NCBI GenBank assembly: GCA_964016885.1
Contig: OZ024743.1
Coordinates: 351,044,001 to 351,108,000, forward strand
Source: Eledone cirrhosa
Taxonomy: Eukaryota
Direction: 5' to 3'
Length of the DNA stretch: 64,000 bases
Shown here: positions 1 through 64,000 of the stretch, piece after piece
How the letters are laid out: each line of letters begins with the position of its first letter
How positions within the stretch are numbered: the first letter of the stretch is position 1
Made by a program: the position numbers and the translations under genes
The notes under the pieces: model-generated
The model's database searches: none
What the model was told of the DNA's origin: nothing
Seen by the model: the letters and a program-made list of their open reading frames with translations, nothing else

Positions 1-3000
1 ACTGTTACTACTACTGTTTATGCTGCTGTTGTGTTACTGCTGCTGCTATTACTGTTACTAGTACTGTTGATGCTGCTGCTGTTGTGTTACTGCTGCTGCT
101 ATTACTGTTACTACTACTGTTTATGCTGCTGCTGCTGTTGTGTTACTGCTGCTGCTATTACTGTTACTACTACTGTTTATGCTGCTGCTGTTGTGTTACT
201 GCTGCTGCTATTACTGTTACTACTACTGTTGATCATGCTGCTGTTGTGTTACTGCTGCTGCTATTACTGTTACTACTACTGTTTATGTTGCTGCTGTTGT
301 GTTACTGCTGCTGCTATTGCTGTTACTACTACTGTTGATGATGCTGCTGTTGTGTTACTGCTGCTGCTATTACTGTTACTACTACTGTTTATGCTGCTGC
401 TGTTGTGTTACTGCTGCTGCTATTACTGTTACTACTACTGTTGATGCTGCTGCTGTTGTGTTACTGCTGCTGCTATTACTGTTACTACTACTGTTGATGC
501 TACTGCTGTTGTGTTACTGCTGCTGCTATTGCTGTTACTACTACTGTTGATGCTGCTGCTGTTGTGTTACTGCTGCTGCTATTGCTGTTACTACTACTGT
601 TGATGCTGCTGCTGTTGTGTTACTGCTGCTGTAATTACTGTTTCTACTACTGTTGATGCTGCTGCTGTTGTGTTACTGCTGCTGCTATTGCTGTTACTAC
701 TACTGTTTATGCTGCTGTTGTGTTACTGCTGCTGCTATTACTGTTACTACTACTGTTTAGGCTGCTGCTGTTGTGTTACTGCTGCTGCTATTACTGTTAC
801 TACTACTGTTGATGCTGCTGCTGTCGTGTTACTGCTGCTGCTATTACTGTTACTACTACTGTTTATGCTGCTGCTGTTGTGTTACAGCTGCTGCTATTAC
901 TGTTACTACTACTGTTGATGATGCTGCTGTTATGTTACTGCTGCTGCTATTACTGTTACTACTACTGTTTATGTTGCTGCTGTTGTGTTACTGCTGCTGC
1001 TATTGCTGTTACTACTACTGTTGATGCTGCTGCTGTTGTGTTACTTCTGCTGCTATTACTGTTACTACTACTGTTTATGCTGCTGCTGTTGTGTTACTGC
1101 TGCTGCTATTACTGTTACTACTACTGTTGATGCTGCTGTTGTTGTGTTACTGCTGCTGCTATTACTGTTACTACTACTGTTTATGCTGCTGCTGTTGTGT
1201 TACTGCTGCTGCTATTACTGTTACTACTACTGTTTATGCTGCTGCTGTTGTGTTACTTCTGCTGCTATTACTGTTACTACTACTGTTGATGATGCTGCTG
1301 TTGTGTTACTGCTGCTGCTATTACTGTTACTACTACTGTTGATGATGCTGCTGTTGTGTTACTGCTGCTGCTATTACTGTTACTACTACTGTTGGTGCTG
1401 CTGTTGTGTTAATGCTGCTGCTATTACTGTTACTACTACTGTTGGTGCTGCTGCTGTTGTGTTACTGCTGCTGCTATTACTGTTTCTACTACTGTTGATG
1501 CTGCTGCTGTTGTGTTACTGCTGCTGCTATTACTGTTACTACTACTGTTGATGCTGCTGCTGTTGTGTTACTGCTGCTGCTATTGCTGTTTCTACTACTG
1601 TTGATGCTGCTGCTGTTGTGTTACTGCTGCTGCTATTACTGTTACTACTACTGTTTATGCTGCTGCTGTTGTGTTACTGCTGCTGCTATTACTGTTACTA
1701 CTACTGTTGATGATGCTGCTGTTGTGTTACTGCTGCTGCTATTACTGTTACTACTACTGTTTATGTTGCTGCTGTTGTGTTACTGCTGCTGCTATTGCTG
1801 TTACTACTACTGTTGATGATGCTGCTGTTACTGTTACTACTACTGTTTATGCTGCTGCTGTTGTGTTACTGCTGCTGCTATTACTGTTACTATTACTGTT
1901 GATGCTGCTGCTGTTGTGTTACTGCTGCTGCTATTACTGTTACTACTACTGTTGATGCTACTGCTGTTGTGTTACTGCTGCTGCTATTGCTGTTACTACT
2001 ACTGTTGATGCTGCTGCTGTTGTGTTACTGCTGCTGCTATTGCTGTTACTACTACTGTTGATGCTGCTGCTGTTGTGTTACTGCTGCTGTAATTACTGTT
2101 ACTACTACTGTTGATGCTGCTGCTGTTGTGTTACTGCTGCTGCTATTGCTGTTACTACTACTGTTTATGCTGCTGTTGTGTTACTGCTGCTGCTATTACT
2201 GTTACTACTACTGTTTATGCTGCTGCTGTTGTGTTACTGCTGCTGCTATTACTGTTACTGCTACTGTTTATGCTGCTGCTATTGCTGTTACTACTACTGT
2301 TTATGCTGCTGTTGTGTTACTGCTGCTGCTATTACTGTTACTACTACTGTTGATGCTGCTGCTGTTGTGTTACTTCTGCTGCTATTACTGTTACTACTAC
2401 TGTTGATGCTGCTGCTGTTGTGTTACTGCTGCTGCTATTACTGTTACTACTACTGTTTATGCTGCTGCTGTTGTGTTACTGCTGCTGCTATTGCTGTTAC
2501 TACTACTGTTGATGCTGCTGCTGTTGTGTTACTGCTGCTGCTATTGCTGTTACTACTACTGTTGATGCTGCTGCTGTTGTGTTACTGCTGCTGTAATTAC
2601 TGTTTCTACTACTGTTGATGCTGCTGCTGTTGTGTTACTGCTGCTGCTATTGCTGTTACTACTACTGTTTATGCTGCTGTTGTGTTACTGCTGCTGCTAT
2701 TACTGTTACTACTACTGTTTAGGCTGCTGCTGTTGTGTTACTGCTGCTGCTATTACTGTTACTACTACTGTTGATGCTGCTGCTGTCGTGTTACTGCTGC
2801 TGCTATTACTGTTACTACTACTGTTTATGCTGCTGCTGTTGTGTTACTGCTGCTGCTATTACTGTTACTACTACTGTTGATGATGCTGCTGTTATGTTAC
2901 TGCTGCTGCTATTACTGTTACTACTACTGTTTATGTTGCTGCTGTTGTGTTACTGCTGCTGCTATTGCTGTTACTACTACTGTTGATGCTGCTGCTGTTG

Positions 3001-6000
3001 TGTTACTTCTGCTGCTATTACTGTTACTACTACTGTTTATGCTGCTGCTGTTGTGTTACTGCTGCTGCTATTACTGTTACTACTACTGTTGATGCTGCTG
3101 TTGTTGTGTTACTGCTGCTGCTATTACTGTTACTACTACTGTTTATGCTGCTGCTGTTGTGTTACTGCTGCTGCTATTACTGTTACTACTACTGTTTATG
3201 CTGCTGCTGTTGTGTTACTTCTGCTGCTATTACTGTTACTACTACTGTTGATGATGCTGCTGTTGTGTTACTGCTGCTGCTATTACTGTTACTACTACTG
3301 TTGATGATGCTGCTGTTGTGTTACTGCTGCTGCTATTACTGTTACTACTACTGTTGGTGCTGCTGTTGTGTTAATGCTGCTGCTATTACTGTTACTACTA
3401 CTGTTGGTGCTGCTGCTGTTGTGTTACTGCTACTGCTATTACTGTTTCTACTACTGTTGATGCTGCTGCTGTTGTGTTACTGCTGCTGCTATTACTGTTA
3501 CTACTACTGTTGATGCTGCTGCTGTTGTGTTACTGCTGCTGCTATTGCTGTTTCTACTACTGTTGATGCTGCTGCTGTTGTGTTACTGCTGCTGCTATTA
3601 CTGTTACTACTACTGTTTATGCTGCTGCTGTTGTGTTACTGCTGCTGCTATTACTGTTACTACTACTGTTGATGATGCTGCTGTTGTGTTACTGCTGCTG
3701 CTATTACTGTTACTACTACTGTTTATGTTGCTGCTGTTGTGTTACTGCTGCTGCTATTGCTGTTACTACTACTGTTGATGATGCTGCTGTTACTGTTACT
3801 ACTACTGTTTATGCTGCTGCTGTTGTGTTACTGCTGCTGCTATTACTGTTACTATTACTGTTGATGCTGCTGCTGTTGTGTTACTGCTGCTGCTATTACT
3901 GTTACTACTACTGTTGATGCTACTGCTGTTGTGTTACTGCTGCTGCTATTGCTGTTACTACTACTGTTGATGCTGCTGCTGTTGTGTTACTGCTGCTGCT
4001 ATTGCTGTTACTACTACTGTTGATGCTGCTGCTGTTGTGTTACTGCTGCTGTAATTACTGTTACTACTACTGTTGATGCTGCTGCTGTTGTGTTACTGCT
4101 GCTGCTATTGCTGTTACTACTACTGTTTATGCTGCTGTTGTGTTACTGCTGCTGCTATTACTGTTACTACTACTGTTTATGCTGCTGCTGTTGTGTTACT
4201 GCTGCTGCTATTACTGTTACTGCTACTGTTTATGCTGCTGCTATTGCTGTTACTACTACTGTTTATGCTGCTGTTGTGTTACTGCTGCTGCTATTACTGT
4301 TACTACTACTGTTGATGCTGCTGCTGTTGTGTTACTTCTGCTGCTATTACTGTTACTACTACTGTTGATGCTGCTGCTGTTGTGTTACTGCTGCTGCTAT
4401 TACTGTTACTACTACTGTTTATGCTGCTGCTGTTGTGTTACTGCTGCTGCTATTACTGTTACTACTACTGTTTATGCTGCTGCTGTTGTGTTACTGCTGC
4501 TGCTATTACTGTTACTACTACTGTTGATGATGCTGCTGTTGTGTTACTGCTGCTGCTATTACTGTTACTACTACTGTTGATGCTGCTGCTGTTGTGTTAC
4601 TGCTGCTGCTATTGCTGTTTCTACTACTGTTGATGCTGCTGCTGTTGTGTTACTTCTGCTGCTATTACTGTTACTACTACTGTTGATGCTGCTGCTGTTG
4701 TGTTACTGCTGCTGCTATTGCTGTTTCTACTACTGTTTATGCTGCTGCTGTTGTGTTACTGCTGCTGCTATTACTGTTACTACTACTGTTGATGATGCTG
4801 CTGTTGTGTTACTGCTGCTGCTATTACTGTTACTACTACTGTTTATGCTGCTGCTGTTGTGTTACTGCTGCTGCTATTACTGTTACTACTACTGTTGATG
4901 TTGCTGCTGTTGTGTTACTGCTGCTGCTATTACTGTTACTACTACTGTTTATGCTGCTGCTGTTGTGTTACTGCTGCTGCTATTACTGTTACTACTACTG
5001 TTTATGCTGCTGCTGTTGTGTTACTGCTGCTGCTATTACTGTTACTGCTACTGTTTATGTTGCTGCTGTTGTGTTACTGCTGCTGCTATTACTGTTACTA
5101 CTACTGTTGATGTTGCTGCTGTTGTGTTACTGCTGCTGCTATTACTGTTACTACTACTGTTTATGCTGCTGCTGTTGTGTTACTGCTGCTGCTATTACTG
5201 TTACTACTACTGTTTATGCTGCTGCTGTGGTGTTACTGCTGCTGCTATTACTGTTACTACTACTGTTGATGCTGCTGCTGTGGTGTTACTGCTGCTGCTA
5301 TTACTGTTACTACTACTGTTTATGCTGCTGTTGTGTTACTGCTGCTGCTATTACTGTTACAACTACTGTTTAGGCTGCTGCTGTTGTGTTACTGCTGCTG
5401 CTATTACTGTTACTACTACTGTTGATGTTGCTGCTGTTGTGTTACTGCTGCTGCTATTACTGTTACTACTACTGTTTATGCTGCTGCTGTTGTGTTACTG
5501 CTGCTGCTATTACTGTTACTACTACTGTTTATGTTGCTGCTGTTGTGTTACTGCTGCTGCTATTACTGTTACTACTACTGTTTATGCTGCTGCTGTTGTG
5601 TTACTGCTGCTGCTATTACTGTTACTACTACTGTTGATGTTGCTGCTGTTGTGTTACTGCTGCTGCTATTACTGTTACTACTACTGTTTATGTTGCTGCT
5701 GTTGTGTTACTGCTGCTGCTATTACTGTTACTACTACTGTTTATGCTGCTGCTGTTGTGTTACTGCTGCTGCTATTACTGTTACTGCTACTGTTTATGCT
5801 GCTGCTGTTGTGTTACTGCTGCTGCTATTACTGTTACTACTACTGTTGATGTTGCTGCTGTTGTGTTACTGCTGCTGCTATTACTGTTACTACTACTGTT
5901 TATGCTGCTGCTGTTGTGTTACTGCTGCTGCTATTACTGTTACTACTACTGTTTATGCTGCTGCTGTTGTGTTACTGCTGCTGCTATTACTGTTACTGCT

Positions 6001-7430
6001 ACTGTTTATGTTGCTGCTGTTGTGTTACTGCTGCTGCTATTACTGTTACTACTACTGTTTATGCTGCTGCTGTTGTGTTACTGCTGCTGCTATTACTGTT
6101 ACTGCTACTGTTTATGCTGCTGCTGTTGTGTTACTGCTGCTGCTATTACTGTTACTACTACTGTTGATGCTGCTGCTGTAGTGTTACTGCTGCTGCTATT
6201 ACTGTTACTACTACTGTTGATGATGCTGCTGTTGTGTTACTGCTGCTGCTATTGCTGTTACTACTACTGTTACTGCTGCTGCTATTACTGTTACTGCTAC
6301 TGTTTATGCTGCTGCTGTTGTGTTACTGCTGCTGCTATTACTGTTACTGCTACTGTTTATGTTGCTGCTGTTGTGTTACTGCTGCTGCTATTACTGTTAC
6401 TACTACTGTTTATGCTGCTGCTGTTGTGTTACTACTGCTGCTATTACTGTTACTACTACTGTTTATGCTGCTGCTGTTGTGTTACTGCTGCTGCTATTAC
6501 TGTTACTACTACTGTTTATGCTGCTGCTGTTGTGTTACTGCTGCTGCTATTACTGTTACTGCTACTGTTTATGCTGCTGCTGTTGTGTTACTGCTGCTGC
6601 TATTACTGTTACTACTACTGTTGATGCTGCTGCTGTTGTGTTACTGCTGCTGCTATTACTGTTACTACTACTGTTGATGCTGCTGCTGTTGTGTTACTGC
6701 TGCTGCTATTACTGTTACTACTACTGTTTATGCTGCTGCTGTTGTGTTACTGCTGCTGCTATTACTGTTACTGCTACTGTTTATGTTGCTGCTGTTGTGT
6801 TACTGCTGCTGCTATTACTGTTACTGCTACTGTTTATGTTGCTGCTGTTGTGTTACTGCTGCTGCTATTACTGTTACTACTACTGTTTATGTTGCTGCTG
6901 TTGTGTTACTGCTGCTGCTATTACTGTTACTGCTACTGTTTATGCTGCTGCTGTTGTGTTACTGCTGCTGCTATTACTGTTACTACTACTGTTGATGCTG
7001 CTGCTGTTGTGTTACTGCTGCTGCTATTACTGTTACTACTACTGTTGATGCTGCTGCTGTTGTGTTACTGCTGCTGCTATTACTGTTACTACTACTGTTT
7101 ATGCTGCTGCTGTTGTGTTACTGCTGCTGCTATTACTGTTACTGCTACTGTTTATGTTGCTGCTGTTGTGTTACTGCTGCTGCTATTACTGTTACTGCTA
7201 CTGTTTATGTTGCTGCTGTTGTGTTACTGCTGCTGCTATTACTGTTACTGCTACTGTTTATGTTGCTGCTGTTGTGTTACTGCTGCTGCTATTACTGTTA
7301 CTGCTACTGTTTATGCTGCTGCTGTTGTGTTACTGCTGCTGCTATTACTGTTACTACTACTGTTGATGATGCTGCTGTTGTGTTACTGCTGCTGCTATTA
7401 CTGTTACTGCTACTGTTTATGCTGCTGCTC
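1..7430. repeat. 53-bp tandem satellite built from GCT/ACT/GTT triplets, with a 1962-bp higher-order duplication
   Basis: Unit gctgctgctgttgtgttactgctgctgctattactgttactactactgtt(t/g)at. Variant units recur at +1962 (ORF starts 670/2632, 985/2947, 1565/3527). Confidence 0.97.
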
Positions 7431-7509
7431 TAACTGAAGCCTTTCTCTATCCATGCACTAACACACACACATATCAGTGGTCATGCCTATATCGAAGCTC
7501 TTGGTACAG

Positions 7510-8048
7510 TCGTTGTTATTTGTGGAGTTGTTATTGTTGTTGTTGCTGCTGCTGATGATGCTCCTGTTGCTATTGTTTTTGTTGCTGTTGTTATTGTTAT
7601 TGGTGTTGTTATTGTTGTTCTTCTTGCTTTTGCTGCTGTGCTGCTGCTGCTGTTGTTGTTGCTGCTGCAGTTGCTCTTGTTGCTATTCTTGTTGTTGCTG
7701 TTGTTATTGTTATTGTTCCTGCTATTGGTGTTGTTATTGTTGTTCTTCTTGCTTTCGCTGCTACTGCTGCTGCTGCTGTTGTTGTTGTTGTTGTTGTTGT
7801 TGTTGCTGCTGCTGTTGTTGTTGTTGTTGTTGTTGCTGTTGTTGTTGCAGTTGTTGTTGTTGTTGTTGTTGTTGTGGTGGTGGTGGTGGTGGTGGTTGTT
7901 GTTGTTGCTGTTGTTATTGTTGTTGTTGATGCTTCTGTTGCTATTGTTTTTGTTGCTGCTGTGATTGTTATTGTTCCTGCTATTGGTGTTGTTATAGTTG
8001 CTTTTGCTGCTGCTGCTGCTGTTGTTGTTATTGTTGTTGTTGTTGTTT
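7510..8048. repeat. Compound (GTT/GCT/GGT)n trinucleotide low-complexity tract
   Basis: Direct inspection. Confidence 0.9.
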
Positions 8049-8355
8049 AACACCCCACGGCTACACAGAAGCGTTCTAGCCGTGTCCATTCCATCTGTTC
8101 AGGAAGTATATTTCAAGCTACAAAATGTTCAGTTTTTGTTTTCCTTTCTTGTGTATGTTTGAAGCCGGTTGTCTGTAATTTGAGGGAGATTTGGCTGCTA
8201 TTTCTAGCACATCAAACGACCGCATAGAGGGCTCTGTCTAGTGACGATAGTGATGATGATAGTTGTCATGGCGATGGTGATGATGTTGATGTTGTTGTTG
8301 CCGCAGCCTTTACTGCTGGACATATATGTACCTTTAATTTTAGGCAACTATTTAC

Positions 8356-8670
8356 AATAATTGTTTCTACTTTAGGCACAAGGCCAGCAATTAGCCAGCA
8401 TTACTGGTACTTTATTTTATCGACCCCGTAAGGATGAAAGGCAAAGTCAACCTCGGCGGGATTTGAACTCAGAATGGCAAGGGGCGTAACTCTATGCGTC
8501 AAAGCATGGCGTCCGACCCTCTACCGATATTGCCAGTCCACCTTACAATAATGATTTCTGATTTAGGCACAACGCCAACAGTTTTGGGGGAAAGAGAAAG
8601 TCGATTAAATTGAACTCCAGTGCATTACTGGTACTTTATTCTATCCACCCGGTAAGGACGAAAGGCAATA
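8356..8670 (-). mobile_element. tRNA-derived SINE with Deu/Nin-like central domain: one near-full copy and one partial copy
   Basis: Reverse complement of the 9538 copy: GTTCAAATCC B-box, ctttcatccttacggggtcgataaaataaagtaccagt core, gtagaaacaattatt tail. Confidence 0.85.
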
Positions 8671-8987
8671 ATATTGCTACGGTAGCTTTTTTTTTTATTT
8701 CTTGTTTTTGAATTGTTTATGTCGTTGTTTTTGTCATTGTTGTCGTCCTCGCGGTTGATGTTGTTATTGTTATCGTTGCTGTTGATGTTGTTATTGTTAT
8801 CGTTGCTGTTGATGTTGTTATTGTTATCGTTGCTCTTGATGTTGCGGGGGGGGGGGAGGGTCTATATTGTTGTTATTTTTATCGTTGTTGTTCATGCTGT
8901 TGTAGTCACTAGCCAGCTGCGACTGTCACAATGTTCGGTGTATAATATATGAACATAAATTGATAAATTACACGCATAATACGGTAC

Positions 8988-8989
8988 AG

Positions 8990-9025
<36 letters not shown>

Positions 9026-9217
9026 AAACACACACACACACACACACACATACACGCACACGCATACGTACACACGTACCCACACGTACACACACACGTA
9101 CACGCACACGCACACACGTACACGCACGTACACACACGTACACACACACGTACACGCACACGCACACACGTACACGCATGTACACACACATACACACACA
9201 CGTACACACACGCACGC

Positions 9218-9248
<31 letters not shown>

Positions 9249-9441
9249 GACATACATACACACGTACACACACAGACACACAAACACAAACACACACGTA
9301 CACACACGTACACACACACACACACAAACACAAACACACACGTACACACACACACACACGTAGACACACACACGTACACACACGCACACACACGTACACA
9401 CACGCACACACACACACACACACAGACAGACATACACACAG

Positions 9442-9474
<33 letters not shown>

Positions 9475-9500
9475 AATATATATAGTTACGCACACACACA
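8988..9500. repeat. Compound (CA)n/(CACGTA)n/(TA)n microsatellite
   Basis: Direct inspection. Confidence 0.95.
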
Positions 9501-9537
9501 TATATATGTATATAAGCTTATGAGTGTGTATTATTTA

Positions 9538-9837
9538 GATTGGCAGTATCGGTAGAGGGTTGGACGCCATGCTTTGATGCATAGAGTTACGGCCCTTGCC
9601 ATTCTGAGTTCAAATCCCGCCGAGGTTAACTTTGCCTTTCATCCTTACGGGGTCGATAAAATAAAGTACCAGTAATGCACTGGGTAATTGCTGGCCTTGT
9701 GCCAAAAAGTAGAAACAATTATTTAGAATCTCGCCGAGGTTAACTTTGCCTTTCATCCTTACGGGGTCGATAAAATAAAGTACCAGTAATACACTGGGAT
9801 AATTACTGGCCTTGTGCCAAAAGTAGAAACAATTATT
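9538..9837 (+). mobile_element. tRNA-derived SINE (Deu/Nin-like domain): full copy followed by a 5'-truncated second copy
   Basis: A-box TGGCAGTATCGG, B-box GAGTTCAAATCC, core tttgcctttcatccttacggggtcgataaaataaagtaccag, tail gtagaaacaattatt. The core repeats from ~9730. Confidence 0.88.
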
Positions 9838-10295
9838 AAGAGGTATTAACACATATATGCGAGTTTATAATTATATTCGCACGCACACACACACACACAC
9901 ACAGAGAGACACACAGACACACAGACACACATACACACACACATATATGTATATATATATATATATGGTAGGGAGGTGTCTCTACGTATGCGTATATATT
10001 TGTGCATTATATAGATGTAAAATCACACAGGTACAAGCATACAATTATATATCGTATATATAAGCATGTGCATATTACCAATGTGTGTATCTCCCTCTCT
10101 ATCAGTGCATAACAAATAGTGAGGGAGAGAGGTAGAGAGAAGGAACAGAGAGAGGAGTAGAGAGGAAAAGGGAGTGACAGAGAGGTGGGGGTGGATTGAA
10201 AGAATGGAATTAAAAATCTGTGAAAATGACAGCAGTTTTGTGTAGATGTGTGTATATGTGTGTGTATATGTGCGTGTGTATTTCTGCGTATGTGT

Positions 10296-11362
10296 GTTAA
10301 AATGTTAGTGTATGTGTGTAAGTTAAAATGTTAGTGAATGTGTGTAAGTTAGAATGTTAGTGTATGTGTGTATGTTAAAATGTTAGTGTATGTGTGTATG
10401 TTAAAATGTTAGTGTATGTGTGTATGTTAAAATGTTAGTGTATGTGTGTATGTTAAAATGTTAGTGTATGTGTGTATGTTAAAATGTTAGTGTATGTGTC
10501 TATGTTAAAATGTTAGTGTATGTGTGTAAGTTAAAATGTTAGTGTATGTGTGTATGTTAAAATGTGAGCGTGTGTGTATGTTAAAATGTTAGTGTATGTG
10601 TGTATGTTAAAATGTTAGTGTATGTGTGTATGTTAAAATGTTAGTGTGTGTGTGTATGTTAAAATGTAAGTGTGTGTGTGTATGTTAAAATTTTAGTGTA
10701 TGTGTGTAAGTTAAAATGTTAGTGTGTGTGTGTATGTTAAAATGTGAGTGTGTGTGTGTATGTTAAAATGTTAGTGTATGTGTGTATGTTAAAATGTTAG
10801 TGTATGTGTGTATGTTAAAATGTTAGTGTATGTGTGTATGTTAAAATGTTAGTGTATGTGTGTATGTTAAAATGTTAGTGTATGTGTCTATGTTAAAATG
10901 TTAGTGTATGTGTGTAAGTTAAAATGTTAGTGTATGTGTGTATGTTAAAATGTGAGCGTGTGTGTATGTTAAAATGTTAGTGTATGTGTGTATGTTAAAA
11001 TGTTAGTGTATGTGTGTATGTTAAAATGTTAGTGTGTGTGTGTATGTTAAAATGTAAGTGTGTGTGTGTATGTTAAAATTTTAGTGTATGTGTGTAAGTT
11101 AAAATGTTAGTGTGTGTGTGTATGTTAAAATGTGAGTGTGTGTGTGTATGTTAAAATGTTAGTGTATGTGTGTATGTTAAAATGTTAGTGTATGTGTGTA
11201 TGTTAAAATGTTAGTGTATGTGTGTATGTTAAAATGTTAGTGTATGTGTGTATGTTAAAATGTTAGTGTGTGTGTGTATGTTAAAATGTTAGTGTGTGTG
11301 TGTATGTTAAAATGTTAGTGTATGTGTGAATGTTAGTGTGTGTGTGTGTAAGTTAAAATGTT
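10296..11362. repeat. 26-bp minisatellite (tatgttaaaatgttagtgtatgtgtg)n
   Basis: About 40 tandem units, with an internal ~388-bp block duplication marked by the gtgtctatg and gtgagcgtg variants. Confidence 0.96.
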
Positions 11363-11515
11363 GGTAGTGGTGGTGGTGGTGGTGGTGGTGGTGGTGGTGG
11401 TGGTGGTGATGGTGGTGGTGGTGGTGGTGATGGTGGTGATGGTGGTGGTGATCGTAATAATGATGATGATGTCTCTGATGATGACATCAATATTGATGGT
11501 GGTAATGATGATGAT

Positions 11516-11578
<63 letters not shown>

Positions 11579-11749
11579 TGTATGTATGTATGTATTGTTG
11601 TGAGAGTGGAGAGAGTAAGAAGAGACCAGAAATTAGGGGGAGTAGAGAGAAGAAATAGAATGTGAAAGGAGAGAAAGGTTGAGAAAAAGTAAAAAAAGAT
11701 GAATAAGAGTAAAGGAGGAGGGTGAAGGGGGTGAGGAGAGCAATGATGA

Positions 11750-12020
11750 AGACGGTTGCGGTGTGAATGGAAGTAAGTGCAAGACTGCTGTGGTGAAGCA
11801 GCCTAGCAAGAAGATGATGCAGCGTAGACCGACCTGATCGTTACAGAGTTATCCGCCCTTACCCGTACGGCACAAAGGCAGCCAGCCGTCTGTCTCTCCG
11901 TGTTTAGCTGTCGGTCCCCACTTGCTGCATGATCTTTATCGTGCGAATAGCCGCGGACATATGTAGCCGGCGTTCAGTTTTCACCCGCAGCCGCAGCCGT
12001 CGCCGCCGCCATCCACTGGA
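11750..12020. promoter_or_regulatory. CpG/GC-rich unique patch; candidate promoter or 5' exon
   Basis: Locally GC- and CpG-rich sequence (gcagccgcagccgtcgccgccgcc) in an AT-rich window, with no copy elsewhere in the window. Confidence 0.35.
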
Positions 12021-12310
12021 GAATTAATTTTTTTTTATTTTTGTTTTTTTTTTAAATATTCACTGGCTGCTTTTTTTTTTTTTTTTTTTTGCCATTTGGC
12101 AAACTTCCCTTAATGTTTCCAAAGTTCTCTGAATGGGTTTTCAGACCAGCCTTAATGAGTGAGTGATTTTAGCTCCTACAAGAGCAACCCCATACAACAT
12201 TACAGCACCCCCAAAACGGAGATAAATCAAAGAAGACAGGAACGCATACAAGAACCACGACGCCCTTTTTTAAGCAAGGGGTTATCGTTTTCGTCTTATG
12301 TATTTTACAG

Positions 12311-12361
12311 TGTTTCTAATGATATGCCTTGTTTTCGGAGTCGACCAGGAATGCCAGGCAG
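12311..12361 (+). CDS. Candidate 51-nt phase 2-2 exon (VSNDMPCFRSRPGMPG); gene not identified
   Basis: Acceptor ttcgtcttatgtattttacag, donor CAG|gtagga, length divisible by 3 with an open frame, just downstream of the CpG patch. Confidence 0.3.
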
Positions 12362-12462
12362 GTAGGAATATAGTAATATTCTTATATTCTAACATTCTAA
12401 ATGATCTTTTTATTGTGTCTATCAATAAAATATTATTAAATTGATGCACAATCGTATGTTTA

Positions 12463-12538
12463 CAGGGTGTCCCAAAACGATGTATACACACTTTTATTAG
12501 AGTGATGTTCAAGTGTGTATACATTTTTCGCGGACGCC

Positions 12539-12541
<3 letters not shown>
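12463..12541. mobile_element. 79-bp Tc1/mariner-type MITE, plus a solo TIR at 12608-12638
   Basis: TA-cagggtgtcccaaaacgatgtatacacactt ... aagtgtgtatacatttttcgcggacgccctg-TA (imperfect ~30-bp TIRs, TA target site). Confidence 0.75.
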
Positions 12542-12581
<40 letters not shown>

Positions 12582-12754
12582 TATATATATATATATATAT
12601 ATATATACAGGGCGTCCCCGAAAAATGTATACACACTTATATATGTTTATGTATATATATACATAAATATATATTTATATGTGTGTCTGTGTGTGTATCT
12701 GTGTATATATATACACACACATATATATAGATATACACACACAAATATATATAT

Positions 12755-12789
<35 letters not shown>

Positions 12790-14010
12790 AAACTAGGTTT
12801 ATAGGTGTACAATATGTATATGTCTATAGTTTTCGTATGTACATTCATTTATTTATTCAAGTATTTTCAAATTTATATATTAAAACATACACACATACAT
12901 ATATACATACATACACACATACATACATACACACACACGCATACATATATACATACATACATACACACACACATACATACACACACGCGCGCATACATAT
13001 ATACATACATATATACATACATACACACACACATACACACACATACACACGCATACATATATACATACATATATACATACATGCACACATATACACACAC
13101 ACACACACGCATACATATATACATACATATATACATACATGCACACATACATACACACACACACACGCATACATATATACATACATATATACATACATAC
13201 ACACACACATACACACACACACGCGCATACATATATACATACATACATACACACACACATACACACACACACGCGCGCATACATATATACATACATATAT
13301 ACATACATACACACATACATACACACACACACGCATACATATATACGACATATATATATATATATATATATATACTTACATACATACATTTGTTACTCAC
13401 ATACTACAATCAATACGTGGCTAAGGATACTATGCGGTAAATTTCGAATAATTATATGAAATGGTGCATGTGTGTATGTATATATATTCATGTGTGTATG
13501 TATATATATTCATGTGTGTATGTATATATATTCATGTGTGTATGTATATATATTCATAAGTCTATGTGGTTTTTTTTTTTTTAGTGAATACGTGTACATA
13601 CATATGTGTTCTCTGCCTCATATCATGTTTAATTTAATATAATCGTTCATCAGTATGGGGAACCACATGTCACCCAAATCCTTCTTGCTAGCTTAGAACA
13701 AAAAAACTTGCTTGCTACACCCTACAAAAGTGCGTTTGAGTGTGTGTGATTTATATATGTGTGTATATATATTATATATATATATATGAACACACATAAA
13801 CACATACAAACATATATATATATATAAACATATAAATGAGAGGTATAGAGATTGTTTTAGCAAGAAGCTAACGGCATTCTATAACATATATATATAAACA
13901 TATATATAGATAAATATATATAAATATATATATATATAAATATATATAAATATATATATATGTAAATAAATATAAACATATATATATATAAATATAAATA
14001 TATATATATA

Positions 14011-14168
14011 ACGAAGGCGGTGTAGTAAGGAAGGAACCAGATGGACCATAACGCACCAGAGTACTCAATACTTAGGGTAGTAGAGTGGATAATAGGAAAA
14101 GGTTTAATCCCGACGGCAGAGCTCAAGCCGTTTCGACGGCTATTTCTGTCCAGAAATACATATATATT

Positions 14169-14217
<49 letters not shown>

Positions 14218-14292
14218 CGGAAGAAATGTGGTAAGGAACCAGGTGGACCATAACGCACCAAAGTACTCAATACTTAGGGTAGTAGAGTGGGT
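14011..14292 (-). mobile_element. Two Penelope-like pLTR 3' fragments in (TA)n; the first retains the 3' half of a hammerhead
   Basis: Minus strand: tatttctggacagaaatagccgtc-GAAAC-GGC..GCC-GTC, then ttgagtactct ~55 nt before (TA)n. The second copy (14218-14292) keeps only the 3' end. Confidence 0.6.
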
Positions 14293-14677
14293 AATATAAT
14301 ATATATATATTATATATATATATATATTTATGTTTGTGATGTGAATATGCGTATGTATATATGGATAAACTTATATATATATATATATACATACACATAT
14401 GTATGCGTGTGTATGTATGTATGGGTGTAAGTATGTATATATATGTTTGTATGTATGTATTTGGTGACAAATGATAGATTATATTAATGTTTCCAATTGA
14501 ATGAATACAATCAAATTAACCTATTTATTCTAATGCACACACACATATATATATACATATATATATGTATATATATATGTATGTATGTGTGTATGTATCT
14601 ATGTATCTATGTATCTATGTATCTATGTACGTATGTATATGAGTGCGTGTGTGTGTGTATGTGTGTGGCTATACCGG

Positions 14678-14811
<134 letters not shown>

Positions 14812-14919
14812 GAGAGAGAGAGAGAGAAAGAGGGAGATAGGGAGGGAGTGTGTGTGTGTATGTATATGAGCATTTATATATACGTATATATATGTAAATA
14901 TGTATATGTTGATATGTTT

Positions 14920-14995
<76 letters not shown>

Positions 14996-15058
14996 GATAT
15001 AGATTTAGATATAAACGTATATACATTTATATATATATTATATATATATATGTATATA

Positions 15059-15138
<80 letters not shown>

Positions 15139-15140
15139 TA

Positions 15141-15298
15141 TAGGAACAAGTATGACCCCTAGTCCAGAAATAGCCGTCGAAACGGCTTGAGCTCTGCGGT
15201 CGGGGTCATACTTGTTCCTATTACCCACTCTACTACCCTAAGTATTGAGAACTTTAGTGCGTTATGGTCCATGTGGTTCCTTACCACAATTCCTTTGT
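15141..15298 (+). mobile_element. pLTR fragment of the same family with a short 5' inversion; 3' half of a hammerhead
   Basis: Inverted pair taggaacaagtatgacccc/ggggtcatacttgttccta encloses cagaaatagccgtcGAAACggc...GTC. Homologous to 14011-14158. Confidence 0.6.
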
Positions 15299-15316
15299 TA
15301 TATATAAATATATATT

Positions 15317-15421
<105 letters not shown>

Positions 15422-15696
15422 ATGTGTGTGTGTGTTTAATTACAAGACACACTGTTGACTTCAATTTCATATAAACACTTCTTTCAGTTTCATAATAGTC
15501 ATTTTATAAACAAATACTTAATGCAAACGTCTTACTGTTGACAAACGTCATGCCTCCTATATGTACACACATACACCCCCCCCCCACACACATATATACG
15601 TAGGTATATATATGTGTGTGTGTGTGTGTGTGTAAGTATTTCCGTAAAAAAGGTCAAGGAAAGAAGAGTGCTCTATGTATAGTACATGTATGTATC

Positions 15697-15770
15697 TATT
15701 TCATCTGATGAGCGAACTGGACGTTTCTGTAAAGATCGTCTAGTTTCCTGAAACCTTTGGTAATGAAATA
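15697..15770 (+). ncRNA. Type I hammerhead ribozyme (Penelope pLTR)
   Basis: Stem I tatttcat/atgaaata (8 bp); CTGATGA 15705-15711; stem II aactggacg/cgtctagtt; GAAAC 15750-15754; stem III ACC-ttt-GGT; cleavage triplet GUA ending 15762. Confidence 0.85.
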
Positions 15771-15793
15771 ATTATACAGTCTTGTTTATTATG

Positions 15794-15878
<85 letters not shown>

Positions 15879-16562
15879 CACAGACAAACACACAGACAGA
15901 CACACAGACAGACACACACACACACATACCCCCCCCCCCTCCACACACACACACACACACACACATACCCCCCCCCCCCTCCACGCACACACACACACAC
16001 ATATATATATTATATATATACAGTGAATATGGATAAAGGAAGTTAATTTTAACCTGTTGAATTACACTTCTTGTTTTTATATATACATATGTATATGTAT
16101 ATATATATATCTGTCTGTGTGTGTATGCATGTATATATATATATATATGTGTGTGTATATATATATACACACACATCCACACACGGACACACATTTATAT
16201 ATCTATTAATATATACGTACATGAGAATATGTACGAATATATACATCCTTGTAGTTAAACAATCTGTTGAATACCACTTTGTATATACAGAATTACAGAA
16301 TACCACTCACACATCGATATATCTGTGTATATAGAGAAAGTATGTATGTATGTACATATGTATGTGTGTGTGTATGTACGTATGTATGTGTGTATGTAGT
16401 TATGTATATATGTGTGTATGTATGTATATGTGTGTATATGTGTGTATATATATGTATATATATATATGTATGTATTTATTTATTTATTCATGTATGTATG
16501 GGTGTGTGTATTTATTTATGTATGTATCTACGCATGTATATATGTGTGTATGTATGTATGTA

Positions 16563-16917
16563 TCTGATATAACACCTGCAACCCTATGGTATCCAATGAT
16601 GTTGACTAGTTCTTCTTTTTGGTAAATATCATCTTGGTTAAGAGAGTGGGACTGGCTTTGTGCAGTGCCTTTGCTCACTATAAAAGCTTCACGGCACAGG
16701 CATTGCTTTATATCTGGAGATCTCTCTGCACTTGTCGTCACATGGTGCCATGGGCCCAGCACTATGTGTCAATAATTGTCACAAGTGTAGTGTTTGTACC
16801 AGAGTTTTCAAGTCGCTGGCTGGATTAAAAAGTCACACTCGTTCAGCGCATCGGTAGGGGTTCTCCTACATGGATATAAAGTGGTGGCCGTACTCGAAAA
16901 CGAGTTGGCAACCAGCA
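16563..16917 (-). mobile_element. Structured (CATA)n-inserted non-coding element, subfamily A, 3'-truncated
   Basis: Reverse complement of the 5' ~355 nt of 61464-62056, flanked by (TATG)n. Confidence 0.85.
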
Positions 16918-17508
16918 TGTATGTATGTATGTATGTATGTATGTATGTATGTATGTATGTATGGGCGGGTGGGTGGTGGGTGGACGGAGTGATGGATATA
17001 CATTTAGCATGTGAGCGTTGAAGCGTAGAGTGTGTGTTTATAGTAACGGGATTTTGGAATTTGATAGAGTGATGGTGGAAGTGCTTAGCTATTTGTGTTA
17101 TGTCGGCGTGTACAGTGTGTTAGGTGGGTCGATATATACAAGTTGGTAGTTAAGGCGTGGTGTTGCTTTGAAGATTTCATGCAGTGATGGTGTCGGTGTA
17201 GTGCATAATGTTGTTATTATTGTTTTTTGTTTGTTTTTTTTGTGTAGCCCTAAGTCAACCCTGAACGAATAGATCTATGTATGTTGAAGGTATTTCAAGC
17301 GTGACCAGAAGTGGACTGGCCATATGGATATTCGAGTAATGTCCGGTGGACCGCTGGATTGGGTGGAAAAAAGAGAATAAGCTGAAAAACATTAATGAAC
17401 TTTGAGTTGACCTGATAGGTGACAGATGCTTTGGTCGGTTGTAAGACCCAGTCGGCTTCTAGTCTTGGCCATCAAGACTTTTGCTTATGTGCAGGGAACA
17501 ATGAATGG

Positions 17509-17753
17509 CAGTGTTTTGCCCAGTGTGTTCCACGGAGCTCGAGAGTGCAGGGAAAAAATCTTCCTGTGGTACCCGTGAGATAAAGGTGCCTTTTTACGAA
17601 GAAATTTTCTCTAAAATCAATGTTTGTTTTATTTCATGATATTAAAATTAGAGTGGTGCAAATTATCTATAAAATAAAAATAGCTGTGTTTACCGCAAAT
17701 TTTTGGAAAATCGTTTAAGGGTTCCGCACAAAAAATAAGTTTGGAAATCACAG
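17509..17753. mobile_element. Degenerate hAT-type MITE
   Basis: CAGTG start, gggttccgc...aaaaaataagtttggaaatcacag end, resembling CAGTG..CACTG hAT termini. Confidence 0.4.
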
Positions 17754-18096
17754 TTTTATGAAGTGTTTTATTATATTAGGTTAGAGTAGTAACACAATTA
17801 TATAACTAACACTATGATGTTGTTCCATAGAGGTGTGTAGCTATAGTGCAATTCCGGTGTATAGTGTTGTGGTAGAGTGGTGTTGCTGTACATAGCAGTG
17901 ATAGTGTTTCCACACTGCACTAAATAGAGTAAGCATCTGTTGGCTTATATTATATATGTGCAGCTATATATTTAATATATTTAACATGATAAATATTGCT
18001 TAAGGATATATAAACTATCAGCCTACTCCTCTCTTATTATCTCTATTAGACACATATACATACATGCAATATATACTTATATATATATATATGTAT

Positions 18097-18611
<515 letters not shown>

Positions 18612-18645
18612 TAATTTTAATACTTCATAAGCTAACCGTTCTGTT

Positions 18646-18725
<80 letters not shown>

Positions 18726-18730
<5 letters not shown>

Positions 18731-18919
18731 ATCCCGGGCTTAATCTGGGGGTAAACACAGTAAGGTACTCAATACATAGCAGAGTACACATTTTTTATAT
18801 AGAAATGGCTTCTACAGGACTAGAACTGTTTCATTAGAAGAAAATCGTCAGGGCTTTCCTGATGATTTCCTTCGAATGAAACAGTTCTATTCCTGTAGAA
18901 GCCATTTCAATATTTAAAA
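18726..18919. mobile_element. Fold-back pLTR with two back-to-back hammerhead cores (minus 18807-18851, plus 18852-18903)
   Basis: Plus: CTGATGA 18859, ttc-cttc-gaa, GAAACAG-ttctattc-CTGTA, gaagcc. Minus: CTGACGA...GAAACAG-ttctagtc-CTGTA-gaagcc. Confidence 0.75.
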
Positions 18920-19239
18920 CAAATATATATATACATGTATATACATATATACTGTAAGTATATATATATATATATATGGAGAGAGAGAGAGAGAGAAATA
19001 TACACACAAATGTGAACACACGCACACAAACACACACACATACACGCACATGGCGTTTACCATATTAGTTTTGAAACGAATCATCTTTGGTGTTTTTTTT
19101 CCGTTTCCAAATTGTTTCCACTTCTATCACATAGACAATAATACTCTTATCTCCGAAAAACATCTAATGATTTAACCTGCTTTAGATATTTTTTGACCAC
19201 CTCAAGTTAGAACTTGCCTCATTTGTAAATAAATTAGCG

Positions 19240-20116
19240 GTGTATGGGGTAATTACACGAAATAGAACCTTTCGAGCAATGTATAATTGTAGGATTCCAC
19301 GTGATTGCCCATTACAGGGTTAATGACTAGTTTTTCAATATAATGTATAGATATAATGTATCAACTGAAAACGAAAAATAATACTACATAGAAACCACTT
19401 CGAACATTTTTTTAAAACACGGTTTAATGCACACATGAACTCTTTTAGAAATGAAACCAAGAAACACAATACGTCATTTCTAGAATTTATCTAGAAATTA
19501 CACAATTCAAAAGCTAGGTATGATTTAAGCTCGTCAATAATTAATTCGGTTTGCCTATATAAGGAGGACAGGTGGGAGTGTGATTTATTTTCTCTCGAGG
19601 CTTTAGAGTTATCATTGTCTGATAAACCTCTCTTAAACCTGAGGCAGGAAATTATTATATGCTGCTCCCATCAGATTCTGCGAACATATTCAAGGCTGGT
19701 TTGTGATCCAACGTAGATAAGCATAACTTCAAACGTTATCTAGAGAATATAATCTTTACTATATTCTTTTATCACTGTATCATGTTATTTATTGATTCTT
19801 TTATTTTTTATTTCCTTTTACACCATATTTTCTATCCTTTGAGCTACCGTAATTCTTTTAACGGTGGTACACCAACATCACCAGGATTGTCTATGTAACG
19901 GCTTTGTTGCAATACTAAAATCATTTGTTAAATTTTCCCGAGGAAGTGTGCAAGCTCCGAGTCATGTGTCATACTATATCAAAATGGCAGTTACGCAATT
20001 CAACATAACTGTTCTGATAAAAATGTGGAAGCGGCTATAACCACCGAAACATATGTAGGAAATGAAATTATGTGAATTGGTCTGTTTTCTATCATTATAA
20101 ATTTTTATCTTTATTG

Positions 20117-20120
<4 letters not shown>
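19240..20120 (+). mobile_element. Decayed Penelope-like (Naiad-type) GIY-YIG C-terminus, 3' UTR and degenerate hammerhead (20010-20061)
   Basis: Manual translation YNCRIPRDCPLQG**L...NIMY...YYIETTSNIF/KTRFNAHMNSF...ECDL...LLNLRQEIIICCSH, with stops and frameshifts. Then CTGATAA..gtgg/ccac..GAAAC-atat-GTA. Confidence 0.75.
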
Positions 20121-20151
<31 letters not shown>

Positions 20152-20277
20152 GGCTTATAATTATATAATGATTGATCGATCTATATGTACATTTTCATGT
20201 CTGTTTGTCTATATACTTCTCCATATACAATTCAGTTGATCTCTCTCCCTTTTTCTCTCTCGTTCTCTCGTTCTCTT

Positions 20278-20338
<61 letters not shown>

Positions 20339-20517
20339 CCCTTTCTCTCTCTCTCTCTCTTTATATATATATATCTATATATGTATATATATATACATAT
20401 ATATATATATACATATATATGAAACCAAGAAACACAGTACGTCATTTGTGGAATTTATCTAGAAATTACAAAATTCAAAAGCTAGGTATAATTTAAACTC
20501 GTCGATAATTAATTCGG

Positions 20518-20558
<41 letters not shown>

Positions 20559-20944
20559 AAATCCCCTGATATAATAGTCATTAGACACAAGCCGTTTGAC
20601 CTTATGTAATTAGAGGTGTGTAACAACGGGAGTATTAGCTTCATTGATTTATCCCTGGAAACAAAATAAGTGCACATAATTCCGAGAGTCGGTTGGACTG
20701 AGACAATTTACATTAACATAAATACTCTAGACATTAGCAACAGAATTGAACTCATGGCCTTCAACTTGCCTTTAATAGACATAACCATATGCACGCATAA
20801 ATTTACACACTGAAACACACACAACTCCTTCTCATTCTGTATCCATATGTATGGCAACATGAATGGGCCTGTTATTTTTCTCTAAAAACATTTTTTCCAA
20901 TTCCACCCTGCTCGTCCCTTCAATCTTTCTAATTTCTCATTCTT

Positions 20945-20980
20945 TCTTCTGATGAAGGACTAGCGTCCGAAACGTTAGGA
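20945..20980 (+). ncRNA. Minimal hammerhead ribozyme (palindromic helix III) in a pLTR repeat (~20860-21065)
   Basis: tctt-CTGATGA-a-ggac tagc gtcc-GAAAC-GTT-agga. A near-identical copy is at 48865 and the 3' end alone at 38318-38362. Confidence 0.75.
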
Positions 20981-21155
20981 CCCTCTTACTGCTATTTCAA
21001 GCGTTAACCTAATATATTCCTTCCATACACTGTACCGATTGGGTTGTTATTTCTGTTTACCTTTTATATATATACTGAAGTAAAGGTTAAGTGGAAATAT
21101 CCAAGAGTAAGAGCACTCAGTCAATAGGTCGAATTTAGTATAGAATAGGATACTC

Positions 21156-21720
21156 TTGACCAACAATGTAAAAACCTATATCACCGGCAAACACAAAAAC
21201 TCTCCACAGTACGAATGCTCATGTAGAAGACCTGATACTTGTCCACTAGACCGACAGTGCAACACTCCGGCAGTGATATACCAAGCAAAGGTTACATCCA
21301 CCAACCAGAACCAACAAACTGAAGCCTGGACCTATGTTGGTATGTCGGAGAGCCGGTTTAAAAACCGGTTCCGAATTCATGAAACAACATTCAGATATCC
21401 TGATAAAAAAGCATACCACCGGGCTCGCAAACCACGTATGGGACCTTAAGAGAAATGGCACGCCTTTTTCTGCCAAATGGCATATTTTGGAAAGATCTAC
21501 CGCCTGCGTAAATGGGTCGAAATTAACTCCTTCTTTTCTATACTTTTTCTAAATTACCTGCCTCTACGTGAACTGTCTTGTAATATCCCCAAAGGGAAAA
21601 CACAATCAACTATAGGCGGCCATCTTGGTTTTCCACTTTTCTCATGACAGGCTGAAGAATTTGAGGCCCAGAACCCAACGAAACTTGAGTACTTGTTTAT
21701 GTCAATGTTGTAATTATTTA
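21156..21720 (+). mobile_element. Penelope-like (Naiad-type) GIY-YIG endonuclease fragment with downstream pLTR
   Basis: CSCRRPDTCPLDRQC...VIYQA...YVGMSESRFKNRFRIH (CxCx5C linker plus GIY-YIG), frameshifted. Hammerhead follows at 21646. Confidence 0.85.
21646..21697 (+). ncRNA. Type I hammerhead ribozyme
   Basis: gacagg-CTGAAGA(21652)-...ttgagg/cccaa...-GAAAC-ttga-GTA-cttgtt. Confidence 0.7.
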
Positions 21721-22260
21721 TATATATATATATACATATTTACGGAGAGAGGGAGAGTAAGGAATAGGGAGAAAGTAAGGCAGAGAGTCAGAGAGAGGCT
21801 TCTGAAAAACGCTTAATGGGCTATAGAAGTTACCATCCTTGCTTGTTTGTTTTCATGGCCTAAAATCCCTAGAGGGGATTTAGGCCATGCGATTGATTGA
21901 AATTTTGTCACCACATGCCATATTCAGAGAGAGAGAGGGGGTGAGAGTGAGTGAGTGAGTGAGAGAGAGATGGAGAGAGAGGGTGAGAGAGAGAGGGTGA
22001 GAGAGAGAATATAAAGAGAGTAAGATTATAGCCAACGCTATGTAAACACCTCTATATTCACGATATCTTCGAGGACAGAAACATAAGGGACAGCCGGACT
22101 AGTTTGGATTTCGACTGTACTCAGAGACACAAGTTATTGATACACTATTATTAAGGGCTTGAGTTAAATGGGTACAGCAATCTGCATATATAACGCTCTC
22201 TTGGCAGCTTGTTTGACAAATGAACTACTGTTGGGTCAACAGTTTTATTTTTTTACTGCA

Positions 22261-22327
<67 letters not shown>

Positions 22328-22330
<3 letters not shown>

Positions 22331-23025
22331 TGGCTGCAAACTCTGATGAGAGTATTGCAATCGATTGTCAGATTACAGAAAATGGTGCACTTTTAGGACA
22401 CAGCCAGCCACACGAACCTGTAACACATCCTGAGCAACCAATTCCTGAAGGTGTTTTACGTGGTGAAAGGCCTTGCACTGGACCAATCACACTCTTTGAG
22501 CATCGAAAACAATACCCGAAAAGCAGAACTGGTCAACATCATCGGATGTTTCCGAAGCCGCAAGGTTTTTTTCTTCGGAGTTTCCTTCTCTTAGAAGGAT
22601 GTTGTGACAACAACTGGGGGCCTTTCACTCCCAGGTGAAAAATAAAGTACTATTTGGATGGCCGTTGACTCTGCTGAGTTTCTCTGCCATTTGCCAGGTC
22701 TTGTATTTCATCCTGCAGGGTGTCCAAATATCACTCCCCTCACCAAGCAAGCTTGGTGGGGTTGCCGGTTTAGTCGCCGACGACCCGACCAAGAGACGGG
22801 TTGTACTGGGTTACATGTTAACAGTAGCACTCGAGAGTGATCTGACCCAAAGTTCCTCTGCCCTTTGCCAGGTTTTGTATTTCATCCCGCACGGTGTTCA
22901 AATATCACCCCCCTCAGCAAGCAAGGTTGGTGGGGTTGCCGGTTTAGTCGCCGACGACCCAACCATGAGACAGGTTGTACTGGGTTACATGTTGCCAGTA
23001 GCACTCGTGAATGACCTGACACAAA
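22328..23025 (+). mobile_element. Structured non-coding element, subfamily C, with tandem duplication of its 3' ~175 nt
   Basis: Starts tggtggctgc; shares conserved blocks (tcaacatcat, tgacaa hairpin, ttggatggccgttgactc, caccaag..cttggtggggttgcc) with subfamilies A and B. The 3' module repeats at 22852-23025. Flanked by (TA)n. Confidence 0.85.
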
Positions 23026-23043
23026 TATATATATTACACTACT

Positions 23044-23105
<62 letters not shown>

Positions 23106-23349
23106 AGTGGTGTAATTGGCAGATGTAAACACCTTGCTTTCATATACAATATCTTCCTGAAAAGAAATGGGAAAATGGCTGAAATAGTTTCAATCCTGTT
23201 TGAGTTTCCTCAGCAATTCAGTAACTTCTTTAACCGACCATAGAGACACTGCGTATAGACCAGACCCATGATTATTAAGGTCAAATGGTTCGGTTAATAA
23301 ACCGGCGCATAACTAGTTACATATTACCATATATATATATATATATATG

Positions 23350-24300
23350 ATTAGTTACAAAAGTGATATATACAGGTACTTAAGTTTCGTTGGGTTATTC
23401 CCCCCAACTCATTCAGCCTGTTATATAAAATAAAGATCGTTTTGAGTTTTTTACACACTGAAACACACACAACTCCTTCTCATTCTGTATCCATATGTAT
23501 GGCAACATGAATGGGCCTGTTATTTTTCTCTAAAAACTTCACAGATCGTTTTGAGTTTTTTTTTTAATACACGAGAGTTCTTCAAAGGCAGGTAATTTCG
23601 AATTTAGCTATAAATAAACAATAGTTATCAAAAATAACTACAAAACGGTGGGGACTTGTGCAAAGTTAGTAATTCAAAGAAATTAAATTCCTTGAAATTA
23701 AAATGTTAGTTTGGTCTAGACCATTTTCTCAGAATTAGTTTCGTTTCGTGTGAACAACGAATAAAGCAGGCATTTAAGCAGTATTTCCCTGAAGCCATGT
23801 GCGGAAGTATATTCCACTTTTCCTAGTTACATAGCCGGCAAAATTTCGTCCCATTAACATAGGGGCTGTATTTTTCTAATATACTCCATTTAATGGAATG
23901 ATTTGGTGGCATGATTTTGTGAGGATGTGTGAATGTTGTTTCGTGGATCGGGTATCGGATTTTGAACCGGCTCTCGGACATTCCGACATAAGTCCATGCT
24001 TCAGTTTGGTGGTCCTGGATAAGACACTTGATTTTGCTAGGAATTTCACAAATATTCACGAGTTAGACAGATTAGTAATATCCCACTGCAGAAAAACCCT
24101 CAACTATAATAATGACAATCCCTGGATAAAGATATCCACTAACAATGACCCATTCAATGTGCAGATGAGATCATTTGACAGTGCTGATATATGCGATTTG
24201 GTGGGCCTTTTTATTTTAGACACTTTTCGTAAGAAATTCCCTGACTTCCATACGGGCCTATATCGGGATGACGGTCTGGCAACAAGAGATGCTAAAACAG
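23350..24300 (-). mobile_element. Penelope-like element: minus-strand GIY-YIG end and pLTR joined to an inverted RT fragment
   Basis: Minus 23823-24015: TEAWTYVGMSESRFKIRYPIH...CRLCN. Plus 24020-24290: FNVQMRSFDSADICDLVGLFIL...GLYRDDGLA (YRDD RT motif). Confidence 0.85.
23372..23421 (-). ncRNA. Hammerhead ribozyme with a one-nt core insertion; same family as 21646
   Basis: Minus strand: acagg-CTGAATGA-gttggg..cccaac-GAAAC-ttaa-GTA-cctgt. Confidence 0.7.
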
Positions 24301-24358
24301 ACTTAGATACACATGCACACTGACACAATCACACACACACAAACACACACGCACACAC

Positions 24359-24464
<106 letters not shown>

Positions 24465-24741
24465 CACACACACACACACACCCACACAAAGAACCAAACA
24501 TGTATGTAAAGAAAAAAGAGAAAGATATCTCTAGTACCTTGTTTTGACTTGTGTCCCATTATGCTTATATGTCTAAAAGCATATCTCAGAAAGCCGATAA
24601 TTAGAGATTGTTAATCTAAATTCCGAACTGACATGCGTGTTCGAGTCGATACGATCGATTAGAAACACATGATAATGGTGGCATAGCATAGCCGCAGTGC
24701 ATTGATTGAAAGGTATATATATATATATATATATACATATC

Positions 24742-24786
<45 letters not shown>

Positions 24787-24838
24787 TATATATATATATA
24801 TATATATCATTATATATATATATATATATATATATAAT

Positions 24839-24884
<46 letters not shown>

Positions 24885-24968
24885 CCAAGTGATAAACAGT
24901 GTTTTATTACGTCTTTTATCAACTATACTTTATTAATATCTTTTTCTATACACAAGCAAACAACAAAA

Positions 24969-25017
<49 letters not shown>

Positions 25018-25227
25018 CGGGCATATATACCCATTCGCTCTAAGCATTATTCTGGAATAGATGTAACAATTTACATATAATTAGCGTCCGTGTTAGTATA
25101 TATACAAAATTAGGTTAAATTCACTACATTTTCATCTGCTGTGAATTCAACTTAATTTTGTATATTACAACTCTGTGTGAGTGCTCTACCAACTTTCGAT
25201 ATAAATAAGTTTTTACAAAATTGACTA

Positions 25228-25325
<98 letters not shown>

Positions 25326-25352
25326 ACACACGCATGCATGTACACACAACAC

Positions 25353-25383
<31 letters not shown>

Positions 25384-25397
25384 TGTATGTATGTATG

Positions 25398-25966
25398 TAT
25401 GTATGTATGTATGTATGCTCGGGTCGTTGGCGACTAAACTGGCAACCCTACCAAGGTTTCTTGGTGAAAAAGGTGACTTTGGACATCCCGCAGGACTAAA
25501 AACAAAACCTGTCAAAGGGCAAAGGAGCTCTTAAGAGTCAACGGCCATCCAAAATCACTGGGAGAGATGACCCCTTAGCCTTTGTCAAGGCAGAATACTA
25601 GGAGAAGGAAAACTCTGATATAACACCTGCAACCCTGATGGTATCCAATGATGTTGACATGTTTTTCTTTTTGGTAAATATCATCTTGGTTAAGAGAGTG
25701 GGACTGACTTTGTGCAGTGCCTTTCCTCACTATAAAAGCTTCACGGCACAGGCATTGCTTTATATCTGGAATTCTCTCTGCACTTGTCGTCACATGGTAC
25801 CATGGGCCCAGCACTATGTGTCAATAATTGTAACAAGTGTAGTGTTTGTACCAGTTTTCAAGTCGCTGGCTGGACTAAAAAGTCACACTCGTTCAGCGCA
25901 TCGGTAGGGTTCTCCTACATGGATATAAAGTAGTGGCCGTACTCGAAAACGAGTTGGCAGCCACCA
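25398..25966 (-). mobile_element. Structured (CATA)n-inserted element, subfamily A
   Basis: Reverse complement of 61464-~62018; ends at gacccga-g-CAT and merges into (CATA)n. Confidence 0.88.
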
Positions 25967-26032
25967 TGTATGTAGGTAGGTAGGTAGGTAGGTCGGTAGG
26001 TAGGCATATGTATGTATATATATATAAATATA

Positions 26033-26937
26033 CGAGGTGTGTCAGAAAAGTTCCAGGACTGATGTCACAAAAGATTTATTTCAAACCCAAACTTCACACT
26101 AAGAGTTTTCTCCTTCAAAGTAATCCCCCTGGAGTCTAATGCACTTTTCCATCCTTTTCTGTCACGCTTGCATGCACTCCTGGAAGGATTCTTCCGGGAT
26201 CCTCCGCAGTTCCGTCGTCACGGCCTTTTTGATGTCGTCCACATCTTCAAAACGGGTCTCCTCGGGTCGTACTCGAAGATCCATGACTCATCACCGGTGC
26301 TGACTGTCCCTAGCAAGTCTGGTTCGGTTTCAAGACGCTCGAGGATGTCCTGGCACACTTGCATGCGTCGACCCTTCTGGTCATCGTTCAGCAGTTTTGG
26401 CACCATCTTCGCGCAGACTTTCCGCATGTCCAAATATTCAGTGAGAATCTTCCAGACGCTGTCCCCATTCATGCCCAGCTCATTTGCCATCAGTCGAACA
26501 GTCAGCCGACGATCGCTACGCACCATCTGCCTGACGCGCTCAACGTTGACCTCAGTCCTGATTGTTGAAGGACTTCCGCTCCTGGGGTCATCTTCCACGT
26601 CCTCGCGTCCTTCTTTAAACCTCTTGCACCACTCAAAAATACGCGAGCGTGACGTCATCTCATCTCCATACACTTGCTGCAGCAATCCCAGTGCTTCTGA
26701 CGGAGCTTTCAAGTTTGTTCGTTGCTCTGTGCTCATTGCTTGACGACCTGAAACAGAAGATGTATATAAAACATGTATATAAAATTATGAAGAAAAACGT
26801 TTGATCACTGCAGAGAGCTAAGATTACAGTTACATACTCCAGGGTGATTACTTTGAAGGAGAAAACTCTTAGTGTGAAGTTTGGGTTTGAAATAAATCTT
26901 TTGTGACATCAGTCCTGGAACTTTTCTGACTCACCTC

Positions 26938-26938
<1 letters not shown>
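26033..26938 (-). mobile_element. Internally deleted mariner transposon (transposase remnant 26218-26736)
   Basis: ~105-bp TIRs cgaggtgtgtcagaaaagttccaggactga..., TA on both sides. ORF has HTH region (EQRxNLK, FEWCKRFKEGRE, DDPRSG), MVPKLL and TGDESW, but the rest of the DDD domain is missing. Confidence 0.95.
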
Positions 26939-26980
<42 letters not shown>

Positions 26981-26986
<6 letters not shown>

Positions 26987-29022
26987 GGCGGGTAAAGTTC
27001 CCGAGACGCGTGGACGAGTTCTCTCCAGCGGCCTCTGTCCCTCATTATCGCTGCCATGTCCTGTGTCTCCAACAGACCAGTGTCTGTCCTTAGGGCATCA
27101 ACATACGTTAACCTTGGTCTTCCTATTCCAGTGTGTCCATGTAGGGGCTCCCACAGGAGCACTGAGTGCAATGTCAACTCTGGATGTCGGTGAGCATGTC
27201 CAGCTAACTTCAGTCTCCTCTGTGTCACTTTTGAGTTGACTTTTGGGAGGCTCCCATACAGCTCTGAGTTTTTCATCCTCAGTGTATACTGATTAATTTT
27301 CAGAGCCATCCTCAGCATTCTCATGTAGCACCCATCCACCATCTGAGTGAGTTTATTGATCAGTGTCCAAGTCTCAGGCCCGTACAGCAGCACAGACTCC
27401 ACTACAGCAATGAAGAGGCGGATTTTCAGGTCTTTACGAAGGTCCGACTTCCACACTGATCTCAAGCTGTGGCACGCCGCCCAGGCTTTGCTCTTCCTCT
27501 CAACCACATCATCTTCCGTATTCCCAATTTTTGCTCCCAAATACAGGAAGTCCTCAACCAATTCTAGCGACTTCCCGCCTACATTAGTGATCCCCTTTGG
27601 CTTCTCAACATTCTCTACCAGATATGTTATTTTAGTCTCATTCATTCTCAGCCCCACACTCATCGACACAGTCTCAACCTCCTGCATCAAATCCTCTGCC
27701 TCCTTCACTGTATTTGTCACCAAAACTATGTCGTCGGCAAATTCAGTATCCGATATCTTGTTCGCCTTAACTCTCCTGCTCTGAGCCGGTGCTACAGTAA
27801 AGCCAGAGTCCTGGTGTTTCTCCAGTGCAAGGCGCATACAATAGTCCACTACGATGATAAAAAGGTAGAGAGCCAATGTATCTCCCTGGAGCACTCCAGC
27901 CAGTATCTCAAAGAACTCTGTCATCCCATCGGGTGTAATGACTTGGGCTTTGGTGTTGGTGTTGAGCAGTGATATCAGGTCCACTATCTTCTTGGGGATT
28001 CCATAAGCCTGTAAGATCTTCATCAGGCAATGACGGTCCACAGAATCAAACGCCTTCCTAAAGTCAATGAAAACCATGACCGCAGGAAGGCACTTTGCTC
28101 TAGCTCCCTCTAATATCCTCCTCAGCATCAGGATGTGACTGAAGAAAGAGCAAGGCTCAGCCCTGGAGAGCAATCTATGACTGGGGAGCTTTCAAGGAAG
28201 ATGATAAGCTACAGGAGAGGTTCACAGTGGAAGTGAGGAACAGGTTCAGTGCTCTGTGTGGAGAGGCAGAGGAGAGAGAGATTGGATGGACTGAGGAGAG
28301 TGTGACGAGGATGTACGGGCACTTCACCAATACAGTGGCGGAAGCAAGTGAGACCCTGGTGCCGAGGAGAAAGAACAAAAGGAAGCACGTCAGCTCTGCA
28401 GACCCAAAAGTGTGTGCAGCCAGAGAACACCTGAAAGCTGCCAAGGACCAATTCTATGCTGATCCTACAGAGGAGAGGGTGGAGACTGTGGAGGTGATGA
28501 GGGAAGAACTCTGTACCGCTTACACTGAGGCCAGAGAGGAGGCACTGATAGAGAAGATCAGAAGTGTGGAGAGAGAGGTTGACAGGTCTGGATGTAAGGA
28601 TCATCAATGAGATCACAGAGAGGAAGAGAAGGTGTTCGAGTCATATCCAGGGAACAGGGCCCGAGGATAGAAAGAGGAAATGGCTAGACCATTTTAGGAC
28701 ACTACTAGGAGGGCCGCCCTCCACAGCCCAGAGCACTGGGGAGATCAGGCGGCTGTTTGAAGAGCTGGATATTGAGACAGAGCTCTTCACCAGAGAGGAG
28801 CTTCAGAGAGCCAAGAAGAAGATGAAGGAGGGCAAGGCTCATGGAGAAGATGGAGTGGCATCAGAGGGGATGAAGAGGTGTGATTTTGATGATATCATCC
28901 TGGGGTTCTGTAACCAGGCACTGGAGAAAGGAGTTGCCCCGAATCAGTGGAGGATCAGTAACACCGACCCAGTGTCAAAGAAGGGAGATCTCTCTAACAC
29001 CAACAACTACAGGGGGGTCTCA

Positions 29023-29026
<4 letters not shown>
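26981..29026 (-). mobile_element. RTE-clade LINE, 5'-truncated with a 5' inversion
   Basis: Minus 28140-26985: FIDFRKAFDSV, GVLQGDTLA, FADD, FLYLG, VESVLLYG, GRPRLTY. Plus 28141-29026: upstream ORF part YDWGAF..EVRNRFSAL..KKGDLSNTNNYRGVSL. (TA)n on both sides. Confidence 0.93.
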
Positions 29027-29066
<40 letters not shown>

Positions 29067-29082
29067 AACATACATACATACA

Positions 29083-29650
29083 TGGTGGCTGCCAACTCGT
29101 TTTCGAGTACGGCCACTACTTTATATCCATGTAGGAGAACCCCTATCGATGCGCTGAACGAGTGTGACTTTTTAGTCCAGCCACTTGAAAACTCTGGTAC
29201 AAACACTACACTTGTGACAATTATTGACACATAGTGCTGGGCCCATGGTACCATGTGACGACAAGTGCAGAGAGATCTCCAGATATAAAGCAATACCTGT
29301 GCCGTGAAGCTTTTATAGTGAGCAAAGGCACTGCACAAAGCCAGTCCCACTCTCTTAACCAAGATGATATTTACCAAAAAGAAGAACAAGTCAACATCAT
29401 TGGATACCATCAGGGTTGCAGGTGTTATATCAGAGTTTTCCTTCTCCTAGAATTCTGCCTTGACAAAGGCTAAGGGGTCATCTCTCACGGTGATTTTGGA
29501 TGGCCATTGACTCTTAAGAGCTCCTTTGCCCTCTGACAGGTTTTGTTTAGTTCTGCAGGATGTCCAAAGTCACCCTCCTCACCAAGAAACCTTGGTGGGG
29601 TTGCCAGTTTAGTCGCCAACGACCCGACCATGAGACAGGTTGTACTGGGA
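29083..29650 (+). mobile_element. Structured (CATA)n-inserted element, subfamily A
   Basis: Starts tggtggctgccaactcg right after (CATA)n; ends ctggga-TACAT in (CATA)n. Confidence 0.9.
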
Positions 29651-29747
29651 TACATACATACAAAACATACATACATACATACATACATACATACATACAT
29701 ACATACATACATACATACATACATACATACATACATACATACATACA

Positions 29748-30135
29748 TTGAAAACGTGTTCTGTTGTGGAGATCAGCTGCCCACATGATGTAAACGTTGT
29801 CAGAAAAATACAGGAGAAGGAGGACATCTACGGACCATTGATGAGGAGTTTACAAATCCAGTATCCAAGATACACCTTTAGCTTCATGCCCATCATTATT
29901 GGAGCTACGGGTTATATACCAACCCGCTTGGACCAAAGTATGACTGAACTTGGATTTGCGGACAAAGAGCTCAGCTCCCTAATTCATAGTCTACAAATGG
30001 CTGCGATAGCTGACACCTTCAAAATTTGCAAAACATTCTTGCGATTCAAGGGATGACAATTTCTTTTCTTTTACAACCTTGCACCAGGAAGGTAGCCTGT
30101 CAAAAAATATACTCGAAATTAAGAGAAAGAGATAA
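29748..30135 (+). mobile_element. R4/Dong-type RLE non-LTR retrotransposon, 3' fragment
   Basis: TCSVVEISCPHD..KIQEKEDIYGPL..MPIIIGATGY (restriction-like endonuclease end) plus short 3' UTR, with (CATA)n on both sides. Confidence 0.85.
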
Positions 30136-30169
30136 CATACATACATACATACATACATACATACATACA

Positions 30170-30200
<31 letters not shown>

Positions 30201-30318
30201 GTGTTGTATGTACACGCGTGCGTGTGGGGCATAGTTATATCACGTCTACTATTTTTATCATATAATCAACAGTAAATTATATGATATCTTTTTATATTAT
30301 ATATATTGTATTTGATAA

Positions 30319-31175
30319 TCTATATATATAAAACTGTGGTTGTCTGTCTGTCTATCGATTTTTGGCACACATCTCCTCTTAGAATCTCTCACGGAATTGC
30401 ACCGAAATTGCTATACTTGTACATTGAGCCCTAGCGAAGACATCGGAAAAAAAAATATATCAAATTGACCCACTCTATGTGACGAAATCGAATATAATGT
30501 ATCGATTTTTGAGCGTAAGTGATCAGTTATTTCCCTTTGTTCTGTTTACATTGAGCGTCTGCGTGCAAAAATTAAAAAAATTACGCTGGCTTTCTCAGCG
30601 TTTAAAATGACATTAACACAATACACGATTTAAAGACTACGTAAAACAAGCCTTTTAAAACAATATTTTTACTTGAAAACAAGTCTATTTAAAAACTACT
30701 TAAAACAAGCAAATATTTCGTAAAAAAAAGCAAAAATTATATAAGTTTATATAAAATATATGTATCTGTAAATTTCGTTAGGCGTGCAGACAGACAGTCG
30801 TGCAGAGAGGTGATATAGGCGTGCAGACAGACAGTCGTGCAGAGAGGTGATATAGGCGTGCAGACAGACATAACTGATAATTTGGTTACGCTAATGTTTT
30901 TCTCTGCGTTGCAGTGTTTACATTTTCGATCTTTGTTAATAAATAACCAGTGCAGTTTCTATCCCCAGCATCCTCTTTTGTTATAACATTCGGGTTATCG
31001 TTATGTTTTCTTAACTTCATAAGGCATATTGTTGGTTGAGGGAATATTAATCAAAAACACCACATGCAAGTCTGCACAGTAGACACTACAGTTTTTAAGC
31101 CAAAAAAGAAACTTAACATTGTAACTTTAACACAGCTACTGAGCGACCCCGAGCAACGCCGGGTTTTACTGCTAG
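30319..31175 (+). mobile_element. Non-autonomous Helitron
   Basis: A|TCtatatatataaaac start; subterminal hairpin cccgagcaacgccggg; CTAG|T end; internal 37-bp tandem repeat at 30779-30870. Confidence 0.8.
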
Positions 31176-31394
31176 TGATTTATATAATACTAGTTATTCC
31201 GTTTTCTGAGTTTTCATATTTCTATATTGATGCATAAAATCATAAATATTCATTATGGTAAAATTCATGATTATATCTTCGATTTCATTTCATAACTAAG
31301 GTTGTTTCAAGCCGAACACTCGAATTTGTTTCACTTTGCTAAATATTTTGATTATGTCTTCTAATCTGTTCTATAGTTGAGGGTACTTGTGTTG

Positions 31395-31705
31395 TGTTGG
31401 ACATACATCGGCTCCGACGACAATTGTTCTAGTTGATTTGATCAATGGAAGAGCCCACTCGTGAAGTTAATGTGTAAGTGACACATACACATGTACCCTT
31501 AACGTAGTTCTCAGGGAGATTTAGCATGACATAGGCTGTGACAATCATGGCCATTTAAATTTACAGGTATAAGTGATTTTTACCAGCTGTGTGAACTGGA
31601 GCAAAGTGAACTATGTCTTGTTCAAGGACACAACACACCACCGGGAATCGAACCCATGACCTTACATTCATAGACGGAACATGCATACCCACTTCGCCAT
31701 GCACC
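31395..31705 (-). mobile_element. tRNA-derived SINE, second family
   Basis: Minus strand GGTTCGATTCCCGG B-box followed by tgttgtgtccttgaacaagaca core, as in the 57637 copy. Related remnants at 39230-39400 and 34590-34710. Confidence 0.7.
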
Positions 31706-32409
31706 TTCACTAAAGGTTTTTGTAGCTTAACTATCGAACTTTTTTCATCATGATTTCGATTCGACATTATAGTCGCTATTTGGAAACATAAAAACAGCAT
31801 TCTTTGTATATATGTTGCAAATATTTATGACTTAGATTAGTTCTGCATCCTAAATGTGACAATCTCGTCTTTTTTTTTTTTCGTATATCTAGGACTACTT
31901 TGTCCAACATGTCCTTCATTTTTTTACGGTAGGATGTGATCTGAGGGAAACATGCCTGCTAATTGAAGAACGTCGAGCCACCTTCATACAATCATTTATG
32001 TGTATATGTATGCATATGTGCATCTATGTATCTCGCTTCCATTAGGCTCTGTACTTCTAATTGATATTTAGGGACACGATCATGATATATGTTGTCCATT
32101 TTGAACCTGTGGAGTCAATCCTTCTCCAGGTCTAAAGCAACCAATTTCTTCCAGAGAGAATGAAAGATAGAAAGGAAGTGTAACAGAAGAATCGACTCGT
32201 ACTGGACTGCTAGTAAATTTATTCACCTCACGAAATGATTAAAAGTGCAGTTGACCTTGGAGATGTATGAACTGAGAGAGCAGAGAGCTCGAACGAAAAC
32301 GGCAAGGTTCCAATCTACCAGTTTGCCGCCTTATATATGTCTATATATGTGGAGGAAATTTTGCATATATGTATGTATTTATGTATTTATGAATATATAT
32401 ATATATATA

Positions 32410-32447
<38 letters not shown>

Positions 32448-32501
32448 TATATATATATATATATTCATAAATACATAAATACATACATATATATATATAT
32501 A

Positions 32502-32714
32502 TAGTTTTAATATAGAAGAGATTCTACAGGACTAGAACTGATTCTACAGGACTAGAACTGTTTCATTCATTAGAAATCATCAAGAATCTGATGATTTCTA
32601 ATGAATGAAACAGTTCTAGTCCTGTAGAATCTCTTCTATATTAAAACTGTTATACTCTGCTATGTATTGAGTACCTTACTTACTGTGGTTACCTCCGATT
32701 CAACCCGGAATAAC

Positions 32715-32716
<2 letters not shown>
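32502..32716 (+). mobile_element. Fold-back pLTR with hammerhead core (32588-32631); same family as 18726
   Basis: Inverted arms meet at ...aaatcatca-agaat-CTGATGA; GAAACAG-ttctagtc-CTGTA; ~20-nt duplication in the left arm; ttgagtacct ~45 nt before (TA)n. Confidence 0.78.
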
Positions 32717-32774
<58 letters not shown>

Positions 32775-32777
<3 letters not shown>

Positions 32778-33283
32778 AAAGTTTTATTTAAAATTGTTGG
32801 GTTACAACAAGTAAATATTTTACAACTGATATAAAGCACTCAACAAGTTTTGGAGTAGATATACGATATTAAACAAATGGAAACTATATTTATAAAACCA
32901 TATTTATTTCATTATACATATTTCAGGGATACCATATTAAAAATATGGCATGCCTTCTTCAGATAAAATATATAAGTAGTTTTATAAATAAATTTGACGT
33001 ACCATAAATATTGATCAACTTCCATGTAAGAAGTTGGTTTGGTAGTGAGATGTTTATAAATATTTAGTGTTAAGCACAGTTAGAAAGAAAGACGGAGAAA
33101 AGGAAGAATATATTGTATTGTATATATATATTGTATATATATTGTATTGTATATATATATATTGTATATATTGTATTTTATCTGAAGAAGGCATGCCATA
33201 TTTTTAATATGGTATCCCTGAAATATGTATAATGAAATAAATATGGTTTTATAAATATAGTTTCCATTTGTTTAATATCGTAT
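32775..33283. mobile_element. pLTR with ~110-bp inverted arms (32862-32970 / 33174-33283) containing a degenerate hammerhead
   Basis: CTGAAGA 33182, long stem II agg..tgccatatt/aatatggta..cct, GAAA-tat-GTA. Stem I pairs poorly. Confidence 0.6.
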
Positions 33284-33295
33284 ATATATATATAT

Positions 33296-33417
33296 ATATT
33301 TATTAAAATAACAGATTAAAGTTTAAGCAAAGAATCGCAAGTTTAAGCAAAGATCCCGTTAAGGGTGAAAGCAGCGATTCTTTGCTTAAACTTTAATCTG
33401 TTATTTTAATAAATATT
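33296..33417. repeat. Fold-back palindrome whose centre holds a hammerhead remnant (aga-t-ccc gttaa ggg-t-GAAA)
   Basis: Arms atttattaaaataacagattaaagtttaagcaaagaatcgc and its reverse complement; aagtttaagcaaaga is duplicated at the junction. Confidence 0.6.
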
Positions 33418-33500
33418 TGCTCTACGATTCTTATATATTTGATATATATTTATCCTTATCGATCCCTCTTTGGAATTTAGTCTTCAAATTTATTATTATT

Positions 33501-33585
<85 letters not shown>

Positions 33586-34134
33586 ATGTGTGCGTATATG
33601 TGTATGTGTATAGATGGTATGGTATAGTCTCGTCACTCCTAATGACTCCTAGGGGCGCCGTAGTGACATACGGCGTTTCTCGAGCATTTTAAGCCTGGCG
33701 GAGCCCATGCCTCTCCAAGCTTGAACACAGTAAATTTCATCCAGAGAAGGATAAAACGTGAGAAGGGGATATACAGGAAGAATCGACCCCAGTACTAAAC
33801 TGGTACTATTTTATCGACCTTGAATCGATGAAAGGCAAAGTGCTAGCACTCATGTTCAGCTAAGTGCATTGGAGAAGCATAGGATGAAGTGTTTTGCACA
33901 AGAACACAACGAACCATAGTATGACCGTAAGCCAACACCTTATCCATTAATTAGGCAACGCGCATCATATATATATAAGATAACAAGATATCGTTTAAGG
34001 TAATCCAGCTAGAGGTTATGAGTACTCTGTATCGAGGATAGTTTTAACATTCGGCGTTGTTTGACTCAACAAGAAGTTTCCTTAGTCGGGTGGCCGGTTT
34101 AAGAAAGTTCCTAGGCAGGCGATTCTTGGAGTAA

Positions 34135-34531
<397 letters not shown>

Positions 34532-37500
34532 TGTGTGTGTGTACGTCCGTGTGTGTTTGTGTGTGTCTGTGTATCCACTTGTCTCCTACAGGCTGTTAGA
34601 CTCGTGTGAGCAACCTACGTAGAGAATTGGCTGTGTATTCCATACATGTATACCCTTAATGTAATTCTGGAATGGATTCAGTGAAACAAAGCTGCAAATT
34701 ACAGGTACATTCCATTCGATGGGCTTCTATACTGTTTGATCCAACCCAATTTCATTCATAAAACTTAAGTGTGTGTGTGTGTGCAGGTATAGTACTTAGT
34801 AAAGCCAAGTCAACTTTAGACAAATGCTGTTTTAAACTGAATTGATAAAAATGGTAAATTTGCGCGTGCTTCGTTTGGTTATATATTTAGTCTCTATGTA
34901 ATATGCTAACTGCTTTCTTGTACCTGCTAATGCTTCTTAAAAATGTTTCCACTCCTGCAAATCTAATAACAAATTTTATTCTAACTATGTTACAAAAATT
35001 AATAACAACATTGTAAATAAATAAATAATAGATAAGTAATGCCTGGTACATAAACCTACTTAATACCACATATTGTATAATTTTCCACTCCTGTGATGTC
35101 ACACAACAGATATCACTCTAACTTAAAAGAAAAATAACTAAACACATTATAAATAGTAATGACATAGGAATTGTACCTCAACCTATAGTTTTGCACGATC
35201 AAAAAACTATGTACAAAATGTTTTCTTTTTAATTTAATTGCCTGCTCTACGCTCCCTGTTTTGATATTGTGTTTATTCTTGAGACTATTTGAAATTGGTA
35301 ACCTTTATTCGTTCTCACATTTTCCTGGGGATGTACGAGTTACAGGTACTATGTATAGTGTTGATAACCGAATTTCCTAATGGGAAAACGTTTTTTTATT
35401 CGTTTTATCAACAAAATACTTCGAGATATTTGAACATCCACTCCATTAACTTACAGTAAAAAGTAGGAGTGGGTTAAAATTGTAATATTTATTTGCTTTG
35501 CAAGATGGCTGCTTTGGAAGTGGCAGGAAGACGTGCTCGTCACAGTGGGGATAGCAATAGCATCAATAATGTAAATATCTCTCCCCTCCTCAAACATGAA
35601 AATATATTATAAAAAAGACACTATGAAAATTAAGTAAATAGACAGAACTTACAATTACGGAATAGAAAACACAAACAGGAATGGCGTTGAAAACATTAAT
35701 TTAAATGGAAAAAAATAAGATAGTATAAACAGTACAAATGACAGCAGCCATATTTGATCTTCCTGATATGAACAAGGTTAAGGAAAGGGTGCAGGTATTG
35801 ACGATATATGTCGTGAAAGACTCCCTTTTTCCCAGAGAAATGTAGAAGAAGGTAAGGAGAATGGTGACAAACTTCTTCTGTATAAAAACGTGGGGCTTTT
35901 TCCCATATACCCTAAAAAAAAAAAATTGTTAGAAAGTGCTCTAACGATGTGTAACAGAATAGGTTGTTGCTTAGACCGAAGAAGAACATAGAGACATGTG
36001 AGTCTTGTGTTTAAAACCGATGATAAGAAAAGACAGTAAGCACAAATCGGACGCTATACGAATATATTTGTCAAAAGCCTTGATCATCAGAAATAGTTAT
36101 ATTAATAGTGGAGGTTATCATTATCTTACAGATAGCAGTGAATGATGTAAATATAGTAGTAGTAGTAGTAGTAGTAGTAGTAAGAGTAGTAGTAGTCGTA
36201 GTTGTTGTTGTTGGTGGTGGTGGTGGTGGTTTCATCAGCAGCAGTGGTATTTCATGTGACCGACAGAAACTAGTCGAACCAGTTAAATTAGTTGTTGGTC
36301 ACTGATTGGACTAAGAATATTGATTTATAATATTGGCTTGGGTACTATTGAACGGGAATGACAGTGATATAACTACAAGCAATAGGTCAACAGTCATACG
36401 AAGGCACGAATGCGGCTCAATTGTCCAGGTTTTTTTGATTTTTTGTTGTCTTTTTTTTTGGTAAACCTTAATGCAACTCAGATCAACGAGGAAACCTCTT
36501 TGTGCCGGCTCGACCTGTTATATATAATAGTAAAACATTCCCCTCAACAGATGATATCCTACCATGTGAGATAAAAAGGCATTAGATAATGTATTCTATA
36601 CACACTACATTTGTAATAGCAACTCCCCCAACAGCCCTAATTTTTATAGACATTAAATGAAACAAAAATTCATATAAATGAAAATATATAATTATTTTAT
36701 CAAAAGTTATTAAAAAGCAGCTTATCTCACGGAACAGAAGAATGTTTTTGCAAATACCGCATTTGGTATCAATAGTCATATGGGAGGTCAACATTGTTAT
36801 AGAGTCAGTCCAAACTATTGGACAATGGACACCCGGTCTATTGAAAGGCCATGGTCCAATGGTCACTCAGTCTACAATAACGATTAAAGGTCATGTGAAT
36901 CTGATTTACAGGTCAATAATCATATGATCCAAGATTTTTTGTCAGCAACCATATATATCTAACCTACTGGTCAATTGAACGTTGAGAGTAATGATAATAC
37001 AATTCTTGTCTAAACTGTAGATCACCAGTAGTAGTATCGTCCCTTAAGTAAATAAGCCGGGTCCTTGTTTAAATTATCTAACATCACAACTAAAATAGTT
37101 CTGTTCAGTGACACTGTCAGGTCTCTGCCTAAAATATTGACAATGCTGTTCAATATTGCGACACAGTGGGGCTCCTGTTTAAAATATAGAGCAAATATAG
37201 AGATATTATTGTCCAATCTAGAGATTAGCTATATAGCAAGGGTGATCAAACTCTCCGGAATTTGACAAGTTATTAATAAAATATAGTTTGTTCTATAGTT
37301 TGTATACTTACAGGTAGTATGTGATAAGTAAAGGGACAGAGAGAAAGTGACAAATATAATGTGAAATAGATAATTAGAAAAATATATTGACATACATACA
37401 GGCATATACATACACACAGAGCAATAGATATTTATATTTATGCGACTATTCTTTCATCACGTCGGCCCTAACATTTAATACATCAAATTTCTCTCGACAA

Positions 37501-38278
37501 ACACTGACTTTCAGAATCTTCTTTAATCATTTTCTACTCTCTTTATCTCTTTTGCTCTTTCTCTGTTTTTCACTTCCCTTTCTTTTTCTCTCTCTATAAT
37601 TCCATAACTCACACTCACAAATATATATACACATATATATTTCTATTGACGCATCTTTTCACACGGCGTATCCCTTCATTCACCACCTGAAAATATAGAT
37701 AAGTATTTTCCGTTCACAAATGTTTGCCTGCGCGCTCCATTATTACCGGGCGCCATTTTGATTCCCAGATAACAGTTGTCGATAATTGAAGTTATACACT
37801 TTACTTCCAACTAGAAAAAATATAGATTTAGTTGTTTGTGTGAGCACATGTGTAATGTGTGTATGTAGTTTTGGCTGCAAATATGTGTCTGTTTGTGTTT
37901 ATGTGTATATGCGTGTTAATCAGACTTGTGAGTTTAATTGTATGCGTACTTGTATGTATACGGAATTATTTGATACTATGTTCTATTACGTATGCATTTA
38001 AGACTGGAGGAATGCGTTTATGTGTATAATTTTGTATGAGTGTATACTTTGGTACGTGTGTATAATTTATAATATATGTTAGTGAATATGTGTTTCTTTT
38101 TATATATGTACATTAAAACGTATGGATGTGTTTGTATATTACTATTTCTGCTTGGTTTCTTGTGAACATCTGTGTGTGTGTGTATGTGTGTGTGTGTGTG
38201 TATGTGTATTTATGTCCTTGCAAGATTGTATATGGTTCATAGTATACCTAACGATATAAGCCATATTATATATATAAG

Positions 38279-38312
<34 letters not shown>

Positions 38313-38359
38313 TATATCCATATACTGTACCGATTGTGTTGTTATTTTTGTTTACCTTT

Positions 38360-38458
<99 letters not shown>

Positions 38459-38796
38459 GGGTGTATTTAAATTTTTTTCTGTACTTGTTTTCAAGAGAAT
38501 GTTTAAGAATCAATTTGATGGTTTCCCAAGAATTTCCCTCAGAGCTTCTTGATATTATTGATATATGATCAATATCTAGAGCTTCTAAATTAATGCTATG
38601 CTCCCACAACCAAATTTTTTAGATGACTGGTACACCTTTAATGAGGTGTTTTGCAATGCTTTTACAACCAGGTGGCGTCAATACTCTTTCTAGATCAATA
38701 AAACAGATTTCGTGTGATTTGGTCCCGTAATTTCCATTTAATACTATCTTCCTTTGGATATAACTTTCTGCAATGAAGATATGAGGGACTAAGTTT

Positions 38797-38847
<51 letters not shown>

Positions 38848-38979
38848 AACACACACACAGGGGCCCATGCTCACATGCATATATGTGTATGTGTGTGCTT
38901 GTGTGTTGCGTATAATTTGGTCCTCAAGGCTAACGGAACGTTCGTACCTGATATGGCGCCGTTTTAGTAACTGGTCTTA

Positions 38980-39200
38980 ATAATGGTTTCTGATATAGGC
39001 ACAAGGCTAGGAATTTTGGGGGAGGGGGGGGGTCGATTAAATCGCCCCCACTACGTTACTGGTACTTTATTTTATCGACCCCGTAAGGATGAAAGGTAAA
39101 GTTAACCTCAGCGGGATTTGAACTCAGATCATAAAGGGTCGTAACCCTATGCTACAAACTATAGCGTCCGACCCTTTACAGATACTGCCAATCCACCGCC
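38980..39200 (-). mobile_element. tRNA-derived SINE (Deu/Nin-like domain)
   Basis: Reverse complement of the 9538 family head and core. Confidence 0.85.
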
Positions 39201-39593
39201 CTTAACTGACTTTAATAATGATATGCATCCATAACGTAGTTCTCAGTGTGTAACAAGGCTGACCCTTTGAATTACATGTAGAAATGATATTTGCTAGCTG
39301 AGTAAATCGAAACAACGAAAAATAAAGTGTCTCAACTCACCGCCAAGAATCGAACTCACAATTAACTTTACGATTGTAGGCCGAACACCACCAAGTCCCG
39401 TGCTTTCACTTTTGTCCCCAAATACTTGATCTCTTGTCTCCACGTTGCACGTCTCCACGTTTTTTAAACCTTAGTAAACCGTTTCATGTGGGCTCGAATT
39501 TCAATCAAGCAAACTTTTATAGTTAGATAAAAACATTGTTTATAACATATATTCAGACCCGCGAGCACGCACTCACACAGCCCCTTTCACTCG

Positions 39594-39682
<89 letters not shown>

Positions 39683-39724
39683 ATGCGAGTGAATATATGT
39701 GTGTGCGAGTATATATATATATAT

Positions 39725-41340
39725 AAGGTGGACTTTACTTCTAACCCCACATGTAGACTAATAAACCCGGCACGCACAGATATGGGACTAGTCAGTAAGG
39801 CCATACTTAGAAACATAGTTAAGACCATTAGGACCAAGTCCAACCTGTCCCAGTGGGAGAACAGCAACTCCGTAATTAAGTGGTTTAACTCCTTCAAATC
39901 CAAAAAAGCGAAGTTCACACAGTTTGACATTGTCGAGGCTAGTGTTAGATTTAGCTAATATGAGTGCCTTATTTAAGAGTATGGGGGATATAGAGGCGTA
40001 GTAACTATCTATGTCAAACTGGATGAACTTCAGGGTCGCTTTATCCGGCAACTCGGTGAACCAATTTATGACCTGGTCGGTGTTGCCCCAGAGGCAGACC
40101 TTAGCCTTTCTATTAAGCTTCAGTAGTACTCTGTCGAGGATCACTTTACTAATCTTACCTATATCAGATGTAGAGGGACATATTAGTCTAATAGAGGGGC
40201 TTTCATTAAAGTTACATTTGTGATCCTTAAGAGAGAATCTAGGCGTCAGAGGGACGTACGGGTTAGTGTACTTTTCTATTTCTAAGCTGGTAACTATATC
40301 CTTCCCTACTCTATTTATGTCATTCAGGGTACTAGAGGGTATCTTTTTGTAGTCTTTGTGTAGTTCCTTATAAATGAATTTGTTATACTTGCTCGCGTCC
40401 ATCTTGTACAGCTTCTTGGTTTTGTCAGAGGTGACGAAGAGGTGCGGGTCATTCTTGATCTTAGTTATTAGTGGATCAAGGGACGTTAAGAATGGATTGC
40501 TGCATCGGTGTTTCTTTCTGAACTTAACGTTTTTGATCATTTTCAGCAGATCCTCCTCAAAGGAGTATAGTAAGGTGCTCATGGAGCTCTACCACATCAT
40601 AACTACACCCAACGAGCTCATCAACAGCAGAGCCGAAACGACGATAAGTTGTACACATCGCTTAAAAATATCCTTCTTCAGATGGGTTAAGGATGAGGAG
40701 TGAAACCGTGTACCGGGTCTCCCTGCAACAAGCTTTAACACCCCGGCGGGCAGGCGCTGCAAAAAACACCCAGGAAACTAACCATGCATCCCAGACCCAG
40801 ACCCAGCCTCAAAACGACCCAGGCAAGCAGGTGCGGTAAACAAACGTCTCAAAATAAGCGTTGATTACATGACCCTGTGCGTATCGACAATGATAAGGTT
40901 GTAACCACATCTTGTAACGGATAAAAAATTTGTCCGGGAAAGACTGTCCTAACACCGACCAGAGTTACCTCCCTTGACCTCCTGCAAAATAAAAACACGC
41001 TTTTTTTGCGAGAATGAATCATGACGTGAACTTAACCCCCAAAACACTTTCCGAGCAATGTAAGGAACACTTTTGGTTATTTATGCCCTTGACAAGCCCA
41101 ACGGGGCGAAACGTACGTAGGTGCTGTTTTAAATAAACATGTTTTAACGGTCTGTACTCCGATTTCTTACTTTTCCACGTGCTTACGCTCTGCTAACTCT
41201 CTCGCCCAGTAAATATTAACACTTCTAATATTTAATACTGCCGGCACTAGTATTGAGCACCTTTTGCATACGCTATTTGGCAAATAACTACATGTATCAC
41301 CTATCCTTCCTTTTTTTATCTCTCTCGATACGTAAATACT
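39725..41340. mobile_element. Composite Penelope-like (Naiad-type) insertion: plus RT piece, minus RT piece, plus endonuclease end with pLTR
   Basis: Plus 39725-39935: PTCRLINPARTDMGLVSK..FTQFDIVE. Minus 40600-39940: SDKT..LKDHK..IRLICPSTSDIGKISK..IQFDIDSYYASI. Plus 40583-40703: ELYHII..ELINSRAE..CTH. Hammerhead at 41085. Confidence 0.88.
41085..41124 (+). ncRNA. Minimal hammerhead variant with U3-A8 core (UUGACAA)
   Basis: gccc-TTGACAA-gccc aacg gggc-GAAAC-gtac-GTA-ggtgc; palindromic helix III ACGTACGT. Confidence 0.7.
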
Positions 41341-41849
41341 TTATATATATATATATATATATATATAGGTATGTATGTATGTATACCTATATGTTATGTA
41401 CATGTATGTGCGAGTGAAAGGGGCTATGCGAGTGAGTGCGCGCGTGTCTGAATATATGTTATAAACAATGTTTTCATCTAACTATAAAAGTTTGCTTGAT
41501 TGAAATTCAAGCCCACATGAAAACGGTTTACTAAGGTTTAAAAAGAGAGAAGGTTTAAGTTTTGTGCAATGTGGAAATAAGAGATCAAGTGTATGTTTGA
41601 GTATATGTTGAGTATATGATTCCAGTTCCTCAGAAGAATAACAACACAACCAGGAGCTGGACATATCGATGTATTGACGGAGTAAAACACATTTCAACAA
41701 CATGTGTACCTGTCTTTCCCACACCAATTCGGTCTGCCTGAAGAGGTCACAGCCAATGATGGCTGTCTCTGAAATATATATAGCAGTATATCTATAATTT
41801 ATAATAAACGAAGCCAAATTTTGCATATTTGAATTAATTATTTTATATA

Positions 41850-41951
<102 letters not shown>

Positions 41952-42009
41952 GTAATTCCGTCGGAAAAGTCCAGGAAAAAAGAGTGCTCTATGTAGGTAA
42001 CAGAGCTTA

Positions 42010-42381
<372 letters not shown>

Positions 42382-42618
42382 GGAGACCACTAATCATGGA
42401 AGTACCCGATGCATGGGGAGATGCAGAGTGAGTATAGAGATATGTAAAATCCCGACTGCGGCGGCAAGCGGTTTCGGCTTGTATGTTCAGCAACCTTGAA
42501 AAAGGCTTGCTGAAAACACAAACGAAAACCACTTGGCGCCTCGGTCGGGAATTTACATATCTCATTCTCTCTCGCTCTTTCTCTCTCTCTCTTTCTCCCT
42601 CTCTCTCTGTCTCACTGC

Positions 42619-42654
<36 letters not shown>

Positions 42655-44171
42655 CCGGATAGAACCAGTTCTAAACTAGTTAGACAATTTCTCAACAGAG
42701 TACTCAATAATTGGGACAGTATTGTATGACTGGCGAGGCCCCGATTCTTTCTGATATATATATATATATCCTCCTTCCTCATCTCTCAATCGTTCTGTCT
42801 CTCTATCTTTATTGTTGTTGTTTTTTTTATTTTTGTACCTTTGTAGTTTATTTAGGATAGGAAGATGATATTTATCTGTGTTGCTATAACTTTTCTTGTT
42901 GTTGTTGCAGTTGTAGTTCTTACTGCTATAATGCTAACTGATGTTGCTGTCGTTTTTGTTATTGTTATTGAATGCAGGGCGTTGCAATATCTTACAATAA
43001 CTCTGTGGTCACCTTTCTACATACAATGCCGCAGAAGATTTATATCTTTAAAAATGAACATCTTACAATCTCAAAGTCGAAGCATACCAGCTTCTATATA
43101 TATGTCTTACTGTGGCTACTTTAATCTGTGATCATGCTGGAACTAGCTCAGTAACCATGTGAGAAGGACAAATACTAGTATTGCTTGAGCAATGTTGATC
43201 AACATGTTTATAGGTATACCTGTCTGTCATTCGGTTGAAATTCCATGTTAGTCGAATACACAAGGTTCCAACCACTATAAGTAGCGTATCTATCCAAATT
43301 CTATTTCACATCTGCCATAAAGTATTCAAGACTAAATAGGGGTTCAGTAGTCATCTAAGGGTCTACGATTGAAAAATAAACGTCTCATTCAATAGACCAA
43401 TAACCAAGGACATTCAAGTCATGACCATTCTTTTCAAGCATAATATATTTAGGGCATTATTTAAGGGAGCTTTAATTATTATTTCAATTCGACCGATTTC
43501 AGTTTTAAAGTCTGGTCTAATTCCAGAGGTACACCAGCCCGGAGCTTGGCCATATTCACTGGTGTTAAATGACTGACAGCACACGAAAGGGCACCAGTCT
43601 GTTGCACTTTACTCTCCAGCTGCTGTGAATACTCATTTTCTCAGCTTCGTGAACTGAGGTAACATGGCACCACGTAGCATCTACTTTGAGATCGATACCA
43701 TGACCTTATAGGCGTGAGACTAACACCTTAATCACAAAGCCATATGCCTTCTCTGTAATACTTAATACCTCACTACAAATACATTATAAATACGCATGTC
43801 TAGAAGTGAAATGTTATGTCAGAATATAGGAAGGTTAATTTAGACAAGAGAGTGAATAACAATCCTATAGTTTCACTCTTTATCTCTCCAGCTACATGAT
43901 ATAGGATACCGAACATTGATAACACAAACGCATGTGATCATAAATTTCTATATATATATATACACGAAGGAGGTTGTATTTGTACGAGTGTGGTTAATCC
44001 ATTATAACAGATAGAGAATTATAATACTTAACGTAAAAACTTCAATACGTTATACAGATATACATACATACAGACGCTGAGACACACAGACAGACATATA
44101 TATATATATGTGTGTGTATGTACATTATATATATATGTGCGTGTGTATGTATGTGTGTGTGTATCTATCCA

Positions 44172-44203
<32 letters not shown>

Positions 44204-44216
44204 AGTATAGAACACA

Positions 44217-44317
<101 letters not shown>

Positions 44318-44508
44318 AAGAGAGAGAGTGTGTGTGTGTGTGTGTGTGTTTGAGAGAGAGAGAGATGGAGTGCGTTGGTTAAGACCAGTGGGACAAGTAT
44401 TCAGCTTAGTGCTCTATACTTAAAAAAGCAGAGTGTAGATATTATTATAACGTTTCTTGGTCCTACAATTAAGCTTATTGCAATAGTGTAATTTGGGTAA
44501 ATAAACCT

Positions 44509-44558
<50 letters not shown>

Positions 44559-44612
44559 GGAACAAATGAAACGAAATTTCATTTCCCACTCTTAGTACGG
44601 CTGTTACTTAAA

Positions 44613-45477
<865 letters not shown>

Positions 45478-46077
45478 CATATATTTATATACATATATAT
45501 AATTGTTATGGTTGAGTCTATTAATACTTGGTGGATGCGTAGGGGCACCGTTCAGACACGTGCTTTTGGCATTTCTAAACCTGGCGGAGCCTCTCCCTCT
45601 CTCTGTCAGAACAACCTGTTTCTTACAGAAAGACAGAGAGAGAGAGCGCGAAGGCTAGAGAGAGAGGGAACAATCGACCCCAGTACTGGAGTGGTGTTTC
45701 CTTTATCAGCCTCGAAAGGATGAAAGGCATTGATCTCAGTGGGGTTCGAACTCAGAGCAGAGTACGCTGGAGCAAATATCAAAGCATTTTTAATCCGACA
45801 CCCTAACGACTTTGTATCTACAGGAGGAATATACATACTCATTGAATACATGGGTAATATGGTGGTACAATGTACTTGACCCTAGAAGACCATTGCGATT
45901 ATTCAGATTCTATAATTTGAATTCTGTTTGGAAAGTATTCCAGTGGCACAGAGTCGCCGAGAGAAAATTTGCATGATGGAACATGACTTATTTCGGTTAG
46001 GAGAGCTCCATTCAAAATTTTATGAGGGTTATAAGTTTTTTAGGGATTTATTTAATAGGGAAGTGCTATATATTTAC

Positions 46078-46161
46078 GAAGTCCTCGATGACTTTCCGGG
46101 CCGCAGACCAATGTACTGGCTGAACCATCTTCTAGTTGACAACAGCCAGTGAACAACAGCT
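46078..46161 (-). CDS. Candidate 84-nt symmetric exon; gene not identified
   Basis: Acceptor tcatttcag, donor gtaaat, GC-richer than its flanks; two frames open (e.g. LLFTGCCQLEDGSASTLVCGPESHRGL). Confidence 0.25.
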
Positions 46162-46506
46162 CTGAAATGAATCCCTGAGTAAATGAGATGATATATAGCC
46201 TATCATCTCAGAGGTGCTGAAGGCATTTGAGTAGATCTTGAATAACAAAAACGAACGTCTGTAACTCAATGAATTTTATGTCTTAGTGAGTGAAATATTA
46301 CTAATTAGCTGACAGTCTTATTTTCGGATGTGGTCTAGGAAATCTGTGTATACAGCAGCAGCACTGTCCTTAATTTATTAGTCTCACGTAGACGTTATTA
46401 GCAATTTATAAAAGGTCAAGTGATCAGGTCTGAAATATTTTCTAAGCCTAAAGTGGATGCCTAATCTTGGTGAGGTTTGCAATTATGGCATTATTATATA
46501 TGTGAT

Positions 46507-46867
46507 GGATTGGCAGTATCGGTAGAAGGTCGGACGCCATGCTTTGTAGCATAGAGTTATGCCCCTTTACGGTCTGAGTTCAAATCCCGCCGAGGTTAAC
46601 TTTGCCTTCCATCGTGACGGGATCGATAAAATAAAGTACCAGTAATACACTGGTATTATTGCTGGCCGTATGCCAAAAGTAGAAACAATTATTATATATG
46701 CAGCATAGAATTACGGCCCTTTATGGTCTGAGTTCAAATCACTCCGAGGTTAACTTTGCCTTTCAACCTTACGAGGTAAATAAAATAAAGTACCAGTCAC
46801 GCACTGGTGTCGACTTTCTCCTGCGCCAAAATTGCTGGCCCTGTGCCTATATAAGAACCCAATATTA
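46507..46867 (+). mobile_element. tRNA-derived SINE (Deu/Nin-like): full copy plus 5'-truncated tandem copy
   Basis: Same A-box, B-box and core as 9538. Confidence 0.87.
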
Positions 46868-47025
46868 TATATGTGATGTTGTCCGAAAATAACAAAGAGG
46901 CCTAATATTTATGGCACTGCTAAGGTTTTAACTATATTCTTTGGCGAGATCGGGTATGTATATATGTATGCATGTATGTATGCATTTATGTCTACTGAAA
47001 TATGTATGTACATATATACATACAT

Positions 47026-47797
47026 ACCAAAGATGTCATCGCGGTACTATCTACCTATGAAGCATGATGTAGTGGCCAAAACACTGTACAATGCAGTTCG
47101 TAAAAAAGATAGCCCCGATAATAAACACATTAAAAGCTACAACAATGTGGAAGACATCCATGTACATAATATGAAAGAGTACTGGTGGAATGTTCCAGTA
47201 AAAACCCCAATAAAATGCATGCATAACAGACCAGATATTATGATATCGGACAGGGAGAAGAAAACATGCACAGTAGTGGAAATTAGCTGCCCAGCAGATG
47301 CCAATATAATATCAAAGATTAGTGAAAAGGAGAATATTTATGCAGAACTGATGAGAAACTGCAGATACTCCACCCTGATTACACCTTCAGATTTATGCCT
47401 GTGATTATTGGGACACTGAGATATGTTAGTAACTGCCTCAATACAAATCTTGAGAAGCTAGGCTTCACAGGAACAGAAAGAACACAACTAGTTAGGAAAT
47501 TACAAGTACAATCCATTAATGGAACAGTAAAAATATGTAAAACATTCCAAACATTCTGCATCTAATAACTGCATATACACATGTACAGATACAAAGCATA
47601 TACACATGCACACATACAACTCAAAACATCCACATCCACACATACAATAACATCCATATCTACACATGTATGCATACATACGTACATACCTACCTAGTTG
47701 ATGTTCTCTAAATTCCAATGAGAGAGTCTTGTGTCTATGTTAGAAACCGACTCTCTCTCTATTGGCAAAACTTTGTGAAATTATAAAACCAGAAGAA
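47026..47797 (+). mobile_element. R4/Dong-type RLE retrotransposon, 5'-truncated (endonuclease domain and 3' UTR)
   Basis: KHDVVAKTLY..YWWN..HNRPDIM..VVEISCPAD..KISEKENIYAEL then, after a frameshift, MPVIIGTL..KICKTF: RHD-like and PD-(D/E)xK motifs. (CATA)n flanks. Confidence 0.9.
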
Positions 47798-47837
47798 CAT
47801 ACATACATACATACATACGTACATACACATACATACA

Positions 47838-48429
47838 TGATGGCTGCCCCCTCGTTATCGAGTATGACCATTGCACGATATACCATTATTAATAATTATT
47901 AATTAATTCTCTCGTGCAATGCCTGTGCGGGAAGATATTTTTTAAAGTGAGGAAAGATTGTGCACTGAGCCAATCCCACTCTCTGAGCGACAGTAGCTAT
48001 AACCCGAAAAGAAGAAAAGATCAACATCATCGGTAACTACTGAGCCGCAGGTTTTATATCGGAGTTATCCCAGTTTCCTGAGTAGCCTTCTTCTAGAAGA
48101 ATGCCCTGACAAAGGCTAGGGGTCCTTCACTCCCAGTGGTTTAACCGCGCGATCAGGTGTCCAGCCCGACTATTTCTATGTCCCCGCGCATATCCATACA
48201 TATGTACATGTGTATATACATATTTACACACATTTGGATAGCCGTTGACTCTTATGAGTTCTTTCGCCCTTCGTCAGGTTTTGTTTTTTGTCCTGCAGAG
48301 TGTGCGAAATCACCCTCCTCACCAAGTAAACTTGGTGGGGTTGCCGCTTTAGTCGCCGATGACCCGACCATACGACAGGCTGTACTGGGTTACATGTTAC
48401 CAGTAGCACTCAAGAGTGACGCGACATAA
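47838..48429 (+). mobile_element. Structured (CATA)n-inserted element, subfamily B, apparently full length
   Basis: Starts tgatggctgccccctcg after (CATA)n; ends cactcaagagtgacgcgacataa then (CATA)n. Confidence 0.9.
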
Positions 48430-48641
48430 CATACATACATACATACATACATACATACATACATACATACATACATACATACATACATACATACATACAT
48501 GTAATTACATATATATTAGAATATGTATTTAATATGTATAAATATTCAAGCATTAACTGAATGAGCACTCACTACTTTAAGGTCGAGTGTAAATTATATT
48601 TTCTAAATAAAAACGTGGCATATATTTATATGTGTGTATGT

Positions 48642-48738
<97 letters not shown>

Positions 48739-48864
48739 TGTGTGTGTGTGTGCGTGTGTGTGCGCGTGCGTGCGTGTGTAAATACACCTGTTATTTTTTT
48801 ATCTAAGGACATGTTTTGCAATTCCAATCCGCCCGTCCCTTCAACCTATCTAATTTCTCATCTT

Positions 48865-48900
48865 TCTTCTGATGAAGGACTAGCGTCCGAAACGTTAAGA
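48865..48900 (+). ncRNA. Minimal hammerhead ribozyme in pLTR repeat (~48785-48990)
   Basis: tctt-CTGATGA-a-ggac tagc gtcc-GAAAC-GTT-aaga; stem I tctt/aaga. Confidence 0.78.
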
Positions 48901-49051
48901 CCCTCTGCTTGTTATTTCAAGCGTTAACCTAATATATTCTTTCCATATACTGTACCGATTGTGTTGTTATTTCTGTTTACCTTTTACATACACACACACA
49001 CATATATATATATTTATATATATGTTATCTCTCTCTCTATATATACATATA

Positions 49052-49122
<71 letters not shown>

Positions 49123-50683
49123 TGTATATACATATATGCATATATATATACATACACACACACATATATATATATATATATGTGTGTGTATATGTATGTA
49201 TATATATATATGCATATATGCACATATATATAAATGTGCATATGTATGTATATATATATATATATATGCATATATGCACATATATATATATATATATATA
49301 CTAGTGGAAGCTTAGTAAAATCGAAGCTTTGGCTGTGGGCAAGCAAAGTCGACCTACAATAGGAATGAGTTAGCAAAGCACTCAATAAGGGTAGGTCCTT
49401 AGAGTAATAACATACGTTTAAATAGCTTGACAAATTGAACATTGCGGTAGGCAAAACCCAATCACACAATACCAAAGTAACGAAAGAACTAACAGGTCAA
49501 AAGATACACCTGGACAAATCAAACGATATACGTCTAAAGTGTTTCTATGAATTCGAAATCATTTATCCAACTTACGTAAAACGCACGTTCGTGGTATTCC
49601 AGAGGATTTATTTCATCAACAGGGATTCTGTTCTGCCTCAAAGTGGGGTGAACAAACAAAAATGCGGCCGCTAAGAATGCAGCCAGCGAACACTTAGTTG
49701 TCACGTGTTATTTCCAACAAGGGAAGCAACTCCCGGTTTTTGGCGGGTAAATTCAAAGTGTTAACAAGGGAAATATTATAATTTCCGCTCAAGCATTCCG
49801 AATAAAAGCGCTCAACCAGATGTTATTAAACAAACACAAATAATTAACCAATCAACAGAATTGTCTAATTAAATTATTAAGTTAATTATTAAATCTGCAT
49901 AAACAGAAATTTTCACCAGTTGCCCACACATGAAATCACACTTGCTTTCCAGCTCATATAAACTTAACTCACTTTCAGATACTTATCCTCCATAAACTCT
50001 TGTTCTTCACTTTCCTTAAATTACCCTCTTTACAGACTTCTCTTTCTAATTTACTTTCATTGTTATTTTTAACTTTATTTTTACTTCACATCCACCAGTG
50101 ACCCTCCCTCCCCTGCTTTTTGATTCACTTACTTTATATCTTCACAATTTTACATATTTTACTTCCCCCTTTTCTTTCACATGTCATTTGCGTTTTCATA
50201 TTTTTTATATATATGTATCGACCTTCAGTCTGACACTGCTTTGACTGATACACTCCCTTCCCTGTATATATCACTTGCATTAATGTGGTTGCGCGTGTGT
50301 GTGTGTTTATACGCGTGCTTTTATACTTGTATGTGTATATATTTCAATCCTTAGTCTGTATGCACGTTAACTCTATTATCTTACAATTTCTTTTTTCAAC
50401 ATATATTATATACGTATTTGTGGTCACACAACACTGATATGCTTGCCTTCATGTATGTACTTACGCACACATTTTTTCACTATACACATGCATTTGTACA
50501 TACACACATATGTACATTTGTAGGTGCATCTACACACATTTATACACTTACCCTTACTATATTTCCTTATTTTATTTTTATATATCTCTTGCATTACTTT
50601 TATTTTTATATATTTGTTTTTGCCCGTTAAACGTTTGCCTTCTTGAGGAGATTTTTCAAATATTTCACTATGTTTTCAATTGG

Positions 50684-50749
50684 CTTGTCTGACGAACGAA
50701 TGAGGACGTTTCTTGTATTCGTCTTATTCGGAAAACCTCTGGTAATGAG
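50684..50749 (+). ncRNA. Type I hammerhead, slightly degenerate; related to 15697
   Basis: cttgt-CTGACGA(50689)-a-cgaatgaggacg/cgtcttattcg-GAAAA-CC tct GGT-A-atgag; tagagcactc ~55 nt before (TA)n. Confidence 0.7.
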
Positions 50750-50873
50750 GTAATTATATTGTATTGTTTATTATACATTAAATTTAGCTCTGTCACTTAG
50801 ATAGAGCACTCTTCACTCCTATGACTTTTTCAATTTTCAACGGAAACTTCAATACTTATATATATATACATGC

Positions 50874-50904
<31 letters not shown>

Positions 50905-50947
50905 CATATATATATATACATATATATATATACATATATATATATAC

Positions 50948-51004
<57 letters not shown>

Positions 51005-51017
51005 TATATATATATAC

Positions 51018-51090
<73 letters not shown>

Positions 51091-51091
<1 letters not shown>

Positions 51092-51975
51092 TCTTTTACT
51101 CTTTTACCTGTTCCAGCCATCCGGCTGAGGCCATGCTGTGGCATCGCCCTTGTTGCTACATGTTCTATCTCCAGCCTGTGTTGGCTGGCCATTGGTGTAA
51201 GAGGGAGTTCGTTGCTTCTGCCCTTAGGTTACCTTCGTACCGAGCTGTGGGGTCATCCGGGATCCACTTCTACACCATGCAGATCTCTCAAATTTCTTGG
51301 CAGCTTATTGAAGAGTTGTCCAATCTTGCCATGGAAAAGTGGCCCAATCTTGCAGTTTCTTTTGCAAATTTTAAGAAGGCCTTGGAGGTTTGTTTTAATA
51401 TTTTCTATGGCCCTGGCTTATCTTTCTACGCTCTCCTTCTCATTTGAAAGTTTGAATGCAGTTTCAATTTCAAGTAGTGCCTGTTTCCGATAGGGCTCGA
51501 TCTTGTTTTTCTATTGTGCATTTAAGTCGTTTAATAGCTTAGTTCTCCGTCTCATAAGGGTGTTCCTGTCTCTGGGTATAAGATGTTTGTGTCCGTTGGC
51601 TTTTTTCTCCGGGACAAAATTATGGCATATAGTTTGTATTTTTGTCTTGAAATGTTGAAAATGTGTGCTGGTGTCTTGTGTGGTGATGTTGTCGGTCCAG
51701 TTTTGCTTACAGATCTCTTTCTTGATCTTTTTCCAGTTAGCCTTGTGAAAGTTTAGGCTGGATAAATTCCCCGTGCTTCTTAATGGTTGCGTCTCCGCTG
51801 ACTCCCTCAGACCACATATCATTAGTTTTATTAAGTTATGATCCGAGAAAATCGTTGGTGTCACCTTTACATTGTTGATGAACTGTGTTATTTGTAAAGC
51901 AAAGATCCAGGACATTCTAGCCTTTTGTTGGGGGGGAGTACTGCTTGTTCCATGAAAGCAGTACTCCTCCTGTGT
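51091..51975 (-). mobile_element. CR1/L2-group LINE remnant, internally deleted
   Basis: APE C-terminal PTIFSDHNLI, LNFHKANW, then [12 protein letters not shown] joined to the ORF2 end [31 protein letters not shown] and a (GTAAAAGA)n tail. Confidence 0.75.
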
Positions 51976-52569
51976 ATGAGGACCATCAGGGACTTTGTCT
52001 GTCTCTGTTCGAGTAATCTAGTGACTTGGTTGTTAGACTCTACGATCAAAAGGCCGTGAATTCAATTCCTTGATTATGTTCTTGAACAAAAGAATAAATG
52101 TTTGTAAAGCTTTTCATTGTGATGTTGAATATATAAATGATTATGCTTGTGAGTGCATGTTTGAGCGTGTCTATGTATATAAATATGTGCTGTCTAGTGA
52201 CAACTACAATAACTCTGACCAGTAAAAGTATTAAAAAAGAGTATATATATTTTTATACTTATACATATGCTTCTATATATTCGAGGTGTATACAGATATA
52301 TTGATAAAATGACGTGTGTGCATGTGTGTGTGTACACAATGAGATCAAACGACTACCTTAGTAGTTCTGTACTGGTAAGGGATGATCTGAAGATCCTGTT
52401 CATTCTAGTATTTCATTATTCTCATGAGGATCAATCAAAATCAATCAAATTATTGCTTATTTTCCTTCAGCTACACTACGTTTGCTTTTTTTTCTAATGC
52501 TCCTTTTGTTATTATTTTTGTTTCCCTTGCAATTTTTTATTGTTCTTATTAGAGTTATTACTACGGAAC

Positions 52570-55500
52570 GTTGATGTTGGGTATGCTGTTATTGCTGTTG
52601 GTGTTGTTGTTGGGGTTGATGTTGGGTATGCTGTTATTGCTGTTGGTGCTGTTGTTGGGGTTGATGTTGGGTATGCTGTTAATGCTGTTGGTGTTGTTGT
52701 TGGGGTTGATGTTGGGTATGCTGTTATTGCTGTTGGTGTTGTTGTTGGGGTTGATGTTGGGTATGCTGTTATTGCTGTTGGTGTTGTTGTTGGGGTTGAT
52801 GTTGGGTATGCTGTTATTGCTGTTGGTGTTGTTGTTGGGGTTGATGTTGGGTATGCTGTTATTGCTGTTGGTGTTGTTGTTGGGGTTGATGTTGGGTATG
52901 CTGTTATTGCTATTGGTGTTGTTGTTGGGGTTGATGTTGGGTATGCTGTTATTGCTGTTGGTGTTGTTGTTGGGGTTGATGTTGGGTATGCTGTTATTGC
53001 TGTTGGTGTTGTTGTTGGGGTTGATGTTGGGTATGCTGTTATTGCTGTTGGTGTTGTTGTTGGGGTTGATGTTGGGTATGCTGTTATTGCTGTTGGTGTT
53101 GTTGTTGGGGTTGATGTTGGGTATGCTGTTATTGCTGTTGGTGTTGTTGTTGGGGTTGATGTTGGGTATGCTGTTATTGCTGTTGGTGTTGTTGTTGGGG
53201 TTGATGTTGGGTATGCTGTTATTGCTGTTGGTGTTGTTGTTGGGGTTGATGTTGGGTATGCTGTTATTGCTGTTGGTGTTGTTGTTGGGGTTGATGTTGG
53301 GTATGCTGTTATTGCTGTTGGTGTTGTTGTTGGGGTTGATGTTGGGTATGCTGTTATTACTGTTGGTGTTGTTGTTGGGGTTGATGTTGGGTATGCTGTT
53401 ATTGCTGTTGGTGTTGTTGTTGGGGTTGATGTTGGGTATGCTGTTATTGCTGTTGGTGTTGTTGTTGGGGTTGATGTTGGGTATGTTGTTATTGCTGTTG
53501 GTGTTGTTGTTGGGGTTGATGTTGGGTATGCTGTTATTGCTGTTGGTGTTGTTGTTGGGGTTGATGTTGGGTATGCTGTTATTGCTGTTGGTGTTGTTGT
53601 TGGGGTTGATGTTGGGTATGTTGTTATTGCTGTTGGTGTTGTTGTTGGGGTTGATGTTGGGTATGCTGTTCTTGCTGTTGGTGTTGTTGTTGGGGTTGAT
53701 GTTGGGTATGCTGTTATTGCTGTTGGTGTTGTTGTTGGGGTTGATGTTGGGTATGCTGTTATTGCTGTTGGTGTTGTTGTTGGGGTTGATGTTGGGTATG
53801 TTGTTATTGCTGTTGGTGTTGTTGTTGGGGTTGATGTTGGGTATGCTGTTATTGCTGTTGGTGTTGTTGTTGGGGTTAATGTTGGGTATGCTGTTATTGC
53901 TGTTGGTGTTGTTGTTGGGGTTGATGTTGGGTATGCTGTTATTGCTGTTGGTATTGTTGTTGGGGTTGATGTTGGGTATGCTGTTATTGCTGTTGGTGTT
54001 GTTGTTGGGGTTGATGTTGGGTATGCTCTTATTGCTGTTGGTGTTGTTGTTGGGGTTGATGTTGGGTATGCTGTTATTGCTGTTGGTGTTGTTGTTGGGG
54101 TTGATGTTGGGTATGCTGTTATTGCTGTTGGTGTTGTTGTTGGGGTTGATGTTGGGTATGCTGTTATTGCTGTTGGTGTTGTTGTTGGGGTTGATGTTGG
54201 GTATGCTGTTATTGCTGTTGGTGTTGTCGTTGGGGTTAATGTTGGGTATGCTGTTATTGCTGTTGGTGTTGTTGTTGGGGTTAATGTTGGGTATGCTGTT
54301 ATTGCTGTTGGTGTTGTTGTTGGGGTTAATGTTGGGTATGCTGTTATTGCTGTTGGTGTTGTTGTTGGGGTTGATGTTGGGTATGCTGTTATTGCTGTTG
54401 GTGTTGTTGTTGGGGTTGATGTTGGGTATGCTGTTATTGCTGTTGGTGTTGTTGTTGGGGTTGATGTTGGGTATGCTGTTATTGCTGTTGGTGTTGTTGT
54501 TGGGGTTGATGTTGGGTATGCTGTTATTGCTGTTGGTGTTGTTGTTGGGGTTAATGTTGGGTATGCTGTTATTGCTGTTGGTGTTGTTGTTGGGGTTGAT
54601 GTTGGGTATGCTGTTATTGCTGTTGGTGTTGTTGTTGGGGTTGATGTTGGGTATGCTGTTATTGCTGTTGGTGTTGTTGTTGGGGTTGATGTTGGGTATG
54701 CTGTTATTGCTGTTGGTGTTGTTGTTGGGGTTGATGTTGGGTATGCTGTTATTGCTGTTGGTGTTGTTGTTGGGGTTGATGTTGGGTATGCTGTTATTGC
54801 TGTTGGTGTTGTTGTTGGGGTTGATGTTGGGTATGTTGTTATTGCTGTTGGTGTTGTTGTTGGGGTTGATGTTGGGTATGCTGTTATTGCTGTTGGTGTT
54901 GTTGTTGGGGTTGATGTTGGGTATGCTGTTATTGCTGTTGGTGTTGTTGTTGGGGTTGATGTTGGGTATGTTGTTATTGCTGTTGGTGTTGTTGTTGGGG
55001 TTGATGTTGGGTATGCTGTTATTGCTGTTGGTGTTGTTGTTGGGGTTGATGTTGGGTATGCTGTTATTGCTGTTGGTGTTGTTGTTGGGGTTGATGTTGG
55101 GTATGCTGTTATTGCTGTTGGTGTTGTTGTTGGGGTTGATGTTGGGTATGCTGTTATTGCTGTTGGTGTTGTTGTTGGGGTTGATGTTGGGTATGTTGTT
55201 ATTGCTGTTGGTGTTGTTGTTGGGGTTGATGTTGGGTATGCTGTTATTGCTGTTGGTGTTGTTGTTGGGGTTGATGTTGGGTATGCTGTTATTGCTGTTG
55301 GTGTTGTTGTTGGGGTTGATGTTGGGTATGTTGTTATTGCTGTTGGTGTTGTTGTTGGGGTTGATGTTGGGTATGCTGTTCTTGCTGTTGGTGTTGTTGT
55401 TGGGGTTGATGTTGGGTATGCTGTTATTGCTGTTGGTGTTGTTGTTGGGGTTGATGTTGGGTATGCTGTTATTGCTGTTGGTGTTGTTGTTGGGGTTGAT

Positions 55501-57636
55501 GTTGGGTATGTTGTTATTGCTGTTGGTGTTGTTGTTGGGGTTGATGTTGGGTATGCTGTTATTGCTGTTGGTGTTGTTTTTGGGGTTAATGTTGGGTATG
55601 CTGTTATTGCTGTTGGTGTTGTTGTTGGGGTTGATGTTGGGTATGCTGTTATTGCTGTTGGTGTTGTTGTTGGGGTTGATGTTGGGTATGCTGTTATTGC
55701 TGTTGGTGTTGTTGTTGGGGTTGATGTTGGGTATGCTCTTATGCTGTTGGTGTTGTTGTTGGGGTTGATGTTGGGTATGCTGTTATTGCTGTTGGTGTTG
55801 TTGTTGGGGTTGATGTTGGGTATGCTGTTATTGCTGTTGGTGTTGTTGTTGGGGTTGATGTTGGGTATGCTGTTATTGCTGTTGGTGTTGTTGTTGGGGT
55901 TGATGTTGGGTATGCTGTTATTGCTGTTGGTGTTGTTGTTGGGGTTAATGTTGGGTATGCTGTTATTGCTGTTGGTGTTGTTGTTGGGGTTAATGTTGGG
56001 TATGCTGTTATTGCTGTTGGTGTTGTTGTTGGGGTTAATGTTGGGTATGCTGTTATTGCTGTTGGTGTTGTTGTTGGGGTTGATGTTGGGTATGCTGTTA
56101 TTGCTGTTGGTGTTGTTGTTGGGGTTGATGTTGGGTATGCTGTTATTGCTGTTGGTGTTGTTGTTGGGGTTGATGTTGGGTATGCTGTTATTGCTGTTGG
56201 TGTTGTTGTTGGGGTTGATGTTGGGTATGCTGTTATTGCTGTTGGTGTTGTTGTTGGGGTTGATGTTGGGTATGCTGTTATTGCTGTTGGTGTTGTTGTT
56301 GGGGTTGATGTTGGGTATGCTGTTATTGCTGTTGGTGTTGTTGTTGGGGTTGATGTTGGGTATGCTGTTATTGCTGTTGGTGTTGTTGTTGGGGTTAATG
56401 TTGGGTATGCTGTTATTGCTGTTGGTGTTGTTGTTGGGGTTAATGTTGGGTATGCTGTTATTGCTGTTGGTGTTGTTGTTGGGGTTGATGTTGGGTATGC
56501 TGTTATTGCTGTTGGTGTTGTTGTTGGGGTTGATGTTGGGTATGCTGTTATTGCTGTTGGTGTTGTTGTTGGGGTTGATGTTGGGTATGCTGTTATTGCT
56601 GTTGGTGTTGTTGTTGGGGTTGATGTTGGGTATGCTGTTATTGCTGTTGGTGTTGTTGTTGGGGTTGATGTTGGGTATGCTGTTATTGCTGTTGGTGTTG
56701 TTGTTGGGGTTGATGTTGGGTATGCTGTTATTGCTGTTGGTGTTGTTGTTGGGGTTGATGTTGGGTATGCTGTTATTGCTGTTGGTGTTGTTGTTGGGGT
56801 TGATGTTGGGTATGCTGTTATTGCTGTTGGTGTTGTTGTTGGGGTTGATGTTGGGTATGCTGTTATTGCTGTTGGTGTTGTTGTTGGGGTTGATGTTGGG
56901 TATGCTGTTATTGCTGTTGGTGTTGTTGTTGGGGTTGATGTTGGGTATGCTGTTATTGCTGTTGGTGTTGTTGTTGGGGTTGATGTTGGGTATGCTGTTA
57001 TTGCTGTTGGTGTTGTTGTTGGGGTTGATGTTGGGTATGCTGTTATTGCTGTTGGTGTTGTTGTTGGGGTTGATGTTGGGTATGCTGTTATTGCTGTTGG
57101 TGTTGTTGTTGGGGTTGATGTTGGGTATGCTGTTATTGCTGTTGGTGTTGTTGTTGGGGTTGATGTTGGGTATGTTGTTATTGCTGTTGGTGTTGTTGTT
57201 GGGGTTGATGTTGGGTATGCTGTTATTGCTGTTGGTGTTGTTGTTGGGGTTGATGTTGGGTATGTTGTTATTGCTGTTGGTGCTGTTGTTGGGGTTGATG
57301 TTGGGTATGTTGTTATTGCTGTTGGTGCTGTTGTTGGGGTTGATGTTGGGTATGTTGTTATTGCTGTTGGTGCTGTTGTTGGGGTTGATGTTGGGTATGT
57401 TGTTATTGCTGATGTTGGTGTGGTTGTTAGGTATGCTGTTATTGCTGTTGTTGCTGTTGTTGGGGTTGATGTTGGGTATGCTGTTATTGCTGATATTGGG
57501 TATGCTGTTATTGCTGTTGTTGGGGTTGATGTTGGGTATGTTGTTATTGCTGTTGTTGGGTATGTTGTTATTGCTGTTGTTGGGTATGCTGTTATTGCTG
57601 TTGTTGGGGTTGATGTTGGGTATGCTGTTATTGCTG
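52570..57636. repeat. 45-bp tandem satellite (~110 units) with a 1710-bp higher-order duplication
   Basis: Unit gttgatgttgggtatgctgttattgctgttggtgttgttgttggg. Variants recur at +1710 (cttgctg 53671/55381; gctctt 54025/55735). 1-nt deletion near 55742. Confidence 0.98.
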
Positions 57637-57923
57637 TGGGGGCATGTGGCCTAGTGGTAAGGGTGTTGAACTTACGAACATAATGTCGTAGGTTCGATTC
57701 CTGGGTTGTGTGTTGTGTTCTTGAACAAAACACTTCATTTCACGTTGCTCCAGTATACTCAGCTGAAAATGACTACCAGCAATAGCTGGGAGTTTAACCC
57801 TGCAATGGACTGGCGTCCTGTCCAGGGGGAAGCCTTGTACTCTCAATCACTTCACTCCATGAAACCGAGATAAGCACCGGCCAAATGAGTCTTCTGGCTT
57901 AAGACAGACTTTAGACTAGACTT
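57637..57923 (+). mobile_element. tRNA-derived SINE inserted in the degenerate end of the 45-bp satellite
   Basis: A-box TGGCCTAGTGG, B-box GGTTCGATTCC, core gttgtgttcttgaacaaaacacttcatttcac, (AGACT)-type tail, TSD-like tatgc(t/c)gttattgctgt on both sides. Confidence 0.88.
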
Positions 57924-58816
57924 TTATGCCGTTATTGCTGTTGTTGATGTTGATGTTGGGTATGCTATTATTAATGTTGTTAGTATTGATGTTGTTGGTG
58001 TGGTTGTTGTTGTTTAACAGCTCATGTACACGATGTATCTCCAGTGCACTAGTCTACTGCAACTCTTCCTAGCCATATTGGATCAGAATTTTGAAAACTT
58101 TTCACATTGGTGGTACACTTTAAAAAGATTCGTGACACATCATCAATATAGTTTCACTAAGGATACAGAATTAACGAAATTAATAAATAAACAACTAAAT
58201 ACCATATCATCTATTACCAGTCACGTGTTTAAATAAACGCAGTATTATTATATCACAAATCTATTCATAAAAAAATATTATCAAATTTGACTTAACATCT
58301 CAATGTACCTACACTTTATCGGTGTGACACTAAAGTGTTGGCATATACCTAGATATTATAACACCGCGGTACACAATTTGGAAATGTCTGCTCTTGTTGG
58401 TCTTTTTAAGTTTTGCTTTATTTCACAAAATTTTCAGTCACGTCCGACCTCGCATGAAAATGCGATGAAGTAATATTCTTTTTTCTCGTCTTTGTTGTTC
58501 TTGATATTCAGTTGAATCATCTTTGTCGGCTGGTAGTCTTGTTGATTATTTCTAATTACTCACTCACAACATAAGCCATTTTAGAATTCTGTTTAGATAT
58601 CTGCGTTGGTACTGCTGCAACACCCATAATCATCAATCCCGTGGGGAACATGATACATGTAAAATACTGGAATATTTGGAAGAGCACTTTTTCTAAAATT
58701 TACATTATATCTTTTTATAACACCAAACTTGTTTTTATATTGAGGAGTAGTACATAGATAAAAATGTTGGCCCAAACAAAGAAAGCTCAGCTCCATGACA
58801 ATAGAAGCATTATTAT

Positions 58817-59137
58817 CGGTGGATTGGCAGTATCGGTAGAGGGTCGGACGCCATGCTTTCCAGCATAGTTACGTCCCTTTACGATCTGAGTTCAAATCCC
58901 GCCGAGGTTGACTTTGCCTTTCATCCTTACGGGGTCGATAAAATAAAGAACCAGTAATGCACTGGGTAATTGCTGGCCTTGTGCCTAAAGTAGAAACAAT
59001 TATTATCTCACATTCTTTCATCCTTATGAGGATCGATAAAATAAAGTAAAGTACCAGTAACGCACTGGGGTCGATTTAGTCGACTTCTCCCTTCCCTTCA
59101 AATTGCTCGCTTTGTGCCAAATGTAGAAACAATTATT
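58817..59137 (+). mobile_element. tRNA-derived SINE (Deu/Nin-like): full copy plus 5'-truncated tandem copy
   Basis: Same A-box, B-box and core as 9538. Confidence 0.88.
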
Positions 59138-59907
59138 ATGTCATTGACATGCCATTTCTTCTCTGCGACTTCCCTCTCTAACACAATCAATTAAAAAAAA
59201 TAATAATCTCCTTTGTAATCTGAAGACTTTAACTTAAGGTTAATATCTAAATACTCGTCTCTCTTTGTATTATGTGTTTTCCTTATTCTACTGAAGAATA
59301 ACATTAAGGGAAACAAAATCAAATATGGAACTTCGTTTTCTTTACAGAATTAATTTTTAAAAATGTAACTATTAATCAAATATCGAAAACTACGCGTATT
59401 TCTAAGCAAGATAAACGCAACTGAATACCTTATAAGCCTGATACATTGATATATTTAACTTTTAGCACAGTATTGATTCAGATCGACAAAGCACAAACTG
59501 TATTACATTAACTAATAATTGGGTTTACGCCAAGTTAAGGTCGTTGATGAAATATTAAACCGAATAGCATCTTAGACCTACATATCCAAGTTCATACAAT
59601 GTAAATAGTGAACAGCTTATGGTCGTAGCAAGCGATACCTAATGTCGTCTGTTTTTCTTTATGGCATATTTACACGAATATTTGAAGCAACACACTCAAG
59701 CTTAGTACATTCTTTGTTACAGGAATTATGGTTTATGACATTTACTTTACTTTCTTCTCAAAGCATGTTGTTTTGTTTTTTTGTTTATTTTTTTTTGTTT
59801 TGTTTTTTTTTGTTTTTTGTTTTCTTTTCCTCATTGTTGATTTTTTTTGTTTCAATTTTATTCCATCTCTTTTTCTTTTTTGTCTTTTTTTTCTCGTATT
59901 TTTATCA

Positions 59908-60016
59908 GTTTCTTCTTCTTCTTCTTCTTCTTCTTCTTCTTCTTCTTCTTCTTCTTCTTCTTCTTCTTCTTCTTCCTTTTCTTCTTTTTTTTTTTCTTCT
60001 TCTTCTTCTTCTTCTT

Positions 60017-60047
<31 letters not shown>

Positions 60048-60141
60048 TTCTTGTTGTTGTTGTTGTTGTTGTTGTTCTTCTTCTTCTTCTTCTTCTTCTT
60101 CTTCTTCTTCTTCTTCTTCTTCTTCTTCTTCTTCTTCTTCC
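59908..60141. repeat. (TCT)n/(TGT)n compound microsatellite
   Basis: Direct inspection. Confidence 0.95.
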
Positions 60142-60676
60142 ACGTCCTTCATCATTCTTGCACTTTCTTCTCAATAGATGCCATTAGTCTCGTTCTGGAA
60201 GAGTATAAGAAAAGAAAGAGAAGGACCTATATTTGGATCAGACCAAAGAAAGTATGTGTCCATTGCTAATACCATCTGCCGCTCGCATCGCCGCAATTCC
60301 TGACAGAAATGTAACATTTTATCTGGTGACAAGAGGCCGGGTTTTAGTATAGAGCCGGAACAGATAGCGCAAGATTTGCTATCCCATCCGACGCTTTAAT
60401 AATATGGCCAGTCCACTGCCAATTTCCTGCACAGTAGGTGACAGAGAAAGAAAAAGATGAAGTAAGAAAGTAATAGAGAAGAAATTCTATCTCTCGTTCT
60501 CACGACTCGGCCAATTAGTAGTAAAAACAACGAAAAATGTCCTTCGTAAGTCTCGTTGGAGCTATTGCTGACAATACTGCCAATTAAGCATTCTTAATAG
60601 CATATACACATATGCATACAAAGTACATAGATGCATCATACATACATTCATACATACATTCATACAGACAGACAGA

Positions 60677-60825
60677 CTACAAATGGCTGCGATAGCTGGC
60701 ACCTTTAAAATTTACAAAACATTCTTGCGATTCAAAGTATGATAATTTCTTTTCTTTTACAACTTGCCACCAGGAAGGTGGCCGGTCAAAAATGTACTCG
60801 AAATTAATAGAAATAGAAACCTAAA
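60677..60825 (+). mobile_element. Extreme 3' end of the R4/Dong-type element
   Basis: ctacaaatggctgcgatagctg..aaaacattcttgcgattcaa..caccaggaaggt..tactcgaaattaa matches 29991-30135. Confidence 0.85.
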
Positions 60826-60893
60826 TACATACATACATACATACATACATACATACATACATACATACATACATACATACATACATACATACA

Positions 60894-61364
60894 TGATGGC
60901 TGCCCCCTCGTTATCGAGTATGGCCATTGCACGTTATACTATTATTAATAATTATTAATTAATTCTATCGTGCAATGCCTGTGCGTGAAGATATTTCTTA
61001 AAGTGAGGAAAGACTTTGCACTGAGCCGATCCCACTCTCTGAGCCACAGTAGCTATAACCGGAAAAGAAGAAAAGATCAACATCATCGGTAACTACTGAG
61101 CCGCAGGTTTTATATCGGAGTTATCCCAGTTTCCTGAGTTGTCTTCTAGAAGAATGCCCTGACAAAGTCTAGGGGTTCTTCACTCCCAGTGGTTTAACCG
61201 CGCGATCGGGTGTCCAGCCTGACTATTTCTATGTTCTCGCGCATATACATATGTACATGTGTATATACATATTTACACACTTTTGGATGGCCGTTGACCC
61301 TTATGAGTTCTTCCGCCCTTTGTCAGGTGTTGTTTTTTGTCCTGCAGGGTGTCCAAAATCACCC
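60894..61364 (+). mobile_element. Structured (CATA)n-inserted element, subfamily B, 3'-truncated
   Basis: Close copy of 47838-48315. Confidence 0.9.
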
Positions 61365-61463
61365 ATATACATATATAAATACATACGTACATACATACAT
61401 ACATACATACATACATACATACATACATACATACATACATACATACATGCATGCATACATACA

Positions 61464-62056
61464 TGGTGGCTGGCAACTCGTTTTCGAGTACGGCCACTAC
61501 TTTATATCCATGTAGGATTACCCCTACCGATGCGCTGAACGAGTGTTACTTTTTAGTCCAGACTGCGACTTGAAAACTCTGGTACAAACACTACACTTGT
61601 GACAATTATTGACACATAGTGCTGGGCCCATGGTACCATGTGACGACAAGGGCAGAGAGATCTCCAGATATAAAGCAATGCCTGTGCCGTGAAGCTTTTA
61701 TAGTGAGCAAAGGCACTGCACAAAGCCAGTCCCACTTTCTTAACCAAGATGATATTTACCAAAAAGAAGGACAAGTCAACATCATTGGATACCATCAGGG
61801 TTGCAGGTGTTATATCAGAGTTTTCCTTCTCCTAGAATTCTGCCTTGACAAAGGCTAAGGGGTCATCTCTCCCAGTGATTTTGGATGGCAATTGACTCTT
61901 AAGAGGTCCTTTGCCCTTTGACAGGTTTTGTTTTTAGTCCTGCAGGATGTCCAAAGTCACCCTCCTCACCAAGAAACCTTGGTGGGGTTGCCAGTTTAGT
62001 CGCCAACGACCCGACCATGAGACAGGTTGTACTGGGATACATGTTACCAGTAGCAC
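61464..62056 (+). mobile_element. Structured (CATA)n-inserted element, subfamily A, near full length
   Basis: Close copy of 29083-29650 extending to ccagtagcac; (CATA)n on both sides. Confidence 0.9.
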
Positions 62057-62715
62057 ATACATACATACATACATACATACATACATACATACATACATAC
62101 ATACATACATACATACATACATACATACATACATACATACAGACTATTACACAAACAATTATAACTCTAAAAACCTATATATACGAATATACACATACAA
62201 ATATACAAACACACATACACACATACACACACACCAACTAAACGATCCAACGATCTGTTAGCAATAGCAACCAAATCTCCCTCAAATTACACCCTGCCAT
62301 CTTATTAAAACGCAAAAGAAGCACCCAAGGAACAGTGCCCATGGACTTCTTAGCCACTTCGAGACTGGCAAGGTTGATCCCTCTAAGTTTCTGCTTAAAC
62401 CGTTACGAAACGACGAGTGCAAGAAAAACGGGATGAAAGTGGTTGAAATATCTTTGATCATAATTCATGGATAGAAGGAATGCCTTTGATCATAAATCCT
62501 GGCTGTAATGTATTTGACCATTGGTTATAGCTTGAATGCCTTTGATTCAAAGGTCACTTCTATGGAGCTCAAAAACAACTATGAAAAAGCATCTGCTTGT
62601 AAACGCACAGAAGCAAGCACATATAGGTACACAGGCGCACATCTTCAAACGCTCGTACACACGCACACACTCACAAACACACATACCGAGAGAGAGAGAG
62701 AGAATATATGTGTGC

Positions 62716-62785
<70 letters not shown>

Positions 62786-62932
62786 ATGTATGTATGTGTG
62801 TGTATGTGTGTGTGTGTGAGAGTGTGTACTTGTGTATACATGCATACATACTTACGTACGTAGATACGTACATACATACATACATACATACATACATACA
62901 TACATACATACATACATACATACATACATACA

Positions 62933-62964
<32 letters not shown>

Positions 62965-63115
62965 CACACATACATACAACAAAAGTACCAGAGATGAGAA
63001 ATTACAGATAGTAAGATTATTGAGATGTTGCGGACATCAAATATAATATAAAAGCCGTCGGCTGCTTTATATCAATGTCAAGTAGACAAAATGTTATACA
63101 TTCTCCTGCACTTCA

Positions 63116-63259
63116 TGATGATGGTGACGGTGGTATGATGATGATGATGATGATGATGATGGTGATGGTGGTGGTGATGGTGGTGGAGGTGGTGGTGGGA
63201 GGTGGGAGGAGGTGGTGGTGGTGGTGGTGGTGGAGGTAATGGGAAAGTATTTCGTGGCG

Positions 63260-63302
<43 letters not shown>

Positions 63303-63338
63303 GGATGATACTGATGATGATGATGATGATGATGATGA
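63116..63338. repeat. Compound (GAT/GGT/GCT)n tract
   Basis: Direct inspection. Confidence 0.9.
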
Positions 63339-63478
63339 TAAATGCGTTGTAATGAAACATTAGAACAGCCTTTTTAGAAACGGGCCCTGTTTGTTTACCT
63401 TACTCTGCTATCTTCGTTGTGTGTGTGCCTGTTGTGTATGTGTATGTGTGTGTGTATGTAGGTATATATATGTGTGTG

Positions 63479-63530
<52 letters not shown>

Positions 63531-63655
63531 CGTACACATACACACACACACACATATATATATATTGGTTGATCATTTTTTATATTTTCATGATGATTTT
63601 TACCCGACGGTAAAGTGCTTTACCCTTTATCACTGAAACTACACACAGACACACA

Positions 63656-63751
<96 letters not shown>

Positions 63752-64000
63752 CACACACACACATATTCTTTTACAATTGTATCCAGTAGGTTCTGCTTAT
63801 TTACCTCAAGTAATTGGAAGAGCAAACAAGCATGATGTTATGTTACTTCTAAATAAATAAATACATAAATACATGTGTGTACGTATGTTTGCTTGTGTGA
63901 GTGTGTGTGCGCGCTCATATCTGTTTGAATCTGCCCACTTACTTGCATACAAAAGTGCGTGCTATCGTGGATAATGTGTTCGGCTCACGATCAGAAAGTC

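What the first reader, a model, noticed from the sequence alone, without database searches (positions are those of the whole stretch)
61464..62056. Unrecognised ~0.6-kb structured RNA-like mobile element: three diverged subfamilies with compensatory base changes
Seen: seven copies (A: 16563-, 25398-, 29083+, 61464+; B: 47838+, 60894+; C: 22328+) with no shared ORF, tRNA head or TIRs. The subfamilies differ strongly in sequence but keep the same helices in order. The 5' hairpin is ctcg-tttt-cgag (A), ctcg-ttat-cgag (B) or actct-gatg-agagt (C), inside ggtggctg/cggccact in A. A GACA-loop hairpin is gcctt-GACA-aaggc (A, 61842-61855) versus gttgt-GACA-acaac (C, 22601-22614), with the stem swapped and the loop invariant. 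Further helices: ctgggg/ctcc(c)ag; ttggatg..tgtccaa enclosing ctc-ttaa/ttat/tgct-gag; ctcaccaag-N4-cttggtggg with variable loop; tactgg..ccagta; cactc-aa/ga-gagtg. Invariant linkers include tcaacatcat and tttagtcgcc. G-U wobbles work only in the TG(G/A)TGGCTGC-first orientation, which fixes the RNA strand. Inference: a large RNA selected for structure (ribozyme, IRES-like leader or RT-recruiting RNA) that I cannot assign to any family I know.
Basis: partly seen in the sequence, partly recalled or inferred. Interest (0 to 1): 0.88.

Follow-up and report, generated by a model that had tools for sequence, protein, structure and literature searches.

The report
LINE derivative with virus-like RNA knot
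These repeats are shortened copies of a LINE retrotransposon, read on the strand opposite to the one first proposed, and their front end carries a fold predicted to match the nuclease-blocking RNA knot of flaviviruses, a device I found described only in viruses.

Summary
They are internally deleted, non-autonomous derivatives (5' region plus 3' end) of single-ORF RTE-type LINEs. The 3' end is fixed, with (TGTA)n/(TA)n tails, and 5' ends are truncated (subfamily A: 25,636 exact 3' ends, 9,353 exact 5' ends). Parent LINEs match both ends of B and C at 88-98%. A keeps a C2H2-finger remnant; its parent was not found. That class is known.

Two features are not in the papers I searched. (1) The first ~58 nt meet nearly every defining feature of a flaviviral subclass 1a exoribonuclease-resistant RNA (xrRNA): three-way junction, junction C, base-triple letters and both pseudoknots. 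In eleven metagenome relatives, one heading a distant RTE-type LINE, P3 and the second pseudoknot show compensatory changes at positions my pattern left free. (2) A covarying helix pairs the 5' region with the 3' UTR, up to ~3.9 kb apart.

Likely mechanism: the knot stalls 5'-3' exonucleases on read-through transcripts and sets the RNA's 5' end. Resistance is untested, and the Rfam score is far below cut-off.

The parts
61464..62056 (-). Subfamily A copy (nt 17-609 of the 609-nt family), 5'-truncated by 16 nt; 3' end at 61464 followed by (TGTA)n
62016..62055 (-). Remaining half of the xrRNA-like fold in this copy (junction C, P3, P1 3' strand, PK2 strand); the P1 5' strand is lost by truncation
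61842..61855 (-).
61667..61680 (-). 5' arm of the long-range helix
61524..61601 (-). Remnant of the LINE ORF end: C2H2 finger plus stop (one-base frameshift in this copy)
61495..61508 (-). 3' arm of the long-range helix
61472..61494 (-). 3'-terminal stem-loop shared with the LINE 3' UTR (likely RT recognition site; inferred)
60894..61364 (-). Subfamily B copy, 5'-truncated (nt 112-610)
47838..48426 (-). Subfamily B copy, full length
48369..48426 (-). xrRNA-like fold of this B copy, with substitutions in P1
29083..29655 (-). Subfamily A copy, 5'-truncated (nt 31-609)
25415..25966 (+). Subfamily A copy, 5'-truncated (nt 55-609)
22328..22846 (-). Subfamily C copy, full length
22851..23021 (-). 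Second, tandem copy of the C 5' domain
22964..23021 (-). xrRNA-like fold with an intact core, the best-kept example in the window
16563..16917 (+). Subfamily A copy, 5'-truncated (nt 254-609)
16780..16857 (+). In-frame C2H2 finger remnant plus stop

Best explanation
The element is an internally deleted, non-autonomous copy of an RTE-type LINE (its 5' region joined to its 3' end), likely copied by the LINE's reverse transcriptase, and its first ~58 nt form a predicted flavivirus-type exonuclease-resistant knot that would set and protect the RNA's 5' end. Shown (about 0.95): identity, strand, both-end homology to LINEs for B and C, fixed 3' end, 5' truncation, position in (TA)n/(TGTA)n tracts, and covariation of the knot helices and of the 5'-3' helix. 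Inferred: (1) copies are transcribed by read-through from upstream sequence; (2) a 5'-3' exonuclease (Xrn1/Xrn2) trims the upstream RNA and stalls about 2 nt before the knot, the job that HDV-like ribozymes do in other RTE and R2 elements; (3) LINE protein binds the 3' stem-loop and primes reverse transcription at a microsatellite; (4) the 5'-3' helix brings the two ends together, which may explain why deletions that keep both arms recur. The confidence below is for the whole chain, including exonuclease resistance.
For: Parents: B matches LINE L121 at 90% over 307 nt just 5' of a 1,086-codon frame and at 95% over the last 40 nt, 4 kb downstream. L177, L178 and L180 (1,240-1,245-codon frames) show the same; L177 has endonuclease, RT and C2H2 domains. 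C matches L188 and L190 at 88-90% at both ends, 3.3-3.5 kb apart. Polarity: exact 27-mers give 25,636 (3' end) against 9,353 (5' end); unselected A copies were 41 of 46 intact at the 3' end and 15 of 46 at the 5' end.

Knot: the best Rfam hit on a full-length A copy is RF01415 (flavivirus SL-IV), at the exact 5' end on the LINE strand. All 3 genome-wide RF01415 hits at E<=10 are element 5' ends. A descriptor built from published subclass 1a features gave 94 hits in 1.92 Mb, all at element 5' ends, and 2 in 9,000 shuffles. It passes 7 of 10 flavivirus-sized viral records, 10 of 10 with a relaxed P2. P1 (CAGGU/ACCUG) equals that of dengue-2 xrRNA1. Ten of 11 metagenome loci pass, with PK2 left free by the pattern; PK2 varies as CAUG/CAUG, CCUG/CAGG, CUAUGU/GCAUAG, AGCUG/CAGCU and UUCAUGU/ACAUGAA. 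Pair count on 12 rows: 95% paired, 4 pairs changed on both sides, covariation score above all 500 shuffles. L364 carries the knot directly before an endonuclease ORF only 31% identical to the local LINE. The young B-parent LINE lacks the knot and instead carries a shared leader with ragged starts from +46 to -1,753 in 19 copies.

5'-3' helix: same register in 4 short families and 3 LINE families, with two-sided changes in 5 columns; it was predicted for family E before its 5' end was fetched.
Against: No experiment shows resistance or transcription. The Rfam score is 24.4 bits against a cut-off of 54.5 (E 0.073); the C-parent copy L123 gave no RF01415 hit at E<=10; the genome search scored only 64 candidates and also rang in 7 of 14 control genomes. 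P3 closes with U-A where all 11 viral examples have C-G. In the metagenome rows P1, the junction C, the triple letters and PK1 were fixed by my pattern, so they are not independent support, and the 11 loci are about 7 distinct sequences. PK2 lengths reached by shuffled loops were 1-10% for five types and 65% for L367. Only 79 of 154 genomic copies still pass the descriptor. The most active LINE lacks the knot, so it is not essential. In 21 of 29 loci an RTE fragment and a B copy sit together as a unit, apparently untrimmed at the knot. The parent of A was not found. The 5' arm was the top-ranked partner of the 3' arm in only 6 of 11 LINE copies. The RTE label rests on architecture, not on a tree with named references.
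Confidence: 0.62

Rival explanations
1. Same bipartite RTE derivative, but the 5' pseudoknotted fold does another job (binding LINE protein for 5' joining, or helping translation of the ORF) and does not block exonucleases; the likeness to flaviviral xrRNA is convergence of shape.
For: The fold is well supported but its function is not. The Rfam score is far below cut-off and the P3 closing pair differs from the viral examples. Conserved RTE 5' UTR blocks of unknown function are known (Kojima 2018). Composite units run through the fold.
Against: The match includes single-stranded letters that matter specifically for ring closure (G3, U4, junction C, CA linker) and the spacing between the PK2 strands (18-20 nt in 9 of 12 rows; 19 nt in Zika and West Nile xrRNA1, counted by eye). 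It sits exactly at the RNA 5' end.
Confidence: 0.28
2. The 5' fold is a self-cleaving ribozyme that frees the element from read-through RNA, as HDV-like and twister ribozymes do in other RTE elements.
For: A precise 5' end in about a third of A copies. RTE families with 5' ribozymes are on record (Kojima 2018 citing Ruminski 2011; PMC8501958, search listing only).
Against: No ribozyme family at Rfam cut-off or at E<=10. My HDV-like descriptor found 0 matches on the LINE strand in 5 of 5 families (the descriptor had no positive control).
Confidence: 0.07
3. One reading: an independent ~600-nt structured RNA of a new kind, transcribed TGGTGG-first.
Against: Both ends match LINEs in the opposite sense. 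The C2H2 remnant reads on the opposite strand. Truncation polarity is that of target-primed reverse transcription on the opposite strand. The consensus fold favours the LINE strand (-206.6 against -185.1).
Confidence: 0.02

Closest known systems
Bipartite non-autonomous RTE LINEs (RTESINE1/2, WALLSI3, Bov-A, RTE-N families; Kojima 2018, PMC5786205)
   Same: 5' region plus 3' end of an RTE LINE, ORF deleted, no RNA-derived head, microsatellite tail
   Different: At least four separately derived families in one genome share a 195-nt 5' domain. Kojima's main text (parts 1-4 of 5) mentions 5' ribozymes, not an xrRNA or a 5'-3' helix, and a motif search of its supplement found no match to this element.
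Flavivirus subclass 1a xrRNA (Rfam RF01415; PMC8374639, PMC8571300)
   Same: Three-way junction P1/P2/P3, single C between P2 and P3, U and A-U in triple position, PK1 partners, PK2 of 4-7 bp, similar spacing; P1 identical to dengue-2 xrRNA1
   Different: Lies at the 5' end of a genomic retroelement rather than in a viral 3' UTR; P3 closes with U-A; score far below the Rfam cut-off; resistance untested.
HDV-like and twister ribozymes at the 5' ends of RTE and R2 elements
   Same: A compact pseudoknotted module at the element's 5' end that likely defines it within a longer transcript
   Different: No match to these families; the proposed action is a passive block, not cleavage.
RTE-2_OV of Octopus vulgaris (PMC9115989)
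   Same: Single ORF with endonuclease, RT and C2H2; microsatellite-rich 3' UTR
   Different: Three of four of its published primers had no match within 2 mismatches in the 190 loci held; one matched four loci with 2 mismatches. Probably a different family.

Membership tests
Bipartite non-autonomous RTE LINE | 5' part homologous to the 5' region of an autonomous LINE | tested here: met
   C 88-90% over ~470 nt (L188, L190); B 90-93% over ~307 nt (L121, L177, L206); A only 70-74% to the C parent, own parent not found
Bipartite non-autonomous RTE LINE | 3' part homologous to the extreme 3' end of the same LINE | tested here: met
   B 95-98% over 40-43 nt; C 88-96% over 52 nt; A keeps a C2H2 remnant, 62-65% to family E
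Bipartite non-autonomous RTE LINE | ORF deleted; no tRNA, 5S or 7SL head | tested here: met
   C starts where its parent LINE starts (L123, L188); no Rfam family at cut-off
Bipartite non-autonomous RTE LINE | Fixed 3' end with tandem-repeat tail and 5' truncation | tested here: met
Bipartite non-autonomous RTE LINE | Parent RT falls in the RTE clade | tested here: inconclusive
   Architecture fits (single ORF, endonuclease + RT + C2H2), but no hit carried a clade name and no tree with named references was built
Bipartite non-autonomous RTE LINE | Target-site duplications | tested here: inconclusive
   Both flanks are microsatellite, so duplications cannot be told apart
Subclass 1a xrRNA | Three-way junction with 5-bp P1, P2 and P3 | tested here: met
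   P2 and P3 covary
Subclass 1a xrRNA | Single conserved C between P2 and P3 | tested here: met
   Present in the majorities of A-D and in both E copies, where it was not selected for
Subclass 1a xrRNA | U-A-U base triple | tested here: inconclusive
   The three letters sit in the right places in the A-D majorities; the triple itself needs a structure
Subclass 1a xrRNA | PK1 of 1-2 bp (G3-C) | tested here: met
   G-C plus U-A possible; T precedes G in 127 of 135 junctions, but the microsatellite can supply it; no covariation seen
Subclass 1a xrRNA | PK2 of 2-8 bp between L3 and the strand after P1 | tested here: met
   4-7 bp with two-sided changes; 2 of 120 permutations reach the cognate sum
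Subclass 1a xrRNA | C-G pairs closing the junction (PMC13161572) | tested here: not met
   P3 closes U-A. P1 also closes U-A, but so do dengue-2 xrRNA1 and MVE xrRNA2
Subclass 1a xrRNA | Rfam RF01415 gathering score | tested here: not met
   24-30 bits against 54.5
Subclass 1a xrRNA | Blocks Xrn1; ring of 15-16 nt around the 5' end | not testable with these tools
   Needs a degradation assay and a structure
HDV-like ribozyme | Double pseudoknot P1-P4 with catalytic C in J4/2 | tested here: not met
   0 descriptor matches on the LINE strand and no Rfam hit

The most novel reading that the evidence does not exclude
RTE-type retrotransposons in this genome (likely an octopus) and in other animals begin with a working subclass 1a xrRNA. 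It would be the first such knot outside RNA viruses, present in many thousands of genomic copies and used in place of a ribozyme to carve a unit RNA out of read-through transcripts, and it would point to exchange of this device between flaviviruses and retroelements or to close convergence.
Probability: 0.6. Interest if true: 0.9.

Novelty: new variant of a known kind. Interest (0 to 1): 0.72.

Why it matters
The 2021 review by Vicens and Kieft (PMC8374639) states that xrRNAs had been characterised only in viruses and names a eukaryotic one as an open goal. My searches showed no later report of one in a retroelement. This 58-nt candidate can be tested in a week with a standard Xrn1 assay. If it works, it adds a new way for LINEs to define their 5' end and raises the question of where the flaviviral knot came from. 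The covarying 5'-3' helix offers a testable reason why RTE elements so often yield two-part derivatives, and bears on RTE-based gene-writing templates, which use both UTRs (PMC13708176, passages). Without these two features the finding would be an ordinary SINE-like repeat.

Tried and rejected
Dong/R4-type partner: fragments of that kind share the same microsatellites, but their ends do not match the element (label recalled, no Pfam support). Solo LTR or MITE: no terminal repeats, and truncation is one-sided. Known ribozymes: none. Parent of A: a pattern search returned 56 matches that read as variant A copies, a protein search returned none, and none of 60 LINE stretches fetched carried A-type ends on the LINE itself. 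Strand from folding energy or wobbles: not decisive. PK2 covariation among single D copies looked promising, but the D majority keeps the common register, so that part was decay. Expression: no RNA holder listed; one run guessed to be RNA gave two short contigs and no information on starts or strand. Earlier findings of this scan: none. One search used mis-numbered columns and is superseded. Dfam and Repbase could not be searched, so these families may already carry library names. Four of 12 supplement files of PMC9115989 were not searched, and bioRxiv supplements were closed.

Full report
1. Observation. The seven copies exist at the stated places and fall into three subfamilies. The named hairpins and linkers are present. 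The window lies in a 3.0-Gb animal genome; that it is an octopus is my inference from genome size and repeat style, not a test. No Rfam family reaches its cut-off in the window.

2. Strand. The TGGTGGCTG end is the same in nearly all copies, while the other end varies. Read on the opposite strand, copy 16563-16917 encodes a C2H2 finger and a stop, then about 60 nt with a stem-loop and a (TGTA)n tail. Among A copies picked up as bystanders, 41 of 46 kept that end and 15 of 46 kept the other. Among 30 picked by a mid-element pattern the counts were 28 and 8 (overlapping loci not removed, edge hits dropped). Genome-wide exact 27-mers gave 25,636 against 9,353. Wobble pairs split 31 to 34 between the strands and do not decide it.

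3. Parents. Loci around the copies held LINE 3' ends with the same terminal stem-loop. Protein searches led to full-length LINEs. B matches L121 and its relatives at 90-93% over about 307 nt at the 5' end and 95-98% over the last 40-43 nt; several have open frames of 1,207-1,245 codons with endonuclease, RT and C2H2 domains. C matches L123, L188 and L190 at 88-90% over about 470 nt and 88-90% over the last 52 nt. A fourth short family (D, 30 loci) and a third LINE family (E) share the design. The parent of A was not found. The elements therefore fit the bipartite non-autonomous LINEs that Kojima 2018 describes for the RTE clade (PMC5786205; parts 1-4 of 5 read, supplement searched by motif). 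The RTE label rests on architecture; no hit carried a clade name.

4. A 5'-3' helix. The end of the 5' block is complementary to the start of the 3' UTR, in one register, in A, B, C, D and in three LINE families where the arms lie 2.7-3.9 kb apart. Five columns change on both sides. I noted the lead before fetching family E, whose arms then gave an 11-bp perfect helix. In the energy matrix the own-family pairing was best for A, B and E and for the C LINE; family C's majority paired about as well with E. In whole-LINE scans the 5' arm ranked first in 6 of 11 copies. One search for such pairing in RTE elements listed nothing on it.

5. The 5' knot. An E-value scan of a full-length A copy gave one hit under E 1: RF01415, flavivirus SL-IV, at the first 69 nt, 24.4 bits against a cut-off of 54.5. 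I took the defining features of subclass 1a xrRNAs from PMC8374639 (parts 1-3 of 5), PMC8571300 (passages and Table S1) and PMC13161572 (passages). The element has the three-way junction, the single C between P2 and P3, the triple letters, PK1 partners, a 4-5-bp PK2 and a following hairpin. Its P1 equals that of dengue-2 xrRNA1. It departs in closing P3 with U-A. A descriptor of these features hit 94 sites in 1.92 Mb of loci, all element 5' ends, and 2 of 9,000 shuffles; 79 of 154 copies with a near-complete 5' domain still pass. As a positive control it passed 12 of 120 viral-collection loci, among them 7 of the 10 listed records of 10.6-11.1 kb with a match near the 3' end; the other five were not examined. 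A genome-wide RF01415 search scored 64 candidates and returned three, all element 5' ends, though at E 6.6-9 and with 7 of 14 control genomes also ringing.

6. Independent relatives. One metagenome scan with a pattern that fixed only the junction letters returned 11 loci, about 7 distinct sequences. Ten pass the descriptor; the eleventh has one P2 mismatch. P2 differs wholesale yet pairs in each. P3 has two-sided changes in L370 and L371, and PK2 changes in register on both sides. On 12 rows, 95.1% of cells pair against 89.8 +/- 1.0 in shuffles, and the covariation score exceeds all 500 shuffles; slid partners pair 24-39% (the rows are related and MAFFT misplaced parts of three). L364 continues with the same 190-nt domain and an endonuclease ORF 31% identical to the local LINE, so the knot heads a distant LINE too. 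L370, L371 and the L365 group continue into other sequence.

7. Mechanism. Shown: structure, strand, parentage of B and C, truncation, and covariation. Inferred: read-through transcription, trimming by a 5'-3' exonuclease that halts at the knot, recognition of the 3' stem-loop by LINE protein, and priming at microsatellites. One natural contrast fits: the youngest LINE family has lost the knot and carries a long low-complexity leader whose start varies from +46 to -1,753 among 19 copies (microsatellites blur some starts). One does not fit: an RTE fragment followed by a B copy recurs as a unit in 21 of 29 loci. There are no usable RNA data.

8. Novelty. The element class is known. The xrRNA-like 5' module and the 5'-3' helix did not appear in ten literature searches (listings read, not all hits opened). 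Passages of PMC12397905, PMC12412911 and bioRxiv 2025.03.11.642701 treat xrRNAs as viral. The library lacks most subscription journals, and Dfam and Repbase were not available. PMC13282606 (part 1 of 3 and passages) lists 893 unclassified recently active SINE families in an octopus, so these families may already be in a library under another label.

9. Verdict. Real repeat, wrong strand, known class (about 0.95), with a well-supported pseudoknotted 5' fold that likely works like a flaviviral xrRNA (about 0.6). It is not filed as a member of RF01415, because the score and one junction pair fall short. Interest 0.72.

Noticed in passing
L375-L394; L177-L185: A very young RTE-type LINE family with many intact frames of about 1,200-1,260 codons (over 70 among the 150 hits) has replaced the 5' domain with a low-complexity leader of up to ~1.3-1.8 kb; older copies of the leader hold part of another repeat in antisense.
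   Followed up: partly
L092-L120, L128-L139: A ~2.4-kb fragment of RTE family E followed directly by a B copy recurs as one amplified unit (21 of 29 loci).
   Followed up: partly
L371:711-781 (-): The knot lies between a protein-kinase ORF and another ORF in a gene-dense, AT-rich contig with no LINE match; possibly a DNA virus (guess).
   Followed up: partly
L365, L366, L368, L369, L372, L373: The knot stands alone, without the rest of the LINE 5' domain, in what look like two versions of one locus or repeat with shared flanks.
   Followed up: no
L388:1541-1610 (+): An older, decayed relative of the knot in this genome with a longer P2, like the metagenome type.
   Followed up: no
subfamily A, nt 194-207: 5' truncation points cluster at the border of the 195-nt 5' domain (about 13 of 76 copies), perhaps a reverse-transcriptase stall.
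   Followed up: no
window 22851-23021: Tandem duplication of the 5' domain in the C copy gives two knots in series, as flaviviruses often have.
   Followed up: no
window 29748-30125, 47030-47800, 60690-60825: 3' fragments of a LINE with a restriction-like endonuclease (Dong/R4-like; label recalled, no Pfam hit) end in the same (CATA)n tracts, on the strand opposite to the RTE derivatives.
   Followed up: no
window 26869-29028: A LINE fragment in two inverted pieces: RT on the minus strand (Pfam RVT_1, E 1.5e-17) and the upstream part on the plus strand.
   Followed up: no
window 900-7450 and 52500-57700: Long tandem arrays of simple units that give long low-complexity open frames.
   Followed up: no
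window 26063-26784: A transposase-like fragment (mariner-type by recalled motifs) next to copy A 25415-25966.
   Followed up: no
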